In this document: positions 1-64,000 of the stretch, piece after piece
How positions within the stretch are numbered: position 1 is the stretch's first letter
Layout: the number at the start of each line of letters is the position of its first letter
IMG/VR virus record: IMGVR_UViG_3300046167_000554
Coordinates: 64,001-128,000 of that record
Length of the DNA stretch: 64,000 nt
Source: a virus
Reading direction: 5' to 3' (one strand)
The notes under the pieces: model-generated
The model's input: only the letters and a program-made list of their open reading frames with translations
Databases searched by the model: none
Told to the model about the DNA's origin: nothing
Position numbers and translations under genes: made by a program

Positions 1-582
1 AAACCCGTAGAACTCCAAGAAAGACAGAAGGAGTCCTTAGACTGGTTTAAATCAAACCTCAAGACAATCAAGTCATATGCAAAACCCGATAAGGTTTTAA
101 ACCAAGCTGGTGAAGACATCATACCTACAGAAATGATAGTAGGAGAGATGTACATGTTTATGTATGATGCAAAACACAAAGATACCCTTCCCTACTACGA
201 CAGATTCCCTTTAATCTTTATGTTAGAGAGTTACAACAATGGATTCTTAGGACTTAACTTACACTATCTACACCCTAGATTTAGAGTAGGACTACTAGAG
301 AACTTGTATGCATACTCTAATGATTTTGATGATGAGAGTGTTGCAGATGAGAACGTTAGACTAGGGTTAAGATATCAATCACTTGCAACTGCATCCAATC
401 TAAGAGTTGCAAAACCATGTGTCAAACAATATCTATTTGAACACTTGGACTCTAAGATAGTTAAAGTGAATCCAAGTCAGTGGGACTTTGTTCCTTTATT
501 ACCACTTTCTAAGTTTACAAGTGCAACAGGAAGTATAAATACTAACACAGTTTACAGGGAAACTAGAGAAAAAATCATATGA
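1..582 (+). CDS. gp2: DNA end protector protein (T4 gp2-like), 5' truncated by window
   Basis: MYMFMYDAKHKDTLPYYDRFPL and GFLGLNLHYL motifs; frame open from base 1. Confidence 0.85.
   Translation, partial: KPVELQERQKESLDWFKSNLKTIKSYAKPDKVLNQAGEDIIPTEMIVGEMYMFMYDAKHKDTLPYYDRFPLIFMLESYNNGFLGLNLHYLHPRFRVGLLENLYAYSNDFDDESVADENVRLGLRYQSLATASNLRVAKPCVKQYLFEHLDSKIVKVNPSQWDFVPLLPLSKFTSATGSINTNTVYRETREKII
534..541 (+). promoter_or_regulatory. T4-type late promoter TATAAATA
   Basis: Exact consensus 38 nt upstream of gp54. Confidence 0.6.
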
Positions 583-1328
583 GTATACTAGACAGATTGA
601 TTGGTCTTAAATCGGGAGATGAAAATCTTCAGATAGATAAATTAAAGTACAACTTTGACACGGGTGCAAGAGGAAACTATTTCATGGTTAACATCTTTGG
701 GGTGGGCCACAAGGTATTGCACTTGAAGGTTGGAGATGTGAAACTGTACAAATTCCTTCTAGAGAATTGGAGGGCAAGTCAGTGGTCTTCATACGGCCCT
801 GTTAGGAACATTCCAAACAATATAACAATGGATGGTCAAAGAGTTCCTATGACATTTTTATGTGACCAACACTTTGCAGATAAGTTTATATTAGATGCAT
901 GGCAGTCCTATATCTATACTGGAACTGGAACACATGAAGACCAAGGTAATTCATTGAGACCTACATTTAGATATCAACAAGACTATGTTGGTAGAGTAGA
1001 GATTATCTCTATGAGAAAGGATGGTGCAGATGCAATGAAGACAACACTTCATAATGCATACCCAATAACATTAGGTGCTATGACACATAACACTGGTGCA
1101 AGAGATGAGATAATGAAATTTGAAGTAACATTCTCATTTGAAACATTTGATACTGAGTATGTAAATGCACCTAAATTATCCTTACTAAATAAAGGTAGAA
1201 GAGTATTAGATGCACTTCTAGAAACTGATAAATTGCGTGGAAGGTTTGGAAATAAAGTCCGAAGTTTAGACGCGAGATTGAAAAAATACGATGATAGATT
1301 GACTAGAATTTCAAATATCTTCGGTTAA
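579..1328 (+). CDS. gp54: Baseplate tail tube initiator (gp54-like)
   Basis: Tube-fold motifs MTFLCD..WQ, LHNAYPITLG, FEVTFSF; the conserved-looking RCETVQIPSREL is in another frame at ~700-775 (two compensating indels). Confidence 0.7.
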   Translation: MSILDRLIGLKSGDENLQIDKLKYNFDTGARGNYFMVNIFGVGHKVLHLKVGDVKLYKFLLENWRASQWSSYGPVRNIPNNITMDGQRVPMTFLCDQHFADKFILDAWQSYIYTGTGTHEDQGNSLRPTFRYQQDYVGRVEIISMRKDGADAMKTTLHNAYPITLGAMTHNTGARDEIMKFEVTFSFETFDTEYVNAPKLSLLNKGRRVLDALLETDKLRGRFGNKVRSLDARLKKYDDRLTRISNIFG

Positions 1329-1343
1329 AATATGGAGTAAATT

Positions 1344-2045
1344 ATGGCATTACCGATACAATCGGCACCTACATTTTTTTGTGAGTTGCCCAGTGATGGT
1401 ACTGAAGTAAAATTTAGACCCTTCCTAGTGAAGGAACAAAGGAATCTTCTCCTAACTAAAGAAGACCCAAATCAAAAAGAGATTACAGAAAACATTATAA
1501 CTTTGTTGACTGCATGTACTTTTGAAAAATTGGATATATCAAAGTTATCTACTTTTGATGTTGAATACTTATTTCTACAAGTTAGGTCAAAGTCTGTTGG
1601 AGAAACAGTTAAACTGAATTTACCTTGTCAGAAAGATGATACACATCCTAAAGTTGAACTACCTATTAACCTTGCAGATGTTTCTGTAGATAAGAGTAAT
1701 ATGATTGACAATACAGTAATGATTAATGATGAAATTGGAATTGTTCTGAAATACCCAACTCTTATGGAGTCTATGAATATTTCAGAAAACGATGAATCAC
1801 AACTCTTGGATGTTATGAAAAAATGCATTGTTAGGATTTTTGATAATGAAGAAGTACATGAAATGATGGAGACACCCGATAGTGAAATAGAATCATTTCT
1901 AGACGGAATGACTATTGGTCAACTAGAAAAGGTTGGTGCATTCTTTACAGGAGCTCCTAATCTTTCACACACTGTAACTTACAAATGTCCTGAATGTGAA
2001 ACAGAACAGTCAATGACTATTAGGGGTCTAGAGAATTTTTTTTAA
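1344..2045 (+). CDS. gp26: Baseplate hub assembly protein gp26
   Basis: MALP..PT..ELPS, FRPFLVKE, FDVEYLFLQVRSKSVGE, CPEC, GLENFF. Confidence 0.88.
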   Translation: MALPIQSAPTFFCELPSDGTEVKFRPFLVKEQRNLLLTKEDPNQKEITENIITLLTACTFEKLDISKLSTFDVEYLFLQVRSKSVGETVKLNLPCQKDDTHPKVELPINLADVSVDKSNMIDNTVMINDEIGIVLKYPTLMESMNISENDESQLLDVMKKCIVRIFDNEEVHEMMETPDSEIESFLDGMTIGQLEKVGAFFTGAPNLSHTVTYKCPECETEQSMTIRGLENFF

Positions 2046-2065
2046 TAGCTCTTTCTCATGATAGC

Positions 2066-2224
2066 ATGATTAATTACTATCAAACCAACTTTCAACTCAT
2101 GCAACACCATAAATACACATTGAGTGACTTAGACGGAATGATACCTTGGGAAAGAGAGATATATTCGACATTACTTATGAACTACTTGAAAGAGGAGAAA
2201 GACCGACTGAGTCAAAAGAAATAA
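2066..2224 (+). CDS. gp51: Baseplate hub assembly catalyst gp51 (not in ORF track)
   Basis: Hand translation MINYYQTNFQLMQHHKYTLSDLDGMIPWEREIYSTLLMNYLKEEKDRLSQKK. Confidence 0.85.
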   Translation: MINYYQTNFQLMQHHKYTLSDLDGMIPWEREIYSTLLMNYLKEEKDRLSQKK

Positions 2225-2248
2225 CTAACTAAATTAGAGGACACACTA

Positions 2249-2629
2249 ATGAGCGATATAGATAAATTCTCGGGAGACATGAGTCGTAACGAGGTTGAAA
2301 TAGACTTGAAGAAGTTCATGGCCATGGTATCAGAGATTGGCGAACTTAAACAAGAAATTTTTGAATTGACAAACGAAGACAGAAAGAATCCATGGCAGAA
2401 ATGGATTTTCGCTGCAAAAACAATTGATGCATGGAGAATTATACCAAGAGCATTCTTAGGTATATACATGTATCTTCTTTACTACGCAACATTTTGGTTC
2501 ATGGACTTAGCAGACCCAACACTAGAACAATCAGGTTTGATATCTGTATTAGTCGGTGCTGGTGCGGCATGGTTTGGACTATACACTTCAAGTGCAGCTA
2601 AAGAACATGGGGACACTAACCCTAACTAG
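2249..2629 (+). CDS. Small two-TM membrane protein (holin-like candidate)
   Basis: GAGGA RBS; N-terminal coiled coil then two hydrophobic helices. Confidence 0.5.
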   Translation: MSDIDKFSGDMSRNEVEIDLKKFMAMVSEIGELKQEIFELTNEDRKNPWQKWIFAAKTIDAWRIIPRAFLGIYMYLLYYATFWFMDLADPTLEQSGLISVLVGAGAAWFGLYTSSAAKEHGDTNPN

Positions 2630-2639
2630 GATTTAACAG

Positions 2640-4607
2640 ATGGCAGACGACCCACAAATACAAGGATTAGCTAAGACAATTTCAAGATTGTTGCTTGTTA
2701 ATGAAGCACAATTTGATGAACAACGTGCAGAGTTAAAGGAAGCTAAGAAACAGACTACCCAATTAGAAAGAACTGCTAACAAGATAAGTCAATCTAATGA
2801 AAAACAAATAAAGGAATTAGAAAAGAAACTTAAAGATGCTGAGGCTGCCAAAGCAGAAACAGTTATGCAAAAAATCCAAAAAGCATTTGGATTAGGTGGA
2901 CTAGGTGTCGATGAAGCAATCACCAAAAGTGGTAATCGTATTAAGAAGGGTGAACTAGGATTTGAAGCTGCATTAAATGCTTACAATAAAAGGATTCAAG
3001 ATGCATCAGATGACAGTGCAAAGGCGTACTCAAAGGTGGGTGAAGATTTAGCAAAGTCTAACAAAGAAGTTGCAGAAGGTTTTAAAACTGCATTTAGTAA
3101 TGTTGGAGATGACTTTAGTGAACTTTTTGGAAGTGCAATGGGGAGTCAGTTAAAAGATGCTGGTAAGAAAGTAAAGGCACTTATTAACATCCCATTTAAA
3201 CTGGTAAAAGGGATATTCCCATCATTCAAAGTACTTGGTGGTGTACTAAAAAATACTGGTCTTAGACTTAAGAAATTTGGGATGGGTTTAAAAAACATGT
3301 TCACTGGTGGTATACTAGGAAAACTAAAAATAGCACTCTTTGTTGGTGCTGGTATTTTAGGTTTTATTGCTATTAGAAAATTCATTAAGAGTGGTTTTAT
3401 GGAAGGTATCAAACTTATGATACATGCATTTGTACAAGGTTTTGATAGATTAAGAATTGCATTCCTTGAAGCTTTTGGTAAACAAGGTAAAGCAGATGAA
3501 ATTAGAAAGAAGACTATTGCACGAGAAATAGACGAACAAAAAAGATTAGGAAATATTAGTGAAGATGCAACAGGCAAGGATTTATATACTCAAGCTCTAG
3601 CTAATAATGAAGTAAGAGACTATATGGGTAATGATGAGACCTTCAATATGAGCTCAGATTTTGTCGGTAAGGAAGCTGGTCTTTCTGAAGAGGCTGTAGG
3701 GGGTATCAGAACTAATGCATCCGAAGGTGCATTAGATATCTATGGGACATTAAAGGGAAGAGAGGCAGCTGTAGATTACGATAGTCGAGAAATGACTTTC
3801 ATCCAAAAGGCAGATTTTGCCACAGGATTACAAGAACAGTATAATGTTAAGATAGGTTACTTAAATGCAGAGGGTAAACCAACTACTGCAGAAGAACTAG
3901 CAGCTGATTTAAATATGAATCTTGCAGAAGTAGTTACATTTGTCCAAGCAAATGACGATTTAACGATGGGTGATAATAATAAAATTTATAAGAAGGGAGA
4001 CTTTTTAATTAAAAAACAAGAAGATGGTAACTTTGCATTCCAAGGGGAAGCAGGATTTTTAAACTCTATGTATGAGAACACTGCAAGTTTTTTTGGTTCA
4101 GATAGTGACCAAACAGAAAGAATACCAATTGTTGGAGCTCCCGATGTTAAATCAACTATAGATACACAATATAGTCTATTAGATGAAGAACAACAAGAAC
4201 AATTAAGAAACACTATATCTCCACAAGGTGTTTCAGATACTGCTAGGTATGAAAAACTAAGAAGAAATGACCCCGAGTTCCTTGAAGCAGTTAAGGAAGA
4301 ATATGGTATAAACGCACACTTCTTGAGGAAGGATGCTAATGTAGACCAATTTGGAATGGTTGGTGATGTTCCTGTTACAAAATTGTTAATGTTAAACGAA
4401 CAATATTTAAGGGAGATGAAACTCTATAGAACACAGTTAGATGATTTCATGTCTCAAGGACAAGTTAAAGATTATGGTAATAGTAATATTAATACCATCA
4501 TGAATCAAGGTGGAAACGTTACTAATATTAGTTCAGGCACCCCAACTGCACAAGATGTAAACAATTTTTTCATGCCAACTCATGATAATGGTGTACCTAA
4601 GTATTAA
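2640..4607 (+). CDS. Tail length/tape-measure-like hub protein (gp29-like)
   Basis: 655 aa helical, central hydrophobic Gly/Lys-rich segment, position after gp26/51. Confidence 0.55.
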   Translation: MADDPQIQGLAKTISRLLLVNEAQFDEQRAELKEAKKQTTQLERTANKISQSNEKQIKELEKKLKDAEAAKAETVMQKIQKAFGLGGLGVDEAITKSGNRIKKGELGFEAALNAYNKRIQDASDDSAKAYSKVGEDLAKSNKEVAEGFKTAFSNVGDDFSELFGSAMGSQLKDAGKKVKALINIPFKLVKGIFPSFKVLGGVLKNTGLRLKKFGMGLKNMFTGGILGKLKIALFVGAGILGFIAIRKFIKSGFMEGIKLMIHAFVQGFDRLRIAFLEAFGKQGKADEIRKKTIAREIDEQKRLGNISEDATGKDLYTQALANNEVRDYMGNDETFNMSSDFVGKEAGLSEEAVGGIRTNASEGALDIYGTLKGREAAVDYDSREMTFIQKADFATGLQEQYNVKIGYLNAEGKPTTAEELAADLNMNLAEVVTFVQANDDLTMGDNNKIYKKGDFLIKKQEDGNFAFQGEAGFLNSMYENTASFFGSDSDQTERIPIVGAPDVKSTIDTQYSLLDEEQQEQLRNTISPQGVSDTARYEKLRRNDPEFLEAVKEEYGINAHFLRKDANVDQFGMVGDVPVTKLLMLNEQYLREMKLYRTQLDDFMSQGQVKDYGNSNINTIMNQGGNVTNISSGTPTAQDVNNFFMPTHDNGVPKY

Positions 4608-5229
4608 ACTGATAATCTAGTACAGACTCTTCTGTAAACTCAATCTCTTTTATCGTCTTCATAACTCTTTCACTGTTTGTATACATGTCAGGTCTATCCT
4701 CTTGAACATGCATCTCAATCATGTTAGGTGTCTCAACTGCAAACAAATCATTCCCACTTTTAGAATACAACTCTAACCAAGTATCAAAGTCTATTGATTC
4801 ATTACGAAAGGTTGACACATCCCATAACACAAACTCTTGGTCTAACTTATTCAAGTGTATAAGTGCATGAACTCTATGGGTGCCTGGATGCACAATCCAC
4901 TTATCATCTTTCATGTAAGCTTGTGGAGTTGAGTACAACCCCTTAGTTCTAATCTCATTGATTAACCATATGAGTTTAGTTGCATGAAAGTTCTGATTGT
5001 ATTCATGAATATCCATCTTCTCTTTGAAGTTCTTTGCAACAACTGGTTCTAAGTCTTTGTGTTTCAGTAGATGTTTTGCATATGTGATATGTGCATCAGG
5101 TTTACGTTCCCATTTATTTTCAAGTGCTTCACCTAGTGTTACTAACTTAGGTCTAACATGAAACTCGTCAAAGATGACTCTGAGTTCATCTATATCCTTT
5201 TGAGTGTGTAAGTGTTTAATTATTTCCAT
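4597..5229 (-). CDS. Hypothetical, ParB/Srx-like motif (HPGTHR); paralog of N-domain of 40903 ORF
   Basis: LINEIRTKGL..P..IVHPGTHRVHAL. Confidence 0.55.
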   Translation of the reverse strand: MEIIKHLHTQKDIDELRVIFDEFHVRPKLVTLGEALENKWERKPDAHITYAKHLLKHKDLEPVVAKNFKEKMDIHEYNQNFHATKLIWLINEIRTKGLYSTPQAYMKDDKWIVHPGTHRVHALIHLNKLDQEFVLWDVSTFRNESIDFDTWLELYSKSGNDLFAVETPNMIEMHVQEDRPDMYTNSERVMKTIKEIEFTEESVLDYQFNT

Positions 5230-5956
5230 TTAAGTATTCCTCTACTAACTTTATATCTTTGGGGGAGTCTACTGATAGACCCACATCATCTACATGCACC
5301 ATCTGAACATCATAACCATTCTCTAAGTATCTCAACATCTCTACACTCTCAGATTTCTCTAAACTCTGCATAGGTAGTTCTCTGAATAGTTTAAGTCGTT
5401 CTTTAGAGAATGCATAGAGTCCTAGTTGTTGATAAACGTTTCCATTCTCATGTCGTGGAAAGGGTATACCGAGACGTGAGTAATACATTGCACAATGATA
5501 TGAATTGAACACTACCTTCACTATATCATTATCCATAACCTTGTAGGGTTCGGTAATCTTGACATATGCATTTACAGTTCCGATATTAGGATTGAAGTAT
5601 TCAATCATTCTATCAATTGCATCAGGGTCAATCAGGGGTTCGTCACCTTGGATGTTAACGTATATGTCTGCATCAAGTGTATCAAGTGTAAGTGCAATTC
5701 GGTCAGTCCCCGTTTCTACATCGTCATCTACCCTGATTACATTCAGGTCATTGTCATTACAGTAGTTCTCAATTCGGTCATCATCCGTAACCACGTAGAC
5801 TTCGTCTAGTTTCTTCGACAACGATGCTCGGTCATAGACACGTTGTATCATTGGTTGGCCACTAATCATTGCAAGGGGTTTACCCTCGAATCTAGTTGAA
5901 CCCCAACGGGAAGGTATTAGACCGACTGTATTGATTTTGCTCTGTTCCAACAACAT
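5216..5956 (-). CDS. kdsB: 3-deoxy-manno-octulosonate cytidylyltransferase (CMP-Kdo synthetase)
   Basis: IPSRWGSTRFEGKPLA, TGTDR, VNIQGDEPLI, YYSR..IP, LEKSESVEMLRYLENG, SVDSPKD. Confidence 0.9.
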   Translation of the reverse strand: MLLEQSKINTVGLIPSRWGSTRFEGKPLAMISGQPMIQRVYDRASLSKKLDEVYVVTDDDRIENYCNDNDLNVIRVDDDVETGTDRIALTLDTLDADIYVNIQGDEPLIDPDAIDRMIEYFNPNIGTVNAYVKITEPYKVMDNDIVKVVFNSYHCAMYYSRLGIPFPRHENGNVYQQLGLYAFSKERLKLFRELPMQSLEKSESVEMLRYLENGYDVQMVHVDDVGLSVDSPKDIKLVEEYLNGNN

Positions 5957-6498
5957 TCTATTTCACCATATCCATATTCTGCAAATATAAAGTCCACACC
6001 TGATGCATCTGCACATTCTTTGTCTACTATCATGTCACCAACATAGACTGCATCACATGGACTTGTATTACAATGTGCAAGAGTATATAGTAGTTGGTCA
6101 GGTGAGGGTTTACCTCTTAGACCTTCAGTGGGACAACAGATAAAATCAAACTCAACATCTAGTTTAGATAGAATGTCATGTGTTCTATCTTTATGTTTGG
6201 ATGTAACGACTGCAATCTTTTTACCTTGGGACTTAAGGTACTTTAAGTGTTGTTCCACACCATCATAGAACTTAATCAAGTCACTGTTTTCTTGAGAGTG
6301 GTAATTGTATTCCACCATTAGTTGGTCTTGGTCAGTAAGTATACCCATCTCAGTTAAGATATCTTTAAAGGGTTTACCGATAAGTTTAAAGTATTCCTCA
6401 AAGGGTCTACCAGTGTTAAGGGAGTTGAATGACTTCTCCATGTTCTCTTCTGAGTCAATCAAGACTCCATCTAAATCAAATACATATAATGTTTTCAT
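5917..6498 (-). CDS. HAD-superfamily phosphatase
   Basis: FDLDGVLIDS, VVTSK, KPSPD, YVGD motifs. Confidence 0.88.
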   Translation of the reverse strand: MKTLYVFDLDGVLIDSEENMEKSFNSLNTGRPFEEYFKLIGKPFKDILTEMGILTDQDQLMVEYNYHSQENSDLIKFYDGVEQHLKYLKSQGKKIAVVTSKHKDRTHDILSKLDVEFDFICCPTEGLRGKPSPDQLLYTLAHCNTSPCDAVYVGDMIVDKECADASGVDFIFAEYGYGEIECCWNRAKSIQSV

Positions 6499-6956
6499 TT
6501 CTTTTTTCCTTTCTTAGGTACTAAGTGGTCTTCAGTTAATATTCGGAACCCATACTTTCTATCGTTACAGTATTCATTTGCAGCTGCAAACTTTGCTTGA
6601 TTGACAACGTAGGTTGCAACTTCGTTGAGGTAACGTTTGGTTTGTCGTTTAGGTTCCTTCGGGGGTTTGAGTTGTTTCTTGGGTTTAACCTCTATAATCT
6701 CACGGACTATTTGTCCCTTTGTGGTTACATACTTTATAAAGAAGTCAGGAAAGTATCTATGTACTCTTTTATCAACAGGTGATATGTAAGGAATTACAAT
6801 TTCTTCACTTCCCCATTCGATAATTGCAGTGTTGTTATCACAATACATCATGAATCTTCGTTCCCAAAGAGAACGATAATAGATTTTTGTAGGGTCTCCT
6901 CTATATTTTTTGTAGTTCTTTGGTTTAAACTTCCCACTGTATGACATAAATAACAA
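6495..6956 (-). CDS. gp4: Head completion nuclease gp4
   Basis: YSGKFKP.N..KY.GDP..I.YRSLWER, WGSEE, HRYFPDF, EVKP. Confidence 0.92.
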   Translation of the reverse strand: MLFMSYSGKFKPKNYKKYRGDPTKIYYRSLWERRFMMYCDNNTAIIEWGSEEIVIPYISPVDKRVHRYFPDFFIKYVTTKGQIVREIIEVKPKKQLKPPKEPKRQTKRYLNEVATYVVNQAKFAAANEYCNDRKYGFRILTEDHLVPKKGKKK

Positions 6957-6977
6957 TACTATATTAACGAATATAAC

Positions 6978-6985
6978 TATTTATA
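6978..6985 (-). promoter_or_regulatory. Late promoter driving gp4-HAD-kdsB operon
   Basis: TATTTATA on + strand = TATAAATA on - strand. Confidence 0.7.
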
Positions 6986-6997
6986 CAGGACAAATGC

Positions 6998-8209
6998 ATG
7001 GCATCTCTAGACAAACTACTAGGTAAAATTGAAAAAGCTCAGTCAGCAATCAAATCTTTCAAAGGAACAGTATCAAAATTCAAGAATCTAAACTTCAATT
7101 CATTGGTTGATGAACTTGCAGAACAGAAAGGTCTTGCAAATAGTATACTAGATGCACGAAGAAGTTCTCTGCAAAGACAGTTGTCTGCAAAGAACACATC
7201 CAAACGTGCATGTAAAGGTCTACCTGATGAGAACACTAAGGATTTTATGTATCCACAAGACTTGGATTTTCATGAAAATTATATAACCTTTAGGTCTAGA
7301 CCTAGACAATTGCAATCTTTGAGTGATGGTACAACAGAAAGTCAAAGTGGTATACTAGGTAGAAGTGCAGAATTTGAAGTACATCTATACATTCCCGACA
7401 CACTTCTATCCCAAGCAAATGTTCAATATAAACAAGAAAGTATGGGTGGTATTAATAGAGTTGTAACTGATTTAATTACAGACCCAGGCTCATTAGGTGG
7501 TACTGGAACTAAGGAAGCACTAGCAAATACGGCACTCAGTACTGCAGTGAAGTTTGCATCTACCCTAAGTGGGGGTGGAGTTGAAGCAAGAGCTGGTATT
7601 GCAATAAATCCTATGAAGGAAATGATGTTTGAGGGTATAGGATTCCGTTCATGGAACTTTACATATGAATTTTACCCTAGAAGTAATTGGGAAGCAGCAG
7701 AAATAAACCATATCATTTATGCATTTAGAACTGCTATGTTACCCGACACATTTAATTTTGACTTGTTTGAGGGTGGTAATTCAAGTGCTCAAATGTTCCA
7801 AGACCAGTTCTTTAACTACCCCAATATATTTGATATAAGTTTTAACGGCCCGATTAAAGATAGAGTGGATGGGTTTCTTCCAGCAGTTTGCACTAAGTGT
7901 GATGTTGACCATACAGGTGGTCAGAAGTTCTCAGTATATGAAGATGGTCAACCTGTTAAATCTACCATGACATTAGAGTTTATGGAAATAAGGTTAATGA
8001 CACAAAATAATTATCAAACTCTTTCTCCCGTATCTAATAAGGGTGGTCTTCTTAAACTCAAAGAAGGGGGTTCTATAATAGAAGGAGACCGAATGACTCT
8101 TGGTGATTTGAAGAATAATTATACAGAACTGGGTACAAGTCTTAAGAAAAATATCGGTGGATTTTTAGGTGACAAAAATATGTCAGGCGAAAATGATGGG
8201 GGTGATTAA
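6998..8209 (+). CDS. gp48: Baseplate tail tube cap gp48
   Basis: INPMKEMMFEGIGFRSWNFTYEFYPRS..EA, YPNIFDI, MTLEFMEI. Confidence 0.85.
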   Translation: MASLDKLLGKIEKAQSAIKSFKGTVSKFKNLNFNSLVDELAEQKGLANSILDARRSSLQRQLSAKNTSKRACKGLPDENTKDFMYPQDLDFHENYITFRSRPRQLQSLSDGTTESQSGILGRSAEFEVHLYIPDTLLSQANVQYKQESMGGINRVVTDLITDPGSLGGTGTKEALANTALSTAVKFASTLSGGGVEARAGIAINPMKEMMFEGIGFRSWNFTYEFYPRSNWEAAEINHIIYAFRTAMLPDTFNFDLFEGGNSSAQMFQDQFFNYPNIFDISFNGPIKDRVDGFLPAVCTKCDVDHTGGQKFSVYEDGQPVKSTMTLEFMEIRLMTQNNYQTLSPVSNKGGLLKLKEGGSIIEGDRMTLGDLKNNYTELGTSLKKNIGGFLGDKNMSGENDGGD

Positions 8210-8218
8210 TCATGGCAA

Positions 8219-8923
8219 ATGAACTTTTTCAAGAACTTCCCCAATGTTGAGTATACACTTAATGATGGTAAGGTAATATCAATCAAAGACTTTTTCCGAA
8301 AGTCTAAAATAGAAACAGAAGCACTCGACAGTTTAGTTTCATACACTTACTATGAAATACAAGATGGTGAAAGACCCGATGTAGTTGCAACTAAACTATA
8401 TGGTAATGGTGACTTGCATTGGACATTGTTCCTTGCAAACGAATTTACTAACTACAATGATTGGCATAAAGACAACCAAACCTTTGAGACATACATGAGT
8501 GAAAAGTATGAAGGTCAGTACCTAGTCGGAAATGAAACAACAGATATTATAACATCAACCAATAAGTTTTTACTAGGAGAGAAGATAACTTCAACAGGTA
8601 AAGAAGCACACGTAGTTAAGGTCGACCCAACTATGAAACGTATTGGTGTTATAGGAAATCAGTTTGATGGTAATGATGTGGTAACAGGAAGTGTTAGTGG
8701 TAAGTCAATGACTGTACTTAATGCAATAGAACAGAGAGATGGTATTGCATATTATAAAGACCTCAATGGAGTTAGAAAGAACTTCTTTGAGAATGGGTTC
8801 TCTTCTGTATCTTTCTTTGATGAAGAATGGGAAACAAACGAAGCAAAAAGAAGAATAAAAGTGATACGTCCCGAATTGATTTCTGCAGTAGTTAATCAGT
8901 TTGAACGTATTATGTCAGTATAA
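8219..8923 (+). CDS. gp53: Baseplate wedge subunit gp53 (true start possibly 8212)
   Basis: FFKNFP.VEY, YEIQDGERPDVVATKLYG..LHW, NEAKRRIKVIRP. Confidence 0.88.
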   Translation: MNFFKNFPNVEYTLNDGKVISIKDFFRKSKIETEALDSLVSYTYYEIQDGERPDVVATKLYGNGDLHWTLFLANEFTNYNDWHKDNQTFETYMSEKYEGQYLVGNETTDIITSTNKFLLGEKITSTGKEAHVVKVDPTMKRIGVIGNQFDGNDVVTGSVSGKSMTVLNAIEQRDGIAYYKDLNGVRKNFFENGFSSVSFFDEEWETNEAKRRIKVIRPELISAVVNQFERIMSV

Positions 8924-8926
8924 ACT

Positions 8927-10360
8927 ATGAGTAGTAATCATAAAGCAGGTGAATTTTTCATTGAGGCAATATCAATTGTTACTCAAGCAGGTGATGTAGT
9001 TGATATAACAAAAATTGTAGTAATTTTAGAATGTATGAAAGTATATACGAAAATGTTTACAACTGCAGACATCATGGTTTTGGATGGAGTCAACTTACTT
9101 AAGAATTATGAGATTGTAGGACAGGAAAATGTAAGAATATCTGTAAGACAGAAAGAAGGTTTGGAAGATAAGTCTGATAACTCTCAATCTATAGATAGAA
9201 CATTTAGAATTACAAAGATTCATAACATTCAACGTATAAACGAAACCACACAAGCCTATCAACTTTTATGTCAAGACCCTAGGATGATACAAGTACAGAA
9301 GGAAAGAATTTCTCAATGTCTCTATGGTTCTTACAGTGCAATGATATTAGGGTATCCTAACTAACAGTATTAAATTAAGAAAGAAGAGACCGAGGCATGG
9401 GTAGACACAATGCCTGCAAACAACCAATTCTAGCACCCGACATGACTGTTTATAATTGCATTAAACATATGGTTAGTAATGCAAATACTTCTCTAGATGC
9501 ACCATGGAGAAACTCATGTTTCTTTTATCAAACACTCAATGGTGGTTTTAGATTCCATGATATTGCAGAAATGTATCAAAGAGAACATCCAGTTGTTTTC
9601 ACTAGAACTCCTAAGAATGTAGATAAAGAGAATTATGATATAAACATAAACTCTCCACGAGGATTGAATACACAAATACTAGACATTCATAGACCACAAG
9701 CTTTCGATGCATTAACAGGTGTTACAAGTGGTATGTATGCGTCTACACTTAGAGTGTGGAATCCAATAACACAAAGAGTAGAAGAACACATTTACAATAT
9801 GAAAGATGCATTCAACAGGGATGGTCATATGCATAAACCTTCTGCACATATAGATGTCCAAGAAATTACTGCAACACCTGATGATGCAATAACAACATCA
9901 GACCAAAAGTATTCACAAACAGATATTCAACCTGCGGTGAATGAATCATTTGATTCTAAGATTGTTAATGTCGACACCATGGTTCATTCGTATGGTAATG
10001 CAACAACACTAGATGCACCACAACCTTTCTTAGGTGAAACATATGATGACAATGGTGTACTAGAAAGAAATGCATTGATGCATTTACTTCATCAAAATAT
10101 GTATACAGTAGTAGTTCCATTTAGAACAGACCTAACTGTAGGGACAAGTCGTTAAACTTATGATACCTGAACCTGAAACAGATAAACCTGAAGGTACAGT
10201 AGATAAGAAGAATGATAATCGATACTTAATAACTGAAATAAAACTTATGGGTAAACCAGCAGACAACCAAGGGACTTTAACAATGACTTGTGTTAGAGAA
10301 GGTATATCAAAAGAATTAGAACCGAGTGTAAGCAAAATGAGTCAACAAATACACCCGAGG
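8927..10360 (+). CDS. Baseplate hub protein (gp27-like), split into three frames by indels
   Basis: Fragments 8927-9364, 9397-10155, 10160-~10360 between gp53 and gp5; FFYQTLNGGFRF, LTVG, RYLITEI. Confidence 0.55.
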
Positions 10361-11428
10361 ATGATGAGTTTTTATGGAGTCGTAGAAGATAGACATGACC
10401 CTATGAAGATAGGTAGAGTTCGTGTTCGTATACATGGAATTCACAATGCAGATAAAACACAAATTGCAACACCTGATTTACCATGGGCCCAAGTTCTACT
10501 ACCAACAACCTCAGCAGGTCTATCAGGATTTGGAACACAACATGGACTCGTAGAAGGGTCTACAGTATTTGGTTTCTTTAGAGATTCGTCTCAACAGAAC
10601 CCAATCATTACTGGAACAGTAGCAGGTATCCCACAAGAAGGATGGAAGGTTGACGTTACAGGTAAAGAAGTTGCACGTAGTGTGGAGACTGGGTTCAATG
10701 ACCCAAGAAGGGTTGGTGAAGGAATCAGTGCATATACAGATACTATTGATGGAGTTGCAACTACTGAAAACCCTAATAGAAGTTGGGGACTAGAAGTAGG
10801 ATTAGACGATTCTCCTCAGATACCCGAAAGTATATCATTAAATTACTATCCAAAAGCAGACAAGGAAACTGGTAAAACTCTTGAAGCTTCTACTATCACG
10901 GAACCAACAACCAAAGAAACACCTTACTACCCATTAGAGTTTGGAGTAAGTGATGTAGACATCCATGCAAGAGGTGAGATAACATATGCAGACAGAGACT
11001 TTTCTCTATTAGATAACATGTCTTATGTCACTAAAGCAAAACCAGTTTACCCATTCAATAAAACCCTGAAGACAGAGTCAGGACATCTACTTGAGTTAGA
11101 CGATACAGTAGGTGCAGAAAGAATATCAGTTGCACATAGGTCGGGAACATTCCATTCAATAGAACCCGATGGGTCACAAATGACTAGAATAGTCAATGAC
11201 CAATACACTGTAATATGCAAAGACAATGAAGTGCATATCGGTGGTAAAGTAAATGTTGTGATAATGGGTGACTCTAATATTAAGACATATGGTGATGTTA
11301 AATTGAAGGGTTATGGTAAAGGTGAGATTGATGTTACAGGAACAATGCTTATTAAGTCAGGTGATAACATGACTATTCAATCTGCAAAAGTATTGTCCCT
11401 AAAAGGTCAAGTCGTACAACAAGGATAA
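10361..11428 (+). CDS. gp5: Baseplate central spike gp5 (OB fold + beta-helix, no lysozyme)
   Basis: FYGVVEDRHDPMKIGRVRVRIHG, DLPWA, YPFNK..TESGH..ELDDT.GAERI..HRSGTF. Confidence 0.88.
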   Translation: MMSFYGVVEDRHDPMKIGRVRVRIHGIHNADKTQIATPDLPWAQVLLPTTSAGLSGFGTQHGLVEGSTVFGFFRDSSQQNPIITGTVAGIPQEGWKVDVTGKEVARSVETGFNDPRRVGEGISAYTDTIDGVATTENPNRSWGLEVGLDDSPQIPESISLNYYPKADKETGKTLEASTITEPTTKETPYYPLEFGVSDVDIHARGEITYADRDFSLLDNMSYVTKAKPVYPFNKTLKTESGHLLELDDTVGAERISVAHRSGTFHSIEPDGSQMTRIVNDQYTVICKDNEVHIGGKVNVVIMGDSNIKTYGDVKLKGYGKGEIDVTGTMLIKSGDNMTIQSAKVLSLKGQVVQQG

Positions 11429-11433
11429 TTATA

Positions 11434-13272
11434 ATGACAGAAGAAAAGGTAGTTGTTACACCAGGCTTAGTTGTAGCTGAAACTGCAAATGCATTGAAGG
11501 TTGTATTACCTACTGCACTTCCATGTCCGACTGAGGACATATTCTCTATACCTTCAGTAGAAGATTTACTAAAACCTCTTTTAGAAATTGCACAACTTCC
11601 CGAGAAGTTGGATGCAAAACTAGCTTTGATGAAGAAAGAGAAGGAAGAAGAGATAGTCCTACTCGTCAAGAAGTTGGAGAACCCCGACTTAACTGCAGAG
11701 GAAAGAGCTGCAATACTAGAAGAGATAAGAATTGCAGAAGACTATGTTGACAATGTTATTATGGGTGAACTCTTTGAACAGTTCAGAGACATAAAAAAAT
11801 CTATTGAAAAGTATTTTGATAAATTACAAAAACTACTTAGTCCATATTGGAAAGAGTCCGAAGGGAAGAAAAATTTACAACAGGAACTTACGGATGCTAT
11901 CGATGAGTTGGTTGCAGATTTTCATATGTATATTCCTAACAAAATATCAGAGTTGATAGGAAAAATTGTACCACTTAGTTTAACCATTAACATCCTAGGT
12001 TTATCAATTGATATTGTTAAATTGGTAACTACTCCTTCTTATAGGGATGAGATAACAGACCAAATAGCTGGGAAGAATTTTGTAACTCAAATTATATCTA
12101 AAAGAAAACGACTTGCAGAAGTTAACAAAGAGTTAATGAATGCAAAGAACATGACTATAGAACAAATTGAGACATTAGAGAAACAGAAAGAACAACTAGA
12201 AAAAGAAATCCTTGCACTAGAAGAAAAGAGACGTGCATGGGTTGATAAGTTTTTTAATTTAGTTCCTGATGCAATCAGGAAGTTTGATGGTAAACTCTCA
12301 GAACTTAATGAAGATAGAAAGGCAAAACTCACATGGGACTACATCAAAACAGAAATTAAAGAATGGGTTACGAATGCACATATAAAAGCATTAGAGAAAC
12401 TTATTGATTTGTTTGATGAGATATGGGACTTACTTGGATTACCCGAGTTACCAATATCATCTATACAAGAACTATTGACAATGGACATACCTGCGTTAAT
12501 AGAAAAGGTCAAAGCATCCCTAAAGAGAAAGTTTCAAACTACTGCTAGTGAACTTAGAGAAAAGATTGCAGAGATTGATAAGAAACTGGAAACTGAAACC
12601 GACCCTGCTACGATTGATAAACTAAACGAAGAGAAGAGAGAACTAGAACAGAAACTTTTAGATGAGAAAGGAAAGTATCTAAGACAATTGGAAGAAGCAG
12701 TACTTGGATTTGAGATACCAATTATAGGAATGACCATTGAGGAGATAATAGGAAAGGATACTCGTACTAATTCAACCCTTGAAGAAAGACTACAAAGATT
12801 TGAAGAAAGGTTAGTAGACTTCAAAGAGAACTGGCAACAGAAACTTCTCTTTGCATGGGTCAAGTTAATAAAGAAATTCCTACAAGCAATCGGATTAGGT
12901 AAGTTAATCGATATGTTATTGTTAACTATGTGTGACTTCCTAAACCTAATTGGAAATCCATTTGCAGCTATGATTACTATACCTAATTTAGATGGTATAA
13001 TAGATTCATCCACATACAAACCTACAGTTCGTGTTGCAAATAAGAGTGACAGTAGTCTAGACTCAACATTAAAGGCCTCAGATGGAACTGCATTGGGTAA
13101 TTCATTCCCTATCGATGGTAATAGTGGAGATTTATATGTATTTGTTAATGGAGTCAGACAAGTTGAGGGTTCTGCAGACAATGAGTTTAGTGTAGTTGGT
13201 AACAATATAGTTATGAACACATTATTAGATGAAGGTTTGGTTGTTTGTGCAATTAAGGTTCCAACTGATTAA
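11434..13272 (+). CDS. Hypothetical helical/coiled-coil virion protein
   Basis: 612 aa Glu/Lys/Leu-rich; C-terminal LYVFVNGVRQ fibre-type module. Confidence 0.6.
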   Translation: MTEEKVVVTPGLVVAETANALKVVLPTALPCPTEDIFSIPSVEDLLKPLLEIAQLPEKLDAKLALMKKEKEEEIVLLVKKLENPDLTAEERAAILEEIRIAEDYVDNVIMGELFEQFRDIKKSIEKYFDKLQKLLSPYWKESEGKKNLQQELTDAIDELVADFHMYIPNKISELIGKIVPLSLTINILGLSIDIVKLVTTPSYRDEITDQIAGKNFVTQIISKRKRLAEVNKELMNAKNMTIEQIETLEKQKEQLEKEILALEEKRRAWVDKFFNLVPDAIRKFDGKLSELNEDRKAKLTWDYIKTEIKEWVTNAHIKALEKLIDLFDEIWDLLGLPELPISSIQELLTMDIPALIEKVKASLKRKFQTTASELREKIAEIDKKLETETDPATIDKLNEEKRELEQKLLDEKGKYLRQLEEAVLGFEIPIIGMTIEEIIGKDTRTNSTLEERLQRFEERLVDFKENWQQKLLFAWVKLIKKFLQAIGLGKLIDMLLLTMCDFLNLIGNPFAAMITIPNLDGIIDSSTYKPTVRVANKSDSSLDSTLKASDGTALGNSFPIDGNSGDLYVFVNGVRQVEGSADNEFSVVGNNIVMNTLLDEGLVVCAIKVPTD

Positions 13273-13280
13273 CGGAGTGT

Positions 13281-13288
13281 TATAAATA
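13281..13288 (+). promoter_or_regulatory. Late promoter TATAAATA
   Basis: Intergenic, just upstream of gp25. Confidence 0.75.
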
Positions 13289-13293
13289 GAAGT

Positions 13294-13716
13294 ATGGCAG
13301 TTAATATTAAATCAGAAGGCAAGAATGTTGCAACTCCGAACAGGTATAAAGACTTAGATATTTTCTTTACACCTCATCCAGTCACGGGTGACATAACAGT
13401 AAAAACTGATACGGATGCAATAAGACGTTCTGTAAGAAACATAGTCCTAACCAATAAATATGAGAGACCATTTAAACCAAATTTTGGTGGTTCTCTTAGA
13501 GACATGTTGTTCGAATTGGACACTATGCCGAAAATTAGAAGGGTAAAAGAACGAATAGTAAAAACTGTAGAAACATTTGAACCTAGAGTTAATAACGTAT
13601 CAGTAATATTAGAAGAGAGTCAAAATACAAACACAATTAGATGTACTATATTCTATAATATCAACAATAGTGTATCTAATCAGAGAGTAGAATTCACACT
13701 AACAAGGGCAAGATAA
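13294..13716 (+). CDS. gp25: Baseplate wedge subunit gp25
   Basis: YKDLD..F..HP, AIRRSVRNIVLT..ERPF.P.FG, FEPRV. Confidence 0.92.
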   Translation: MAVNIKSEGKNVATPNRYKDLDIFFTPHPVTGDITVKTDTDAIRRSVRNIVLTNKYERPFKPNFGGSLRDMLFELDTMPKIRRVKERIVKTVETFEPRVNNVSVILEESQNTNTIRCTIFYNINNSVSNQRVEFTLTRAR

Positions 13717-15588
13717 TGGCAGTAAACAGTTCACAAATAAACGTAACAGATTTAGACTTCGATAGTATCTCTGATAATCTTAAAAACTATCTTAAAGGAC
13801 AGGACAAATTTAAAGACTATGACTTTGAAGGGTCTAGTATGTCTGTTCTTATTGACTTACTTTCATATGCATCACATATCGGTGCAGTGAACACTAATAT
13901 TGCAGCCTCAGAATTATTTTTAGACTCTGCACAATTAAGAAAGAATGTAGTGTCTCGTGCAAAGGATTTAGGTTTTACACCTGCTTCGGAAGTGTGTGCA
14001 AGTGCAACAGTAGATGTAACAATTAATGATGTTAGAAACCCTGATGGAACTTACCCGACACCCACTCAGATGACTATGCCTAGAGGAACTATTTTCTCTA
14101 CAACCTTTGATGGAGTTAACTACTACTTTGTGGTTACATCTTCAGCATTACCATCACAAAATAACACAACTTTCTTGTATTCAATGGTAGAAATAGTCCA
14201 AGGGACATATGCAACAGACCAATACGTGGTAGATACACAAATCAAAAACAATAAGTTTGTGTTATCAAATGGAAGAGTAGACAAAGCAAGAATGGTAGTA
14301 AGTGTAAATTCAGGTGGTGTATCTGAAACTTTTGCACTTGCAACAGATGTATCTGCAATCAAATCTACTACAGCAGTTTACTACACTCAAGAAAACGAAG
14401 ATGGATTTACCGAAATATATTTTGGTGACGGAGTACTAGGTAAAAAACTACTAGATGGTGATATCATAAGTGCAACATACATTATCGTAGATGCACAACA
14501 CGCTAATGGTGCAAAAAGATTTGCACAACAAACTGCAATCAATAGTTATGCAAGTTCAACTGTAATCACTACTGTAAATGCAAATGGTGGTGCAGAGAAA
14601 GAAAGTATAGAGTCAATCAAGTTTAAGGCAAACAAATTTTACACTTCACAAAACAGATTGGTAACCCTTAACGACTACAAAGCAAAAGTACAAGAGTATT
14701 ATCCGAATGCAGATGCAGTTGCAGTATGGGGTGGTGAAGACAATGACCCACCAGTATATGGTAAAGTATTCGTTGCACTTAAACCTAAGAATGCAGATTA
14801 CTTATCAGAAACAGAGAAGAAACAAATTAAAGGTCAACTTAACAAATTAAACATGTTAACTGTTAGACCCGAATTGATTGACCCCGAAATTGTTAAGATA
14901 CTTATCTCAACAGTATTCAAGTATGATGCATCTAAGACAGATTTATCAATAGGTGAATTGCAAACATTAGTAACTGGTGCAATCAATGAGTTTGATAATA
15001 CAAACCTAAAAGACTTTGATGCAGTATTCAGACATTCAAATCTATTGAAAGCAATTGACGATGCAGACAATTCAGTTCTATCCAATATTACAAACATTAG
15101 ACTTAGGAAAGCAGCCCAAGCTAAGATTAATCAAGAAGTAGGTTATACAGTAGACTTTGGTAATGGATTCAATAATCCCCATTCAGGACACAATAAGGAT
15201 GCTGGTGGTATTACAACTACTACTGGTTTCATGGTATCGGGAGATTCAGTCAACACACAATATTATGACGATGATGGAAGTGGTAACCTAAGACGTTACT
15301 ATCTATCAGGGTCAACAAGAGTTTATCAGGATAATGAATGCTGGAACAGTGGATTATTCTAAAGGAAAGATTTCAATCAATGCCATCATGTTTACCTCAA
15401 CAGTAAACGTTGATAGTACGATTGACTTTACAGTTATCCCATCAGGTAACGATGTAGTTGCAATTAGAGGTTCTCTAATTGACATATCAACATCTGATGT
15501 TAAGGTAACTGCTGAAGTAGACACCATCGCAAGTGGTGAAAGTAGTGCTGGAGTTGGGTATACATCCACCTCTAGTAGTTCATATTAA
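13716..15588 (+). CDS. gp6: Baseplate wedge subunit gp6 (frameshift near 15340)
   Basis: LDFDSI..NLK.YL, FKDYDFEGS, FLDSAQLR, FGDGVLGK, QNRLVT..DY, WGGEDNDPP.YGKV; C-term GTVDYSKG in next frame. Confidence 0.9.
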
Positions 15589-15671
15589 TATGAATAAAGT
15601 GGTCTGAGATGGTAGGTTCCATGCTCAGAGTAAGCATTCCATTAACTTGGTTTTTATAGGAGAAAAACAAA

Positions 15672-16148
15672 ATGGCAGATAAAAAAATAAGTGCATTAAC
15701 ATCAGTTTCAGATAGTGATATCGGTGCAGATGATTTATTACACATTGTAGATAACCCAGGCGGAACACCTGTAAACAAGAAGATGACTATTGGTCAACTT
15801 TTTGAAAACATTCCAACTCACCTTGCAGTTGACGACATTACAACTTTGTCTTCAACAGCAGCAGCTAACCTTGCTAGTTCTTTTGCATCTGCATTAGACC
15901 TTTCAGGTGCTGGTAGTGATATTGCGTTTACATTAGATGACGGAACAGACGTAGGTCAGTTAAAAATCATCTATATGAAAACTGCACCAGCTGGTTCGTA
16001 TATGGCTGACATCACAGTAGAATCATGGGGATATTCCTCAGATGAAACTGAACAGATTAAGTTAAATGCGTTAGGTGATGCAGTAATATGTTTTTGGGAT
16101 GGTTCCAAATGGTTCCCTATCACAAATCATGGTGCAACATTAACTTAA
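15672..16148 (+). CDS. Small virion/fibre-associated protein
   Basis: MADKKISALT N-terminus, strong RBS, beta-rich. Confidence 0.55.
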   Translation: MADKKISALTSVSDSDIGADDLLHIVDNPGGTPVNKKMTIGQLFENIPTHLAVDDITTLSSTAAANLASSFASALDLSGAGSDIAFTLDDGTDVGQLKIIYMKTAPAGSYMADITVESWGYSSDETEQIKLNALGDAVICFWDGSKWFPITNHGATLT

Positions 16149-16164
16149 TATAGGATAACCATAA

Positions 16165-19100
16165 ATGTCACATACAGATTATGTCAGTGAACGTTTAAGT
16201 CACAGACTTCCAACTTTATTACCCGAGTATTTAAAGGAAGAAGCACCTGCGTTTGAACAATTCATCCGTGCATATTTTGAATTCTTAGAAGCAGAGATAA
16301 TTACTCTAGATTCTCAGAGTGACATTGATGGTATTTTATTAGAAGACAGTCAGGGTTCCATCTTTTTGGAACCCGAAACTGTTGGTGCAACACCCGACAG
16401 AGAAATTTCCAAGATTGTCAATGAGGCATCTATTGGAAACACTAATTCAACTGCAGACCCATATGTTGTCGGAGAGTACATCTTCGGAAAGACAACAGGT
16501 GCAGTTGCACGTATTGAAGTCATTAATAAAAATGTCTTATACGTCAAATCAATTTCAGGAAATGGTTTTAAAAGTAATGAAACCATTGAAGGTAGGAACA
16601 CAAAACAAACTGCAGTAATTAAAACATACAAAGAAAATTCTATACTTGCAAATAACAAGTTACTAGACTATTCGGATATCGACCATACTTCAGAAGAGTT
16701 TCTACAATATTACCAAAACGACTTTATTCCATCATTAGATTTATCATCTACACAGAATAAACGTCTTACAGTTAAAAATATAAACGACCTTTATCAAAAG
16801 AAAGGTACTGCAGAGTCTTTACAATTCTTAATGAGAATAATGTTTGGACAGGATGCAGAGGTCAGATATCCAATTGACGAGACATCACATGTCTCCGAAT
16901 CAGATTACAGTCAAAGAAGAAGGATGGTGGTTCAACTAACGAACTCAAACCTACTTCCAAAGTCAACAGATAAAATACAACACCTAAGAAGTTCAGATTC
17001 GTTTGTTCTTGCAGAGTCTATTATAGAACAGGTGTTTACCTTAGACGCTGCAGAAGGTATCTATTCATTAGAGATAATGGATAACCATGTTGGAACCTTT
17101 GAGAAAGGTGTATTCGTTACATTCCTTGACAGAGACGGAATAACAGAGTATACTGGTACAACATTAGGTGTAATAAATGGAGTAGATTTCAATGAGTCGT
17201 CCATCTACATCGAACATGATGATAGTGGAGTCATATCTACCGAAGATGGTGATGGTATTCTGTTTGAAGAAACAGGTGCTGGTTCACTATACACATTAAA
17301 TGATAGGATTAATTTTGTTGGTCAGAAACTAGACTCAGGTGTAGTTGAAGCAAAATCAATAGTCGATGGTATCACTTCAGGTGGTGTCGAACACATATAC
17401 ATTGAAGATGGTGGAACAGGTTTCCATAACACTTATAGTGCAACAACTAAAGGAACAGTTGATAGCATGAGGTCAGAGGATGGTGAAGACTATGTTGTCA
17501 TGGAAGACAGTGCAAACATCATTACCGAAACCTCTAAAGCATCTACACTAGTATCATTTGACAGTGCATTAGACACTGCAATAAAAGAAGGACACACTGT
17601 ATTTGGAACTAATGTAGATACAGTAAAAGTAGTTTCCATTGCAGACGATAGAAAATCTATAGTAGTTTCCAAACCAATATCTTTATCTACCGACTCTATA
17701 ATTCAAGTCGGTCTACCTCAAATGGTAGTGTTTGATAATACAGATACAGGTGGTTCGGGTGCAGAGGCCTTTATCGGTTCGGTTGGTGATGAAGTAATAC
17801 AAGAGAATGCATCACACTATGGTCAGTTTACATATACTGCAACTGCAAACCAAACACTATTCAATGGTAAAGATGATTTAAATAGAAGAATGTTCTTCAA
17901 TGATGGAACAGTTCAAGTGTTTGTTGATGGTGTAAAGAGAGACCCGTTAAATGCAACATCGGGTTATACACATAAGAACGATAGAGTGACATTTATCAAT
18001 GGTTTATCAGCAGGTGCAATAGTAGACATATACAGAGAGTTCAATAACGTCTTATACGAAGACGGAACACGAATGAACTTAGAAACTACTGAATCTAATA
18101 TCAGAAGTATCTTCATAAACAACCAAGGAACAGGTTATAAAATAGTTCCTAAAGTATATACAGGTGGTTACATCTACTTTAAAACTTCTGCAGAAGTAAA
18201 TCAATATGAAAAAGCAGAAGGTCTAACAGGTGGTACATCAAATGCAACTGGTAAAGTATTAAGACTTGAACCCAACAATAAGAGAATAGTAGTATCAAGA
18301 GACTCAACAGATACAGGAACCTTTGTAGCAGGTGAGATAATTAACGGAACAACTGCAGTCAATGTTGCAACTCAAGTCAATGTAACTAGTGGAACTGGTG
18401 CAAAGATATTTGCATGGTCAAGTAAGATTGGTGGTATTACCTCAGTCAACTTTGAAAGTCAAGGATATAACTTTGATTCAAATGGTGTGTTAGGTTCATC
18501 TTCACAACATAATATGTTGATTGAAACACCGACTGCAATTCCAACAAAAGATTTAGTACTAACTGGACAAGTATCAGGAACAACTGCAACTGCAGTATCT
18601 TATGATGCAGATAGACACATACTAAAATACTCATCATTAAATGGAGAGTTTGTTGATGGTGAACAAGTAAAATACAACAATACAGATTATTTTCATATCC
18701 TAAAAACACAAAGATTTAATGGTCAAGGTGTTATGGGTGGTGAAGGTATTATAGAAAGACAGTTCTTAGGAGATAGAGGTCAAGCAAGTTCAAGTGTTGC
18801 AAATATACAAGATGGATATCTCTATCAATCTCACTCATATGTTATCAAAGTCGGTGAGTCTATTAACAAATACAGGTCAGCAGTTAAAGACCTACTTCAC
18901 CCAGCAGGACACATCTTCTTTGGTGAGGTTGCAATTAAGAATAATATATCTGCAGTACCTGAAAATCAATTTAAATTTGTACCTACCATTGTAATATATG
19001 GAGAACCTACACTAGGTGTTGCAAATGCATTTACAAATTCAAGTAGAAGAATACAGTTATACACACTAGACTCTGAAATGAATGACCCACTTGTTGTTCT

Positions 19101-19989
19101 TAGAGCATGTGGGGTTCCCTCACCCGAAACAAACCCTGTAACTGGGGGTGCAATTCTACCATATCAGAAAGTTAATGGTGTAGAAAGTGGTAGAGGAACA
19201 GAAGTCGGAGACTCTATGATGAGAAGTCGTCATATGAACATTCTGAAAATTGTATCTAAGAATATGGCAATAACCCAGTCTTCACCAAGAATTGATGGAG
19301 TAATGTCAGTATTAAATATTGCAACTGCAAATAATGGTTATCTTAGAGTTGAAACCGAGAGAAGACCATCCGACCAAGGTAAGGTATTCCAAATATGGGA
19401 ACCTAACAATGAAGTGTTAATCCTTGAAAGTGGTGGACTTATAGAACTTGAAGAAGAGGCTTGCATCTTAAGGTTTGAACCCGATAAGGATGCAGAAGTT
19501 AAAGGTGACTATGGTGAGAGAATCATATCCGAGGATGGAACAGAACTTTTACGTTTAGAAAGTGCAACAACAGTTGAACCAGTACACTACTTTACGTCAG
19601 AAAGAAACATTGAGTACACTGGAAAGTATATGTATTTTGAAGACCACGATAGGATTGTATCTGAAAGTGGTGAACCAATCATCCAAGACGACAGTAGTGG
19701 TGGAAATTTATCATCATTCGTTCCACTTGGTAGTACAATTAGAACTATAAATACAATTGCAAGACAAAATACATATGATATATCATATTATTTGAAAGAT
19801 GAAACTAACAATGACGATATTGTATTAGAAGATGGAAGTGGTAATGTAATGGTTGAAGGTGCAAAGTCCGAAGGACTCAAAATATCCGACCTAGACAACA
19901 TGTATCCGAAGTTTTACATAGCGGATTATGAAAATCATCAAAGAAAAAGAACAAATTTAACATTTAGTGCATATATAAAGTCTGCATAG
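16165..19989 (+). CDS. gp7: Baseplate wedge initiator gp7-like
   Basis: LPEYL..F..FIRAYFEFLE, LYQKKGT.ES..FL, IQDGYLYQSHSYVIK..YR..VK.LLHPAG. Confidence 0.8.
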   Translation: MSHTDYVSERLSHRLPTLLPEYLKEEAPAFEQFIRAYFEFLEAEIITLDSQSDIDGILLEDSQGSIFLEPETVGATPDREISKIVNEASIGNTNSTADPYVVGEYIFGKTTGAVARIEVINKNVLYVKSISGNGFKSNETIEGRNTKQTAVIKTYKENSILANNKLLDYSDIDHTSEEFLQYYQNDFIPSLDLSSTQNKRLTVKNINDLYQKKGTAESLQFLMRIMFGQDAEVRYPIDETSHVSESDYSQRRRMVVQLTNSNLLPKSTDKIQHLRSSDSFVLAESIIEQVFTLDAAEGIYSLEIMDNHVGTFEKGVFVTFLDRDGITEYTGTTLGVINGVDFNESSIYIEHDDSGVISTEDGDGILFEETGAGSLYTLNDRINFVGQKLDSGVVEAKSIVDGITSGGVEHIYIEDGGTGFHNTYSATTKGTVDSMRSEDGEDYVVMEDSANIITETSKASTLVSFDSALDTAIKEGHTVFGTNVDTVKVVSIADDRKSIVVSKPISLSTDSIIQVGLPQMVVFDNTDTGGSGAEAFIGSVGDEVIQENASHYGQFTYTATANQTLFNGKDDLNRRMFFNDGTVQVFVDGVKRDPLNATSGYTHKNDRVTFINGLSAGAIVDIYREFNNVLYEDGTRMNLETTESNIRSIFINNQGTGYKIVPKVYTGGYIYFKTSAEVNQYEKAEGLTGGTSNATGKVLRLEPNNKRIVVSRDSTDTGTFVAGEIINGTTAVNVATQVNVTSGTGAKIFAWSSKIGGITSVNFESQGYNFDSNGVLGSSSQHNMLIETPTAIPTKDLVLTGQVSGTTATAVSYDADRHILKYSSLNGEFVDGEQVKYNNTDYFHILKTQRFNGQGVMGGEGIIERQFLGDRGQASSSVANIQDGYLYQSHSYVIKVGESINKYRSAVKDLLHPAGHIFFGEVAIKNNISAVPENQFKFVPTIVIYGEPTLGVANAFTNSSRRIQLYTLDSEMNDPLVVLRACGVPSPETNPVTGGAILPYQKVNGVESGRGTEVGDSMMRSRHMNILKIVSKNMAITQSSPRIDGVMSVLNIATANNGYLRVETERRPSDQGKVFQIWEPNNEVLILESGGLIELEEEACILRFEPDKDAEVKGDYGERIISEDGTELLRLESATTVEPVHYFTSERNIEYTGKYMYFEDHDRIVSESGEPIIQDDSSGGNLSSFVPLGSTIRTINTIARQNTYDISYYLKDETNNDDIVLEDGSGNVMVEGAKSEGLKISDLDNMYPKFYIADYENHQRKRTNLTFSAYIKSA

Positions 19990-19992
19990 TGT

Positions 19993-20000
19993 TATAAATA
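19993..20000 (+). promoter_or_regulatory. Late promoter TATAAATA
   Basis: Intergenic, upstream of gp8. Confidence 0.75.
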
Positions 20001-20029
20001 GTATTAAATATCTTAGGAGATAAAATAAA

Positions 20030-21508
20030 ATGGCAGCAATAATTACAGAAAAGTTTAGAGTACATAACGCTAGACAATTCAAAGAAGATTTTGGAGAGGC
20101 AGCTTCAAACACTTACATATTCATAGGACGTTCATACCCATGGACTGATGATACAGTTCCACCAACACCTGCCAATGCAGTTGGTGAAGAAATCGATGCA
20201 TGGTCAGATATGATTGCAATGAAGGAAGTAACTTCTGCAGATGTATCCCATGGTTTAACAAGATATGATTGGGACATCAATGGTGCAACTAAGTATGATG
20301 AATACTCACATGATGTTTCAGCTGCAAATCCATCATCAGCTACAAGTGCAACTAACTTGTATGATGCAAGATTCTTTGTTATAACAGAAGACTACAATGT
20401 ATACAAATGTATTAGAAGTGGAAGAAATAGTTCAGGTGTTGTTGTTAACTCAACAGAAAAACCTTCAGGAACTAGTCCAACTTCTCTAGTAACAACAACT
20501 GATACCGACGCTGCCGCGGGTAGAGGTTATATTTGGAAATACATGTATACTGTAACTGCATCAGATACAATCAAATTTGTAACAAACGACTTCATTCCAA
20601 TTAAAACACTGGGTGCTCAAACAGAAATCAATGGTGATTTAGGTGCATTCGGTTCAGCAGGAACAGATGATGGTTCTGCACAATACGATGTTGAAAACCA
20701 AGCAGTTGATGGTGCAGTTCACCATGTACACGTAAGTGCAGCTGGTTCAGGTTACGTTGGAAACAGTGGAACACATAACTACACTGGTATAACTATCGAT
20801 GGAGATGGTTCAGGTGGACTATGTACAGTTCACGTTGTATCAGAACAGGTTTCACATATTACAGTAACAACGCCAGGAACAGGATATAAACGTGCATCAA
20901 TTGATATTGCAAATATATCAGGTATCGGTAGTGGTAGTGGTGCAAGTGCAAAAGTTATTATCTCTCCTTTATATGGACATGGTGCAGACCCAGTTTCAGA
21001 ACTAGGTGGAAACTATGTAATCGTAAACTCAAGATTAGAGTTTGCTGAAGGTTCAGGTGACTTCCCAACAGACAATGATTTCAGAAGAGTTGGTTTAATA
21101 CAAGACCCATTCAATGTTGGAACAACAACAGTTGCAACAGCATCTACATTGACTGCATATAACCAGTTCTCATGTTCAAGTGTTGCATCTTTAAGTATTG
21201 ATGATACTATATTGAATGCAAACTCAAATGGAGCTGCAGTTGCAGTTGCAAAGGTTGTGTCATTAAGTACTTCAGGAAACATAGTTAAGTACACTACTAT
21301 CGCAAATAATGGTGGTGAGTATGTAAACTTTACAAATGGTGACCAAGTTTATGTAGATGGTTCAAGTGTTGCAACAACAGTAGCACTAAGTGCATCACAT
21401 CCCGAAGTTCAAAGATATTCAGGTGAAATCATGTATATTGAAAACAGAGGTGCAGTGACTAGAGCAGCTGACCAAATCGAAGATATTAAATTAATTATAG
21501 AAATGTAA
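20030..21508 (+). CDS. gp8: Baseplate wedge subunit gp8
   Basis: MAAIITEKFR, YNVYKCI, GYIWKYMY, GHGADPVSELG, SGEIMYIENR...QIEDIK. Confidence 0.88.
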   Translation: MAAIITEKFRVHNARQFKEDFGEAASNTYIFIGRSYPWTDDTVPPTPANAVGEEIDAWSDMIAMKEVTSADVSHGLTRYDWDINGATKYDEYSHDVSAANPSSATSATNLYDARFFVITEDYNVYKCIRSGRNSSGVVVNSTEKPSGTSPTSLVTTTDTDAAAGRGYIWKYMYTVTASDTIKFVTNDFIPIKTLGAQTEINGDLGAFGSAGTDDGSAQYDVENQAVDGAVHHVHVSAAGSGYVGNSGTHNYTGITIDGDGSGGLCTVHVVSEQVSHITVTTPGTGYKRASIDIANISGIGSGSGASAKVIISPLYGHGADPVSELGGNYVIVNSRLEFAEGSGDFPTDNDFRRVGLIQDPFNVGTTTVATASTLTAYNQFSCSSVASLSIDDTILNANSNGAAVAVAKVVSLSTSGNIVKYTTIANNGGEYVNFTNGDQVYVDGSSVATTVALSASHPEVQRYSGEIMYIENRGAVTRAADQIEDIKLIIEM

Positions 21509-21550
21509 TTTACGGGGTTCTTAGAACCCCAACAAACAATTGGAAATACT

Positions 21551-24500
21551 ATGCCTGAAAAGACAGACTTAAATATATCACCTTATTACGATGACTACTC
21601 AGAGGATAAGAACTTTCATAAGGTTCTTTATCGTGCTGGTCGTCCTATTCAAGCAAGAGAGTTAACTCAATCTCAATCAATTTTACAAAATCAAATTGAG
21701 AGATTTGGTGACCACATGTTTGAAGAGGGTTCTATTGTTCAAGGAGCTCAAACAGATGTCGACATGGAAATGTACTATGTCAAAGTCAAGAGTGCAAATC
21801 CGAATGATAGTGGAACTGCAACATCTGAGACTTATAGAACGTCTTTCCATGGTAAACTTGTCATCGGTCAAACTTCAGGAGTAGTTGCAAAGGTATTATC
21901 ATCAAGTGCAGAAACTTCAACAGATAAGATGACCTTGTTTGTTAAGTATATGAGACAGGGAACAGATTCTGCAAACTCATTTAAATTTACTGCAAACGAA
22001 GAACTACGTGAATGTCAAGTAGATTCAGGTGGAACATATTCAGAAGTATCAAACAATAACGAATTCCAAGTAGAAACTACAGCAAATGCACCTTGTGGTA
22101 TTGGTTCAATGTCAAAAATATCAGAAGGTATTATATATCTTAGGGGTTTCTTTGTCAAGGTTGATGCACAAGAATTAATACTAGAGAAGTATTCATTCAA
22201 ACCATCATATAGAATTGGTTTGACAATTACAGAAAGTATGGTAGACTCATCTTCTGATACCTCTTTACAAGATAATTCAACAGGTACATCAAACGAAAAC
22301 GCTGCTGGTGCAGATAGACTTAAAGTTGGATTAACACTTTCTAAGTTCACCATTACAGAAACTACAGATGCAAACTTTGTAGAACTTGCAAGAGTTAATC
22401 AAGGTGTCATTGAGATGAAGGTCAATAGACCTATGTACAATGCAATTGAAAACACACTTGCAAGAAGAACATTCGATGCAAATGGTGACTTTATTGTAAC
22501 ACAATTCACTCAATCAATGAGAGAACATTTAGATAACACTATTAACAGAGGGTTCTATCCTGCTAAAAATGGTGGAGATGAAAGTCAATTTGTTATGCAA
22601 ATATCGCCAGGTAAAGCATACGTTAGAGGTTATGAGATTGATAAGATTGGAACAACAACAGTTCCATTCCCAAAAGCAAGAACAACTAAGTCACTTGCAA
22701 ACACTAAGACACCTATTAGATTAGGAAACAAATTAAAAGTTAAAAATGCACACTCATTTCCCGAGTTTGGTAATGAGTCTTCAGGACAATCACAATCACC
22801 TTTCGGTGTTGTAAAGATTTATGATGCAGTTGTAGCTTCAGTAGGAACAGAGAATGCAAGTGGACATATTGGTTTTGCAAGAGTAAGAGATATTGACCAT
22901 AAGTCAGGAACTTCATCAAGTGGAGTATTTGCAAATAGTTCTATCTTTAACATGTACATGTTCGATATTAAGATGTTCACAAAACTTACTGGAACTGCAA
23001 GTGGAACAATCAATGTTGGTGATAAAGTAACAGGAAACGAAAGTAATGCAACTGGTATAGTTGCATATAAATCTAATAATGACCTTTATCTACATGACGT
23101 AATAGGTTCATTCTTAACTTCAGGTACAGAAGATTTAACATTTGGAAACTCAACAGGTAGTTTTGCAAACATATCTGCAGTAAGAAGTTATAATATTGAT
23201 AGAGCAAGGTCTCTATTCCAAGCACCAAAAGTCGGTGGTTCTGCACAAAAATTTACTGCAGACATTAGTTTAGATGCAGACAAAGTGTTGAGTGGAACAC
23301 TTAACATGACTCTTAATAGTCCAACTGTAACAGGTTTTGGAACAAGGTTCTCTGCAGAATTAAAAGAAGGAGATATCCTAGTTGATGGTGTTGGTAATGA
23401 GAGAATTATTCAGTCGTTCAATGCAGACTTTAGTGAGATTACCTTAACAGATGGTGCAGTTGCAACATACAGTGGTAATGTAACAAGAAGACGTGCAAAA
23501 CTAGATGACCAAGACCAAACTGCAAACATATTTGCATGGCCTAGAAACTGGGTTAAGACACATGATGCAGACTTTATAAAAGTAAGAAGACAACAAACAG
23601 AAACAATTTCATCTTCAGGTGCAATACAAATATCACAAACAGATGGTGCATTTGAAGCTAGAAATGCAGACAACTTTAGTATATCAGTTGTAGATGTAAC
23701 TGGTGCAACTTCACCAACACTAGGAAATGGTGACATACTAAACATAGAAGATTATACAAGTGCATCTCCTACAGAAAATGGAGATGGTCAGAACATTTCA
23801 ATCTCAGGATTTGGAGCTGCAAACGAAGATGTTATTCTTAAAGTAACATACTCTATTTTAATTGCAGACCCCGATGCAAGAAGTAAAGACCATAGAAAAG
23901 GAAGGGTTCTAAAAGTAAGTGGAGATAGAAGTGGTTCTTACACTGGTGTGTATGGTTCTGCATTTGCAGATAAAGAAATTACACTAGGTGTTGCAGACGT
24001 ATTTAAGATACATGCTATCTATGAAGGAACAGGGGGAACAACACCTCTTTCTCCTAACGCAACATTTGCTAATACAGTAGGAACGTTTGCAAACTATGAG
24101 ACAATCGTAGGACAAACATCAGATGCACGTGCAGTCATTATAGACTTTAACGCAGGTGCAACATCATATTACTATATGATATCAGGAGTATTTACCGAAG
24201 ATGAGTCTATTGTAGGACAAACTTCAGGTGCAACAGGAACAGTAGATAGTGTATCACAAGGTTCACCAAATATCAAAAACAGATACTTCTTTGACAATGG
24301 TCAAAGAGATGGTTACTATGACTTAGGTAAAATATCACTTAAGCCTGGCGAACCAGCACCTTCAAACTCTATTATTATAGTGTTTGATTACTTTGAAGCA
24401 GGAGCAGGTGACTTCTTTGACGTTGGTTCTTATGACGAGAGTCTTTATAAAGAGATTCCAGTTTACTCACCAAACAAAGTAGACTTGGGTGGATTAGAAC

Positions 24501-27500
24501 CCGATGGAACATTTGAACTTTCAGATTGTGTTGACTTTAGACCAGTTGCTGGTATTGTTCACAATGATACTGATTTTGGAACTGCACCTATGAATGTTGC
24601 AAGTCCAACCGACTTATCAACTGCAATTCAGTTTGCACCATTCGGATATGAAACTGGAACAAGTTTCGATAGTTCTAGAACAGGTATTTCACAAACTAAT
24701 GCATCAACACCCGATACACCTATCAATGGTTCAACAGTTCAAGGTGATATCACTTTCTATGTTGGAAGAATTGATAAACTATTCTTACATCAATCAGGTA
24801 TATTCCAAATAGCAACAGGGATACCAGCTTTATCTCCAACCAAACCAAAGGTTATTGATAATGCAATTGAACTATTCGAATTACAAATACCACCTTACAC
24901 TGCAAAACTTGACAGTATAAGAGTAAGGTCACAAGACCATAGACGATATACCATGAAGGATATCGGTAAGATAAACAACAGGGTTACTAACCTTGAAAGA
25001 GTTACATCTCTTTCTTTATTAGAAAAAGATACACAAACAAAACAGATACTAGATGCAGATGGATTCGATAGATTCAAGTCAGGTTTCTTAGTTGATAACT
25101 TTAGAGGTCATAAGATTGGTGATGTAAATCATCCCGACTATAGAGTTGCTATTGACACTAAACTAGGTGTACTAAGACCACAATCTTATTCACAATTCTT
25201 TGACATGACACTGAATACTGCATCATCTCAAAACTTTACACAAACTGGTGATTTAATCACCTTACCATATAGTGAAGTTAGTTATGTTAATCAAAGTAAA
25301 GCATCAAGACATATTAATGTTAACCCATACCATGTGTTTGCATTTATTGGAACTGTAAAGTTAACACCCGAATCAGATATTTGGAATGATAGTGAAAGAT
25401 TACCTGAAGTTAAAATTAACAGAGAAGGTAACTTTGATGCAGTCATGTCAGAAAATGCTAATGCAATGGGAACAGTTTGGAACTCATGGCAAACCACATG
25501 GGCAGGAGAACCTTCAGTAGTTTCATCAGAGGTATCTGCAACTTCTAATGGTTCATGGAGTGGAGACCCATCACAAGGTGGTGAATGGGTAGCAGGACTT
25601 GAGATTACTAGAGAGATTACAGAGACACCTGAAATACAAACAAGAACAGGTGTAACTACAAGTGTTGTAGAAGATATTGTTGAAACAAGAAACGATAGAA
25701 TTGTAAGTGTTGCACTTATACCTTTCATTCGTTCAAGAACGATTGAGATTGATGCAACAAACTTGAAACCAAATTCAAACCATTACTTCTACTTCGATAA
25801 TATTGCAGTAGACAAATATGTTAGACCACATAGTGCAACATATTCACAAGACAGTGGTGTAACAACAACATCATATTGTAAAACAGATGGTAATGGTAGA
25901 CTTAGAGCATTCTTTACAATACCTAATAATGATACAGAAAGGTTCCCAACAGGACAAAGAGAGTTAAGAGTAACATCTTCTTTCTATAACCTAAGTAACC
26001 CTGCGTCTAATGGTAGTGGAATGTATCAAGCACAAGGATTATTGCAATCATCACAAACAGAGATTACTGCTACAAGAAATGGTAGAGTTATTCTTGACAG
26101 AGTTAGGGGTGAGAGAACAATTAATAGAAGAGGTGAAAGACTTGCAACATCAACATTTGATGAGAATGCACCACCAATACCAGTTGACCAAACACCACCA
26201 ATTCTTGACCCAATTGATGAGTTACCACCAGTACCACCTAGAGGGCCACAATTACCACCACCACCGCCACCGCCACCACCAATCGTGCCACCAATATTAC
26301 CACCAGTAATTGATAGACCAGTGCCGATAGAACTACCAATCATAATAGACGATAGGGGCCCTAATGTCAGAGACTTCGTGTTAGTACCTGATGGAAGGTT
26401 TGTGAGTTCAAGATTAGAAAGAGGTTGGGGTGACCCACTTGCACAATCATTCTTGGTTGAAGCAGCGGGTGGAATGATGATGTCATCAATAGACATATTC
26501 TTCCAATCAAAAGACGCTAACTTACCAGTATCAGTAGATATAAGAAACATGGTAAATGGATATCCTGGCCAGACAATATTACCATTCTCAACAGTGACTA
26601 AAAATCCTGAAGATGTTAATGTCTCAGAAGATGGTGCAACTGCAACAACATTTACATTTGACTCACCAGTTCTTCTAGAAGAAGATTGTGAATATTGTTT
26701 CGTAGTATACTCAAACTCAAATGAATATGAGTGTTTCATATCTAGAATGGGTGAAACAGACCTTGCAACAAGTCAAACAATTAGTGGACAACCATACGCA
26801 GGTTCGTTGTTTATGTCTCAGAATGCATCCACATGGACTGCAGAACAGACTGATGACCTCAAGTTTAACATGAAGATTGCTAAATTTGATACATCTAAAA
26901 CCCCTGTATTATACTTTGAAAATAATGACTTGTCAAGTGCAAAATTACAAGAGAGTCCAATAGAAACATTTAGTGGACAAACATATGTTAAGGTATACAA
27001 CTATATGCATGGTATGTACAACACTGCATCTAATGTAACACTTTCGGGTGTAACAGGAGATAAGACAGGTTGTGTTATGACTATAGGAACACCTAGTGTA
27101 ACAGGAACACCTAATAATGGAACCTTTACGGGTAAAGCATCAACAGGTGGAACAGGAACAGGATTGACATTCGATATAACTGTAGTTGACAATGCAATAA
27201 CAAGTTGTACAATTGCAACTACTGGAAGTGGATATACAGCTGCAGACTCAATCACTATTACAGATTTTGATGGTGCAACTACAGCTGATGCAACTGTAAC
27301 AGTAAGTACTGTTGAAGACACATTAGGTGGAATACCAGTTAATGCAATTAACAAAACATTTACTACAATTGCAAATATGGGTATCGACTCATTCACTGTA
27401 GTACCCGACTTGTCACCATATAACCTTAAAACAAGTTATGCATCTGATGACTCAACATTGGGTGGTGGTGCAAATGTAATGTCAACACGAAACTATTACT

Positions 27501-28252
27501 TTGATGCAATTCATACAATGATACCAAATGTTCAATTAAAGAACACTAATATCTTTGTTGCAGTTAAGACAACCCCTATGAATTCACCTGAAGGGTCAAT
27601 CAGTGGAACAGTATATTCTAGAAGAACAAGTTCAGAGTTTATAACACTGAATGATAACGTGTTCTTTGATTCACCAAGTATTATTGCATCTCCAATTAAT
27701 GAAGTAAGTGAAATGTCAAGTACTAAATCATTTGAATGTGCAGTACAATTACAATCATACAACCCTAATTTATCCCCAATTATTGATACAGGGTCTATTG
27801 GTGCAATTGCAATTGCAAACAGACTAAACAACATAGATACCAGTGCAGATGTACCTACAGGAACCACGTATGTGAGTTCTAACGAACCCGAAGGAGATAA
27901 CAATGCAATGGTGTACGTCACACGTAAGGTGAACCTTAAAACACCTGCTAGTTCAATTAGAGTAACAGCAGATGTCTTTAGACCACCTACAACAGATGTG
28001 AAGTTTATGTATAAGATTATTAAGAACGATGAAGACACACCATTAGATGATATCGGTTTCTCATACTTTAATACAGATGGTTCACCCGATATATCAACAG
28101 AAGCAGATGCAAGAAACTTTAAAGAATATGAATTCACTGCAGATGATTTGCCTGAGTTTAGTTCATTCATTATTAAAATCGTAGGACAAGGAGAAAGTAC
28201 ATCAGTAGTACCATTGGTATCTGCATTGAGATGTATTGCACTTGCAACGTAA
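21551..28252 (+). CDS. Large virion structural protein (VrlC/DUF4815-like)
   Basis: LNISPYYDDY, QARELTQSQSILQNQ, GADRLK, RRYTMKDIG, DRFKSGFLVDNF, INVNPY, DPLAQSF. Confidence 0.8.
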   Translation: MPEKTDLNISPYYDDYSEDKNFHKVLYRAGRPIQARELTQSQSILQNQIERFGDHMFEEGSIVQGAQTDVDMEMYYVKVKSANPNDSGTATSETYRTSFHGKLVIGQTSGVVAKVLSSSAETSTDKMTLFVKYMRQGTDSANSFKFTANEELRECQVDSGGTYSEVSNNNEFQVETTANAPCGIGSMSKISEGIIYLRGFFVKVDAQELILEKYSFKPSYRIGLTITESMVDSSSDTSLQDNSTGTSNENAAGADRLKVGLTLSKFTITETTDANFVELARVNQGVIEMKVNRPMYNAIENTLARRTFDANGDFIVTQFTQSMREHLDNTINRGFYPAKNGGDESQFVMQISPGKAYVRGYEIDKIGTTTVPFPKARTTKSLANTKTPIRLGNKLKVKNAHSFPEFGNESSGQSQSPFGVVKIYDAVVASVGTENASGHIGFARVRDIDHKSGTSSSGVFANSSIFNMYMFDIKMFTKLTGTASGTINVGDKVTGNESNATGIVAYKSNNDLYLHDVIGSFLTSGTEDLTFGNSTGSFANISAVRSYNIDRARSLFQAPKVGGSAQKFTADISLDADKVLSGTLNMTLNSPTVTGFGTRFSAELKEGDILVDGVGNERIIQSFNADFSEITLTDGAVATYSGNVTRRRAKLDDQDQTANIFAWPRNWVKTHDADFIKVRRQQTETISSSGAIQISQTDGAFEARNADNFSISVVDVTGATSPTLGNGDILNIEDYTSASPTENGDGQNISISGFGAANEDVILKVTYSILIADPDARSKDHRKGRVLKVSGDRSGSYTGVYGSAFADKEITLGVADVFKIHAIYEGTGGTTPLSPNATFANTVGTFANYETIVGQTSDARAVIIDFNAGATSYYYMISGVFTEDESIVGQTSGATGTVDSVSQGSPNIKNRYFFDNGQRDGYYDLGKISLKPGEPAPSNSIIIVFDYFEAGAGDFFDVGSYDESLYKEIPVYSPNKVDLGGLEPDGTFELSDCVDFRPVAGIVHNDTDFGTAPMNVASPTDLSTAIQFAPFGYETGTSFDSSRTGISQTNASTPDTPINGSTVQGDITFYVGRIDKLFLHQSGIFQIATGIPALSPTKPKVIDNAIELFELQIPPYTAKLDSIRVRSQDHRRYTMKDIGKINNRVTNLERVTSLSLLEKDTQTKQILDADGFDRFKSGFLVDNFRGHKIGDVNHPDYRVAIDTKLGVLRPQSYSQFFDMTLNTASSQNFTQTGDLITLPYSEVSYVNQSKASRHINVNPYHVFAFIGTVKLTPESDIWNDSERLPEVKINREGNFDAVMSENANAMGTVWNSWQTTWAGEPSVVSSEVSATSNGSWSGDPSQGGEWVAGLEITREITETPEIQTRTGVTTSVVEDIVETRNDRIVSVALIPFIRSRTIEIDATNLKPNSNHYFYFDNIAVDKYVRPHSATYSQDSGVTTTSYCKTDGNGRLRAFFTIPNNDTERFPTGQRELRVTSSFYNLSNPASNGSGMYQAQGLLQSSQTEITATRNGRVILDRVRGERTINRRGERLATSTFDENAPPIPVDQTPPILDPIDELPPVPPRGPQLPPPPPPPPPIVPPILPPVIDRPVPIELPIIIDDRGPNVRDFVLVPDGRFVSSRLERGWGDPLAQSFLVEAAGGMMMSSIDIFFQSKDANLPVSVDIRNMVNGYPGQTILPFSTVTKNPEDVNVSEDGATATTFTFDSPVLLEEDCEYCFVVYSNSNEYECFISRMGETDLATSQTISGQPYAGSLFMSQNASTWTAEQTDDLKFNMKIAKFDTSKTPVLYFENNDLSSAKLQESPIETFSGQTYVKVYNYMHGMYNTASNVTLSGVTGDKTGCVMTIGTPSVTGTPNNGTFTGKASTGGTGTGLTFDITVVDNAITSCTIATTGSGYTAADSITITDFDGATTADATVTVSTVEDTLGGIPVNAINKTFTTIANMGIDSFTVVPDLSPYNLKTSYASDDSTLGGGANVMSTRNYYFDAIHTMIPNVQLKNTNIFVAVKTTPMNSPEGSISGTVYSRRTSSEFITLNDNVFFDSPSIIASPINEVSEMSSTKSFECAVQLQSYNPNLSPIIDTGSIGAIAIANRLNNIDTSADVPTGTTYVSSNEPEGDNNAMVYVTRKVNLKTPASSIRVTADVFRPPTTDVKFMYKIIKNDEDTPLDDIGFSYFNTDGSPDISTEADARNFKEYEFTADDLPEFSSFIIKIVGQGESTSVVPLVSALRCIALAT

Positions 28253-28458
28253 TGGGAGTAAAGGTAGACGGACACTCAAAACTAGAACGAGATGAGAGTT
28301 CACACGCAATAGTTAATACTGATATGGAACAGTATAGACTTGCAAAGAAACGAAAAGAAGTATTTCATAATCAAAAAAATGAAATAAATACATTAAAGGA
28401 AGAAGTATCTGAAATAAAAGGACTTCTTCAGAATATTTTAGGAAAATTAAATGGCTAA
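28231..28458 (+). CDS. Small coiled-coil hypothetical (likely start 28252)
   Basis: LERDESSHAIVNTD, EINTLKEEVSEIKGLL. Confidence 0.6.
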   Translation: MYCTCNVMGVKVDGHSKLERDESSHAIVNTDMEQYRLAKKRKEVFHNQKNEINTLKEEVSEIKGLLQNILGKLNG

Positions 28459-29704
28459 GACTGTAGACACATTCAGTACTATTGAAGACTTCAGAGTCAG
28501 GTATAACGAACTTGCAACTGATGTCGGAGATAAGTCGGGACTAAGAACTCAACAAACGGGTACTATTATTGATGCTGTAAATTCTATAGAAGATAAATCA
28601 TTCTTCTTCCAAGAGTTTATTTACAATGTAACATCATCACAAACAGTATTCAATGGAGACGATGCATTTGATAATTCCTTACTTTTCAGAAGAGATAGAA
28701 TTCAAGTATTCCATATAGATGGTGGAGTAAGTAAACACTTACTAGAGGGTAATGACTACTCTATTGCATCACCTGATGGAAATCTTCATAAAGAAATTCA
28801 ATTAAACGTAGCTGCAGAAAGTGGAGATAAACTAGTTGTTTACTCATTCACTGGTTCTTACTTAGGAACTGTTTCAAGTGGAACAGGTGCAGTTGGATAC
28901 TTCTCAGAAACATCTGCAAACACAATCTATAATAACAATGATAGTGGAATAATTTTAAATGGAACTTCAGTAGGAAGAACTACAGCACTTGAATCAGGTT
29001 ATGAAATACAATTAGCAGGTGAAACATACGTAGAAGATAACGTAACACTTGCAACAAGTAAGACACTTACTGCACCTACTTTGACTACAGGTGGTGCATC
29101 TATTACAGGAACAACTGGAACAGGATTTACAAACATAACATCCACATTGTTTAGTGGTAATGTTAATGGTACAACTGCAACCTTATCGGGTACAGTTACT
29201 GGTGGTTCTTTAACAGATGGTACTTTAACTTCTACAGGTGGTACTATTACTGGTGCAGCTTCTATTACATCTACAAAATTCGTAGGTGATGTCTATAAGG
29301 ATGATGGAACCACAAAGATTTTAGAAAACTCAACGGGTGCATTGACTGGTACAGTATCTAGTTTATCAAACCATGATACCGATGACCTTTCAGAAGGTAC
29401 TGCAAAATTCTTTACTGATGCAAGAGCAAGAAGTGCAATTAGTGTTGGTGGAGATTTAACATATAATAGTAGTACAGGTGTGATTTCCTTTACTCAAACT
29501 GAAGGTGATATCACTGCAATTACTACAAATAGTAGTAGTGGTTTGTCAGGTGGAGTCACAGTAGGAGCAGCTTCTTTGTCTGTAAATACATCGAATGGTG
29601 TGAAAAAAGTAAGTAATAATGTAGTTTTAGATTATGAGACTGTAAGTTCTGCACCAAGTAGTGTTGGTTCAACTTCAACTGGTCACTTATGGTTTGTGAT
29701 ATGA
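28451..29704 (+). CDS. Fibre/appendage protein ending in GHLWFV motif
   Basis: Thr/Gly-rich; TDDLSEG..FFTDARAR repeat; C-term SAPS..TGHLWFVI. Confidence 0.65.
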   Translation: MAKTVDTFSTIEDFRVRYNELATDVGDKSGLRTQQTGTIIDAVNSIEDKSFFFQEFIYNVTSSQTVFNGDDAFDNSLLFRRDRIQVFHIDGGVSKHLLEGNDYSIASPDGNLHKEIQLNVAAESGDKLVVYSFTGSYLGTVSSGTGAVGYFSETSANTIYNNNDSGIILNGTSVGRTTALESGYEIQLAGETYVEDNVTLATSKTLTAPTLTTGGASITGTTGTGFTNITSTLFSGNVNGTTATLSGTVTGGSLTDGTLTSTGGTITGAASITSTKFVGDVYKDDGTTKILENSTGALTGTVSSLSNHDTDDLSEGTAKFFTDARARSAISVGGDLTYNSSTGVISFTQTEGDITAITTNSSSGLSGGVTVGAASLSVNTSNGVKKVSNNVVLDYETVSSAPSSVGSTSTGHLWFVI

Positions 29705-29705
29705 T

Positions 29706-31013
29706 ATGTCAGACGAAATATATTTAAATACTGGTACAACGATACAACAGCCCTATCAAGCGCAAGGGCCTGCTAACGCACAACAACCCGTTATTGCACA
29801 ACAGGTTAGAAACTATACTGCTAATGCAAGACAACCTAGTGAGTATCAGACTCGTACACCATTTACATATAGAAATCCAAGTAATGCACGTCAACCTAGT
29901 ATAAGGAATACACAAAGTCCCTTTACATATGCAAGACAAGGTCAATCACCATTTACGTATAACTTTAGGTCACCTAGTACATATACAAGACAGGGTCAAA
30001 CACCATTTACATACAGTCATAGACAACCTATAACATATGCAAGACAGGGTCAAACACCATTTACGTATGATTATCAGTCACCTTCAACATATAGAACCCC
30101 TGTAAATCAACAAGAACCTAATATAAGGAGTAAACAATCTCCTTTTACATATGGTCATCCAGCAGCTGCCCAATCACCTTTTACATATAACTATAGAAGT
30201 CCGTTTACGTATCAAAGAACTGGTCAGTCACCATTTACATATCAAGCAACTGGGACAACACCAGTGATATACAGTTACCAACAACCTTTTCCGTATATTG
30301 CAAATGGACAGCAACCAAACATAAGGAATGCACAACAACCATATCCATATAGTACTACACAAGCATCTTCCCATCAGCAACCAAATTTAGCAAGTGGAAG
30401 ACAACCTTACATATATGCAGCGTACACTTATCACAATACTGGTTCTACAGGAACTACTGCCCCAGTATATCAAATAGATGTTAGTTCACAAGACCAAAAT
30501 GATGCGAATGCTTATATTTGGGTTAAAACTGTAGGAAGTAATTTAGAAGTATATGTATCTGCAAACTTCGACAATTATGCTGACTTTACATCAACAAGTG
30601 GTGGCAGTGGGACTATAAGTACTAACACTAATTATAAAGTTGCAACATTGGTAGATGGAGCTGGGTATAAAGTAAGATATACAGCAGGTAGTTACTATAA
30701 TATAACACAAGAGGGTGGTGAACCTACAGTAATAGGATTAGTACTAGCAAGTAATGTTCCAAACTCAACCAGTACAACTGGTGGTGTTACTATAGGAACA
30801 AACTCACTTTGGGGGTCAGGTAGTGTTCATTATGTACGTTCTAGAGTTCGTGCTTTGCCAGATGAAGGATTTGAAGGAATCGGAAGTGCTGGTGCGTCTG
30901 TAGATATAAATCTATTCTTTGATAAAACAGGAGCTACAACTATCTCATACCCAATTTCAATGATGTGTGAAACAGATTTCCCTGAAGAGGAAGAAGAGGA
31001 AGAAGGAGTATAA
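29706..31013 (+). CDS. Pro-delimited repeat protein A plus ~190 aa C-terminal beta domain
   Basis: Units FTYARQGQSP, FTYNFRSP, NIRNAQQP; acidic tail. Confidence 0.75.
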   Translation: MSDEIYLNTGTTIQQPYQAQGPANAQQPVIAQQVRNYTANARQPSEYQTRTPFTYRNPSNARQPSIRNTQSPFTYARQGQSPFTYNFRSPSTYTRQGQTPFTYSHRQPITYARQGQTPFTYDYQSPSTYRTPVNQQEPNIRSKQSPFTYGHPAAAQSPFTYNYRSPFTYQRTGQSPFTYQATGTTPVIYSYQQPFPYIANGQQPNIRNAQQPYPYSTTQASSHQQPNLASGRQPYIYAAYTYHNTGSTGTTAPVYQIDVSSQDQNDANAYIWVKTVGSNLEVYVSANFDNYADFTSTSGGSGTISTNTNYKVATLVDGAGYKVRYTAGSYYNITQEGGEPTVIGLVLASNVPNSTSTTGGVTIGTNSLWGSGSVHYVRSRVRALPDEGFEGIGSAGASVDINLFFDKTGATTISYPISMMCETDFPEEEEEEEGV

Positions 31014-31016
31014 ACC

Positions 31017-31838
31017 ATGCCTACAGGACAACAGCCATATATATACCAACACCAAATCGTGTTCCAACAGGTAACTATTACTGAGCTTCAAGGACAGTCT
31101 CCTTTTACTTATCAACATCAGTCTCCTTTTACTTATCAAAATTCAGGAAGAAATCCTATTGCTAATGTATCTGCACAACAACCTTTTCCGTATATTGCAA
31201 ATGGACAGCAACCTTATCCATATATTGCAAATGGACAAGAACCAAACATAAGGAATGCACAACAACAGTTCTTTTATCAAGACCAAAGGAATGCAAGACA
31301 ACCTATTATCTATCAACATAGGTCTCCACTTACATATAGAAATCCTGTTAATGCACAAAATCCTATAAGTGGAGTTAATGCACAACAACCTTACCCTTAC
31401 ATTGCAAATGGTCAAAGTCCATATATTGCAGATGCACAACAACCATATCCGTATACTGCAAATGCACAAAATCCAAGTATCGAATCTGCACAACAACCTT
31501 ATCCATATATTGCAAATGCAAGAAACCCTAGTACATATCAACATAGGTCTCCACTTACGTATAGGAATCCTGTATCGGGTCAACAACCTCATATTGTAAA
31601 TAAACAATCACCATTTTTCTATACAGGTTCTTACCAAGTAGCGTATGCATATAGAAGTCCATTCATTGCACAAGTGCAACAACCCTCAACTAGACCTGTA
31701 GGCCCAGTTGCAAAAGTAAAAGGAATATACCGAAATAATAACGGAACTGTAGAGAAAGTAAACCAAGTATATGTAAATGATGGTGGTTCTTTAGAAAAAA
31801 TTCATCAATCTGTACCTACTGCTCAGTTTCAGAAATAA
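31017..31838 (+). CDS. Pro-delimited repeat protein B (antiparallel complement of A)
   Basis: Units YPYIANGQEP, STYQHRSP; C-term KVKGIY..VEKVNQVYV. Confidence 0.75.
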   Translation: MPTGQQPYIYQHQIVFQQVTITELQGQSPFTYQHQSPFTYQNSGRNPIANVSAQQPFPYIANGQQPYPYIANGQEPNIRNAQQQFFYQDQRNARQPIIYQHRSPLTYRNPVNAQNPISGVNAQQPYPYIANGQSPYIADAQQPYPYTANAQNPSIESAQQPYPYIANARNPSTYQHRSPLTYRNPVSGQQPHIVNKQSPFFYTGSYQVAYAYRSPFIAQVQQPSTRPVGPVAKVKGIYRNNNGTVEKVNQVYVNDGGSLEKIHQSVPTAQFQK

Positions 31839-31843
31839 TTCTG

Positions 31844-31851
31844 TATAAATA
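31844..31851 (+). promoter_or_regulatory. Late promoter TATAAATA
   Basis: Intergenic consensus. Confidence 0.7.
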
Positions 31852-31856
31852 GTTAT

Positions 31857-32189
31857 ATGGCTATACTTGCAAACTTATTCATCGACCAAGGCACCGACTT
31901 TTCTATTACTGTAGATGTAACAGATAGTAATGGTGAAATTTTAAATATGTCAGGATATTCTTCTGCTGGTCAAATTAGAAAGACTTATGAGTCTTCAACA
32001 GTAAGTGCAACATTCACCACTTCTATATCTGCAGCTGCTGGTCAAGTTACCTTATCTTTAAATGATACAGTAACATCAGCATTAGGTGCTGGAAGATATG
32101 TTTATGACCTAAACGTCACATCAAGTGGTGGAGTTACAACAAGAGTAGTTGAAGGACAAGCAATTGTAACGCCAGGTGTAACGAGGTAA
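31857..32189 (+). CDS. Small virion adaptor protein (BppU-N-like)
   Basis: NLFIDQGTDF, GQIRKTY, GRYVYDL, RVVEG..VTPGVT. Confidence 0.65.
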   Translation: MAILANLFIDQGTDFSITVDVTDSNGEILNMSGYSSAGQIRKTYESSTVSATFTTSISAAAGQVTLSLNDTVTSALGAGRYVYDLNVTSSGGVTTRVVEGQAIVTPGVTR

Positions 32190-32192
32190 ATC

Positions 32193-32432
32193 ATGGCAAT
32201 AAAAGGAACATTAAGTAGAGTAGCAACCATAGGTGGTAGAGTCGCAGGTGCAACCAATGTCCGTGCAAAACAAGTAGCAATCGGAACTGGTGCTGGTGCA
32301 GACCTTTCTGCAAAATCAATCAACGACCTTGCAGACGTAACTGCATCTGAAACAGATGACGGACTCTTATCATATGATGCAACATCAGATAAATGGACTA
32401 CGACTACAGTTTTAGATGGTGGAACATTCTAA
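32193..32432 (+). CDS. Small fibre linker protein
   Basis: INDLADV..DGLLSYD...KW; ends LDGGTF. Confidence 0.6.
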   Translation: MAIKGTLSRVATIGGRVAGATNVRAKQVAIGTGAGADLSAKSINDLADVTASETDDGLLSYDATSDKWTTTTVLDGGTF

Positions 32433-32580
32433 AACACTAAATAACTATACAAATCAAGGATACCAACCAGTGAAGGTATCGACCCTCATAGTGAGAGGAT
32501 AGAATTTTATATATTATGTAATCACGACCTCGACAGTGACAGGTCATTTAAAATAACTCAATTTTTATAGGAAAATAAAA

Positions 32581-34197
32581 ATGGCAACAGTAATTCAAAT
32601 TAAAAGAAGTACAGCGTTATCAGCACCAGCAATCTCAGATTTAGCAGAAGGTGAATTAGCGTACGTACAGGATAGAGCGAATTCAGGTGCTGGAGCAAAA
32701 TTATACATCGAATCTGTAGATTCTGATAACAGTACTCCATTAATACAAGCCATCGGTGGTAAGTATTATACGGATATGTTAGCAGGTTCTTCTGCAACTC
32801 CTGCCAACTTTAAAGTTGGTAATGGTTCAACAGCAGGTGCAAGTGTACAATTAATGGAAGACTCAGACAACGGAACAAACTTTGTTGCGTTGAAAGCTGC
32901 AGATACATTAGGTGCTTCAACAACTTTCGTTCTACCAACAGCAGATGGTAGTGCAAACCAAGTCATCGGTACAGATGGTTCAGGTAACTTATCATTCTTA
33001 TCAACAACATCAACACTAGCAGGTGCAACGGATTCAGATATTTCTTCTCCAACAGGTGGACAACTACTTGTTCATGACGGAAGTAATTCTTTTGACAACG
33101 TATCAATGAGTGGTGACGTTACTATGGCATCTAGTGGTGCAGTAACAATCGGAAACGATAAAGTTACAACTGCTAAGATTCTAGACAGTAATGTAACAGT
33201 AGGAAAAATCGACTTCTTAGTAGACGAAGACAATATGGCTTCTGACTCTGCAGTCAAAGTTCCTTCTCAGCAATCTGTTAAAGCATATGTAGATTCACAA
33301 GTAACAGCACAGGACTTAGACCTTGCTGGTGATAGTGGAACTGGTGCAGTCGACTTAGACTCTCAGTCAATCACATTTACTGGTGGAACTGGTGTAACAA
33401 CTTCTGTTTCAGGTCAAGCAGCGACTTTCGCTATTGGTCAGGCAGTTGCAACAACATCTAACGTAACTTTCAACAACGTAGACGTTGATGGAACACTTAC
33501 ATCTGATGACATCACATCTACAAACATTGCAGCTTCAGGAAACTTAACTGTTTCAGGAAACTTGACAGTAAACGGAACAACAACAACAGTTAACTCTACA
33601 ACAGTAGAAATTGATGACCCTGTATTTGAAATCGGTGAAGGAACTTCAGACGATAACTTAGACAGAGGTATCAAATTCAACTGGCACAATGGTTCAGCTG
33701 CTAAAGTTGGTTTCTTTGGTTTAGACGATTCAACTGGTAAATTCACATTTATCCAAGATGCAACAGACACATCTTCAGTCTTCTCAGGAAGTGCTGGTAA
33801 TGTAGCATTTGGTGGAATAGAAGGTACTGGTCTTGCATTAAGTGGTTCAATTACATCTATCGATGGTGCAGCTCCAACAGCTGGACAGTTAATGGTTGGT
33901 AATGGTACTAACGGAGATATGGAACTTGCAACTTTAACTGCTGGTGAAGGTATTGACGTAACTAATGCAGATGGTGCTATCACTATTGCTTCTGAAGTCG
34001 GTACTGCTTCTAACCTAGGTGCTGTTATTATTGCAGCTGCTGAAGGTATGGACGTATCTTACTCAGGTGGAACTGCAACAATTAGTGCCGAAGACGCAAC
34101 TGATTCAAACAAAGGTATTGCAAGTTTTGCTTCTGCTAACTTTACAGTATCTAGTGGTGCAGTTACAGTCACTGGTATTGACGGCGGAACATTTTAA
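32581..34197 (+). CDS. Tail fibre protein with Mtd-N-like N-terminus
   Basis: IQIKRS..LAEGELAY; GNLTVNGTTTTVNST; DRGIKFNW; ends IDGGTF. Confidence 0.7.
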   Translation: MATVIQIKRSTALSAPAISDLAEGELAYVQDRANSGAGAKLYIESVDSDNSTPLIQAIGGKYYTDMLAGSSATPANFKVGNGSTAGASVQLMEDSDNGTNFVALKAADTLGASTTFVLPTADGSANQVIGTDGSGNLSFLSTTSTLAGATDSDISSPTGGQLLVHDGSNSFDNVSMSGDVTMASSGAVTIGNDKVTTAKILDSNVTVGKIDFLVDEDNMASDSAVKVPSQQSVKAYVDSQVTAQDLDLAGDSGTGAVDLDSQSITFTGGTGVTTSVSGQAATFAIGQAVATTSNVTFNNVDVDGTLTSDDITSTNIAASGNLTVSGNLTVNGTTTTVNSTTVEIDDPVFEIGEGTSDDNLDRGIKFNWHNGSAAKVGFFGLDDSTGKFTFIQDATDTSSVFSGSAGNVAFGGIEGTGLALSGSITSIDGAAPTAGQLMVGNGTNGDMELATLTAGEGIDVTNADGAITIASEVGTASNLGAVIIAAAEGMDVSYSGGTATISAEDATDSNKGIASFASANFTVSSGAVTVTGIDGGTF

Positions 34198-34222
34198 TAA
34201 CGTTTAATACTAGGAGACCATA

Positions 34223-35050
34223 ATGGCAACAGTAATTAATTTTAAAAGAAGTTCGACTCAGAATTCAGTCCCAGCTACATCCGATTTATCATTGGGTGAA
34301 GTTGCGATTAATACCTATCATGGTAGAATGTATACTGAGAAGAATGACGGGTCAGCATCGATTACAGAAATCGGTTCTAACCCTGCTTCTTTAACTGTTA
34401 ATGATGCTTTTAGTTTTCCTACATCAGATGGTAGTTCTAATCAGATTTTGCAGACAAATGGAAGTGGAACAGTATCTTGGGCTTCACAAGCTAGTTCAGG
34501 TATTGTAATATTCACATATTCTATTGGGTCTACAACAACTACAGTAACTGGGAATGACGATAGTTCAAACTCATTATTGTATAGTGCTGGTACAGAACAG
34601 GTATTCTTGAATGGTGTTAAGTTGATAGATGGTGGAACCGATTATACGGCCACTAACTCAACTACAATTACACTTGAAGAGAATGCATTATCAGGTGATG
34701 TCATCGAAGTAGTAGCAATAACAGCTGCAGCTAACCTTGTTCAAGGTTACTATACTGCAAGTAGTTATTCTGCAACGACAGCTGACCAAGTATTATCATC
34801 TAATGCAATTGCAAACAAAGGCATTAAATATGTGCTTAACGCAACTCATGCCTCAGCAGGCACACACGCTGCAGAGGTTTTATTAATTAATGATGGTTCT
34901 AGTGCATACTTCGTTCAATACGGAGATGTGTACTCTAATTCATCGTTGTTCAGTTTGACTGCTGATGTTGATTCAGGAAATATGAGACTTCTCGTAACTC
35001 CTGCCAACACCAACACGACAATTGATACGTTCCAAATTAGACATTCTTAA
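34223..35050 (+). CDS. Tail fibre protein with Mtd-N-like N-terminus
   Basis: INFKRS..LSLGEVAIN; VFLNGVKL..DYTA; C-terminal NDG..QYG domain. Confidence 0.7.
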   Translation: MATVINFKRSSTQNSVPATSDLSLGEVAINTYHGRMYTEKNDGSASITEIGSNPASLTVNDAFSFPTSDGSSNQILQTNGSGTVSWASQASSGIVIFTYSIGSTTTTVTGNDDSSNSLLYSAGTEQVFLNGVKLIDGGTDYTATNSTTITLEENALSGDVIEVVAITAAANLVQGYYTASSYSATTADQVLSSNAIANKGIKYVLNATHASAGTHAAEVLLINDGSSAYFVQYGDVYSNSSLFSLTADVDSGNMRLLVTPANTNTTIDTFQIRHS

Positions 35051-35063
35051 GGGGGATTGAACT

Positions 35064-35474
35064 ATGGCAAAATCAAATGCATTTAAAATCGCAGAGTTAA
35101 TAAGAGTCTTCTCTTACGATTCATCTGCTGATGTTATCACTACTTCTAAAGAACTAGATACTAAACATAGAACTTCAAGTTCTTTGACAACAACTGCAAC
35201 TACAGAGGTAAATTTAGATACCTTTGCTCATGCTTCATATAGAGCAGCGAGATACATTGTAGCAATGTCAAGTGGTTCGGATTTCCATTCCACAGAAATA
35301 GTATTAGTACATGACGGAAGTGCAGTGACGATGACACAGTATGGTACACTTAAATCTGCCTCTTTGGCATCATTTGATTCAGATATTTCTGGAACAGATG
35401 CGAGATTAAGAATAACTCCAGCGTCAAGCAGTTCTACAGTAATTAATATTCATAGAGTATTAGTTTCAGCGTAA
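35064..35474 (+). CDS. Fibre-associated protein (HDG..QYG domain)
   Basis: YRAARYIV..HSTEIVLVHDG..TQYG. Confidence 0.65.
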   Translation: MAKSNAFKIAELIRVFSYDSSADVITTSKELDTKHRTSSSLTTTATTEVNLDTFAHASYRAARYIVAMSSGSDFHSTEIVLVHDGSAVTMTQYGTLKSASLASFDSDISGTDARLRITPASSSSTVINIHRVLVSA

Positions 35475-35494
35475 AACTTCTTTATATTATACGG

Positions 35495-35522
35495 AAAGGG
35501 GAACTTCGGTTCCCCTTTTTTT
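35495..35522 (+). terminator. Rho-independent terminator
   Basis: AAAGGGGAAC-TTCG-GTTCCCCTTT followed by T run. Confidence 0.9.
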
Positions 35523-35542
35523 GTTCTTTATTTCTCAAATGT

Positions 35543-35550
35543 TATAAATA
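35543..35550 (+). promoter_or_regulatory. Late promoter TATAAATA
   Basis: Just after terminator, upstream of ATG 35573. Confidence 0.75.
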
Positions 35551-35572
35551 GTATAACACAAGAGATTCTTTT

Positions 35573-36410
35573 ATGGCAACAAAATCTAAATTTTATGCAG
35601 ACCTAGGATTAGAATCAGCAAGTAATTTGCAAGTTGATGGTAATGCAACCATTACAGGTGATTTAACAGTTAACGGTACAACGGTAACAGTTAATTCTTC
35701 CCCAAACTTCAGTAGCTGATTCAATGTTAGAACTTGCAAACGGCAATACATCTTCAGATACACTAGATATTGGGTTCTATGGTAATTACGATGATGGATT
35801 ATCAGACAGTGGTGCTACAGAATTTACAGGTCTATTCAGAGATGCAACAGATTCCACATGGAAATTATTTGATGGTCTTGAAGTAGAACCCTGGTTCAAC
35901 TGTTAATATAACAGGAACAGGATATGCACTTGCAGACATACTCGTAGGAGATTTAACTGCAACAACTATCACTGCAACTAATAGTATCACAGGTGCTTTC
36001 TATTGTTTTCCCAACATCAGATGGTACAAGTGGTCAGGCAATAGTCACAAATGGTTCAGGAACCCTTATCCTTTGCAACAGTATCAGGTGGTTTAGACGG
36101 TGGAACTATAACAACTACATCAACAACTGCAACTACAATGGATAGTTTTGCAATAGGAACATATAGAAGTGCAAAATATCAAGTCTCTATATCAGATTCT
36201 ACTAGTGGAGACTATCAACATACAGAAGTCTCAGTAGTTCATGACGGAACTAGTGCATACTTTACCCAATACGGAACAATAACAACAGATACAAGTGAAT
36301 TAGCTACTTTCGGAGTAGACATAAACATAAATACCCTTAGAATCAGAGTCACATCTGCCTCAGCAAATTCAACTGTATATAAATTTAAAAAAATACTTGT
36401 AGATATCTAA
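35573..36410 (+). CDS. Fibre protein broken by several indels
   Basis: MATKSKFYADLGL..GDLTVNGT; GLFRDATD; C-terminal HDG..QYG domain in successive frames. Confidence 0.6.
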
Positions 36411-36440
36411 AAAAAGTGCGTGCCGAGAGGACACACTTAT

Positions 36441-36448
36441 TATAAATA
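36441..36448 (+). promoter_or_regulatory. Late promoter TATAAATA
   Basis: Intergenic consensus. Confidence 0.7.
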
Positions 36449-36486
36449 TCTGTATAATAACACATTCTTAGACTAGGACAACGAAT

Positions 36487-36750
36487 ATGGCAACAAAAAA
36501 CACATTTGTAGTAGAGTATGGGATTACAGTTGGTTCTACCGAAATTATCACTTCTTCTGGAAAACTTGCAGCTGCAGCGATTTCAGAATTAGATACAGAC
36601 AATCTTTCGGAAGGGTCATCAAATCAATACTTTACTAACGCAAGAGCTAGTAGAACAGCTATTTCACTTGCATCAGGCGAAACAAATCTAAGTTATAACT
36701 CATCAAATGGTGAACTCAGTTTACCAGGTGTTAACGGAGGGTCATTCTAA
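36487..36750 (+). CDS. Small fibre linker protein
   Basis: TDNLSEGSSNQYFTNAR; ends NGGSF. Confidence 0.6.
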   Translation: MATKNTFVVEYGITVGSTEIITSSGKLAAAAISELDTDNLSEGSSNQYFTNARASRTAISLASGETNLSYNSSNGELSLPGVNGGSF

Positions 36751-38721
36751 TGGCAGGCGAAAAGAATTTTAATATTAAAAATGGTCTATCCGTTGGTGGT
36801 GTAGAAGTTATAACTAGTGCTGGTGCCTTTTAACAGGTACAGCAATTGTAGAATCAATTGACGATAGAGTCAATGCTCTATTAGTGGCAGGAACAGGAAT
36901 CACATTAACATATGATGATTCTGCTGGAAGTTTAACAGTATCAGGACAACAAGGTGATATCACAGGTATCGTTGCAGGTGCCTTGGTCTTACTGGTGATG
37001 CAACTTCAGGTGATGCAACATTAGCAGTTGGTGCTGGAACAGGTATTACTGTAAATGCAGATGACATTGCAATCGACCTTAAAGATGAAGATGACATGTT
37101 ATCAGACAGTGCATCTCACGCTGCATCACAGCAGTCTATCAAAGCATACGTTGATGCAAGTATCTTAACAAAAGATAATACAGACGAGATTACAGAAGGA
37201 AGTTCAAACCTCTACTTTACTGCAGAAAGAGTTGCAGATACAGTTGGTGGAATGGTCGGTTCAAATACAGAAACAGGAATTACAGTCTCATATGACGATA
37301 GTGATAACACTTTAGACTTTGTAGTTGGAACACTTAACCAAAATACAACAGGTAGTGCAGCTACTTTAACTACTCCAAGAACTATTTCAGGTACTGCATT
37401 TGATGGTTCTGCAGACATTACTTTAACGACTGCTGGAATTACAGAAAACACAAACCTATACTTCACAAACGAAAGAGTTGACGACAGAGTTAATTCTTTA
37501 ATTGTTGCTGGAACAGGACTTACATCTACATATGATGACAGTGCTGGAACACTTACACTTAACGGACAAGTTGGTGATGTGACTAGTGTAGTTGCTGGTG
37601 CTGGTTTAACAGGTGGTGGAACTTCAGGTGACGTTACTTTAGACCTAGATGCGACAGTAGCAGGTGACGGACTTGCACACTCAAGTGGTGTTCTTTCCGT
37701 AACAGTAGATGACAGTTCAATCGAAACAGATTCAGACACATTAAGAGTCAAAGCAAGTGGTGTTACTAATGCCATGTTAGCAGGTTCTATTGCAAACAGT
37801 AAACTTGCAAATGATAGTGTAACAGTTAACTCACAAGAAGTTGACTTAGGTTCTTCTATCACATTAACGACTGCAAATGTCGGTGAGAATACAAACCTTT
37901 ACTATACAGACGAAAGAGTTGACGATAGAGTTAATGCATTATTGGTTGCTGGTACTAACATAACAACATCATATGATGACAGTGCTGGAACATACACAAT
38001 TAACTCTTCAGGTAAAACACAAGAAGAAATAGAAGACATTGTAAACGGATTAGTAGTTGGTGGAACAAACATCACTTCTACATATGATGACGCTGCTGGA
38101 ACACTTACACTTGCTGGATTATCAGACAGTGCTATCCAAGGTAAAATTACTGTAACGGATGCTGGTGGAGATGGTTCACTTGCATACAGTGGTGGAACAA
38201 TTACATATACTGGCCCTAGTGCATCTGAGACAAGAGCTCATTTAAGTGCTGGAACTGGTGTAACATATTCAGGTGGTGCATTCAGTATTGGTCAGGCAGT
38301 TGCAACTTCAAGTAACGTAACGTTTGCAGACTTAGTAGTAAGTGGTAACCTAACAGTTAATGGTGCTACTTCAACAGTAAGTTCTACTAATACAACAATG
38401 ACCGACTCATTAATTGAGTTAGGAAATGGAACTACTGGTTCTCCAGCTGGAGACGCAGGTATAGTCATTGAAAGAGGTGATGAAAGTAACGTGTTTATGG
38501 GTTGGGACGACAGTGCATCAAGTTTTGCATTCGGAACAACTACTGCAACAGGTGCTTCAACTGGTGCATTAACAGTGACACCAGCAGCGGTATCCACGGG
38601 TGCATTGACAATAACAAATGCATCTAATAGTGGTGGAACTGCAAGAAATGTTTACCAATCAACATCAGCTCCTACGAGTGGTGATGGTGCGGTTGGTGAT
38701 TTATGGGTACTTTACTCCTAA
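36750..38721 (+). CDS. Long fibre protein (indels near 36830 and 36982) ending in GDLW motif
   Basis: Starts MAGEKNFNIKNGL; repeats NLYFT.ERVDDRV..L.AGT.IT.TYDDSAGT; C-term SAPTSGDGAVGDLWVLYS. Confidence 0.7.
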
Positions 38722-38772
38722 TATAGGGGTTTAGTATCTCAATAAATAACAATAATTAATGGAATAAAGTAA

Positions 38773-39870
38773 ATGGCATCAGGTTCACAAAAAGTAAAAA
38801 CACCAACAGGTTGGAATTCAACCCAAGGTGCATGGGTAAAGACAGGTTCTTCCACATGGAAAGCAGTCGACCAAATTTATGTTAAAACACCTACAGGGTG
38901 GAATGATGCATCAGGTCAAGAATTAACTCAAATACCTTATCCGTATATTGCAAATGCACAAGAACCAAACATAAGGGATGCACAACAACCTTATCCGTAT
39001 ATTGCAAATGCACAAGAACCAAACATAAGGGATGCACAACAACCATACCCTTACATTGCAAATAATCAGCAACCAAACATAAGGGATGCACAACAACCTT
39101 ATCCTTATATAGCGAACGCAAGACAACCTTCTACATATCAACATAGAAGTCCATTTACTTACAGAAACCCAAGTAATGCAAGACAACCTAGTACGTATCA
39201 ACATAGAAGTCCATTTACGTATCAAAGAACTGGTCAAACACCTTTCACATATCAATATAGAAGTCCATTTACGTATGCTAGACAAGGTCAAACACCATTT
39301 ACGTATAACTATAGGTCACCTAGTACGTATGCAAGACAGGGTCAAACACCATTTACGTATAACTTTAGGTCACCTAGTACGTATGCAAGACAAGGTCAAA
39401 CACCTTTCACATACCAGTATAGAAGTCCCTTTACATATGCAAGACAGGGTCAAACACCATTTACGTATAACTATAGGTCTCCGTTCACTTACAGGAACCC
39501 TGTATCTGCACAACAACCTACTATTAAGAATGCACAGCAACCTACTATTAAGAGTGCTCAGCAACCTAATATAAGGTCAGCACAACAACCTAATATAAGG
39601 TCAGCACAAGAACCAAATATTAGGAATGCAAGACAACCAAATAACGCACAGAATCCATTTACGTTCCAAAACCCGTTTACATTCAATGCAAGACAACCAA
39701 ACAATGCAAGACAACCAAACAATGCAAGACAACCGAATAATGCAAGACAACCAAACAATGCAAGAAGTCCAAGTATTGCTCAACAGCCAGGCTCATATAT
39801 CGCATACTTCCAACAATCATATTTCTTTACATTTGGAAGTCCAAGTCAGTTCCCTGGCGAGGAACCTTAA
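38773..39870 (+). CDS. Pro-delimited repeat protein C
   Basis: N-term VKTPTGW/WKAVDQIYVK docking-type motif then 36 units of 6/8/10 aa. Confidence 0.8.
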   Translation: MASGSQKVKTPTGWNSTQGAWVKTGSSTWKAVDQIYVKTPTGWNDASGQELTQIPYPYIANAQEPNIRDAQQPYPYIANAQEPNIRDAQQPYPYIANNQQPNIRDAQQPYPYIANARQPSTYQHRSPFTYRNPSNARQPSTYQHRSPFTYQRTGQTPFTYQYRSPFTYARQGQTPFTYNYRSPSTYARQGQTPFTYNFRSPSTYARQGQTPFTYQYRSPFTYARQGQTPFTYNYRSPFTYRNPVSAQQPTIKNAQQPTIKSAQQPNIRSAQQPNIRSAQEPNIRNARQPNNAQNPFTFQNPFTFNARQPNNARQPNNARQPNNARQPNNARSPSIAQQPGSYIAYFQQSYFFTFGSPSQFPGEEP

Positions 39871-39880
39871 GGAGTAAATT

Positions 39881-40843
39881 ATGCCAATTGGATTTAGAGT
39901 CATACCATATCACGCACATGCAAGGACTTCTGTTAATGTACAGACGCCGTTCACTTTTCAAGCACCATTCACGTTTCAGGCACCCTTTACGTTTCAGGCA
40001 CCTTTTACGTTTCAGAACCCGTTCATTGCACAAGCAAGACAACCGAATAATGCAAGACAACCTTTTACGTTTCAGAACCCATTTACGTACAATTATAGAA
40101 GTCCTTATACGTACAACCATAGGTCACCATTTACGTACCAACATAGAAGTCCTTTTACGTATCAACATAGAAGTCCTTTTACGTATCAACATAGGTCACC
40201 ATTTACGTACAGAAGTCCTGTATCTGCAAGAGAACCAAACATAAGGTCAGCACAACAACCTTATCCGTATATTGCATCTGCACAAGAACCAAACATAAGG
40301 TCGGCACAACAACCTTATCCGTATATTGCTAACAATCAACAACCTACGATTAAGAATGCACAACAACCTTATCCGTATATTGCTAACAATCAACAACCTA
40401 ATATAAGGAATGCTCAACAACCTTATCCGTATATTGCAAATGCACAAGAACCTAATATTAGGTCAGCACAGCAACCTTATCCGTATATTGCTAATGCACA
40501 AGAACCTAATATTAGAAACAATCAAGCACCATTTACATACCAAAACCCTGTAAATGGACAAGAACCTAATATTAGAAACGCTCAGACTCCGTTTACGTAT
40601 CAAAGAACTGGTCAAACACCATTTACTTACCAGTATAGAAGTCCTTCTACTTATGCAAGACAGGGTCAGACTCCGTTTACGTATCAACATAGAAGTCCGT
40701 TCACATATCAAAGAACTGGTCAGACTCCATTTACGTATCAACATAGAAGTCCATTCACGTATGCAAGACAGGGTCAAACCCCCGAAGCAAGATGGGATGG
40801 AGTTGGTTCACAACAGTGGCCTGCAACACCTATTAGTGGATAG
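39881..40843 (+). CDS. Pro-delimited repeat protein D (antiparallel complement of C)
   Basis: AGGAG RBS; 36 units mirroring C. Confidence 0.8.
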   Translation: MPIGFRVIPYHAHARTSVNVQTPFTFQAPFTFQAPFTFQAPFTFQNPFIAQARQPNNARQPFTFQNPFTYNYRSPYTYNHRSPFTYQHRSPFTYQHRSPFTYQHRSPFTYRSPVSAREPNIRSAQQPYPYIASAQEPNIRSAQQPYPYIANNQQPTIKNAQQPYPYIANNQQPNIRNAQQPYPYIANAQEPNIRSAQQPYPYIANAQEPNIRNNQAPFTYQNPVNGQEPNIRNAQTPFTYQRTGQTPFTYQYRSPSTYARQGQTPFTYQHRSPFTYQRTGQTPFTYQHRSPFTYARQGQTPEARWDGVGSQQWPATPISG

Positions 40844-40864
40844 TACTAAAGTAAAAGAAAGAAG

Positions 40865-40886
40865 AGGGACTATGTCCCTTTTTTTT
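40865..40886 (+). terminator. Rho-independent terminator
   Basis: AGGGAC-TAT-GTCCCT followed by T run. Confidence 0.75.
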
Positions 40887-40902
40887 CGTCCTAAATATAT
40901 GC

Positions 40903-42477
40903 ATGGAACATATTGAATCATTAGAAGACCTAAAACAGGTAGTAAAACCAAATCAAAACTATAGGGAAAAATCTTTCCATATTGGTAATTTCGATTTAAA
41001 AAGAGAAAAGACTGAAAAAGAAGAAGAGACTTTAAGTATGTTAGAGTACCTTTTTAATGAAATATGTCCACCATTAAAATATTTCACTTGGGGTGATTTT
41101 TTAGAACAAAGAAAGAAAGACAAATTTACGGGTTTCAATGGTTTACAGAACCAATCTTCTACCTACCACTACTTCTTACCACATGGTTATACTGCAGAGG
41201 TAAGACCCGAAAAGGTGACAAGAGGTCATGCTGGTATGGATATGAAGAATTTAGAAGGCTATATTGATATTAGAGACATTGCAAATTGGGAAGTTATTGA
41301 AGGTGGAAAGGATAAAGACCATCCACATGCATATGAAAGTCTTTCCTCAATGTATTACCATAGTGCAAAAGCACATTGGATTATACAAGACATCCAAAAG
41401 AATGGACTAATACATCCTATTCAAGGTATAACAAAGGAAAGTGGAGACAAGTTTGGATTTGCAATTCATCCAGGCTCTGTTCGTTCAGGATGTTTTGAAG
41501 AGATGGAAGACCCATCTATGGAAGTAATGATATGGGACAAACATGATGTCATTACTGGTATTGAACCAATGACATTAAATGATGCACTTGAGTTTTGGAA
41601 AAATAGATTAGAAGAACAGGATGCAGATGTATACAACGTATCCTTTATGTTCAATGAAGGTCATTTAGAGTTCCAACACGACCTATCTAATTTAAATTTC
41701 AGACCAAAGGTACATGAGTTCAATAAGAAGGTACATGAACTTTCCAAAGGTAAACCCATCAATATTTACATTGGATATGATAGTAGACACACTACATTAC
41801 CTGAAATTAATAAACATTCTATACTCACCAGTATTAAAAGGGGTCTAGGTAATGGTTGGTTTCATGACCAAGTCAGATGGGAACCTGAGATTAAGTTCCT
41901 TGACAAATCTAAAATTCCCGAGTATAATAGAGAGTATGCAAATCAATCTACTGAGTTTACATATAGTAGATTTCTAATTCCTTACCTAGAAAACTATGAA
42001 GGGTTTAGTATATTCTTAGATGATGATTTCATCTTTGAGAAAAGTATACTACCAATGTTCTATTATCTAAATCCTGATGATGCAGTTGCATGTGTAAAGT
42101 ATCCACATTACGAACATGATACAACTAAATTTGATGGAGAAGTCAACATAGATTATCCATGTAAGTTGTGGTCAAGTCTAATGGTGTTTAATAATGGACA
42201 TGAAGATTGCAAGAAACTAACACCCGAAGTTGTTAACACTTGGACTGGAAAACAGTTACATCAGTTTGAGTGGACAGATAAGATTAGTGAGATACCTCAA
42301 AAATATGTCTTTGTAGAGGGTTATGATGACCCCAAAGAGAAGTGGGATTTTACTGCAATTCACTATACAAGAGGTGGCCCATGGGTAGAAGGTATGGATT
42401 TTAGTGGTATAAATAATTTGGAACACTATAATAAGTGGTTAAACAAACATAAGAACGAGGTAATTAATAATGAATAG
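40903..42477 (+). CDS. Two-domain protein: ParB/Srx-like N-domain + GT-A (GT8-like) glycosyltransferase
   Basis: IYIGYDSR, STEFTYSRFLIPYL, FLDDDF (DxD), YPCKLWSSLMVFN, LHQFEW, IHYTRGGPW. Confidence 0.8.
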   Translation: MEHIESLEDLKQVVKPNQNYREKSFHIGNFDLKREKTEKEEETLSMLEYLFNEICPPLKYFTWGDFLEQRKKDKFTGFNGLQNQSSTYHYFLPHGYTAEVRPEKVTRGHAGMDMKNLEGYIDIRDIANWEVIEGGKDKDHPHAYESLSSMYYHSAKAHWIIQDIQKNGLIHPIQGITKESGDKFGFAIHPGSVRSGCFEEMEDPSMEVMIWDKHDVITGIEPMTLNDALEFWKNRLEEQDADVYNVSFMFNEGHLEFQHDLSNLNFRPKVHEFNKKVHELSKGKPINIYIGYDSRHTTLPEINKHSILTSIKRGLGNGWFHDQVRWEPEIKFLDKSKIPEYNREYANQSTEFTYSRFLIPYLENYEGFSIFLDDDFIFEKSILPMFYYLNPDDAVACVKYPHYEHDTTKFDGEVNIDYPCKLWSSLMVFNNGHEDCKKLTPEVVNTWTGKQLHQFEWTDKISEIPQKYVFVEGYDDPKEKWDFTAIHYTRGGPWVEGMDFSGINNLEHYNKWLNKHKNEVINNE

Positions 42478-43027
42478 TTTAGTATATACAGAAGAGAGTA
42501 AGTTAATAGTTGAAAAACCTAATGGGTTAAAGTATGAATTTGATAATGTTGATGCTCCTGATTTAGGATTTGAGTATGATATGGTTGTCTATGATGACAT
42601 AGAAGTCAAAGTTTTAAAGTGGGATGATGAGAAGGGTGACTTCAATTCACAAGATAAGATACCATTAACAAACGAAGAGAAGGATGCAATTGAAACTTAC
42701 ATTGCAAACTCTGAACCACCTATTGGATGGAACCTGAACAATCAATATCTACAACAAATAAATGAAATTTGTCATCAATATGTTGATGATTGTTCTGAAA
42801 AGTATGGTTTTCAAAATCATATAGAGTGTACATATGTAGGAAGAGAGGGGTCAGCACATCCTTACAGAAGTAATGCAAAACGTGTACTAGAATATGCAGA
42901 TGCAGTATGGTGTATCTATGTACAGATTGCAGATGAAATTCAATCTACAAGAGAAGATTTATTAAAATCTATAGATGAATACCTTCAAGTTTTACCCGAA
43001 GCACAACAAGCTAGCTCCCGATTCTAG
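42470..43027 (+). CDS. Hypothetical, possibly fibre assembly chaperone
   Basis: Acidic 185 aa; TATAAATA at 42408-42415 upstream; YADAVW motif. Confidence 0.45.
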   Translation: MNSLVYTEESKLIVEKPNGLKYEFDNVDAPDLGFEYDMVVYDDIEVKVLKWDDEKGDFNSQDKIPLTNEEKDAIETYIANSEPPIGWNLNNQYLQQINEICHQYVDDCSEKYGFQNHIECTYVGREGSAHPYRSNAKRVLEYADAVWCIYVQIADEIQSTREDLLKSIDEYLQVLPEAQQASSRF

Positions 43028-43048
43028 ACAACAGTAAAAAGGTTTTCA

Positions 43049-43774
43049 GTGAAGATACATTATGTAACTGAACCATTCAAGTTATCAGAAATACCTTTAA
43101 AGGATGTTTATGTCTTTGATGATTTCTTATCTTCAGAAATGCATCGTGCAATAGATTCACATATATATCGTTCAAGTATATGGTCTAAGACAAATCAAGT
43201 TAGAGGAGATAGTCCTACTGGGTTAGCACATCATAGTTTTTGGGGTGCAACATATTTTCGTGGAGTAGAAGGTGGAAGTAAGAAAGTAGTTGATAATGAT
43301 ATGAATCCAAGGGATACTTATCTTGCACAATGGTTTAATAGAAAGATACAAACCGACTTTGGATTTCAGTGGGTCAGATTTCAATACATGGGACTGAATT
43401 CACAAACACAAGGTCTTCAAGGAACAACACATGCAGATTGTTCACCTGAAGATGAGTGGAATCTTTCATTTCTTTACTATACCAATAAATTTTGGAATAA
43501 GGAATGGGGTGGTTCATTGAGATTTTACGATGAAATGCAACAAGGAATTGATGGTAGAGATGAACATATTAAAAATCATCAAATTGGTGAAGTAGAGTTT
43601 AAACCCAACAGACTGTTAATGTTTGACGGAAGAATTCCACATGGTGCAGATGCACCTTCTCCTAAAGCAAGATATATGGATAGAAAATCCATTGTTCTTA
43701 GAGGAGACGAAATAAGATTAATAAAAGATACAAGTGAGTGGTTTCATGCCAACGATAGAATTTACAACATTTAA
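43049..43774 (+). CDS. 2OG-Fe(II) oxygenase (prolyl-hydroxylase-like)
   Basis: HAD..LYY..W..EWGGSL.F..FKPNRLLMFDG.IPH..R. Confidence 0.82.
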   Translation: MKIHYVTEPFKLSEIPLKDVYVFDDFLSSEMHRAIDSHIYRSSIWSKTNQVRGDSPTGLAHHSFWGATYFRGVEGGSKKVVDNDMNPRDTYLAQWFNRKIQTDFGFQWVRFQYMGLNSQTQGLQGTTHADCSPEDEWNLSFLYYTNKFWNKEWGGSLRFYDEMQQGIDGRDEHIKNHQIGEVEFKPNRLLMFDGRIPHGADAPSPKARYMDRKSIVLRGDEIRLIKDTSEWFHANDRIYNI

Positions 43775-44630
43775 TACAAAAACACTAGAGGACTTTAGGC
43801 CTGTTCTTGCTAAGAAACTTACACCTGAGTGGTGGAAAAAAACTAAAGTTAATGTTGATGTACGAGGACATAAAGTGCAAACTATACGTTCTTGTCCTGC
43901 TATGGATGATTGGTTAAAGAGTGGTTGGTTGTTAACTGCAAATAGAGACATACATGTAGATTTAGAGACTGGTTCTGATAGTACTTTTAAGACAAGAGCT
44001 CATAATGGGTATGGTTCTCCATCTCATCCTAATGTGCAGACTGCAAATGCATTTGAATACTTAGGAGATTCAGGCCCTGTTAAGGATGCATTCAAAATGA
44101 AGAATCCATGGAACATAATAACTCCAAAGGGGTATTCATGTTTTTACTTAGACCCATTCTTATTTCAAAATGAATACTTTGCAACATGGCAAGGTATAAT
44201 AGATACTGATAACTTTAATAAAAATATTGATAATGCACAAATCATATTCTACCCTAAAGTAACTCACTCATTTACTATAACAAAGGGTACTCCTCTTTGT
44301 CAAGTAATACCATTCAAAAGGGAGACTTGGAATGCATCTTACATTGTACAGGACTCACAAACCTTTACAGAGAATAGGTCTATAGTTACCTCTCATCATG
44401 ATAACGAGTTTCCTACTATGGACGAGATGGGTAGACATAAGGGTCTATCGGAAGAGGAAAGAAAGATAACTGGTAAGATGGGTGCATATAGAAAACAAGG
44501 ATACTGGCAAGAGAAAGGTAAAAACTTTAAACAAGATAATCCACCACCTGAATGTCCTATGCATGTGGTCAGTGAAGACACACCTGAAATTCAATTAGAA
44601 CTTCCAATAGGAGACAATAATGGCAGTTAG
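43734..44630 (+). CDS. DUF6065-like protein
   Basis: CPAMDDWLKSGW, NPWNIITPKGYSC, GIIDTD, KGTPLCQVIPFKRE. Confidence 0.55.
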   Translation: MSGFMPTIEFTTFNTKTLEDFRPVLAKKLTPEWWKKTKVNVDVRGHKVQTIRSCPAMDDWLKSGWLLTANRDIHVDLETGSDSTFKTRAHNGYGSPSHPNVQTANAFEYLGDSGPVKDAFKMKNPWNIITPKGYSCFYLDPFLFQNEYFATWQGIIDTDNFNKNIDNAQIIFYPKVTHSFTITKGTPLCQVIPFKRETWNASYIVQDSQTFTENRSIVTSHHDNEFPTMDEMGRHKGLSEEERKITGKMGAYRKQGYWQEKGKNFKQDNPPPECPMHVVSEDTPEIQLELPIGDNNGS

Positions 44631-45327
44631 ATTACTATTTCCTACCTTTATATTTGAAGTAGATTTACTTAATGATGATTTACATCCTAATGATGGACTC
44701 ACTAAAGAGTACCTAAATCTATTAAAAGATACTATGGATGGAATGAGACAAAGAGACCCCGAAGGACGAAGAATATCTAATGCATATACTGGGTGGCAAT
44801 CCAACGATGGTTGTGAAACAAATCCAATATTTGCACAACTACATAAAAAGATATCACGAGTCTTTCAGAGAGAGGTTATTCCATTTCATGGTTTGGACTC
44901 ATCAAATGCAGTCATGCAAATGGGTAATATGTGGGCAAACATAAACGATTTTAGTGCATGGAACAAACCACATTTACATAATGGGTGTTGGTATAGTGGT
45001 GCATTCTATATCCATGCAGATGGAGACGAAGGTTCTTTAGATATTATAGATAAAGACTGTAAGGTCGTATCAGACTTTCCACATTCAACTAGAACACCTA
45101 CATCTTATAGTATTCAACCTACATCAGGAAAGTTAGTGTTGTTCCCTAGTGGTACTATGCATATGGTAGAACCTAACATGACAAACAAAGAACGTTATTC
45201 AGTTGCATTTAATATTGAAATGAGATATCAGACTAATGAAGGTAGATATCCAATAAATGAAGATACTTACAATGGGGACGAATTTAAATTTGAAATAGAC
45301 CCTAATGGAGACCCCATACTGAAGTAG
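44620..45327 (+). CDS. 2OG-Fe(II) oxygenase (TIGR02466-like)
   Basis: LFPT, GWQS, MWANIN..N.PHLH..SGAFY, LVLFPS..HMVEPN..RYSVAFN. Confidence 0.85.
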   Translation: MAVRLLFPTFIFEVDLLNDDLHPNDGLTKEYLNLLKDTMDGMRQRDPEGRRISNAYTGWQSNDGCETNPIFAQLHKKISRVFQREVIPFHGLDSSNAVMQMGNMWANINDFSAWNKPHLHNGCWYSGAFYIHADGDEGSLDIIDKDCKVVSDFPHSTRTPTSYSIQPTSGKLVLFPSGTMHMVEPNMTNKERYSVAFNIEMRYQTNEGRYPINEDTYNGDEFKFEIDPNGDPILK

Positions 45328-45344
45328 ATATCCTAAATAGATAT

Positions 45345-45605
45345 ATGGATATCATAGTAAACCCAGCAATTCTTTGGAACGTCATCATAACTGTAATAGT
45401 TTTGCCGATTGGATTCCTTGTTCGTTCAATCTTAACGGAACAAAATAGACTAAACATTCTTGTCAATAGAACTAGAGAAGAGATAGCTAGAGACTATGTT
45501 ACTAGAGACCAAATAGAAAAAGACTTCGAAAGAATCATGGATACTATAACACGTATTGATGAGAAACTAGACAGACTTCAAACAAAGACATACTTCCAAG
45601 ACTAA
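45345..45605 (+). CDS. Small membrane-anchored coiled-coil protein
   Basis: N-terminal TM; TREEIARDYVT. Confidence 0.6.
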   Translation: MDIIVNPAILWNVIITVIVLPIGFLVRSILTEQNRLNILVNRTREEIARDYVTRDQIEKDFERIMDTITRIDEKLDRLQTKTYFQD

Positions 45606-45610
45606 AAACG

Positions 45611-45618
45611 TATAAATA
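45611..45618 (+). promoter_or_regulatory. Late promoter TATAAATA
   Basis: Upstream of gp13. Confidence 0.75.
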
Positions 45619-45640
45619 GTATTACAAAAGGAATACTATT

Positions 45641-46456
45641 ATGGCACAACCGAATTCAAAAGACACATTTAAGCAATACATTAAGAGGGCTCTTGGAGCT
45701 CCAGTCTTGGAAATCAATGTTGATGATGACCAAATGGACGATAGAGTCGATGAAGCACTTCAATATTTTCGTGAATACCACTATGATGGTAGTGTAAAAA
45801 CTTATCTAAAACATCAACTTACTGAAGAAGAACTTACTGCATGGAAAACAAACGAAACCCATAATGCCGCAACAACTGGAACTCAGAATATTGCAAACCA
45901 AACTTATGGAGAAGGTCAGAACTATATCACACTTCCCGAACATGTCCTTTCAGTTATAAACCTATTCCCATTCTCAAGTGGTGTCAAATCTAATATGTTT
46001 GATTTACAATATCAACTTAGACTAAATGACCTTTGGGATTTAACATCTACAAGTATTTTATACTACTCACAAGTGCAATCTCATCTTACAATGATGAACA
46101 ACATGTTGGTGGGTCAGATACCAATACGTTTCAATATGCATAGTAATAGACTATACATAGATTACAATGCAGATAAACTAACAGCAGGTGAGTTCATTAT
46201 CATCGAATGTTACAGAAAGTTAGACCCAACAGATATGACTGATATCTATAACGATATGTGGTTGAAGAAATATGCAACTGCAAAAGTTAAATATCAATGG
46301 GGTGAGAACCTTTCTAAATTTCAAGGTATTCAGTTGCCTGGCGGAGTTACACTTGATGCACAACAAATAAAACAAGAAGCACAAGAAGAGATTCAAAGAC
46401 TAGAAGAAGAATCAAGATTGAACTTTGAAATGCCTGTCATGGATATGATTGGTTAA
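45641..46456 (+). CDS. gp13: Neck protein gp13
   Basis: LGAPVLEINVDDDQ, WLKKYATA..K.QWG.NL.KF.G..LPGGVTL. Confidence 0.93.
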   Translation: MAQPNSKDTFKQYIKRALGAPVLEINVDDDQMDDRVDEALQYFREYHYDGSVKTYLKHQLTEEELTAWKTNETHNAATTGTQNIANQTYGEGQNYITLPEHVLSVINLFPFSSGVKSNMFDLQYQLRLNDLWDLTSTSILYYSQVQSHLTMMNNMLVGQIPIRFNMHSNRLYIDYNADKLTAGEFIIIECYRKLDPTDMTDIYNDMWLKKYATAKVKYQWGENLSKFQGIQLPGGVTLDAQQIKQEAQEEIQRLEEESRLNFEMPVMDMIG

Positions 46457-46470
46457 TACGGACATAAATT

Positions 46471-47326
46471 ATGCCTACAAATGTATTTTTTAACCATGCA
46501 GTAAACACTGAACAACACCTCTATGAGGACTTAGTTGTTGAATCGTTAAGAATGTATGGACATGAAACATTCTACCTACCGAGAGAAATTGTAGAGGAAG
46601 ATACAATTCTTGGAGAAGATGTGCAATCATCTTTCGGTGATGCATATTCTGTAGAGATGTACTTAGAAAATACGGAAGCATTTGAAGGAGAGGGAGACCT
46701 CATGTCTAAGTTTGGTGTCCAAGTAAGAGACCAAGCAACCTTTGTTCTTTCTCTTAAGAACATGGGAAAGATTCATATCACTAGACTCTAACCTTGCAAC
46801 ATCACTAAGACCTAATGAAGGAGACCTAATCTACTTCCCTCTTAGTGGTTCAATGTTTGAAATTAAATTCGTAGAACATGAGAATCCATTCTATCAAGTT
46901 GGAAAACTATTCGTGTTCAAAATGCAGTGTGAACTCTTTGAATACAGTGGAGAAGATTTCGATACTGGAATGGCTGCAGACTTCATAGAAAACGAACAAG
47001 CATACACAATCGAGATGACTATGGCAAGTGGTGGAAGTGGAAGTTATACAGTTGGTGAAGTAATCAATTACAACTCTGCATCTGCTGGAGAGGTCATTGG
47101 TTGGGTAGAATCAACACGAACACTTACTATTAAAGATAACACTAGAACACTTGCAATCGGTGATACCTTAGTCGGTGTGTCATCAACTGCATCATATGTT
47201 ATCGAAACAATTGTAGATGTCTTGACATTTGCAAACGATGGTAATGCACAAAACAAAGACTTTGAAGATAAAGCAGATGGATACTTAGACTTCTCAGAAA
47301 CCAATCCTTTCGGTGAGGTCTCATAA
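46471..47326 (+). CDS. gp14: Neck protein gp14 (frameshift near 46752)
   Basis: EQ.LYEDLV.ES, YLPRE, SKFG; RPNEGDLIYFP, FEIKFVEHE.PFYQ, DFSETNPFG. Confidence 0.9.
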
Positions 47327-48375
47327 TGTTTGGAACATATTTTTATAATGAAACGATTAAGAGAGCAGTCTCTATCTTTGGAACATGTTTTAATAACATT
47401 ACAGTTAAGAAAGTAAAAGCAGACGGAACTGTTCTAACCGAACAAAAGGTTCCAATATCATACGGCCCAAAACAGAAATTCCTAGAAAGACTAGCAGAAG
47501 ATGCTGACCTAAACGATGGTATGAGAAGTGCAATCAGTCTACCAAGACTTGCATTTGAATTAAATGGTTTTAATTACGACCCACAAAGACAACAAAATAA
47601 ACTAATTAGAAATACAAGAACAACAGTTGAAGCAAATGATATCGGAAAGAGAGGGTATCAATATCAACCAGCACCTTATGACTTGAACTTTACACTAAGT
47701 GTTCTTGCAAAGAACATGAATGATGCATTACAAATCGTAGAACAGATATTACCATATTTCCAACCCGAGTATACAGTCACTATGAAAATGATTGATACTA
47801 TGACTGATTACAGAGATGTACCGATAGTATTGAATTCAGTTGCAATGAATGATACTTATGAGGGTGGATTTGAAGAAAGACGTGTAATAGAATATACACT
47901 AGAGTTCACAATGAAGTTATACATGTTCGGCCCTGTTTATACTGGTGAAGTTATCAGAAATGTTATTGAAAGAGATTACATTGGTGATGGTAATGATGCA
48001 TTTACAAGTACAGAAATAGATGCAGCTGGTCTAGTCAAAGAGGTCAAACACTATGAACCTGCGTTCTCAGCAGTTTCAAATGCAGTTTCAGGTTCCACAA
48101 CAGTGACCTTTCCTACTGCAATAAATAGTTCTATAAGTGCAAATGATGAGGTATTCGGAACAAACCTATCAACTAATCCGACTGTCTCAAGTATTGCAGA
48201 AGATAAACAATCAATAGTAGTGTCTAGTGCAGTTACTATAGATGCAAACACTACACTTAAATTTGTAGGTTCTGTAGATGCAAACGATACATTTGTAATT
48301 GCAGAAACTGTAAGTTTTTATGATGACGGAGCTGGTTCTACATTTACTGAAGACAAGGTCACCGATGCGAGTTAA
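47326..48375 (+). CDS. gp15: Tail sheath stabiliser/terminator gp15
   Basis: YFYNETI, VPISYGPKQKFL, LPRLAFE, QIVEQILPYFQP. Confidence 0.92.
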   Translation: MFGTYFYNETIKRAVSIFGTCFNNITVKKVKADGTVLTEQKVPISYGPKQKFLERLAEDADLNDGMRSAISLPRLAFELNGFNYDPQRQQNKLIRNTRTTVEANDIGKRGYQYQPAPYDLNFTLSVLAKNMNDALQIVEQILPYFQPEYTVTMKMIDTMTDYRDVPIVLNSVAMNDTYEGGFEERRVIEYTLEFTMKLYMFGPVYTGEVIRNVIERDYIGDGNDAFTSTEIDAAGLVKEVKHYEPAFSAVSNAVSGSTTVTFPTAINSSISANDEVFGTNLSTNPTVSSIAEDKQSIVVSSAVTIDANTTLKFVGSVDANDTFVIAETVSFYDDGAGSTFTEDKVTDAS

Positions 48376-48377
48376 CT

Positions 48378-48785
48378 ATGAAAGACAATATAGACGATAA
48401 GTTAAACGACTTATTAGATATCGATACAGAAATCAAAACAGTAAGTTCCAATGTAGTAAAGGTCACTCCTCGTTCAGAGAGTATTGAGAGTGACTATAAG
48501 TATGCACGTGAGAACCTCTACAACCTCGTAGAGAGGGGTCAGGATGCAATTGAAGGAATACTCGAACTATCTAAAGAAACCGAACACCCGAGGGCATACG
48601 AGGTCGCAGGACAGCTTATAAAGACTGTCGGTGAGACTGCAGAGAAACTACTTGATGTGCAGAAAAAGATTAAAGATTTAGAAAAAGATGACGAAAGGAA
48701 AATAGGTACACAACACAATCACCTATATGTGGGGTCTACTTCAGAACTACAAAAGTTCCTAAAGAAAGAGAAACAAAAAGAATAG
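48378..48785 (+). CDS. gp16: Terminase small subunit
   Basis: DYKYARENLY, HPRAYEVAGQLIK, VGSTSELQK. Confidence 0.92.
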   Translation: MKDNIDDKLNDLLDIDTEIKTVSSNVVKVTPRSESIESDYKYARENLYNLVERGQDAIEGILELSKETEHPRAYEVAGQLIKTVGETAEKLLDVQKKIKDLEKDDERKIGTQHNHLYVGSTSELQKFLKKEKQKE

Positions 48786-48788
48786 AGT

Positions 48789-50378
48789 ATGGTTGCAAAA
48801 ATTAATGATGGTTATCTTGGTAATAATCTTGTAAAACGTGCTGGTGTAGAAACCAAGTATACGGATGAGGAATTACAAGAGTACATAAAATGTTCTAATA
48901 ACCCTGTTCATTTTATAGAATCATATTGTTCCATTATATCATTAGATGAAGGTCTTGTCAAATTTAAACTTCGTGGATATCAACAAAATCTAATAGAACA
49001 CTATGATGATAATCGTTTCAATGTAGTTCTTGCATCACGTCAGAGTGGTAAGTCAATCACATCATGTGCATATCTATTATGGTATCTACTATTCAATCCC
49101 GAGGTTACTGTAGCAGTTCTTGCTAACAAAGGTGTAATTGCAAGGGAAATGATATCCCGTATTGTTACCATGTTAGAGAGTGTTCCATTCTTCTTACAAC
49201 CAGGCGTCAAGATTCTAAACAAAGGTAATATCGAGTTTGGAAATGATAGTAAAGTAGTTGCAGCTGCAACATCTTCGAGTTCTATTCGTGGATTGTCTAT
49301 AAACCTCTTGTATCTTGATGAGTTTGCGTTCGTAGAAAATGCAGAAGAGTTCTATACATCTACCTATCCCGTTGTTACCTCGGGTAAAAATTCAAAGGTT
49401 ATTATCACATCTACTGCAAATGGTGTTGGTAATATGTTCTATAAGATATATGAGAGTGCAGTTCAGAAACAATCTGAGTACAAACACTTCCTTATCAACT
49501 GGTTTGATGTGCCAGGCAGAGATGAAGAGTGGAAGAAACAGACCATTGCAAACACATCCGAAACCCAGTTCGAACAGGAGTATGGAAATAGTTTCCTAGG
49601 AACAGGAACAACATTGATTAATTCAAATACTTTACTAGGAATGAGGTCAATTGACCCTGATTGGAATCGTGATAACATAAATATATACGATAGACCAGTA
49701 GAAGGACACGAGTACGTTTGTACTGTTGATGTTTCACAAGGACGTGGTATCGACTATTCTACTTTTTCTATCTTTGATGTATCGGTTCAACCCTTCAAAC
49801 AGGTTGCAACGTATAGAGATAATATGATATCCCCTATGTTATTACCCGATGTTATCAATAAGTATGCACATCCATACAACGATGCATTAGTTATTATAGA
49901 GAATAATGCAGAAGGAAGTTTGGTTGCAAAGATGTTACACTATGATGTCGAATATGAAAGTGTATTCGTTCAAGGAATGAGTAAGGCAGAAGATATTGGT
50001 GTAACAATGAACAGGAAAATCAAGAGGATTGGATGTTCAACATTAAAAGAATTATTAGAAGAAAATCGATTGACGTTAATCGATAGGACGACTATAACAG
50101 AACTGATGACCTTTGTCCATAAAGGAACCTCATATGAGGCAGACAGAGGGTATCATGATGATATGGTTATGAATTGTGTTTTGTTTAGTTGGTTTATAAC
50201 AACCCCCTATTTCGAACACTTAACAGATAAAGCTGTAAAAACGTTACTGTATTCTGAACAACAGAAACTAATAGAGGATGATTTACTCCCAGCAGGAGTC
50301 TTCGGTGCATTAGAAGGTCAAGAAGAGACCTTTGTAGATGTAGAAGGGGATAGATGGTTTGTAGATAGTACTTCTTAG
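48789..50378 (+). CDS. gp17: Terminase large subunit
   Basis: SRQSGKS, LYLDEFAFV, ITSTANG, FEQEY, HDDMVM. Confidence 0.96.
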   Translation: MVAKINDGYLGNNLVKRAGVETKYTDEELQEYIKCSNNPVHFIESYCSIISLDEGLVKFKLRGYQQNLIEHYDDNRFNVVLASRQSGKSITSCAYLLWYLLFNPEVTVAVLANKGVIAREMISRIVTMLESVPFFLQPGVKILNKGNIEFGNDSKVVAAATSSSSIRGLSINLLYLDEFAFVENAEEFYTSTYPVVTSGKNSKVIITSTANGVGNMFYKIYESAVQKQSEYKHFLINWFDVPGRDEEWKKQTIANTSETQFEQEYGNSFLGTGTTLINSNTLLGMRSIDPDWNRDNINIYDRPVEGHEYVCTVDVSQGRGIDYSTFSIFDVSVQPFKQVATYRDNMISPMLLPDVINKYAHPYNDALVIIENNAEGSLVAKMLHYDVEYESVFVQGMSKAEDIGVTMNRKIKRIGCSTLKELLEENRLTLIDRTTITELMTFVHKGTSYEADRGYHDDMVMNCVLFSWFITTPYFEHLTDKAVKTLLYSEQQKLIEDDLLPAGVFGALEGQEETFVDVEGDRWFVDSTS

Positions 50379-50400
50379 GATTCGTTAGAGAATAAATACT

Positions 50401-50408
50401 TATAAATA
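50401..50408 (+). promoter_or_regulatory. Late promoter TATAAATA
   Basis: Upstream of gp18. Confidence 0.8.
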
Positions 50409-50445
50409 AAACAGTAAACACTTTTTACATTAACAGGAGAAAAGT

Positions 50446-52449
50446 ATGGCATTTCAAGTATCACCAGGCATTCAGGTCTCAGAAGTAGACTTAACGAATG
50501 TTGTGCCAGCGGTATCGTCAACAGTCGGTGCATTCGCAGGTAGTTTCCAATGGGGCCCTGTTGATGAGGTAGTAACAGTTTCCGATAGTCAAGGTTTAGT
50601 AGATAACTTCTATCATCCAGCAAATACAGATGCTGGTGCAGAAGACTTCTATACTGCAGAGGGGTTCCTAAGATATGGTTCTGCTCTCAGAATAGTAAGG
50701 ATTAATGCAACTGGTTTGTATTCTGCAAACTATTCAGGACATGCAACTTCATTAATCAAGAACCTAGAAGAATATCGTTCAACATATAAAGATTTATCAC
50801 AACATGCAACAGTTGGTAAGTTCACTGCAAAATACGCAGGATTACTAGGTAATTCACTAAGAACATCAGTATGTGCATCTAGTGATGCATACTATAATGA
50901 TGCAGTATCATCCTCTAGTGCATCTGCTGGTGCAGCTGCTATTGGTGCAACTGCTATTACTTTAGTTGCTGATGGTGGTGTAAAATTCACTGTAGGTGAT
51001 ATTATAACTTTTGCTAACCACACTACACATTATCAAGTTACTGCAATTAATACTGATGTATTAACAATTAAAGCACTTAATCAACCTGCTGGAACTGGAC
51101 TAACATCAGCAATCGTGAACTCAACATCTATCGATAGATACTGGGAACACTATGCATCATTTGATAAAGCACCAAGTAAGAGTGCATCTGCACTTGCAGC
51201 TGGTGGTTCAGATGATGAAATGCATATTGTAGTTATAGACGAAGATGGTTTATTCACTGGAACAGCTGGAACAGTATTAGAAACATTCGGTTTCGTATCA
51301 GGTGCAACAGACGCTAAAGACGCATCAGGACAATCAAACTACTATGTAAACGTTTTAGAGACTGGTTCTCAGTATGTTTATGTAACTGGACATGAAACTT
51401 CAACTCACCCAGCAGCTAATAGTGTACATACACATGCATTATCAGGTACTACTGCATTCGGTAGACCTTCTGCACCTATTCAAACATCAATGGCTGGTGG
51501 TGCAAATGGAAGAACAGGTACTGCTGGAGAGAAACATGGTACATGGACAGACCATTTCAGTGATGGAGAAACATCAGACGTATCATTCTTAGTTGTTGGT
51601 TCAACAAGATGTGATAGTGGTAGTGGTGTTGACCAAGATACACTTGCAGATTGGACAACATTAACCAACCAAGCAATCCTACTATGTGAAGGAAGAAAAG
51701 ACTGTATGGCAGTTGTTTCTCCTAGAAGAGCATCAGTAGTTAACGTAACTTCAGAGTCATCACAATTAACAAACGTCTTAGCGGACTATGCAACAGCATC
51801 ATCTTCTTCATATGCAGTATTCGACAGTGGTTGGGTATATGGATATGACAGATACAATGATAAGTACTGTTGGACACCTGCTTGTGGACATACTGCTGGT
51901 CTAATGGTTCGTTCAGACCTATTGAGAGATGCATGGTTCTCACCTGCTGGATTCTCAAGAGGACAATACTTAGGTATTACTAAACTTGCATTCAATCCTT
52001 CTAAATCATCTAGAGATGACTTATATAGAAATAGGATTAACCCAGTTGTAACATTTGCTGGACAAGGAACTGTATTATTCGGTGATAAGACTGCATTAAC
52101 AGTACCATCTGCATTTGATAGAATTAACGTAAGAAGACTATTCATCGTATTAGAGAAAGCAATTGCAACTGCAGCTAAAGCTCAGTTGTTTGAATTCAAC
52201 GATGCATTCACAAGAGCACAATTTAGAGCTGCTGTTGAACCTTTCTTAAGAGACGTTAAAAACAGACGTGGACTAGTAGACTTCTCAGTTGTTTGTGACG
52301 AAACAAATAACACGGATACAGTGATTGACAGAAATGAATTTGTATGTTCAATCTTTGTCAAACCTGCTAAATCAATTAACTTTATTACATTGAACTTTGT
52401 TGCTGCGAGAAGTGGTGTCGAGTTTAGTGAAATATATGGTGCAGTTTAA
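50446..52449 (+). CDS. gp18: Tail sheath protein
   Basis: SPGIQVSEVDLT, FQWGP, WFSPAG..RG, FDRINVRRLF, FEFND.FTR. Confidence 0.96.
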   Translation: MAFQVSPGIQVSEVDLTNVVPAVSSTVGAFAGSFQWGPVDEVVTVSDSQGLVDNFYHPANTDAGAEDFYTAEGFLRYGSALRIVRINATGLYSANYSGHATSLIKNLEEYRSTYKDLSQHATVGKFTAKYAGLLGNSLRTSVCASSDAYYNDAVSSSSASAGAAAIGATAITLVADGGVKFTVGDIITFANHTTHYQVTAINTDVLTIKALNQPAGTGLTSAIVNSTSIDRYWEHYASFDKAPSKSASALAAGGSDDEMHIVVIDEDGLFTGTAGTVLETFGFVSGATDAKDASGQSNYYVNVLETGSQYVYVTGHETSTHPAANSVHTHALSGTTAFGRPSAPIQTSMAGGANGRTGTAGEKHGTWTDHFSDGETSDVSFLVVGSTRCDSGSGVDQDTLADWTTLTNQAILLCEGRKDCMAVVSPRRASVVNVTSESSQLTNVLADYATASSSSYAVFDSGWVYGYDRYNDKYCWTPACGHTAGLMVRSDLLRDAWFSPAGFSRGQYLGITKLAFNPSKSSRDDLYRNRINPVVTFAGQGTVLFGDKTALTVPSAFDRINVRRLFIVLEKAIATAAKAQLFEFNDAFTRAQFRAAVEPFLRDVKNRRGLVDFSVVCDETNNTDTVIDRNEFVCSIFVKPAKSINFITLNFVAARSGVEFSEIYGAV

Positions 52450-52461
52450 GGAGCATAAAAC

Positions 52462-52959
52462 ATGGCAACAATAGACCAATTTAAAGCACAATTAATCGGT
52501 GGTGGCCCAAGAGCAAACCGATTTAGAGTGTTCTTACCTAGAGCAGGTAATAAGATAGAATTTTTGTGTAAAGCTGCACAAATACCACCTGCTACTATAG
52601 GTACAGTCCCAGTAAACTTTAGAGGACATATCCTTAAACTTGCTGGTGACAGAACATTTGAACCATGGTCAGTAACTATTATTAATGATGTAGAATTCTC
52701 ATCAAGAACTGCTCTAGAAGGATGGCAGACTGAGATTCAATCATTAGATAGTGGTGAAGGCTCAACAACCACTGATTACTTACTATCACGTGCGTATGTT
52801 GAACAGTTAAATAAAGATGACTCAGTACTAGCGAGATATGAATTCTTCAATATGTTCCCAACTTCAATCGGTGCGATTGACCTATCTTATGAAAATGTTG
52901 ATGCACTGGAAGAGTTTACAGTTGATTTTGAATTCTCTCACTGGGAAAGAGTCATTTAA
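52462..52959 (+). CDS. gp19: Tail tube protein
   Basis: GGPRANRF, FLCKAA..P, KLAGDRTFEPW.VTIIND, EEFTV.F. Confidence 0.95.
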   Translation: MATIDQFKAQLIGGGPRANRFRVFLPRAGNKIEFLCKAAQIPPATIGTVPVNFRGHILKLAGDRTFEPWSVTIINDVEFSSRTALEGWQTEIQSLDSGEGSTTTDYLLSRAYVEQLNKDDSVLARYEFFNMFPTSIGAIDLSYENVDALEEFTVDFEFSHWERVI

Positions 52960-52988
52960 TAAACGTGAAAAAGACCACTTTAAAGTGG

Positions 52989-52996
52989 TATAAATA
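52989..52996 (+). promoter_or_regulatory. Late promoter TATAAATA
   Basis: Upstream of gp20. Confidence 0.75.
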
Positions 52997-53001
52997 TTAG
53001 T

Positions 53002-54537
53002 ATGGAAATTTTTGGTTACGAAATAACTCGTAAAAAAGACGAGTTGAGAAATTTAGAGGTTGCAAATGCATCCTCTTTTGTTGCACCTGTTGAGGATGAT
53101 GGGACTCCCGTTATTGCACAACAGCCTGGTGGGTTTATATCAGGTGGTGCGTATGGTTCATATGTCGATATGGAAGGTGGTATTAAGAATGAGACAGGTC
53201 TCATTAAGAAATACCGAGAAATATCTTTAGTCCCCGAGTGTGACTTAGCGATTGAGGATATAATAAACGAGTGTATTACATCGGATGTTCAAGACCGAAT
53301 TGTAGCACTTGACTTAAGAGATGTTGAACTATCTGAAAGTATCAAAGGAAAGGTGCATAACGAGTTCAATAACATCTTATCTATGATGAAGTTCAATCAG
53401 AACTCTCATGAAATTTTCAGAAAATGGTACGTAGATGGAAGAGTATACTTCCATAAAGTTGTTGACTCTAAAAATATCAAGAAAGGTATTGTCGACATAA
53501 GAAACGTTGACCCGTTGAAGATTAAAAAAATCCGAAACGTAGAGAAAGACAAAGACCCGAAGACGGGTGTAGAAAAGATTGTAAAGGTTGAAGAGTTTTA
53601 TGTCTTCAACGATAAAGGTTTCGATAAGGGTGGTTCAGCTGGAGAAGGAAACACACTTAAGATTGCTCCCGAGGCAGTATCATATACTACTTCAGGACTA
53701 TTAGACTACAGTAAGAATGTAGTCATCGGGTATCTTCATAAAGCATTGAAGACTGCAAATCAGTTATCAATGATGGAAGATGCACTTGTTATCTATAGGA
53801 TATCAAGAGCTCCCGAAAGAAGGATATTCTACATAGATGTAGGTAACCTTCCAAAAGCAAAGGCAGAACAGTACCTTGCAGACGTAATGAATAAGTATAG
53901 AAATAAACTTATCTATAATGCAGATACTGGTGAAATCAAAGATGACAGAAAACATATGAGTATGTTGGAAGATTTTTGGTTACCGAGAAGAGAAGGTGGT
54001 AGAGGAACTCAAATTGAGACTTTGCCTGGCGGACAGAACCTTTCAGAGATAGAAGATATAGAATACTTCAAGAAGAAGTTATATCGTTCACTGAATGTTC
54101 CAGTCTCAAGAATGGAATCAGAGAATGGTTTCAACATGGGAAGGTCTGCAGAGATTACTAGAGATGAAGTTAAGTTCAACAAGTTTACGAACAGACTTCA
54201 GAAGAAATTCTCAAGAGTGTTTACAGACATTCTTAGAACACAATTAGTGTTAAAAGAAATTGTAAGTGCAGAAGAGTTTGATAAGTTTAGAGATTTTATA
54301 CTCTATAACTTTGAAACAGACAATCACTTTAAAGAACTTAAAGAGTTTGAACTGTTAAGAGATAGAATGGATGTTCTATCACAAGTTAGTGAATATGTTG
54401 GACAATATTACTCTAAAGAGTATGTTAGAAAATACATTTTAATGCAGTCCGAAGATGACATTAAATTAATTAATGCTCAAATTGACCTAGAGTCAAATGA
54501 TGAGGACGATAATGATGAAGAAGGAGATGATTACTAA
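53002..54537 (+). CDS. gp20: Portal protein
   Basis: WYVDGR, YLHKA.K..NQL, IYRISRAPERRIFYIDVGNLPK, EDFWLPRREGGRGT. Confidence 0.97.
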   Translation: MEIFGYEITRKKDELRNLEVANASSFVAPVEDDGTPVIAQQPGGFISGGAYGSYVDMEGGIKNETGLIKKYREISLVPECDLAIEDIINECITSDVQDRIVALDLRDVELSESIKGKVHNEFNNILSMMKFNQNSHEIFRKWYVDGRVYFHKVVDSKNIKKGIVDIRNVDPLKIKKIRNVEKDKDPKTGVEKIVKVEEFYVFNDKGFDKGGSAGEGNTLKIAPEAVSYTTSGLLDYSKNVVIGYLHKALKTANQLSMMEDALVIYRISRAPERRIFYIDVGNLPKAKAEQYLADVMNKYRNKLIYNADTGEIKDDRKHMSMLEDFWLPRREGGRGTQIETLPGGQNLSEIEDIEYFKKKLYRSLNVPVSRMESENGFNMGRSAEITRDEVKFNKFTNRLQKKFSRVFTDILRTQLVLKEIVSAEEFDKFRDFILYNFETDNHFKELKEFELLRDRMDVLSQVSEYVGQYYSKEYVRKYILMQSEDDIKLINAQIDLESNDEDDNDEEGDDY

Positions 54538-54710
54538 TGAGTAGTGAAATAGCAAAAACAATAGTTGACCAAATTGCAAATGGTAAACTAGATGCGGCAA
54601 AAGAATCAGTTTTTACTGGTATGAAAGAAAAGGCTGCAGAAACTGTTGACATGAAAAGAGTCGAAATGCAAGTAGACTGGGTAAACAACACGAGTCAGGA
54701 AGACAAATAA
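54537..54710 (+). CDS. Small prohead core protein (gp67-like; not in ORF track)
   Basis: Hand translation MSSEIAKTIVDQIANGKLDAAKE...; position after portal. Confidence 0.55.
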   Translation: MSSEIAKTIVDQIANGKLDAAKESVFTGMKEKAAETVDMKRVEMQVDWVNNTSQEDK

Positions 54711-55012
54711 TGAAAACATTTGCAGAGATATCACACATCTTACACGAAGCAAAATTTAAAATTGCATCGGGTGAGAAAGAGTTATCTAAAGAAACTGCAA
54801 AGGTTGGTGGGAAGAAAGTAAACATTGTTTATGTGCAGAACAAACGAAATAAAGTTGATGTGTACATGGACGGAAGAAAATTTAGTGGAGATATGCCGTA
54901 TAAAGATTTGAAATCTGCTCAGAAAGAGATGAAAGATATCAAAAAAATTATGGGTAACATGTCCGAAGAAGGAATTACAATAGGGGAAATCTTAGATGAA
55001 ATTAATATCTGA
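54710..55012 (+). CDS. Prohead core protein (gp68-like)
   Basis: MKTF.E start; position before gp21. Confidence 0.5.
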   Translation: MKTFAEISHILHEAKFKIASGEKELSKETAKVGGKKVNIVYVQNKRNKVDVYMDGRKFSGDMPYKDLKSAQKEMKDIKKIMGNMSEEGITIGEILDEINI

Positions 55013-55649
55013 ATATAATGACTACTCAATATCACCAGTAATCGTTGAAGCAAACGAAAAGGGTGAGAAAGAACACTTTATTGAAGGTGTTTTCATGCAG
55101 TCCAACATCAAAAACAGAAATGGTCGTGTTTACCCTAAAGAAGTAATGTTAAAAGAGGTCAACAGATACAGGGACGAGTTCATCAATAAGCAACGTGCTT
55201 TTGGTGAGTTAGGACATCCTGAAGGCCCAACAATCAATTTAGACAAAGTGTCTCACATGATTACATCTTTAGAAGAAGATGGTAATAACTTCGTGGGACG
55301 AGCAAAGATTTTAAGCACACCCAATGGTCAAATCGTAAAGAATTTAATCAATGATGGTGCTAAATTAGGAGTATCATCTAGAGGATTAGGTTCCTTGGAA
55401 GAAAAAGGTGGTATTCAACATGTGAAAAGTGACTTTCAACTTGCAACTGCAGCTGATATCGTTGCCGACCCGTCTGCACCCGAAGCCTTCGTAGAAGGTA
55501 TTATGGAAGGTGTTGAGTGGGTAATGGAGAGTGGTATCCTTAAAGCTAAAGATGCAGAAATTATGCAGAAACAACTTAAAACTGCAAAACTAAATAAGTT
55601 AGAAGAAACTAAGTTAAATCTATGGAAAAGGTTCGTTGAGAGTCTATAA
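54996..55649 (+). CDS. gp21: Prohead protease
   Basis: IEGVFMQ..NRNGRVYP, GELGHP, GVSSRGLGS, DIVADPSAP. Confidence 0.95.
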   Translation: MKLISEYNDYSISPVIVEANEKGEKEHFIEGVFMQSNIKNRNGRVYPKEVMLKEVNRYRDEFINKQRAFGELGHPEGPTINLDKVSHMITSLEEDGNNFVGRAKILSTPNGQIVKNLINDGAKLGVSSRGLGSLEEKGGIQHVKSDFQLATAADIVADPSAPEAFVEGIMEGVEWVMESGILKAKDAEIMQKQLKTAKLNKLEETKLNLWKRFVESL

Positions 55650-55651
55650 CA

Positions 55652-55659
55652 TATAAATA
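55652..55659 (+). promoter_or_regulatory. Late promoter TATAAATA
   Basis: Upstream of gp22/gp23. Confidence 0.8.
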
Positions 55660-55698
55660 AAAAAGAGAATACAAAATAATCTCAAACAGGAGAAAGAA

Positions 55699-57069
55699 AT
55701 GGCAGATTTAGAAAATAACCTAGAACAAGCAATAGAAGAGGCAATGCAGCCTGATTCTAAAGCAGAAAAAGGTGACTCAAAACCTGTAAAGCAAGGTTCA
55801 TCAGATGCAGCTTCAATCGAAGGTGGAAAGGGTGAAGTCGTCAAACCTGAAGAAAATCCTGTTGACAAAGCAGTTGCCTCAGTAAAAGGTGCAGAGAAAG
55901 GAACCAAAGAAGTGAGTGGAGATGCTCAACAGAAAGGTGAAGCTCCTGCCGAGAAGCAAGTAAAACTTAAAAAAGTTAAAGAAGATTCTGATGAAGACAG
56001 TTCAATGTCTAAAATGGAATCAATCAAGGCTATCGTCAACAACATGAAGGAAATGACTAAGGAAGAAATTCAACAAGTATTGGGAACAATATCTGAAGAA
56101 GAGTTAGACGAAACCTTGACTAAAGCAGAAGTCGCAAGACAAGTAGTCGAATCATTAAAAGCAATGGACGAAGAGTCAGTTGCAGAAACATTTGAAAAAA
56201 TGAAGAAAAAGTCAGACGATGACGAAGATGAAGACGAAGTCAAAGAAGAAAAAGATGAAGACGAAGATGAAGACGAAGATGACAAAGAAGTCAAAGAGTC
56301 TGCATCAGTTGAAGCATCTTTAGTTGAAATTGAAATAGATGACGACCTATCAGCAATTTCTGAAGCATTAGACTTATCAGAAGAAAATGCTGAGAAAGCA
56401 AAAACTATCTTTACAGCTGCAGTGAAATCAAAAGTTGCAGAACTTAAAGAAGAGTTAGAGTCTCAGTATTCACAAAATTTAAAAACCTCAGTTGATACTG
56501 TTAAAGGTGACCTTACGGAAGCAGTTGACAAGTATCTTTCATATTGTGCAGAAGAGTGGACGAAAGAAAACGAACTTGCAATAGAAAGAGGTTTGAGGTC
56601 AGAAATGACAGAAGGGTTTATTGATGGATTAAAGACATTGTTCACTGAACATTATGTCGAAGTTCCTGAAGATAAATACAATGTTATTGACGAACTCGCA
56701 AATCGTCTCGATGAGATGGAACAAAAACTTGATGGTGAAGTCACTAGAAATATGGACATCACTGAAGAGTTAGATACTCTCAAGAGAAGTAATGTGGTTA
56801 GAGAAGCTGGAAACGACTTATCTGAATCACAAAAAGAGAAATTAGAATCTTTATCAAATGGTGTAGACTTCAAAGACGTAGAAGACTTTCAAGAGAAAGT
56901 AGTTGAAATCAAAGAAGCTTATTTCCCAAGTGATGTAGATTCTATAGTAGAAGAAACTCTAGTAATGGAAGGTGAAGGTACATACGAGGACGAAAGTTCT
57001 GAACCTGTACTTGACCCAACTATTGCAAGATATTCATCTGCGATTAGTAAACTTAAACCATTAGGTTAA
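55699..57069 (+). CDS. gp22: Prohead scaffold protein
   Basis: Acidic; KAKTIF.AAV, VDKYLSY..EEW..EN, LFTEHYVEVPE. Confidence 0.9.
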   Translation: MADLENNLEQAIEEAMQPDSKAEKGDSKPVKQGSSDAASIEGGKGEVVKPEENPVDKAVASVKGAEKGTKEVSGDAQQKGEAPAEKQVKLKKVKEDSDEDSSMSKMESIKAIVNNMKEMTKEEIQQVLGTISEEELDETLTKAEVARQVVESLKAMDEESVAETFEKMKKKSDDDEDEDEVKEEKDEDEDEDEDDKEVKESASVEASLVEIEIDDDLSAISEALDLSEENAEKAKTIFTAAVKSKVAELKEELESQYSQNLKTSVDTVKGDLTEAVDKYLSYCAEEWTKENELAIERGLRSEMTEGFIDGLKTLFTEHYVEVPEDKYNVIDELANRLDEMEQKLDGEVTRNMDITEELDTLKRSNVVREAGNDLSESQKEKLESLSNGVDFKDVEDFQEKVVEIKEAYFPSDVDSIVEETLVMEGEGTYEDESSEPVLDPTIARYSSAISKLKPLG

Positions 57070-57086
57070 AATTAAAGGAAAATAAA

Positions 57087-58385
57087 ATGTTTTTATCAGA
57101 AAACTTACAAGAAAAGTGGAGCCCTATTCTAGAACACTCCGATTTGCCAAAAATCGAAGACAACTACAAAAGAGCAGTCACAGCAGTTATCCTAGAAAAC
57201 CAAGAAAAAGCTCTTAACGAAGATAGAGTTACTCTTGACGAAGCTGCACCTTTAAATGCTACTGGTAGTTCTGCAATTAGTAACTGGGACCCGATTTTAA
57301 TATCCCTAGTTCGTAGAGCTATGCCAAATCTCGTTGCATACGACATTTGCGGTGTTCAACCAATGACAGGCCCAACAGGACTTATCTTTGCTATGAAAGC
57401 AAGATATAACGATTATTCTACAGCTGGTAGAGAAAACAAGACTGAAGCATTATTCAATGAAGCAGAAACTGGTTACTCAAATGCAGCTCAAGATACATCT
57501 ACTCCTATTGCTGGCTCAAACCAAGACCCGTTCGCTAGTGCATACGCTACGAACACTGGTGCTGGTATGTCAACAGCAAGTGCAGAAGCACTTGGTGATG
57601 TTGAAGCATCAAATGGTTTTGCTCAGATGGCTTTCACAATTGAGAAAGCAACTGTAACAGCAAAATCAAGAGCATTAAAAGCTGAGTACACACTCGAATT
57701 AGCACAAGACCTCAAAGCAATCCATGGTCTTGACGCGGAATCAGAACTTGCGAATATTCTTTCATCAGAAATTCTTGCAGAAATCAACAGAGAAGTTATC
57801 AGAAATGTTAACATTCAAGGTAAAACTGGAGCAAGTGCTACTGCATCTGCTGGTACGTTTAACTTAGACGTTGATGCAAACGGAAGATGGTCTGTTGAGA
57901 AATTCAAAGGTCTATTGTTCCAAATCGAAAGAGAATCAAATGTAATAGCAAAAGAAACACGTAGAGGAAAAGGTAACTTTATCCTATGTAGTTCTGATGT
58001 TGCATCTGCTCTTTCAATGGCTGGTGTATTAGATTATACTCCTGCGTTATCTACTAACTTAAACGTTGACGATACTGGTAATACTTTTGCTGGTGTTCTA
58101 AACGGAAGAGTTAAAGTATATATCGACCCATATGCTGGTGTTGATTACTTAACAGTAGGTTATAGAGGGTCTAACCCTTATGACGCTGGTTTATTCTATT
58201 GCCCTTACGTTCCATTACAAATGGTTCGTGCAGTTGGTGAGAATACATTCCAACCAAAAATTGGTTTCAAAACTAGATACGGAATGGTATCTAACCCATT
58301 CGTAGGTGCTACACCTGCTAGTGGACTAGCTTCTGCTGGAACTAACCAATACTACAGAAAATTTGCAGTTAGCAACATTCTGTAA
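57087..58385 (+). CDS. gp23: Major capsid protein
   Basis: LVRRAMP, GVQPMTGPTGLIFA, KSRALKAEYTLELAQDLKAIHGLDAE, FQPKIGFKTRYG. Confidence 0.98.
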   Translation: MFLSENLQEKWSPILEHSDLPKIEDNYKRAVTAVILENQEKALNEDRVTLDEAAPLNATGSSAISNWDPILISLVRRAMPNLVAYDICGVQPMTGPTGLIFAMKARYNDYSTAGRENKTEALFNEAETGYSNAAQDTSTPIAGSNQDPFASAYATNTGAGMSTASAEALGDVEASNGFAQMAFTIEKATVTAKSRALKAEYTLELAQDLKAIHGLDAESELANILSSEILAEINREVIRNVNIQGKTGASATASAGTFNLDVDANGRWSVEKFKGLLFQIERESNVIAKETRRGKGNFILCSSDVASALSMAGVLDYTPALSTNLNVDDTGNTFAGVLNGRVKVYIDPYAGVDYLTVGYRGSNPYDAGLFYCPYVPLQMVRAVGENTFQPKIGFKTRYGMVSNPFVGATPASGLASAGTNQYYRKFAVSNIL

Positions 58386-58404
58386 GTCAATTAATTTTGA
58401 TACT

Positions 58405-58434
58405 AAAAAGGTCTCTTACGAGACCTTTTTTTTT
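58405..58434. terminator. Bidirectional Rho-independent terminator
   Basis: AAAAAGGTCTC-TTAC-GAGACCTTTTTTTTT. Confidence 0.88.
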
Positions 58435-58722
58435 GTTTAATGACTTTAATCGTTCAATGTCTAGGGAATACCCTATTCTTTACAGCGTGTCCTTCTAGTG
58501 AGGCCTTACCCCAATTTTATCTAGGTGCATAGCTCGGCACCATAAAGAAATTCGTTTACCATACTTTCCCAATTCGTCAAAAATTTCAAGTACTTCTCTG
58601 TTCGGATTCTATCCACACCTCACGATTATATGCCACGTCTTAATTGACTTTAACAGTGTGGAACACCTTTTCTATACGGAACAACCTCTCACAACCAACT
58701 TACTTCCGTCTCGATTTCCTAC
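58405..58722 (-). ncRNA. Candidate structured ncRNA (~300 nt)
   Basis: Own sigma70 promoter, several stems, ends at bidirectional terminator, no credible ORF. Confidence 0.5.
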
Positions 58723-58728
58723 TTTACT

Positions 58729-58758
58729 AGTATACCAAAAAGTTAGGTACATTGTCAA
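58729..58758 (-). promoter_or_regulatory. Sigma70-type promoter TTGACA-N18-TATACT (extended -10)
   Basis: + strand AGTATA 58729-34 and TGTCAA 58753-58. Confidence 0.7.
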
Positions 58759-58816
58759 CCTAAATACAAGGTAAAGAATAATCTTTACATTACACATACA
58801 CACACAGGAGAAAAAT

Positions 58817-59035
58817 ATGAGTAATTCAGGAAAATCAGGGTTCGAAATCAGAGCCGACTTATTATCACAAGCAGAGGGTCTAATCGTCCTCAATTATCAG
58901 AGAGAGGTTGATGCTGTCTATATGCATAACGAAAACTTCCCAAATGATAAGAAACCTTTACCACTAAGAGAAATCACTGGTGAAGAGGTCATTCAAACTG
59001 CAAGACAGTTAAATGAGTTTGTAATAGAGAAGTAA
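58817..59035 (+). CDS. Hypothetical protein
   Basis: AGGAG RBS; KSGFEIRADLL..A..LNEFV. Confidence 0.7.
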   Translation: MSNSGKSGFEIRADLLSQAEGLIVLNYQREVDAVYMHNENFPNDKKPLPLREITGEEVIQTARQLNEFVIEK

Positions 59036-59062
59036 CCTAAATAGTAGTACACGGAGATAATT

Positions 59063-59275
59063 ATGTATGATAAACAAGTGAATGTAATGGAAGGGCCATG
59101 GGAAGCAAAAACGTTTCCTAATGGGGAAGAGACAACGAATGTATTAAGTCGTAAGACAATCACAACGTTAATTAGAGATGGTTATCTATGTGAAGAAACT
59201 ACAACGAGAGAGTATCGAGATGGAGATTATTTCGATACTTCCTCGTCTAAACGGATACTAAAAATAAATGGTTGA
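59063..59275 (+). CDS. Hypothetical protein
   Basis: GGAG RBS; overlaps gp3 start. Confidence 0.6.
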   Translation: MYDKQVNVMEGPWEAKTFPNGEETTNVLSRKTITTLIRDGYLCEETTTREYRDGDYFDTSSSKRILKING

Positions 59276-59801
59276 TATCAATAAATCGATTCTTAATAAG
59301 AACAACTTCAGACTTATCGTTGATAAGTGTCCTACTGTTGAATACTTTGTAAGGTCAGTAAATATTCCTGGCTTAACATTTACAGAAGTAACTCAAGCGG
59401 CAGGTGTTGGGTTGGATGCATTTTTCCCTGGCGACAAAGTGTTCTATGAAACTATGTCAGTAGAGTTTCTAGTAGATGAAGACCTAGTGAACTTCAAAGA
59501 AATCTATGACTGGATGGATGCAATTGTTCCCGTTAGAGACCCATCATTATATAAGACTTACACATCAACAACATCTACTGAAAGTAAACAATACAGTGGA
59601 ACAGATAATACAAGTCAAACATCTGATATTACACTAGTAACAAATACAAACAAAAACTTACCTAATAGATACTTTAGGTTTCATGACTGTTTCCCAATAG
59701 GATTGAGTGGATTACAGTTAGAGAGTGGTGCAGAAGCAGAACCAGTAACTACTACAGTTGACTTTAGATTTAGTTATTACGAGATAGAAAGTACTTCCTA
59801 A
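59268..59801 (+). CDS. gp3: Tail tube terminator gp3
   Basis: NIPG, PGDK..Y..FLVDEDL.N..EIYDW, F.F.DCFP..LSG. Confidence 0.88.
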   Translation: MVDINKSILNKNNFRLIVDKCPTVEYFVRSVNIPGLTFTEVTQAAGVGLDAFFPGDKVFYETMSVEFLVDEDLVNFKEIYDWMDAIVPVRDPSLYKTYTSTTSTESKQYSGTDNTSQTSDITLVTNTNKNLPNRYFRFHDCFPIGLSGLQLESGAEAEPVTTTVDFRFSYYEIESTS

Positions 59802-59825
59802 ATTCCCTTACTAAATACCCATATA

Positions 59826-59836
59826 TGTGGTATAAT
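59826..59836 (+). promoter_or_regulatory. Extended -10 promoter TGTGGTATAAT
   Basis: Upstream of likely uvsY start (~59847). Confidence 0.5.
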
Positions 59837-60290
59837 GGTATATATTATGACGTTAGATGAATTAAAGAAACAGTGGACGGAAGATTGTCAAATAGATGAT
59901 ATCGAATTAGATAATGCATCACTTGAAGTTCCTAAACTACATGCAAAATACCAAGACTTACTAACCAGTAAGATACTTGTACTAAAACAATACCAAAACA
60001 AATACAATGAACTACTTAAAGATAAGTGGTTGTGGTATAATGGTAAAATGGATGAAGAGACTGTTAGAGAGAAAGGTTGGGAACCCGACCCATTTAATGG
60101 TCTTAAGATAATGAAGAATGACATGCAAATATTCTTCAATGCAGATAAAGATTTACAAGACCTCAATGCAAAGATTGAGTACCTCAAAGTTACTGTAGAC
60201 TTCCTAAAGGAATGTATGCAAAATATTACATGGAGACACCAAACGATTAGAAACACAATCGATTGGAGAAAGTTCATGGCAGGACAATAA
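59835..60290 (+). CDS. uvsY: Recombination mediator UvsY
   Basis: W.ED..ID, PKLHAKY, YNGK, DPF, IRNTIDWRKF. Confidence 0.9.
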   Translation: MVYIMTLDELKKQWTEDCQIDDIELDNASLEVPKLHAKYQDLLTSKILVLKQYQNKYNELLKDKWLWYNGKMDEETVREKGWEPDPFNGLKIMKNDMQIFFNADKDLQDLNAKIEYLKVTVDFLKECMQNITWRHQTIRNTIDWRKFMAGQ

Positions 60291-60964
60291 TGATATTAAA
60301 CAATTACTGTTACACAATACCTATGTTATTTGATGATAGTGAAGTCGAACAGATACATCAACATGCAATGCAATATCCTATTATGGAAGGACAGGTAGGT
60401 TTCCAAAAGAGTGACCCCGATGGGGAAGACAATGGTGGAAGAACCGATAGTAAGATAAGACAATCTGATGTAAGATGGTGTGAAGACATGTTACCACAAC
60501 ATTTAATAGATAAGTTATATGGTGCAGTTGAACATGCAAAGTCAGAATGTGGTTGGGGATTTGATTTTGAATATCAAGAAAAAAACCAGTATACCATATA
60601 CAAACATAGACCCGATGCAGAAGTAACGGGTGATTTCTATACATGGCATACAGATGCAGGCCCTACTCCATATGAACATAATGGTATGATAAGAAAGTTA
60701 AGTTACACTATTCAACTATCCGACCCTGATGATTATGAGGGTGGAAACTTTCAATGGATAGAAGATATACGTGCAAAGGATACTCTTACTAAAGGTAATT
60801 ACAATAGAAACATGGAAGACTTTGTTGTCACTGCACCATTCTCTGCAAAACAGAAGGGGTCTCTTATCCTATTCCCATCATTTCTACATCACCAAGTCAC
60901 ACCCTTAATAAGAGGAACTAGAATATCATTAGTTGGTTGGTTATGTGGATATCCTTATAGATAA
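60263..60964 (+). CDS. 2OG-Fe(II) oxygenase (likely start 60290)
   Basis: FYTWHTD, RKLSYTIQLSDP..YEGG, FPSFLHHQVTP..G.R.SLVGW. Confidence 0.88.
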   Translation: MEKVHGRTIMILNNYCYTIPMLFDDSEVEQIHQHAMQYPIMEGQVGFQKSDPDGEDNGGRTDSKIRQSDVRWCEDMLPQHLIDKLYGAVEHAKSECGWGFDFEYQEKNQYTIYKHRPDAEVTGDFYTWHTDAGPTPYEHNGMIRKLSYTIQLSDPDDYEGGNFQWIEDIRAKDTLTKGNYNRNMEDFVVTAPFSAKQKGSLILFPSFLHHQVTPLIRGTRISLVGWLCGYPYR

Positions 60965-62386
60965 ATGAAAGTTACAGTATCAAAAGTGGATGAGGTCTTC
61001 ATGCACGTTGATTGTGATGATGGTCTTGCAAAAGACTTACATGACTTCTTCTCATTCAAAGTACCAGGCGCAAAGTTTATGCCTTCCTACAAGAATAAGT
61101 GGTGGGATGGTAAGGTCTATCTTTTTTCAATAAAAACACACAAAATTTATATCGGACTACTTCCATATGTAGATGAGTTCTGTAGAGAAAGAGGATTTGA
61201 GTTTGAAGGTGTTACAGATATCCTAGGAACTAAAACAAGAGAGAAAGTCAGTCAATCTTGGTTAGCAGATTTAAAACTTCCCTTTGAACCTAGAGATTAT
61301 CAGATAGATGCACTCAATGAAACAATTCAATATGGAAGACAACTACTATTGTCTCCAACTGCAAGTGGTAAGTCTCTTATCATTTATTTACTTGCAAGAT
61401 ACTATGATAAGAAAACAATAATTATTGTTCCTACTACATCGTTAGTAGAACAGATGACAAAGGATTTTGAAGAATATGGATATGATAAAGATGTGTGTAA
61501 AATTTATAGTGGTCAACCTGTATTTCCTGCTGACATTACGATATCAACATGGCAAAGTTTTGCTAAAGCACCTAAAGAAGTCCTACAAGGATTTGACGTA
61601 GTCGTAGGAGATGAAGCTCATCTATTCAAAGCAAATGTACTGAAAGGTATACTTGAAAAGATGAAGACGACTGCAATCCGTATAGGAACTACAGGAACCT
61701 TAGATGGTTCAGAGGTTCATAGATTGCAACTAGAAGGGTTGTTCGGCCCAGTCAAAAAGGTCATAACCACAAAGGAATTAATGGACGAAGGAACTATTGC
61801 AAATTTAAATATTGATTGTGTCATACTTCGTCATACTAAAATGAAGAAAATGACCTACCAAGATGAGATGGATTACCTCGTATCAAGTGATAGTAGAAAT
61901 GAGTTTATATGCAACTTAGTGTATTCCCTAAGAGGAAACACACTAGTATTGTTTCAATACATAGAAAAACATGGTCAACCATTATGGGAATTGTTCAATC
62001 CCATGGTCAGTAGAATGAATGGAACATTGCATTATGTTCATGGTGGAACTGATACAGAAGACCGAGAAATGGTTAGAGAAATAGTCGATAATCCAAAAAA
62101 GAAAAATAATGTCATACTAGCATCATACGGAACTTTCTCTACTGGTGTAAATATAAAGAAGATTGATAATGTAGTCTTTGCATCACCCTCAAAATCAAGA
62201 ATTAGAAACCTACAATCTATTGGTAGAGGTCTAAGAAAAGCAGATGGTAAAACAGAGATGAGGTTATTTGATATATCAGATGACTTACAATGCAATAATC
62301 ATACTCTCAACCACCTCAAAGAACGTATAAATATATACAACGAAGAAAACTTTACATACGAGATAAGGCAATTTGATTTAAAATGA
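60965..62386 (+). CDS. uvsW: Helicase UvsW
   Basis: PRDYQ, SPTASGKS, GDEAH, GTTGTL, QSIGRGLR. Confidence 0.95.
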   Translation: MKVTVSKVDEVFMHVDCDDGLAKDLHDFFSFKVPGAKFMPSYKNKWWDGKVYLFSIKTHKIYIGLLPYVDEFCRERGFEFEGVTDILGTKTREKVSQSWLADLKLPFEPRDYQIDALNETIQYGRQLLLSPTASGKSLIIYLLARYYDKKTIIIVPTTSLVEQMTKDFEEYGYDKDVCKIYSGQPVFPADITISTWQSFAKAPKEVLQGFDVVVGDEAHLFKANVLKGILEKMKTTAIRIGTTGTLDGSEVHRLQLEGLFGPVKKVITTKELMDEGTIANLNIDCVILRHTKMKKMTYQDEMDYLVSSDSRNEFICNLVYSLRGNTLVLFQYIEKHGQPLWELFNPMVSRMNGTLHYVHGGTDTEDREMVREIVDNPKKKNNVILASYGTFSTGVNIKKIDNVVFASPSKSRIRNLQSIGRGLRKADGKTEMRLFDISDDLQCNNHTLNHLKERINIYNEENFTYEIRQFDLK

Positions 62387-62872
62387 CAAGACCACAAGAT
62401 TTAACACCAAGACAATACGAAGTTGTAAAACTTAGAACTGGTACTGAACTTGTCGGAATGGTCAGAGAAACACCTAAAGGATTACAGGTAACCCTACCTA
62501 TGATATGTCAATTATCAATCACTGGTGGTAATTCAACCCTTGCAACATTCTATCCGTATGCACCCCTATCTTCAGACCCAGTCTTATTGATTGCACCAAA
62601 TGATGTTATGCATAGAAGTGTTATGAATGAACAATTCATTCCGTTCTATGACGAAGCTTCGTCTAAGTGGTTGAACATGGTAGAGACAGGGAACTATTCC
62701 ATTGACTAATGATTTACATTCTCATAGTAGAAAACTTGCAAAGGGTTTTGTTGATGATGCATTACAACAAGTCATAGATGCAACTGGTGGGGATATCACG
62801 GATGAAGAACTTGACATGTTAGAAGAGTTTGAAGCATTTCAAGAATCCAAAGAAAAAAAAGTTATTCATTAA
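62383..62872 (+). CDS. Conserved Sm-like hypothetical after uvsW (frameshift near 62690)
   Basis: VVKLRTG.ELVG; alternative frame continues to KKVIH-stop. Confidence 0.6.
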
Positions 62873-62966
62873 TTCTTAGGTTTTCAATCTTACTAAATAA
62901 GTGCGTAGACTCAGTGTACTTATAACTGATTATACATTTTACTTATAACTTAACTTTAGGAAAACC

Positions 62967-63140
62967 ATGACCACAGCAACTTATTTTGCGAAGAGCATGG
63001 TACGAAAAGCTAGAGAAGTCAACCATGTCATTCGTCCTCAAAAACGAAAATTAGTTGACACTATCGAATTTCTAGTGCTGATGACTCTTCCATTCTTACT
63101 ACCATTTATAGTGATGGCGTTATCCGTAAAAGGATACTAA
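62967..63140 (+). CDS. Small single-TM protein (not in ORF track)
   Basis: AGGA RBS; ...IEFLVLMTLPFLLPFIVMALSVKGY. Confidence 0.55.
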   Translation: MTTATYFAKSMVRKAREVNHVIRPQKRKLVDTIEFLVLMTLPFLLPFIVMALSVKGY

Positions 63141-63142
63141 CC

Positions 63143-63232
63143 ATGAACTTACAAAAACTTAGAGAAACTTTGGAGATATCCACGTTGATGGGTATCTTTA
63201 TAATTTCAGTATTTTCAATTACAGGAATATAA
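63143..63232 (+). CDS. 29 aa single-TM peptide
   Basis: AGGA RBS; MNLQKLRETLEISTLMGIFIISVFSITGI. Confidence 0.4.
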   Translation: MNLQKLRETLEISTLMGIFIISVFSITGI

Positions 63233-63233
63233 T

Positions 63234-63668
63234 ATGAAAGGATACATTTTTACAATCTGTATTGCAATGGTTACGACTATTGCATTTGCATATAACGGAC
63301 TCGAATACAAAGGAGTACCTAGTCACACCTCTTGCACTGGTCAGTGTTATGTTGACTATGTTGCATTGAACGGAACACCTGCTGAGATGGAACAGAGAAA
63401 GAAAGAACTTGCAAGTACAGATGAGTTTAGTGATATCAGAGGTCTATGGGCAGGTTGTGCAGCTTGTCATGGTGCAGAAGGTCAAGGTATGGCAGTCTTC
63501 CCTAAACTTGCTGGTCAGTCACAAGACTATATTGTTGGTAGACTTAATGCATATAAGAATAGAGAAACAGTCGGTAACATGTCTTCTACTATGTGGTCTC
63601 AAGCAGGAATGTTAAGTGATGCACAAATTAATATGATTGGTAAGTTTATAGAGGTGGAGTTAAAGTAA
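63234..63668 (+). CDS. Class I cytochrome c (c553/c4-like) with signal peptide
   Basis: CAACHG, FPKLAGQ, distal Met, N-terminal hydrophobic signal. Confidence 0.88.
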   Translation: MKGYIFTICIAMVTTIAFAYNGLEYKGVPSHTSCTGQCYVDYVALNGTPAEMEQRKKELASTDEFSDIRGLWAGCAACHGAEGQGMAVFPKLAGQSQDYIVGRLNAYKNRETVGNMSSTMWSQAGMLSDAQINMIGKFIEVELK

Positions 63669-63874
63669 TGTACGTTCCTTGGTTTACAAAACCCGATACT
63701 CAAAAGAAAATACTACAGGTTGTAAATCTCTCTCCTGATGTGTCCGTTTTAGATAAGATAGAAGAAGTTCACCCAATGAAACAGATTGCAGTGATGTCAG
63801 TCGTGCAAGTCCTCGTTTTCGGTTTTATGCTGTTGTCCTTTTGGTTAATCAACGTAGGATTGGACAGATTATGA
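63668..63874 (+). CDS. Small C-terminal TM protein
   Basis: Coupled to cytochrome c stop; hydrophobic C-terminus. Confidence 0.55.
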   Translation: MYVPWFTKPDTQKKILQVVNLSPDVSVLDKIEEVHPMKQIAVMSVVQVLVFGFMLLSFWLINVGLDRL

Positions 63875-63996
63875 AACACTATATAGTATATACAGTTTTA
63901 GGATGGTGCATGTTTGAACTTGCCGTTGGTGATATCGATAGAATGAGTCGTGCAATCAGTAGTCCTAGTAAGAGTAGAGTAGTTTCCTACACTTAA
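63871..63996 (+). CDS. Small hypothetical protein
   Basis: ATGA overlap; MKHYIVYTVLGWCMFELAVG... Confidence 0.4.
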   Translation: MKHYIVYTVLGWCMFELAVGDIDRMSRAISSPSKSRVVSYT

Positions 63997-64000
63997 TCCC

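Follow-up and report, generated by a model that had tools for sequence, protein, structure and literature searches.

The needle of bacteriophage T4 gp37 and the stalk of streptococcal antigen I/II are the described structures closest to the pair of phage proteins analyzed here, the former in topology and the latter in logic. In the gp37 needle, the chains run out to a receptor-binding head and return (PMC9659904, PMC7291167). In the antigen I/II stalk, alpha-helical Ala-rich repeats are paired with polyproline-II (PPII) Pro-rich repeats, and a variable domain is located at the tip (PMC6586375). Among repetitive fibres, phage collagen-repeat modules occur in the host-recognition clusters of marine phages (PMC7029224). 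Our literature search for a precedent of a two-gene, mirror-complementary fibre design found none.

We analyzed a stretch of 64,000 nucleotides (the window) from an IMG/VR virus record of 153.5 kb, with a completeness of about 81%, that belongs to an uncultured marine myophage of the T4-like group. Two neighbouring genes in the window, A and B, encode arrays of short Pro-delimited units of two classes, and the A array read forwards mirrors the B array read backwards. Like the gp37 needle, A and B belong to a T4-like phage and, judging from their sequences, would form antiparallel limbs that run to and from a distal domain, with both segment ends proximal. Unlike gp37, they showed no sequence similarity to any solved chain, and neither array contained an HxH motif, whereas iron-binding His-x-His motifs lie along the needle. 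The gp37 needle is a homotrimer giving six strands; the A/B arrays differ from it in comprising about 200 residues per limb, in being built from Pro-delimited units of two classes, and in having the hairpin split into two genes. Like antigen I/II, A and B would form a fold-back stalk in which two repeat classes pair and a variable domain is placed at the far end. However, antigen I/II is one chain with one class per limb, whereas A and B interleave both classes in both chains. The antigen I/II repeats are 82 and 39 residues long and adopt helix and PPII conformations; the A/B units, in contrast, have 6–10 residues, a two-residue covariation period, and no Pfam matches. Neither of the two systems shares sequence, unit structure, or the two-gene split with A/B. 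As in antiparallel heterodimeric coiled coils of the leucine-zipper type, a short repeating sequence code would set partner and register in A/B, but this code uses unit length besides residue class. An alpha-helical coiled coil itself, with heptads and a Pro-free helix, was rejected, since Pro occurred every 6–10 residues throughout both arrays. With collagen-like heterotrimers and phage collagen-repeat fibres, A and B would have in common a Pro-rich, repetitive, and elongated character, but A and B have units of 6, 8, and 10 residues and would not run parallel. A collagen-like triple helix was likewise rejected, because nowhere in the arrays did three or more G-x-x repeats occur in succession, and at most 4% of the residues were Gly.

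Materials and methods

The arrays were cut into blocks by splitting after each Pro, with two-residue YP or FP pieces merged with the next unit; three boundaries in B that had Gln or Ser in place of Pro were also split. Units with an aromatic residue at position 3 and a residue other than Pro at position 2 (the FTY type) were assigned to class T, and all other units (the xNAQQP type, characterized by Asn, Ala, and Gln and N-terminally extended by NI or YPYI) to class N. Relatives were collected by scanning IMG/VR with B, with D (a protein of the second pair, C/D, in the same genome), and with a single-chain form, which yielded 181 loci. Covariation was analyzed in matched T and N units of equal length; as the control, the N units of each protein pair were reassigned at random to the T units of that pair.

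Results

The window contained a gene for a 2233-aa homologue of VrlC (21551–28252), whose best matches were from pelagibacter, methylophilales, and cyanobacterial T4-like myophages. A gp8-like baseplate gene was located upstream of it and several fibre-like genes downstream. In pelagimyophages, the stretch between VrlC and gp14 is the "host recognition cluster" (PMC7029224), and the stretch of the window that holds A and B corresponds to this cluster. All of the genes discussed here are encoded on the + strand and tightly packed. A fibre-like gene of 417 aa with the C-terminal motif GHLWFVI (28451–29704) ends 1 nt before the ATG of A. Gene A, the first limb (29706–31013), is an open reading frame of 435 aa without a Pfam or PHROG family. 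It consists of a conserved N-terminal cap that starts with MSDEIY and lies outside the paired array (residues 1–28; 29706–29789), the array of Pro-delimited 6-, 8-, and 10-residue units (residues 29–234; 29790–30407), and a non-repeat C-terminal domain with an acidic tail at its end (residues 235–435; 30408–31010). The last of these agrees with the extra C-terminal domain that had been described in A from the sequence alone. Gene B, the second limb (31017–31838), is an open reading frame of 273 aa. Its ATG is placed 3 nt past the stop of A, and a GGAG ribosome-binding site lies within the acidic-tail codons of A. The array of B (residues 8–215; 31038–31661) is followed by a conserved C-terminal domain containing KIHQ (residues 216–273; 31662–31835). 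Directly downstream is an LtfC-like gene of 110 aa (31857–32189), which was identified by matches to phrog_3304 and phrog_1084, a weak match to PF23926, and synteny. The LtfC-like gene was always found directly downstream of A/B-type modules, and a gene with the GHLWFVI C-terminal motif preceded nearly all A/B-type pairs and every single-chain form described below.

The second pair of the genome, C/D (38773–40843), has another unit order and was used for comparing cognate with non-cognate pairs. In the metagenomic loci, practically all C/D-type pairs were directly followed by a gene for a 524-aa protein with a match to phrog_28018 and a weak GT8 match (40903–42477 in the window). Two 2OG-Fe(II) oxygenase genes, one with a match to PF13640 and a weak FlmC-like match (43049–43774) and one matching PF13759/TIGR02466 (44620–45327), were located near the genes of Pro-punctuated repeats. 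Such oxygenase genes are common in marine T4-like phages, and hydroxylation of the Pro-punctuated arrays by the nearby enzymes is a possibility.

When residues 29–234 of A were read forwards against residues 215–8 of B read backwards, 24 blocks were matched. The lengths were equal in 22 of them and differed by one residue (8 versus 9) in the other two, and the classes were opposite in 23/24. All of the A/B unit pairs listed in the sequence-only reading were reproduced, among them the 16/16 and 12/12 blocks, the tandem pair of 10-mers, the terminal 14+8 that faces 22, and both 8-versus-9 mismatches. The class-aware score was 27.5 for the mirror alignment and 10 for the forward alignment; the non-cognate combinations A with D and C with B gave 18 and 16.5, respectively. 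With the unit order of B shuffled 1000 times, the score was 6.3 ± 1.5 with a maximum of 14.5, and no shuffle reached 27.5 (z = 14). The class-aware matching therefore stood above the shuffled controls against which the same reading had proposed that it be judged. The C/D pair gave 70 for the mirror and 22 for the forward alignment, and the difference in unit order between A/B and C/D that had been pointed out was confirmed.

Length alone hardly separated the two directions in A/B (28 for the mirror versus 24 for the forward alignment), because the central 13-unit length series is a palindrome (8, 6, 6, 8, 10, 8, 10, 8, 10, 8, 6, 6, 8), and for this reason the class-aware score was needed. The ungapped coincidence of Pro positions separated the directions in C/D but not in A/B, in which two one-residue offsets and the internal Pro of YP-type 10-mers interfere with it. 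A conserved module close to the probable attachment end, T8-T6-N6-N8, is its own mirror complement, like a palindromic site, and is therefore present in both partners (A 45–72, 29838–29921; B 172–199, 31530–31613). This module could in principle pair with itself.

As a DNA-level origin of the mirror, inverted repeats and the possibility that one class is encoded antisense to the other, or in a shifted frame of it, were considered and rejected, since only chance matches of 14–20 nt were found. Between genes A and B in particular, there were no inverted repeats beyond such matches, which placed the mirror at the protein level only. Because A and B are on the same strand, duplication or inversion cannot yield a protein-level mirror of opposite classes. 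The arrays are in part young tandem DNA repeats, with a 54-nt unit present 3.1 times in A and mirrored by a 54-nt unit present 2.6 times in B; balanced copy numbers must therefore be kept by selection.

Among the 181 loci, there were 69 distinct adjacent pairs, 27 of the A/B type and 42 of the C/D type. The mirror rule also held, with up to 69 matched units, in 18 further pairs with approximately 300–530 nt between the genes. These spaced pairs include L119 (3851–7985), L113, L109, L099, and L104, and the gap possibly holds a small open reading frame. A total of 87 distinct pairs from marine viral contigs thus followed the rule with very different unit orders and with arrays of approximately 20 to 70 units, and the mirror score was higher than the forward score and the shuffles in nearly all pairs. 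The matched units of equal length in the 69 adjacent pairs numbered 1891, and 1759 of them (93%) were of opposite class, as against approximately 60% in non-cognate pairs. Because related pairs share ancestry, z-scores calculated from pooled units exaggerate how many events were independent. The cognate partner was ranked first of 63 candidates for 52 of 63 proteins. The sequence-only reading had suggested that distinct barcodes keep A–B and C–D orthogonal in one cell. In 14 genomes with two modules, the cognate score exceeded the cross score in 27 of 28 comparisons, which agrees with such barcodes at the level of sequence, but runs of 8–9 complementary units were still shared by non-cognate pairs. 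In a group of about eight A/B-type pairs (L100, L102, L126, L129, L135, and L140 among them; proteins of approximately 414 and 302 aa), the arrays were degenerate and irregular and the mirror match was partial and barely above shuffles; this group may represent a decaying or differently built version.

Changes in one gene were compensated in the other. In the locus L078, whose B protein is 91% identical, 12+8 stands against 20 where the window pair has 14+8 against 22, and the two-residue deletion in A of L078 was also present in P0008. In a 90%-identical relative of C/D, an extra 10+8 T module in the first gene was mirrored by an extra 10+8 N module in the second. A/B orthologues differed in unit order and even in class, and the partner was always flipped to match; in L144, for example, N-type 10- and 8-residue units were found where A of the window has T-type units, and the partner was flipped accordingly.

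Covariation was also detected within matched units. None of 200 shuffles reached the observed value, and shared ancestry, which inflates the z-scores of this analysis, does not create the direction of the signal. In 8-mers, T1 was coupled with N5 and N7, and T5 and T7 with N1 and N3; 74% of the excess information was between odd positions, and the weighted position correlation was -0.54. The 6-mers and 10-mers showed the same sense, with T1 coupled to the C-terminal portion of the N unit. His or Tyr at T5 occurred with Arg at N3 and Asn at N1, and Asn or Ala at T5 with Ala at N3 and Tyr at N1; Phe at T1 occurred with Ala or Gly at N5, and Ser at T1 with Asn or Arg. Because the unit pairs were chosen by length only, the covariation is an independent sign of antiparallel chains. 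Its register, in which position i faces L-i, places each Pro opposite the Pro of the partner, and its two-residue period suggests that the strands would be extended.

In at least 15 loci, a single open reading frame of 445–611 aa replaced the pair, in the same slot as A/B between the GHLWFVI-ending fibre gene and the 110-aa LtfC-like gene. These single-chain forms (e.g. L158, L145, L111, L164, and L168) have an A-like N-terminus and a B-like C-terminus. In L158/L093, L159/L096, L145, L111, L143, and L132, the N-terminal half was the mirror complement of the C-terminal half over 13–17 units. In L164 (2501–4120), six 7-mers and two 9-mers were mirrored by two 9-mers and six 7-mers, and L168 (2501–4078) had five and five 7-mers where L164 has six and six. 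The units of L164 and L168 are of a third type, 7 or 9 residues long, Ala-rich, and ending in Pro, which is outside the T and N classes. Such 7- and 9-residue units are at odds with a simple model in which Pro recurs at an even spacing and so always occupies the same kind of beta site. A single chain with mirror halves must fold back on itself; from these forms, A/B would be a hairpin split at its turn, in which A has gained a further domain of 200 residues. Together with the 27 A/B-type, 42 C/D-type, and 18 gapped pairs, the compensating indels, and the covariation, these fold-back forms bore out the earlier view of A/B as an independent replicate of the mirror rule.

The conserved parts of the pair were the N-terminus of A and the last 58 residues of B, which come to the same end when the chains are antiparallel. 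Residues 1–28 of A contained invariant or near-invariant columns in alignment A1, and the same N-terminus was found in single-chain forms; residues 226–269 of B contained many invariant columns in alignment A2, and this domain also forms the C-terminus of single-chain forms. A Lys/Val/Tyr-rich motif (KVK...YV) was observed in the N-terminus of C (residues 1–55; 38773–38937) and in the C-terminus of B (residues 216–273; 31662–31835), both of which lie, in the antiparallel geometry, at the end formed by the N-terminus of the first gene product and the C-terminus of the second.

The C-terminal domain of A is at the opposite end from the conserved parts. For residues 235–435, a word search gave only 11 homologues, and 1.8 billion representatives contained 4 clusters; A/B orthologues carried unrelated sequences of 100–300 residues at this position. 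These features fit a variable distal tip, and the suggestion that this domain is a candidate receptor-binding tip fits its position at the non-conserved end, its swapping in orthologues, and its rarity. AF2 prediction of residues 235–435 as a single sequence gave a pLDDT of 33. Close relatives of A (83% identical over 432 residues) had about 150 further residues forming a Hint/intein-like module, with Cys as its first residue after an acidic linker (P0008, P0009, L101:993–2750, and L097:2268–3953; compare 30966–31013 in the window). L101 matched PF05203 above the cut-off, and many family members carried PF14890 or PF14623. A of the window ends within the acidic linker, close to the site at which self-cleavage would be expected. 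This arrangement suggests that the Hint-like module may be a removable, self-cleaving assembly module, which would have been lost in the window phage.

Neither A nor B matched a family in Pfam, PHROG, or NCBIfam, and when 50,697 GenBank phage records were searched with tblastn, neither of them was matched and C had a single marginal hit. When alignments A2 and A3 were used as profiles against the PDB sequences, no relevant match was obtained, and the ESM Atlas contained only unnamed viral clusters, with no model. A separate profile search gave at least 490 protein clusters, all of them unnamed, annotated as "hypothetical", and from marine metagenomes. Cementoin (PF10511) was considered and rejected; A and B did not match it, and D alone gave a borderline 17-residue match (28.1 bits versus a cut-off of 27), which is best explained by composition. 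Complex prediction for B with residues 1–262 of A, using alignments built here, gave a score of 0.05, which is neither for nor against binding. AF2 prediction of the single-chain form L158 with a 15-row alignment gave a pLDDT of 30 and left the arrays unstructured; beta structure was assigned, with low confidence, to no more than the N-terminal strand and the C-terminal domain.

Discussion

At the level of sequence, the mirror complementarity of A and B, its co-variation across relatives, and the fold-back topology are established. We propose that A and B form a single elongated structure, of which each protein is one limb and in which the limbs run antiparallel alongside each other. Every Pro-delimited block of A would face a block of equal length and opposite class in B, with the prolines opposite each other, and the pair would be the split form of a hairpin protein that is made as a single chain in related phages. 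The attachment end would probably consist of the N-terminus of A and the C-terminal domain of B, which form the conserved end, and the variable C-terminal domain of A would be placed at the far end, where the single-chain forms turn. The structure is most likely a virion fibre, because its genes are in the tail-fibre (host-recognition) cluster of a T4-like myophage. We estimate the probability of this whole explanation at about three in four. Antiparallel pairing of A with B is, by itself, highly probable, and the fibre role is likely. That the two chains form an extended beta-ribbon with Pro facing Pro has about an even chance. A trimeric assembly of hairpins resembling the T4 gp37 needle is a guess, which we consider rather doubtful.

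The explanation that best survives beside the split-hairpin fibre retains the antiparallel pairing of A and B but assigns to the product the role of an assembly scaffold, a length ruler, or a head or neck decoration rather than that of a host-recognition fibre. A tip domain without a recognizable binding fold would be in keeping with such a product, and the putatively self-removing Hint-like module of relatives would also agree with a function in assembly. However, the conserved order between the fibre-like gene and the LtfC-like gene, inside the fibre cluster, and the swapping of the far-end domain among orthologues, as is usual for receptor-binding parts, argue against it, and we regard a non-fibre role as improbable.

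It is less probable again that A and B make no mutual contact and both lie along a third partner that is two-fold symmetric or repetitive, such as the upstream fibre shaft, so that the mirror would reflect a shared template. Each pair does always follow a particular fibre gene, as such a template would require, but a shared template predicts neither the opposite classes nor the residue-level coupling between matched A-type and B-type units, and the arrays range from about 20 to about 70 units with no matching change in the upstream gene.

Among the phage fibres that are known, almost all are parallel homotrimers, and this, with the near equality of the length-only forward and mirror scores (24 versus 28), counts in favour of A and B each forming its own parallel homo-oligomeric fibre, the mirror being a by-product of repeat evolution. 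When class was included, the forward score fell to 10 against 27.5. Compensating indels and class flips in the partner gene, antiparallel within-unit covariation, the mirror halves of single-chain forms, and the lack of a DNA mechanism for a protein-level mirror also contradict separate homo-oligomers, which we therefore consider very unlikely. The slightest probability falls to intrinsically disordered, low-complexity spacers with no defined partner, for which the richness of the arrays in Gln, Pro, Tyr, and Asn and the failure of AF2 and the complex predictor to give a confident structure can be cited, but which leave unexplained the exact length match, the opposite classes, the compensating indels, and the position-specific covariation between two genes.

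If A and B form the antiparallel split hairpin, the matching may amount to a natural, sequence-programmable pairing code for long antiparallel two-chain ribbons, a proposal for and against which we see equal odds. Unit length would specify the register and class the complementarity. A residue sub-code would be superimposed, with pairings such as a His or Tyr at T5 opposite an Arg at N3, or a Phe at T1 opposite a small residue at N5. Distinct unit orders would then prevent mispairing among several fibres within the same infected cell, in analogy to base pairing in nucleic acids.

If the chains pair as their sequences imply, A and B would represent a new way of building a phage fibre and a rare natural case of a long protein-protein interface whose sequence directly reveals which chains pair and in what register. 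The balanced repeat expansions across two genes would be explained, and the units would offer a testable, and possibly designable, hetero-specific zipper of the beta type. Because structure predictors currently fail on these proteins, the family is a useful target for experimental structure work. For the phages themselves, the pairing would give a role to a large unnamed family (at least 490 "hypothetical" clusters) in the host-recognition region of abundant marine T4-like phages.

What the first reader, a model, noticed from the sequence alone, without database searches (positions are those of the whole stretch)
38773..40843. Reverse-complementary PROTEIN pair C/D: a unit-by-unit antiparallel pairing code
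Seen: cutting at the anchor prolines, C reads N->C with unit lengths 10,8,10,8,10,8,10,8,6,6,8,10,8,10,8,10,8,10,8,10,8,6,6,8,8,8,8,8,6,6,8,6,6,6,6,6. D read C->N gives exactly the same 36 lengths. Matched units are of opposite class: YPYIANAQEP<->FTYARQGQTP (10), NIRxAQQP/TIKxAQQP<->FTYQHRSP (8), NNARQP/VSAQQP<->FTFQAP/FTYRNP (6). Both proteins use both classes, and each class switch in C is mirrored in D (C: FTYRNP-VSAQQP-five NIR/TIK 8-mers; D reversed: VSAREP-FTYRSP-five FTY 8-mers). Two junction/terminal pairs are ambiguous in class. The DNA is not an inverted repeat, so the symmetry is at peptide level. Inference: C and D form a heterodimeric two-stranded antiparallel beta-zipper (even unit lengths keep register) of ~284 residues, roughly 90 nm if fully extended. 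The aperiodic unit order would fix partner and register, analogous to base pairing. I know of no described phage fibre built this way.
Basis: partly seen in the sequence, partly recalled or inferred. Interest (0 to 1): 0.97.

Follow-up and report, generated by a model that had tools for sequence, protein, structure and literature searches.

The report
Mirror-complementary phage fibre protein pair
Two neighbouring genes of an uncultured marine T4-like phage encode proline-punctuated repeat proteins in which one, read backwards, matches the other unit for unit in length and is of the opposite type; 61 natural variants keep this rule through matched insertions and deletions, so the two chains most likely zip together head-to-tail into a fibre shaft of a design I could not find described.

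Summary
Cut at prolines, C (38773-39870) read N->C and D (39881-40843) read C->N give the same 35 unit lengths (6, 8 or 10 residues). The 36th needs a cut with no proline anchor. All 35 matched units are of opposite class: aromatic versus small residue at position 3. The DNA has no inverted repeat.

The rule holds in relatives. In 61 distinct homologous pairs from IMG/VR (about 24-72 units), edit distance of C to reversed D sums to 302, against 1186 forward and 1216 shuffled. Array lengths correlate at r=0.97. Matched units are of opposite class in 93% (51% expected). Sister lineages show equal indels at mirrored positions. Covariation within units lies on the antiparallel diagonal.

The conserved ends (C N-terminus, D C-terminus) fall together, and so do the variable ends. 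An intrachain hairpin is excluded in some relatives.

Best reading (about 0.7): C and D pair antiparallel, unit by unit, as the shaft of a tail-fibre segment in the host-recognition cluster. The geometry (two-stranded beta ribbon, sandwich or higher oligomer) is open, because structure prediction gave nothing.

No Pfam, PHROG, PDB or cultured-phage relative was found. This scan has already noted and confirmed the same design in other genomes.

The parts
38773..39870 (+). Gene C, 365 aa plus stop
   Evidence: ORF. Homologues with a conserved N-terminus occur in 157 IMG/VR loci. Identical peptide units carry synonymous differences.
38773..38937 (+). C N-terminal conserved domain (aa 1-55, motif KVKTPxGW...WVKT..TWK..QIYVKTPTGW); proposed proximal docking end
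   Evidence: Many invariant columns in alignment A1; near-identical in all homologues.
38938..39789 (+). C repeat array, aa 56-339, 36 Pro-terminated units: 10,8,10,8,10,8,10,8,6,6,8,(10,8)x5,6,6,8x5,6,6,8,6x5
39790..39867 (+). C C-terminal tail (26 aa, aromatic-rich). In many relatives this position carries a Hint autoprocessing domain or a globular domain of about 190 aa
39869..39874 (+). Shine-Dalgarno AAGGAG for D. It overlaps C's stop codon and lies 6 nt before D's ATG, which suggests coupled translation
39881..40843 (+). Gene D, 320 aa plus stop
39950..40783 (+). D repeat array, aa 24-301, 35 units whose reversed lengths equal C's first 35 units and whose classes are opposite
40784..40840 (+). 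D C-terminal conserved tail (motif RWDGxxxQQWPxTPIS). In the antiparallel model it sits beside C's N-terminal domain
37096..38721 (+). Upstream fibre gene (541 aa; PHROG structural and tail-fibre hits). Its last 25 residues (RNVYQSTSAP...GAVGDLWVLYS) are nearly invariant upstream of every C homologue; candidate docking partner
40903..42477 (+). Downstream 524-aa protein with a GT8-like nucleotide-sugar transferase C-terminal half. An ORF of 511-560 aa follows D in 57 of the 61 distinct loci
29706..31838 (+). Second, paralogous mirror pair A (29706-31013) and B (31017-31838) in the same genome. The unit strings mirror each other if 16- and 20-residue composites and two 9-for-8 substitutions are allowed

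Best explanation
C and D are two co-expressed late structural proteins that bind each other side by side in opposite polarity. Unit i of C lies against unit n-i of D.

Every contact pairs an aromatic-type unit (xTY/xTF...P) with a small-residue-type unit (NIR../YIA../VSA../NNA..P, or YPYIA..P) of the same length. The proline ends of both chains then coincide along about 280 residues.

The irregular order of lengths (6, 8, 10) and of classes acts as an address. It fixes the cognate partner, because the genome also has an A/B pair, and it fixes the register. The number of units sets the length of the shaft.

The conserved end (C N-terminal domain plus D C-terminal tail) would dock on the invariant C-terminal peptide of the fibre protein encoded just upstream. 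The variable end (C C-terminus plus D N-terminus) would be distal; in relatives it carries add-on domains.

Shown: the sequence rule, its conservation, the compensated indels, the covariation, the polarity of conservation, the synteny and the translational coupling. Inferred: physical binding, docking, a beta-type extended conformation, and the role as tail-fibre shaft. The stoichiometry (CD or a multiple such as (CD)3) is unknown.
For: The window's pair:
- 35 of 35 unit lengths are mirrored and 35 of 35 classes are opposite.
- There are 36 Pro-Pro coincidences at one ungapped antiparallel shift, against at most 22 in 1000 shuffles.

61 distinct homologous pairs with 24-72 units:
- Summed edit distance is 302 for C against reversed D, 1186 forward and 1216 shuffled.
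- Array length in C against D gives r=0.97 over 196-532 aa.
- Matched units are of opposite class in 2227 of 2393 cases, against 1232 expected.

Compensated indels. On a tree of the neighbouring GT-like gene, 14 of 20 sister contrasts with a change go the same way. Five are exactly equal (18/18 twice, 24/24, 26/26, 38/38), and the indels sit at mirrored positions.

Covariation inside 8-mers lies on the antidiagonal. F1 covaries with n5/n7, and F5/F7 with n1/n3, not the parallel combinations. This gives distinct pair types.

Interchain pairing. In L006-type C proteins, within the long central (6,6,8,8,8,8) blocks, the 8-mers are F and the 6-mers n, so only D offers same-length partners of opposite class there.

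Polarity and context:
- The conserved termini are C's N-terminus and D's C-terminus; the variable ends are the other two.
- Co-occurrence is obligate: 135 of 136 and 113 of 113.
- No fused ORF was found.
- An SD-coupled start for D fits production of the two chains together.
- The pair lies between VrlC-like and neck genes, which is the host recognition cluster of PMC7029224.

Aromatics occur only at odd unit positions, and a small residue sits at position L-3 of n units in 71-91% of pairs. This fits one shared face of a two-residue periodic structure.
Against: There is no physical evidence of binding.

Some homologous pairs differ in length without compensation: L004 by 18 aa, L008 by 88 aa, and L026/L029. 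These may be repeat collapse in short-read assemblies, but they could be real.

The 61 pairs are related, so the counts overstate the number of independent events. The sister contrasts number only 20.

Part of the covariation reflects unit subtypes that travel in blocks.

The residue register is not unique. Aromatic-opposite-small pairs number 44 at the Pro-Pro shift and 55 two residues away.

The A/B pair needs one-residue bulges.
Confidence: 0.72

Rival explanations
1. Both chains lie, in opposite polarity, along a third component, for example a trimeric core supplied by the upstream fibre protein. They would not lie against each other, and the mirror would reflect a shared template.
For: The upstream fibre gene is strictly syntenic and has an invariant C-terminal peptide. 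Phage fibres are usually trimers (established knowledge).
Against: A template does not explain why matched units must be of opposite class. It also does not explain the antidiagonal covariation between C and D residues. The upstream fibre varies from 477 to 968 aa with no evident relation to the array length.
Confidence: 0.08
2. Each protein folds on itself as serial hairpins at the '6,6' class switches. The C/D mirror would be a relic of a split ancestral hairpin gene, with no present contact.
For: Unit strings are locally palindromic around '6,6'. C:C antiparallel alignment gives 26 Pro coincidences. The genes are adjacent and in hairpin order.
Against: In L006-type proteins the long central blocks of one chain hold 8-mers of one class only and 6-mers of the other, so that chain offers no intrachain partner there. 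A relic would not keep compensated indels in recent sister lineages. Block sizes within C do not match each other.
Confidence: 0.06
3. C and D are disordered, Pro-rich chains, possibly hydroxylated or glycosylated, that act as spacer or brush polypeptides. The mirror would arise from concerted repeat evolution without pairing.
For: AlphaFold2 gives no fold for D alone or for a read-through C-D fusion. A P4H-like 2OG oxygenase and a GT-like gene lie downstream.
Against: Recombination within one gene cannot produce equal indels at mirrored positions in another gene whose DNA is not similar in that orientation. Strong peptide-level selection on individual unit positions is not expected of a brush.
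Confidence: 0.05
4. The symmetry is a nucleic-acid feature: an inverted DNA repeat or RNA pairing read in two frames.
For: None beyond three inverted matches of 14-20 nt.
Against: There is no inverted repeat over the arrays. Identical peptide units use different codons at 30% of positions, including AGT/TCA serine switches. Matched units are complementary in class, not identical.
Confidence: 0.01

Closest known systems
T4-type long tail fibre (gp34-gp37) and other myophage fibres
   Same: C and D sit in the tail-fibre and host-recognition module of a T4-like genome. They are encoded in series after a fibre gene. They have a conserved joint end and a variable distal end, and their length varies with repeat number (PMC7029224).
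   Different: Known fibres are parallel homotrimers (established knowledge). Here two different chains show an antiparallel complementary code. There is no sequence match to any fibre family.
Streptococcal antigen I/II stalk
   Same: A long stalk is made by antiparallel association of two different repeat arrays, one of them proline-rich, and their extents must match.
   Different: The stalk is a single chain folded back, with helix/PPII geometry, and belongs to a Gram-positive adhesin. I know of no unit-level length and class code or two-gene arrangement there. No homology.
Tandem beta-zipper of bacterial fibronectin-binding repeats on FNI modules (PMC4412574)
   Same: Binding is by antiparallel beta-strand addition. 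The order of short motifs in one partner is the reverse of the order of units in the other.
   Different: In that case a disordered peptide binds folded modules of a host protein. Here both partners are repeat arrays of the same phage, and they are mutually complementary along about 280 residues.
Antiparallel coiled-coil arms of SMC/Rad50 proteins (my own knowledge)
   Same: The two antiparallel strands must match in length, and their interruptions are mirrored. This is visible from sequence alone.
   Different: Those arms are alpha-helical and intramolecular, with heptad periodicity.
Hedgehog/BIL-type Hint autoprocessing domains, and C-terminal self-cleaving chaperone domains of phage fibres
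   Same: Many C homologues end in a Hint-like domain of about 150 aa. It starts at a Gly|Cys-Phe junction after a poly-Gly linker and ends in His-Asn. It sits at the distal end, where other phage fibres carry removable assembly domains.
   Different: The window's own C has no such domain. Pfam scores are below gathering cut-offs except Vint in L077. The residue after His-Asn is not Cys/Ser/Thr, so full splicing is unlikely.

Membership tests
Phage tail-fibre protein families (Pfam / PHROGs) | Significant sequence match to a fibre family profile | tested here: not met
   C has no Pfam family and neither C nor D has a PHROG family; D's only Pfam hit is the Cementoin match treated below. No PDB chain matches by sequence or profile.
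Phage tail-fibre protein families (Pfam / PHROGs) | Location in the late structural tail-fibre and host-recognition module | tested here: met
   Baseplate, VrlC-like (DUF4815) and fibre genes lie upstream. Neck, sheath and portal genes lie downstream. This matches the host recognition cluster of PMC7029224.
Phage tail-fibre protein families (Pfam / PHROGs) | Parallel homotrimeric assembly | not testable with these tools
   No confident model was obtained.
Collagen-like triple helix | Gly at every third residue | tested here: not met
   Units are 6, 8 or 10 residues ending in Pro, and Gly is rare.
Cementoin / trappin transglutaminase-substrate repeats (PF10511) | Tandem hexapeptide repeats with Gln and Lys donor/acceptor residues, in mammalian trappins | tested here: not met
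   One 17-residue stretch of D scores 28.1 bits against a cut-off of 27. D has a single Lys. I take the match to be compositional.
Hint / intein-like autoprocessing domain | Hint fold profile match with an N-terminal Cys nucleophile and a C-terminal His-Asn | tested here: not met
   Absent from the window's C. Present in many homologues, mostly below Pfam gathering scores.
Mirror-complementary two-chain array (proposed kind) | Unit lengths of chain 1 read N->C equal those of chain 2 read C->N | tested here: met
   35 of 35 in the window. Most of the 61 pairs lie far below their shuffles.
Mirror-complementary two-chain array (proposed kind) | Matched units are of opposite class | tested here: met
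   35 of 35 in the window's pair. 93% of 2393 matched units, against 51% expected.
Mirror-complementary two-chain array (proposed kind) | Indels in one gene are compensated at the mirrored site of the other | tested here: met
   with a few exceptions (L004, L008, L026/L029).
Mirror-complementary two-chain array (proposed kind) | The two chains bind each other physically | not testable with these tools
   This needs co-expression, cross-linking or cryo-EM.

The most novel reading that the evidence does not exclude
A natural, sequence-programmable protein-protein pairing code. At least five complementary unit pairs are seen:
- 10-mer xTYxxQGxxP with YPYIA.....
- 8-mer xTYx[HYF]RSP with [NT]I[RK].....
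- 8-mer xTYx[NAS]R[QSY]P with YIAxA...
- 6-mer xTYRxP with [VAS]x[AG]QxP
- 6-mer xTFQxP with NxARxP

These would specify partner, polarity, register and length of a two-chain fibre. That makes it a protein analogue of a nucleic-acid duplex. Phages would lengthen or shorten it by matched repeat changes, and one virion could use it for two orthogonal fibres (A/B and C/D).
Probability: 0.45. Interest if true: 0.95.

Novelty: categorically new. Interest (0 to 1): 0.88.

Why it matters
If the two chains really pair as the sequences imply, this is a building principle for extended protein assemblies that can be read from sequence. Length-matched, class-complementary short units would set partner, polarity and register. 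It has evolved naturally and been tuned over hundreds of variants.

It would explain a conserved but unannotated four-gene cassette in the host-recognition cluster of abundant marine T4-like phages. It would give a handle on how these phages vary fibre length. It would also offer a designable, orthogonal hetero-association module for protein engineering.

The comparative data already supply a large natural mutagenesis set, with compensated indels and unit-pair preferences. That makes the hypothesis directly testable with two recombinant proteins.

Tried and rejected
Structure and complex prediction gave nothing usable.
- Complex prediction on C plus D with alignments A1 and A2 returned 'no answer' (ipSAE 0.00). 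This counts neither for nor against binding.
- AlphaFold2 of D with 22 homologues gave mean pLDDT 33.8 and no secondary structure.
- As a proxy for the heterodimer I folded a read-through translation of locus L096. There C and D are in frame, seven codons apart, and the stops were read as Gly. The alignment held 14 such read-throughs. Mean pLDDT was 28.4, which is uninformative.

Searches found no lead.
- The ESM Atlas feature search had no hit above 0.84.
- PDB sequence and profile searches found nothing.
- tblastn of C, and of its N-terminal domain, against 50,697 phage records gave only one weak low-complexity hit. The low-complexity filter and withheld near-identical records limit this result.
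- Pelagibacter phage HTVC008M has no match.
- In the profile search of 1.84 billion representatives, the long hits are unrelated octapeptide repeats such as LTHDSVKP and MTTQMKTP.
- Literature searches found no description.

Readings rejected:
- A DNA inverted repeat.
- An intrachain hairpin.
- A fused C-D gene; none was found in 157 loci.
- The similarity of C's N-terminal motif to B's C-terminal motif is only marginal (E=0.009 for a single comparison), so I do not rely on it.

Full report
**What is there.** The window is bases 64001-128000 of a 153.5-kb IMG/VR virus record. It is a T4-like myophage. Baseplate hub and wedge genes, a VrlC-like giant protein (DUF4815), fibre genes, neck, terminase, sheath and portal genes follow each other on the + strand. 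The tail sheath is 48% identical to that of Pelagibacter phage HTVC008M, its best cultured relative. The finding lies between the VrlC-like gene and the neck genes. This is the region called the host recognition cluster in pelagimyophages and cyanomyophages (PMC7029224).

Gene C (38773-39870, 365 aa) and gene D (39881-40843, 320 aa) are adjacent and co-oriented. D has a strong AAGGAG ribosome-binding site that overlaps C's stop codon.

**The observation.** I cut both proteins after every proline and merged 'YP' with the following 8-mer. C has a 55-residue N-terminal domain, 36 units of 6, 8 or 10 residues (aa 56-339, 284 aa), and a 26-residue tail. D has a 23-residue head, 35 units (aa 24-301), and a 19-residue tail.
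- I call a unit F if its third residue is aromatic and n otherwise. With this rule all 35 matched units are of opposite class.
- A parse-free check gives the same answer. One ungapped antiparallel alignment puts 36 prolines opposite prolines. The maximum is 22 in 1000 shuffles of D's unit order, 23 for the parallel orientation, 26 for C:C, 23 for D:D, and 13-16 for cross pairs with the paralogues A and B.
- The DNA has no inverted repeat beyond three 14-20-nt matches.
- Units of identical peptide sequence differ at 30% of their codons, including AGT/TCA serine switches. The constraint therefore acts on the peptides.

**Relatives.** Back-translated searches of IMG/VR gave 157 loci. They yielded 61 distinct adjacent C-like/D-like pairs, with about 24 to 72 units per chain and very different architectures. 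The rule holds throughout.
- The summed edit distance between C's unit string and reversed D is 302. It is 1186 for forward D and 1216 for shuffled D. In nearly every pair the observed value is far below the minimum of 200 shuffles.
- Array lengths in C and D correlate at r=0.97 over 196-532 residues.
- Of 2393 length-matched unit pairs, 2227 (93%) are of opposite class, against 51% expected. The class strings of C and reversed D are bitwise complements over 50 or more units in several lineages.
- To reduce phylogenetic non-independence, I built a tree of the conserved downstream gene and took disjoint sister pairs. Of 20 contrasts with a change of at least 6 residues, 14 go the same way in C and D. 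Five are exactly equal (18/18 twice, 24/24, 26/26, 38/38). The inserted or deleted units sit at mirrored positions; for example, L001 and L003 differ by one 10+8 pair in the same block of both strings.
- Exceptions exist: L004, L008 and L026/L029. They occur at zero tree distance, which suggests repeat collapse in assemblies, but this is not proven.
- The two genes always travel together. The C N-terminal motif is followed by the D C-terminal motif in 135 of 136 cases, and the reverse holds in 113 of 113. They are never fused.

**Evidence that the partners are the two chains, in antiparallel contact.**
- In L006-type proteins, within the long central (6,6,8,8,8,8) blocks of one chain, the 8-mers are F and the 6-mers n. 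A same-length partner of opposite class for those units exists only in the other chain.
- Within 8-mers, covariation between the F unit and its n partner is concentrated on the antidiagonal. F1 covaries with n5 and n7. F5 and F7 covary with n1 and n3. The parallel combinations are weak although those positions vary.
- This resolves into distinct pair types: xTYx[HYF]RSP with [NT]I[RK]...; xTYx[NAS]R[QSY]P with YIAxA...; xTYxxQGxxP with YPYIA...; xTYRxP with [VAS]x[AG]QxP; and xTFQxP with NxARxP.
- The polarity of conservation fits. C's N-terminus and D's C-terminus are nearly invariant, while C's C-terminus and D's N-terminus vary. In the antiparallel model the conserved ends meet and the variable ends meet.
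- Aromatic residues occur only at odd unit positions. The n units carry a small residue three positions before their proline in 71-91% of pairs, and the 10-mer F units have an invariant Gly at position 7 where the partner has Tyr at position 3. This is a big-opposite-small pattern on one face. Together with the exclusively even unit lengths, it points to a two-residue periodic, extended conformation.
- The exact residue register is not settled. The Pro-Pro shift gives 44 aromatic/small oppositions, and the shift two residues away gives 55.

**Likely role.**
- Upstream of every C homologue lies a fibre gene of variable length (477-968 aa). Its last 25 residues are almost invariant: RN[VIM]YQSTSAP...GAVGD[LM]W[VI]LYS. 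An ORF of 511-560 aa follows D in 57 of the 61 loci; the window's copy is GT8-like.
- I infer that the conserved end of the C/D assembly docks on that peptide. C/D would then form the shaft of a distal fibre segment whose length is set by the unit count.
- The distal end is where relatives add domains. Some carry a domain of about 190 aa rich in Gly, Tyr, Pro, Ser and Thr. Some carry a Hint-type autoprocessing domain of about 150 aa after a poly-Gly linker, beginning Gly|Cys-Phe and ending His-Asn. Others, like this window, carry nothing.
- The same genome has a second pair, A/B (29706-31838), with the same logic but one-residue bulges, and with a globular C-terminal domain on A.

**What is not known.** No tool gave a structure. 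The complex predictor returned no verdict. AlphaFold2 of D alone, and of a natural-sequence read-through fusion from locus L096, gave pLDDT near 30. Stoichiometry, fold and fibre length therefore remain inference. The options include a two-stranded ribbon of about 90 nm, stacked strands of about 17 nm, or a multiple such as (CD)3.

**Comparison with what is known.**
- Neither protein matches any PHROG family or PDB chain, and C matches no Pfam family. D's only Pfam hit, a 17-residue Cementoin match at 28.1 bits, I take to be compositional.
- No cultured phage in the collection carries the pair.
- The family is small: 231 clusters at 50% identity in 1.84 billion proteins, and some of those are spurious.
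- Papers on pelagimyophage genomes do not mention it, and targeted literature searches found nothing similar.
- The closest functional analogies are the antigen I/II stalk (PMC6586375), the tandem beta-zipper (PMC4412574) and antiparallel SMC arms. None has a two-gene, unit-level length and class code.
- This scan has already noted the same design in other genomes, and follow-up agents there reached the same reading. My tests here were made independently on this window's family.

**Verdict.** Antiparallel C:D pairing is strongly supported by comparative evidence (about 0.7). The specific beta-zipper heterodimer is plausible but unproven. I rate it categorically new as a building principle, with interest 0.88.

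Noticed in passing
Loci L022, L024, L028, L077, L100, L112 (C homologues, last ~170 aa); proteins P0001-P0060: Many C homologues end in a Hint/intein-like domain. It follows a poly-Gly linker, starts at a Hedgehog-like Gly|Cys-Phe junction and ends in His-Asn followed by Phe, Tyr or Met. It sits at the distal end next to D's N-terminus, so it could cleave itself off or even ligate C to a nearby nucleophile.
   Followed up: partly
window 40903-45327: A cassette follows D: a GT8-like transferase (524 aa; an ORF of similar size follows D in 57 of 61 loci), a PF13640 prolyl-hydroxylase-type 2OG oxygenase (43049-43774) and a PF13759 2OG oxygenase (44620-45327). The proline-punctuated, Thr-rich C/D units are candidate substrates. 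This was not tested.
   Followed up: partly
window 29706-31838: A second mirror pair, A/B, lies in the same genome. A carries a C-terminal domain of about 190 aa with no family match. B ends in a small motif weakly like C's N-terminal domain (E=0.009).
   Followed up: partly
window 38647-38721 and 29681-29704; loci: The fibre genes upstream of both pairs end in a related peptide (..SAP..G[DH]LW...). Upstream of C homologues the last 25 residues are almost invariant although the fibre length varies twofold.
   Followed up: partly
Loci L004, L008, L026, L029: At zero or near-zero tree distance from concordant relatives, these pairs have uncompensated differences of 18-88 residues between the C and D arrays. 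The cause is either repeat collapse in short-read assembly or real standing variation.
   Followed up: no
Loci L031, L037, L047 (C homologues) and the ~290-330-nt gap before D: Some C homologues carry a non-Hint C-terminal domain of about 190 aa rich in Gly, Tyr, Pro, Ser and Thr. An unusually long C-D spacer follows, which might hold a small gene.
   Followed up: no
window 38741-38749: CAATAAATA lies 24 nt upstream of C's start and resembles the T4 late promoter TATAAATA. That motif has 14 exact copies in the window against 6.3 expected.
   Followed up: no
window 39176-39574, 39626-39877, 39888-40244, 40554-40916 and several minus-strand ORFs: Long open frames in other phases and on the opposite strand overlap C and D. 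They are a by-product of the stop-poor repeats and are not genes.
   Followed up: no
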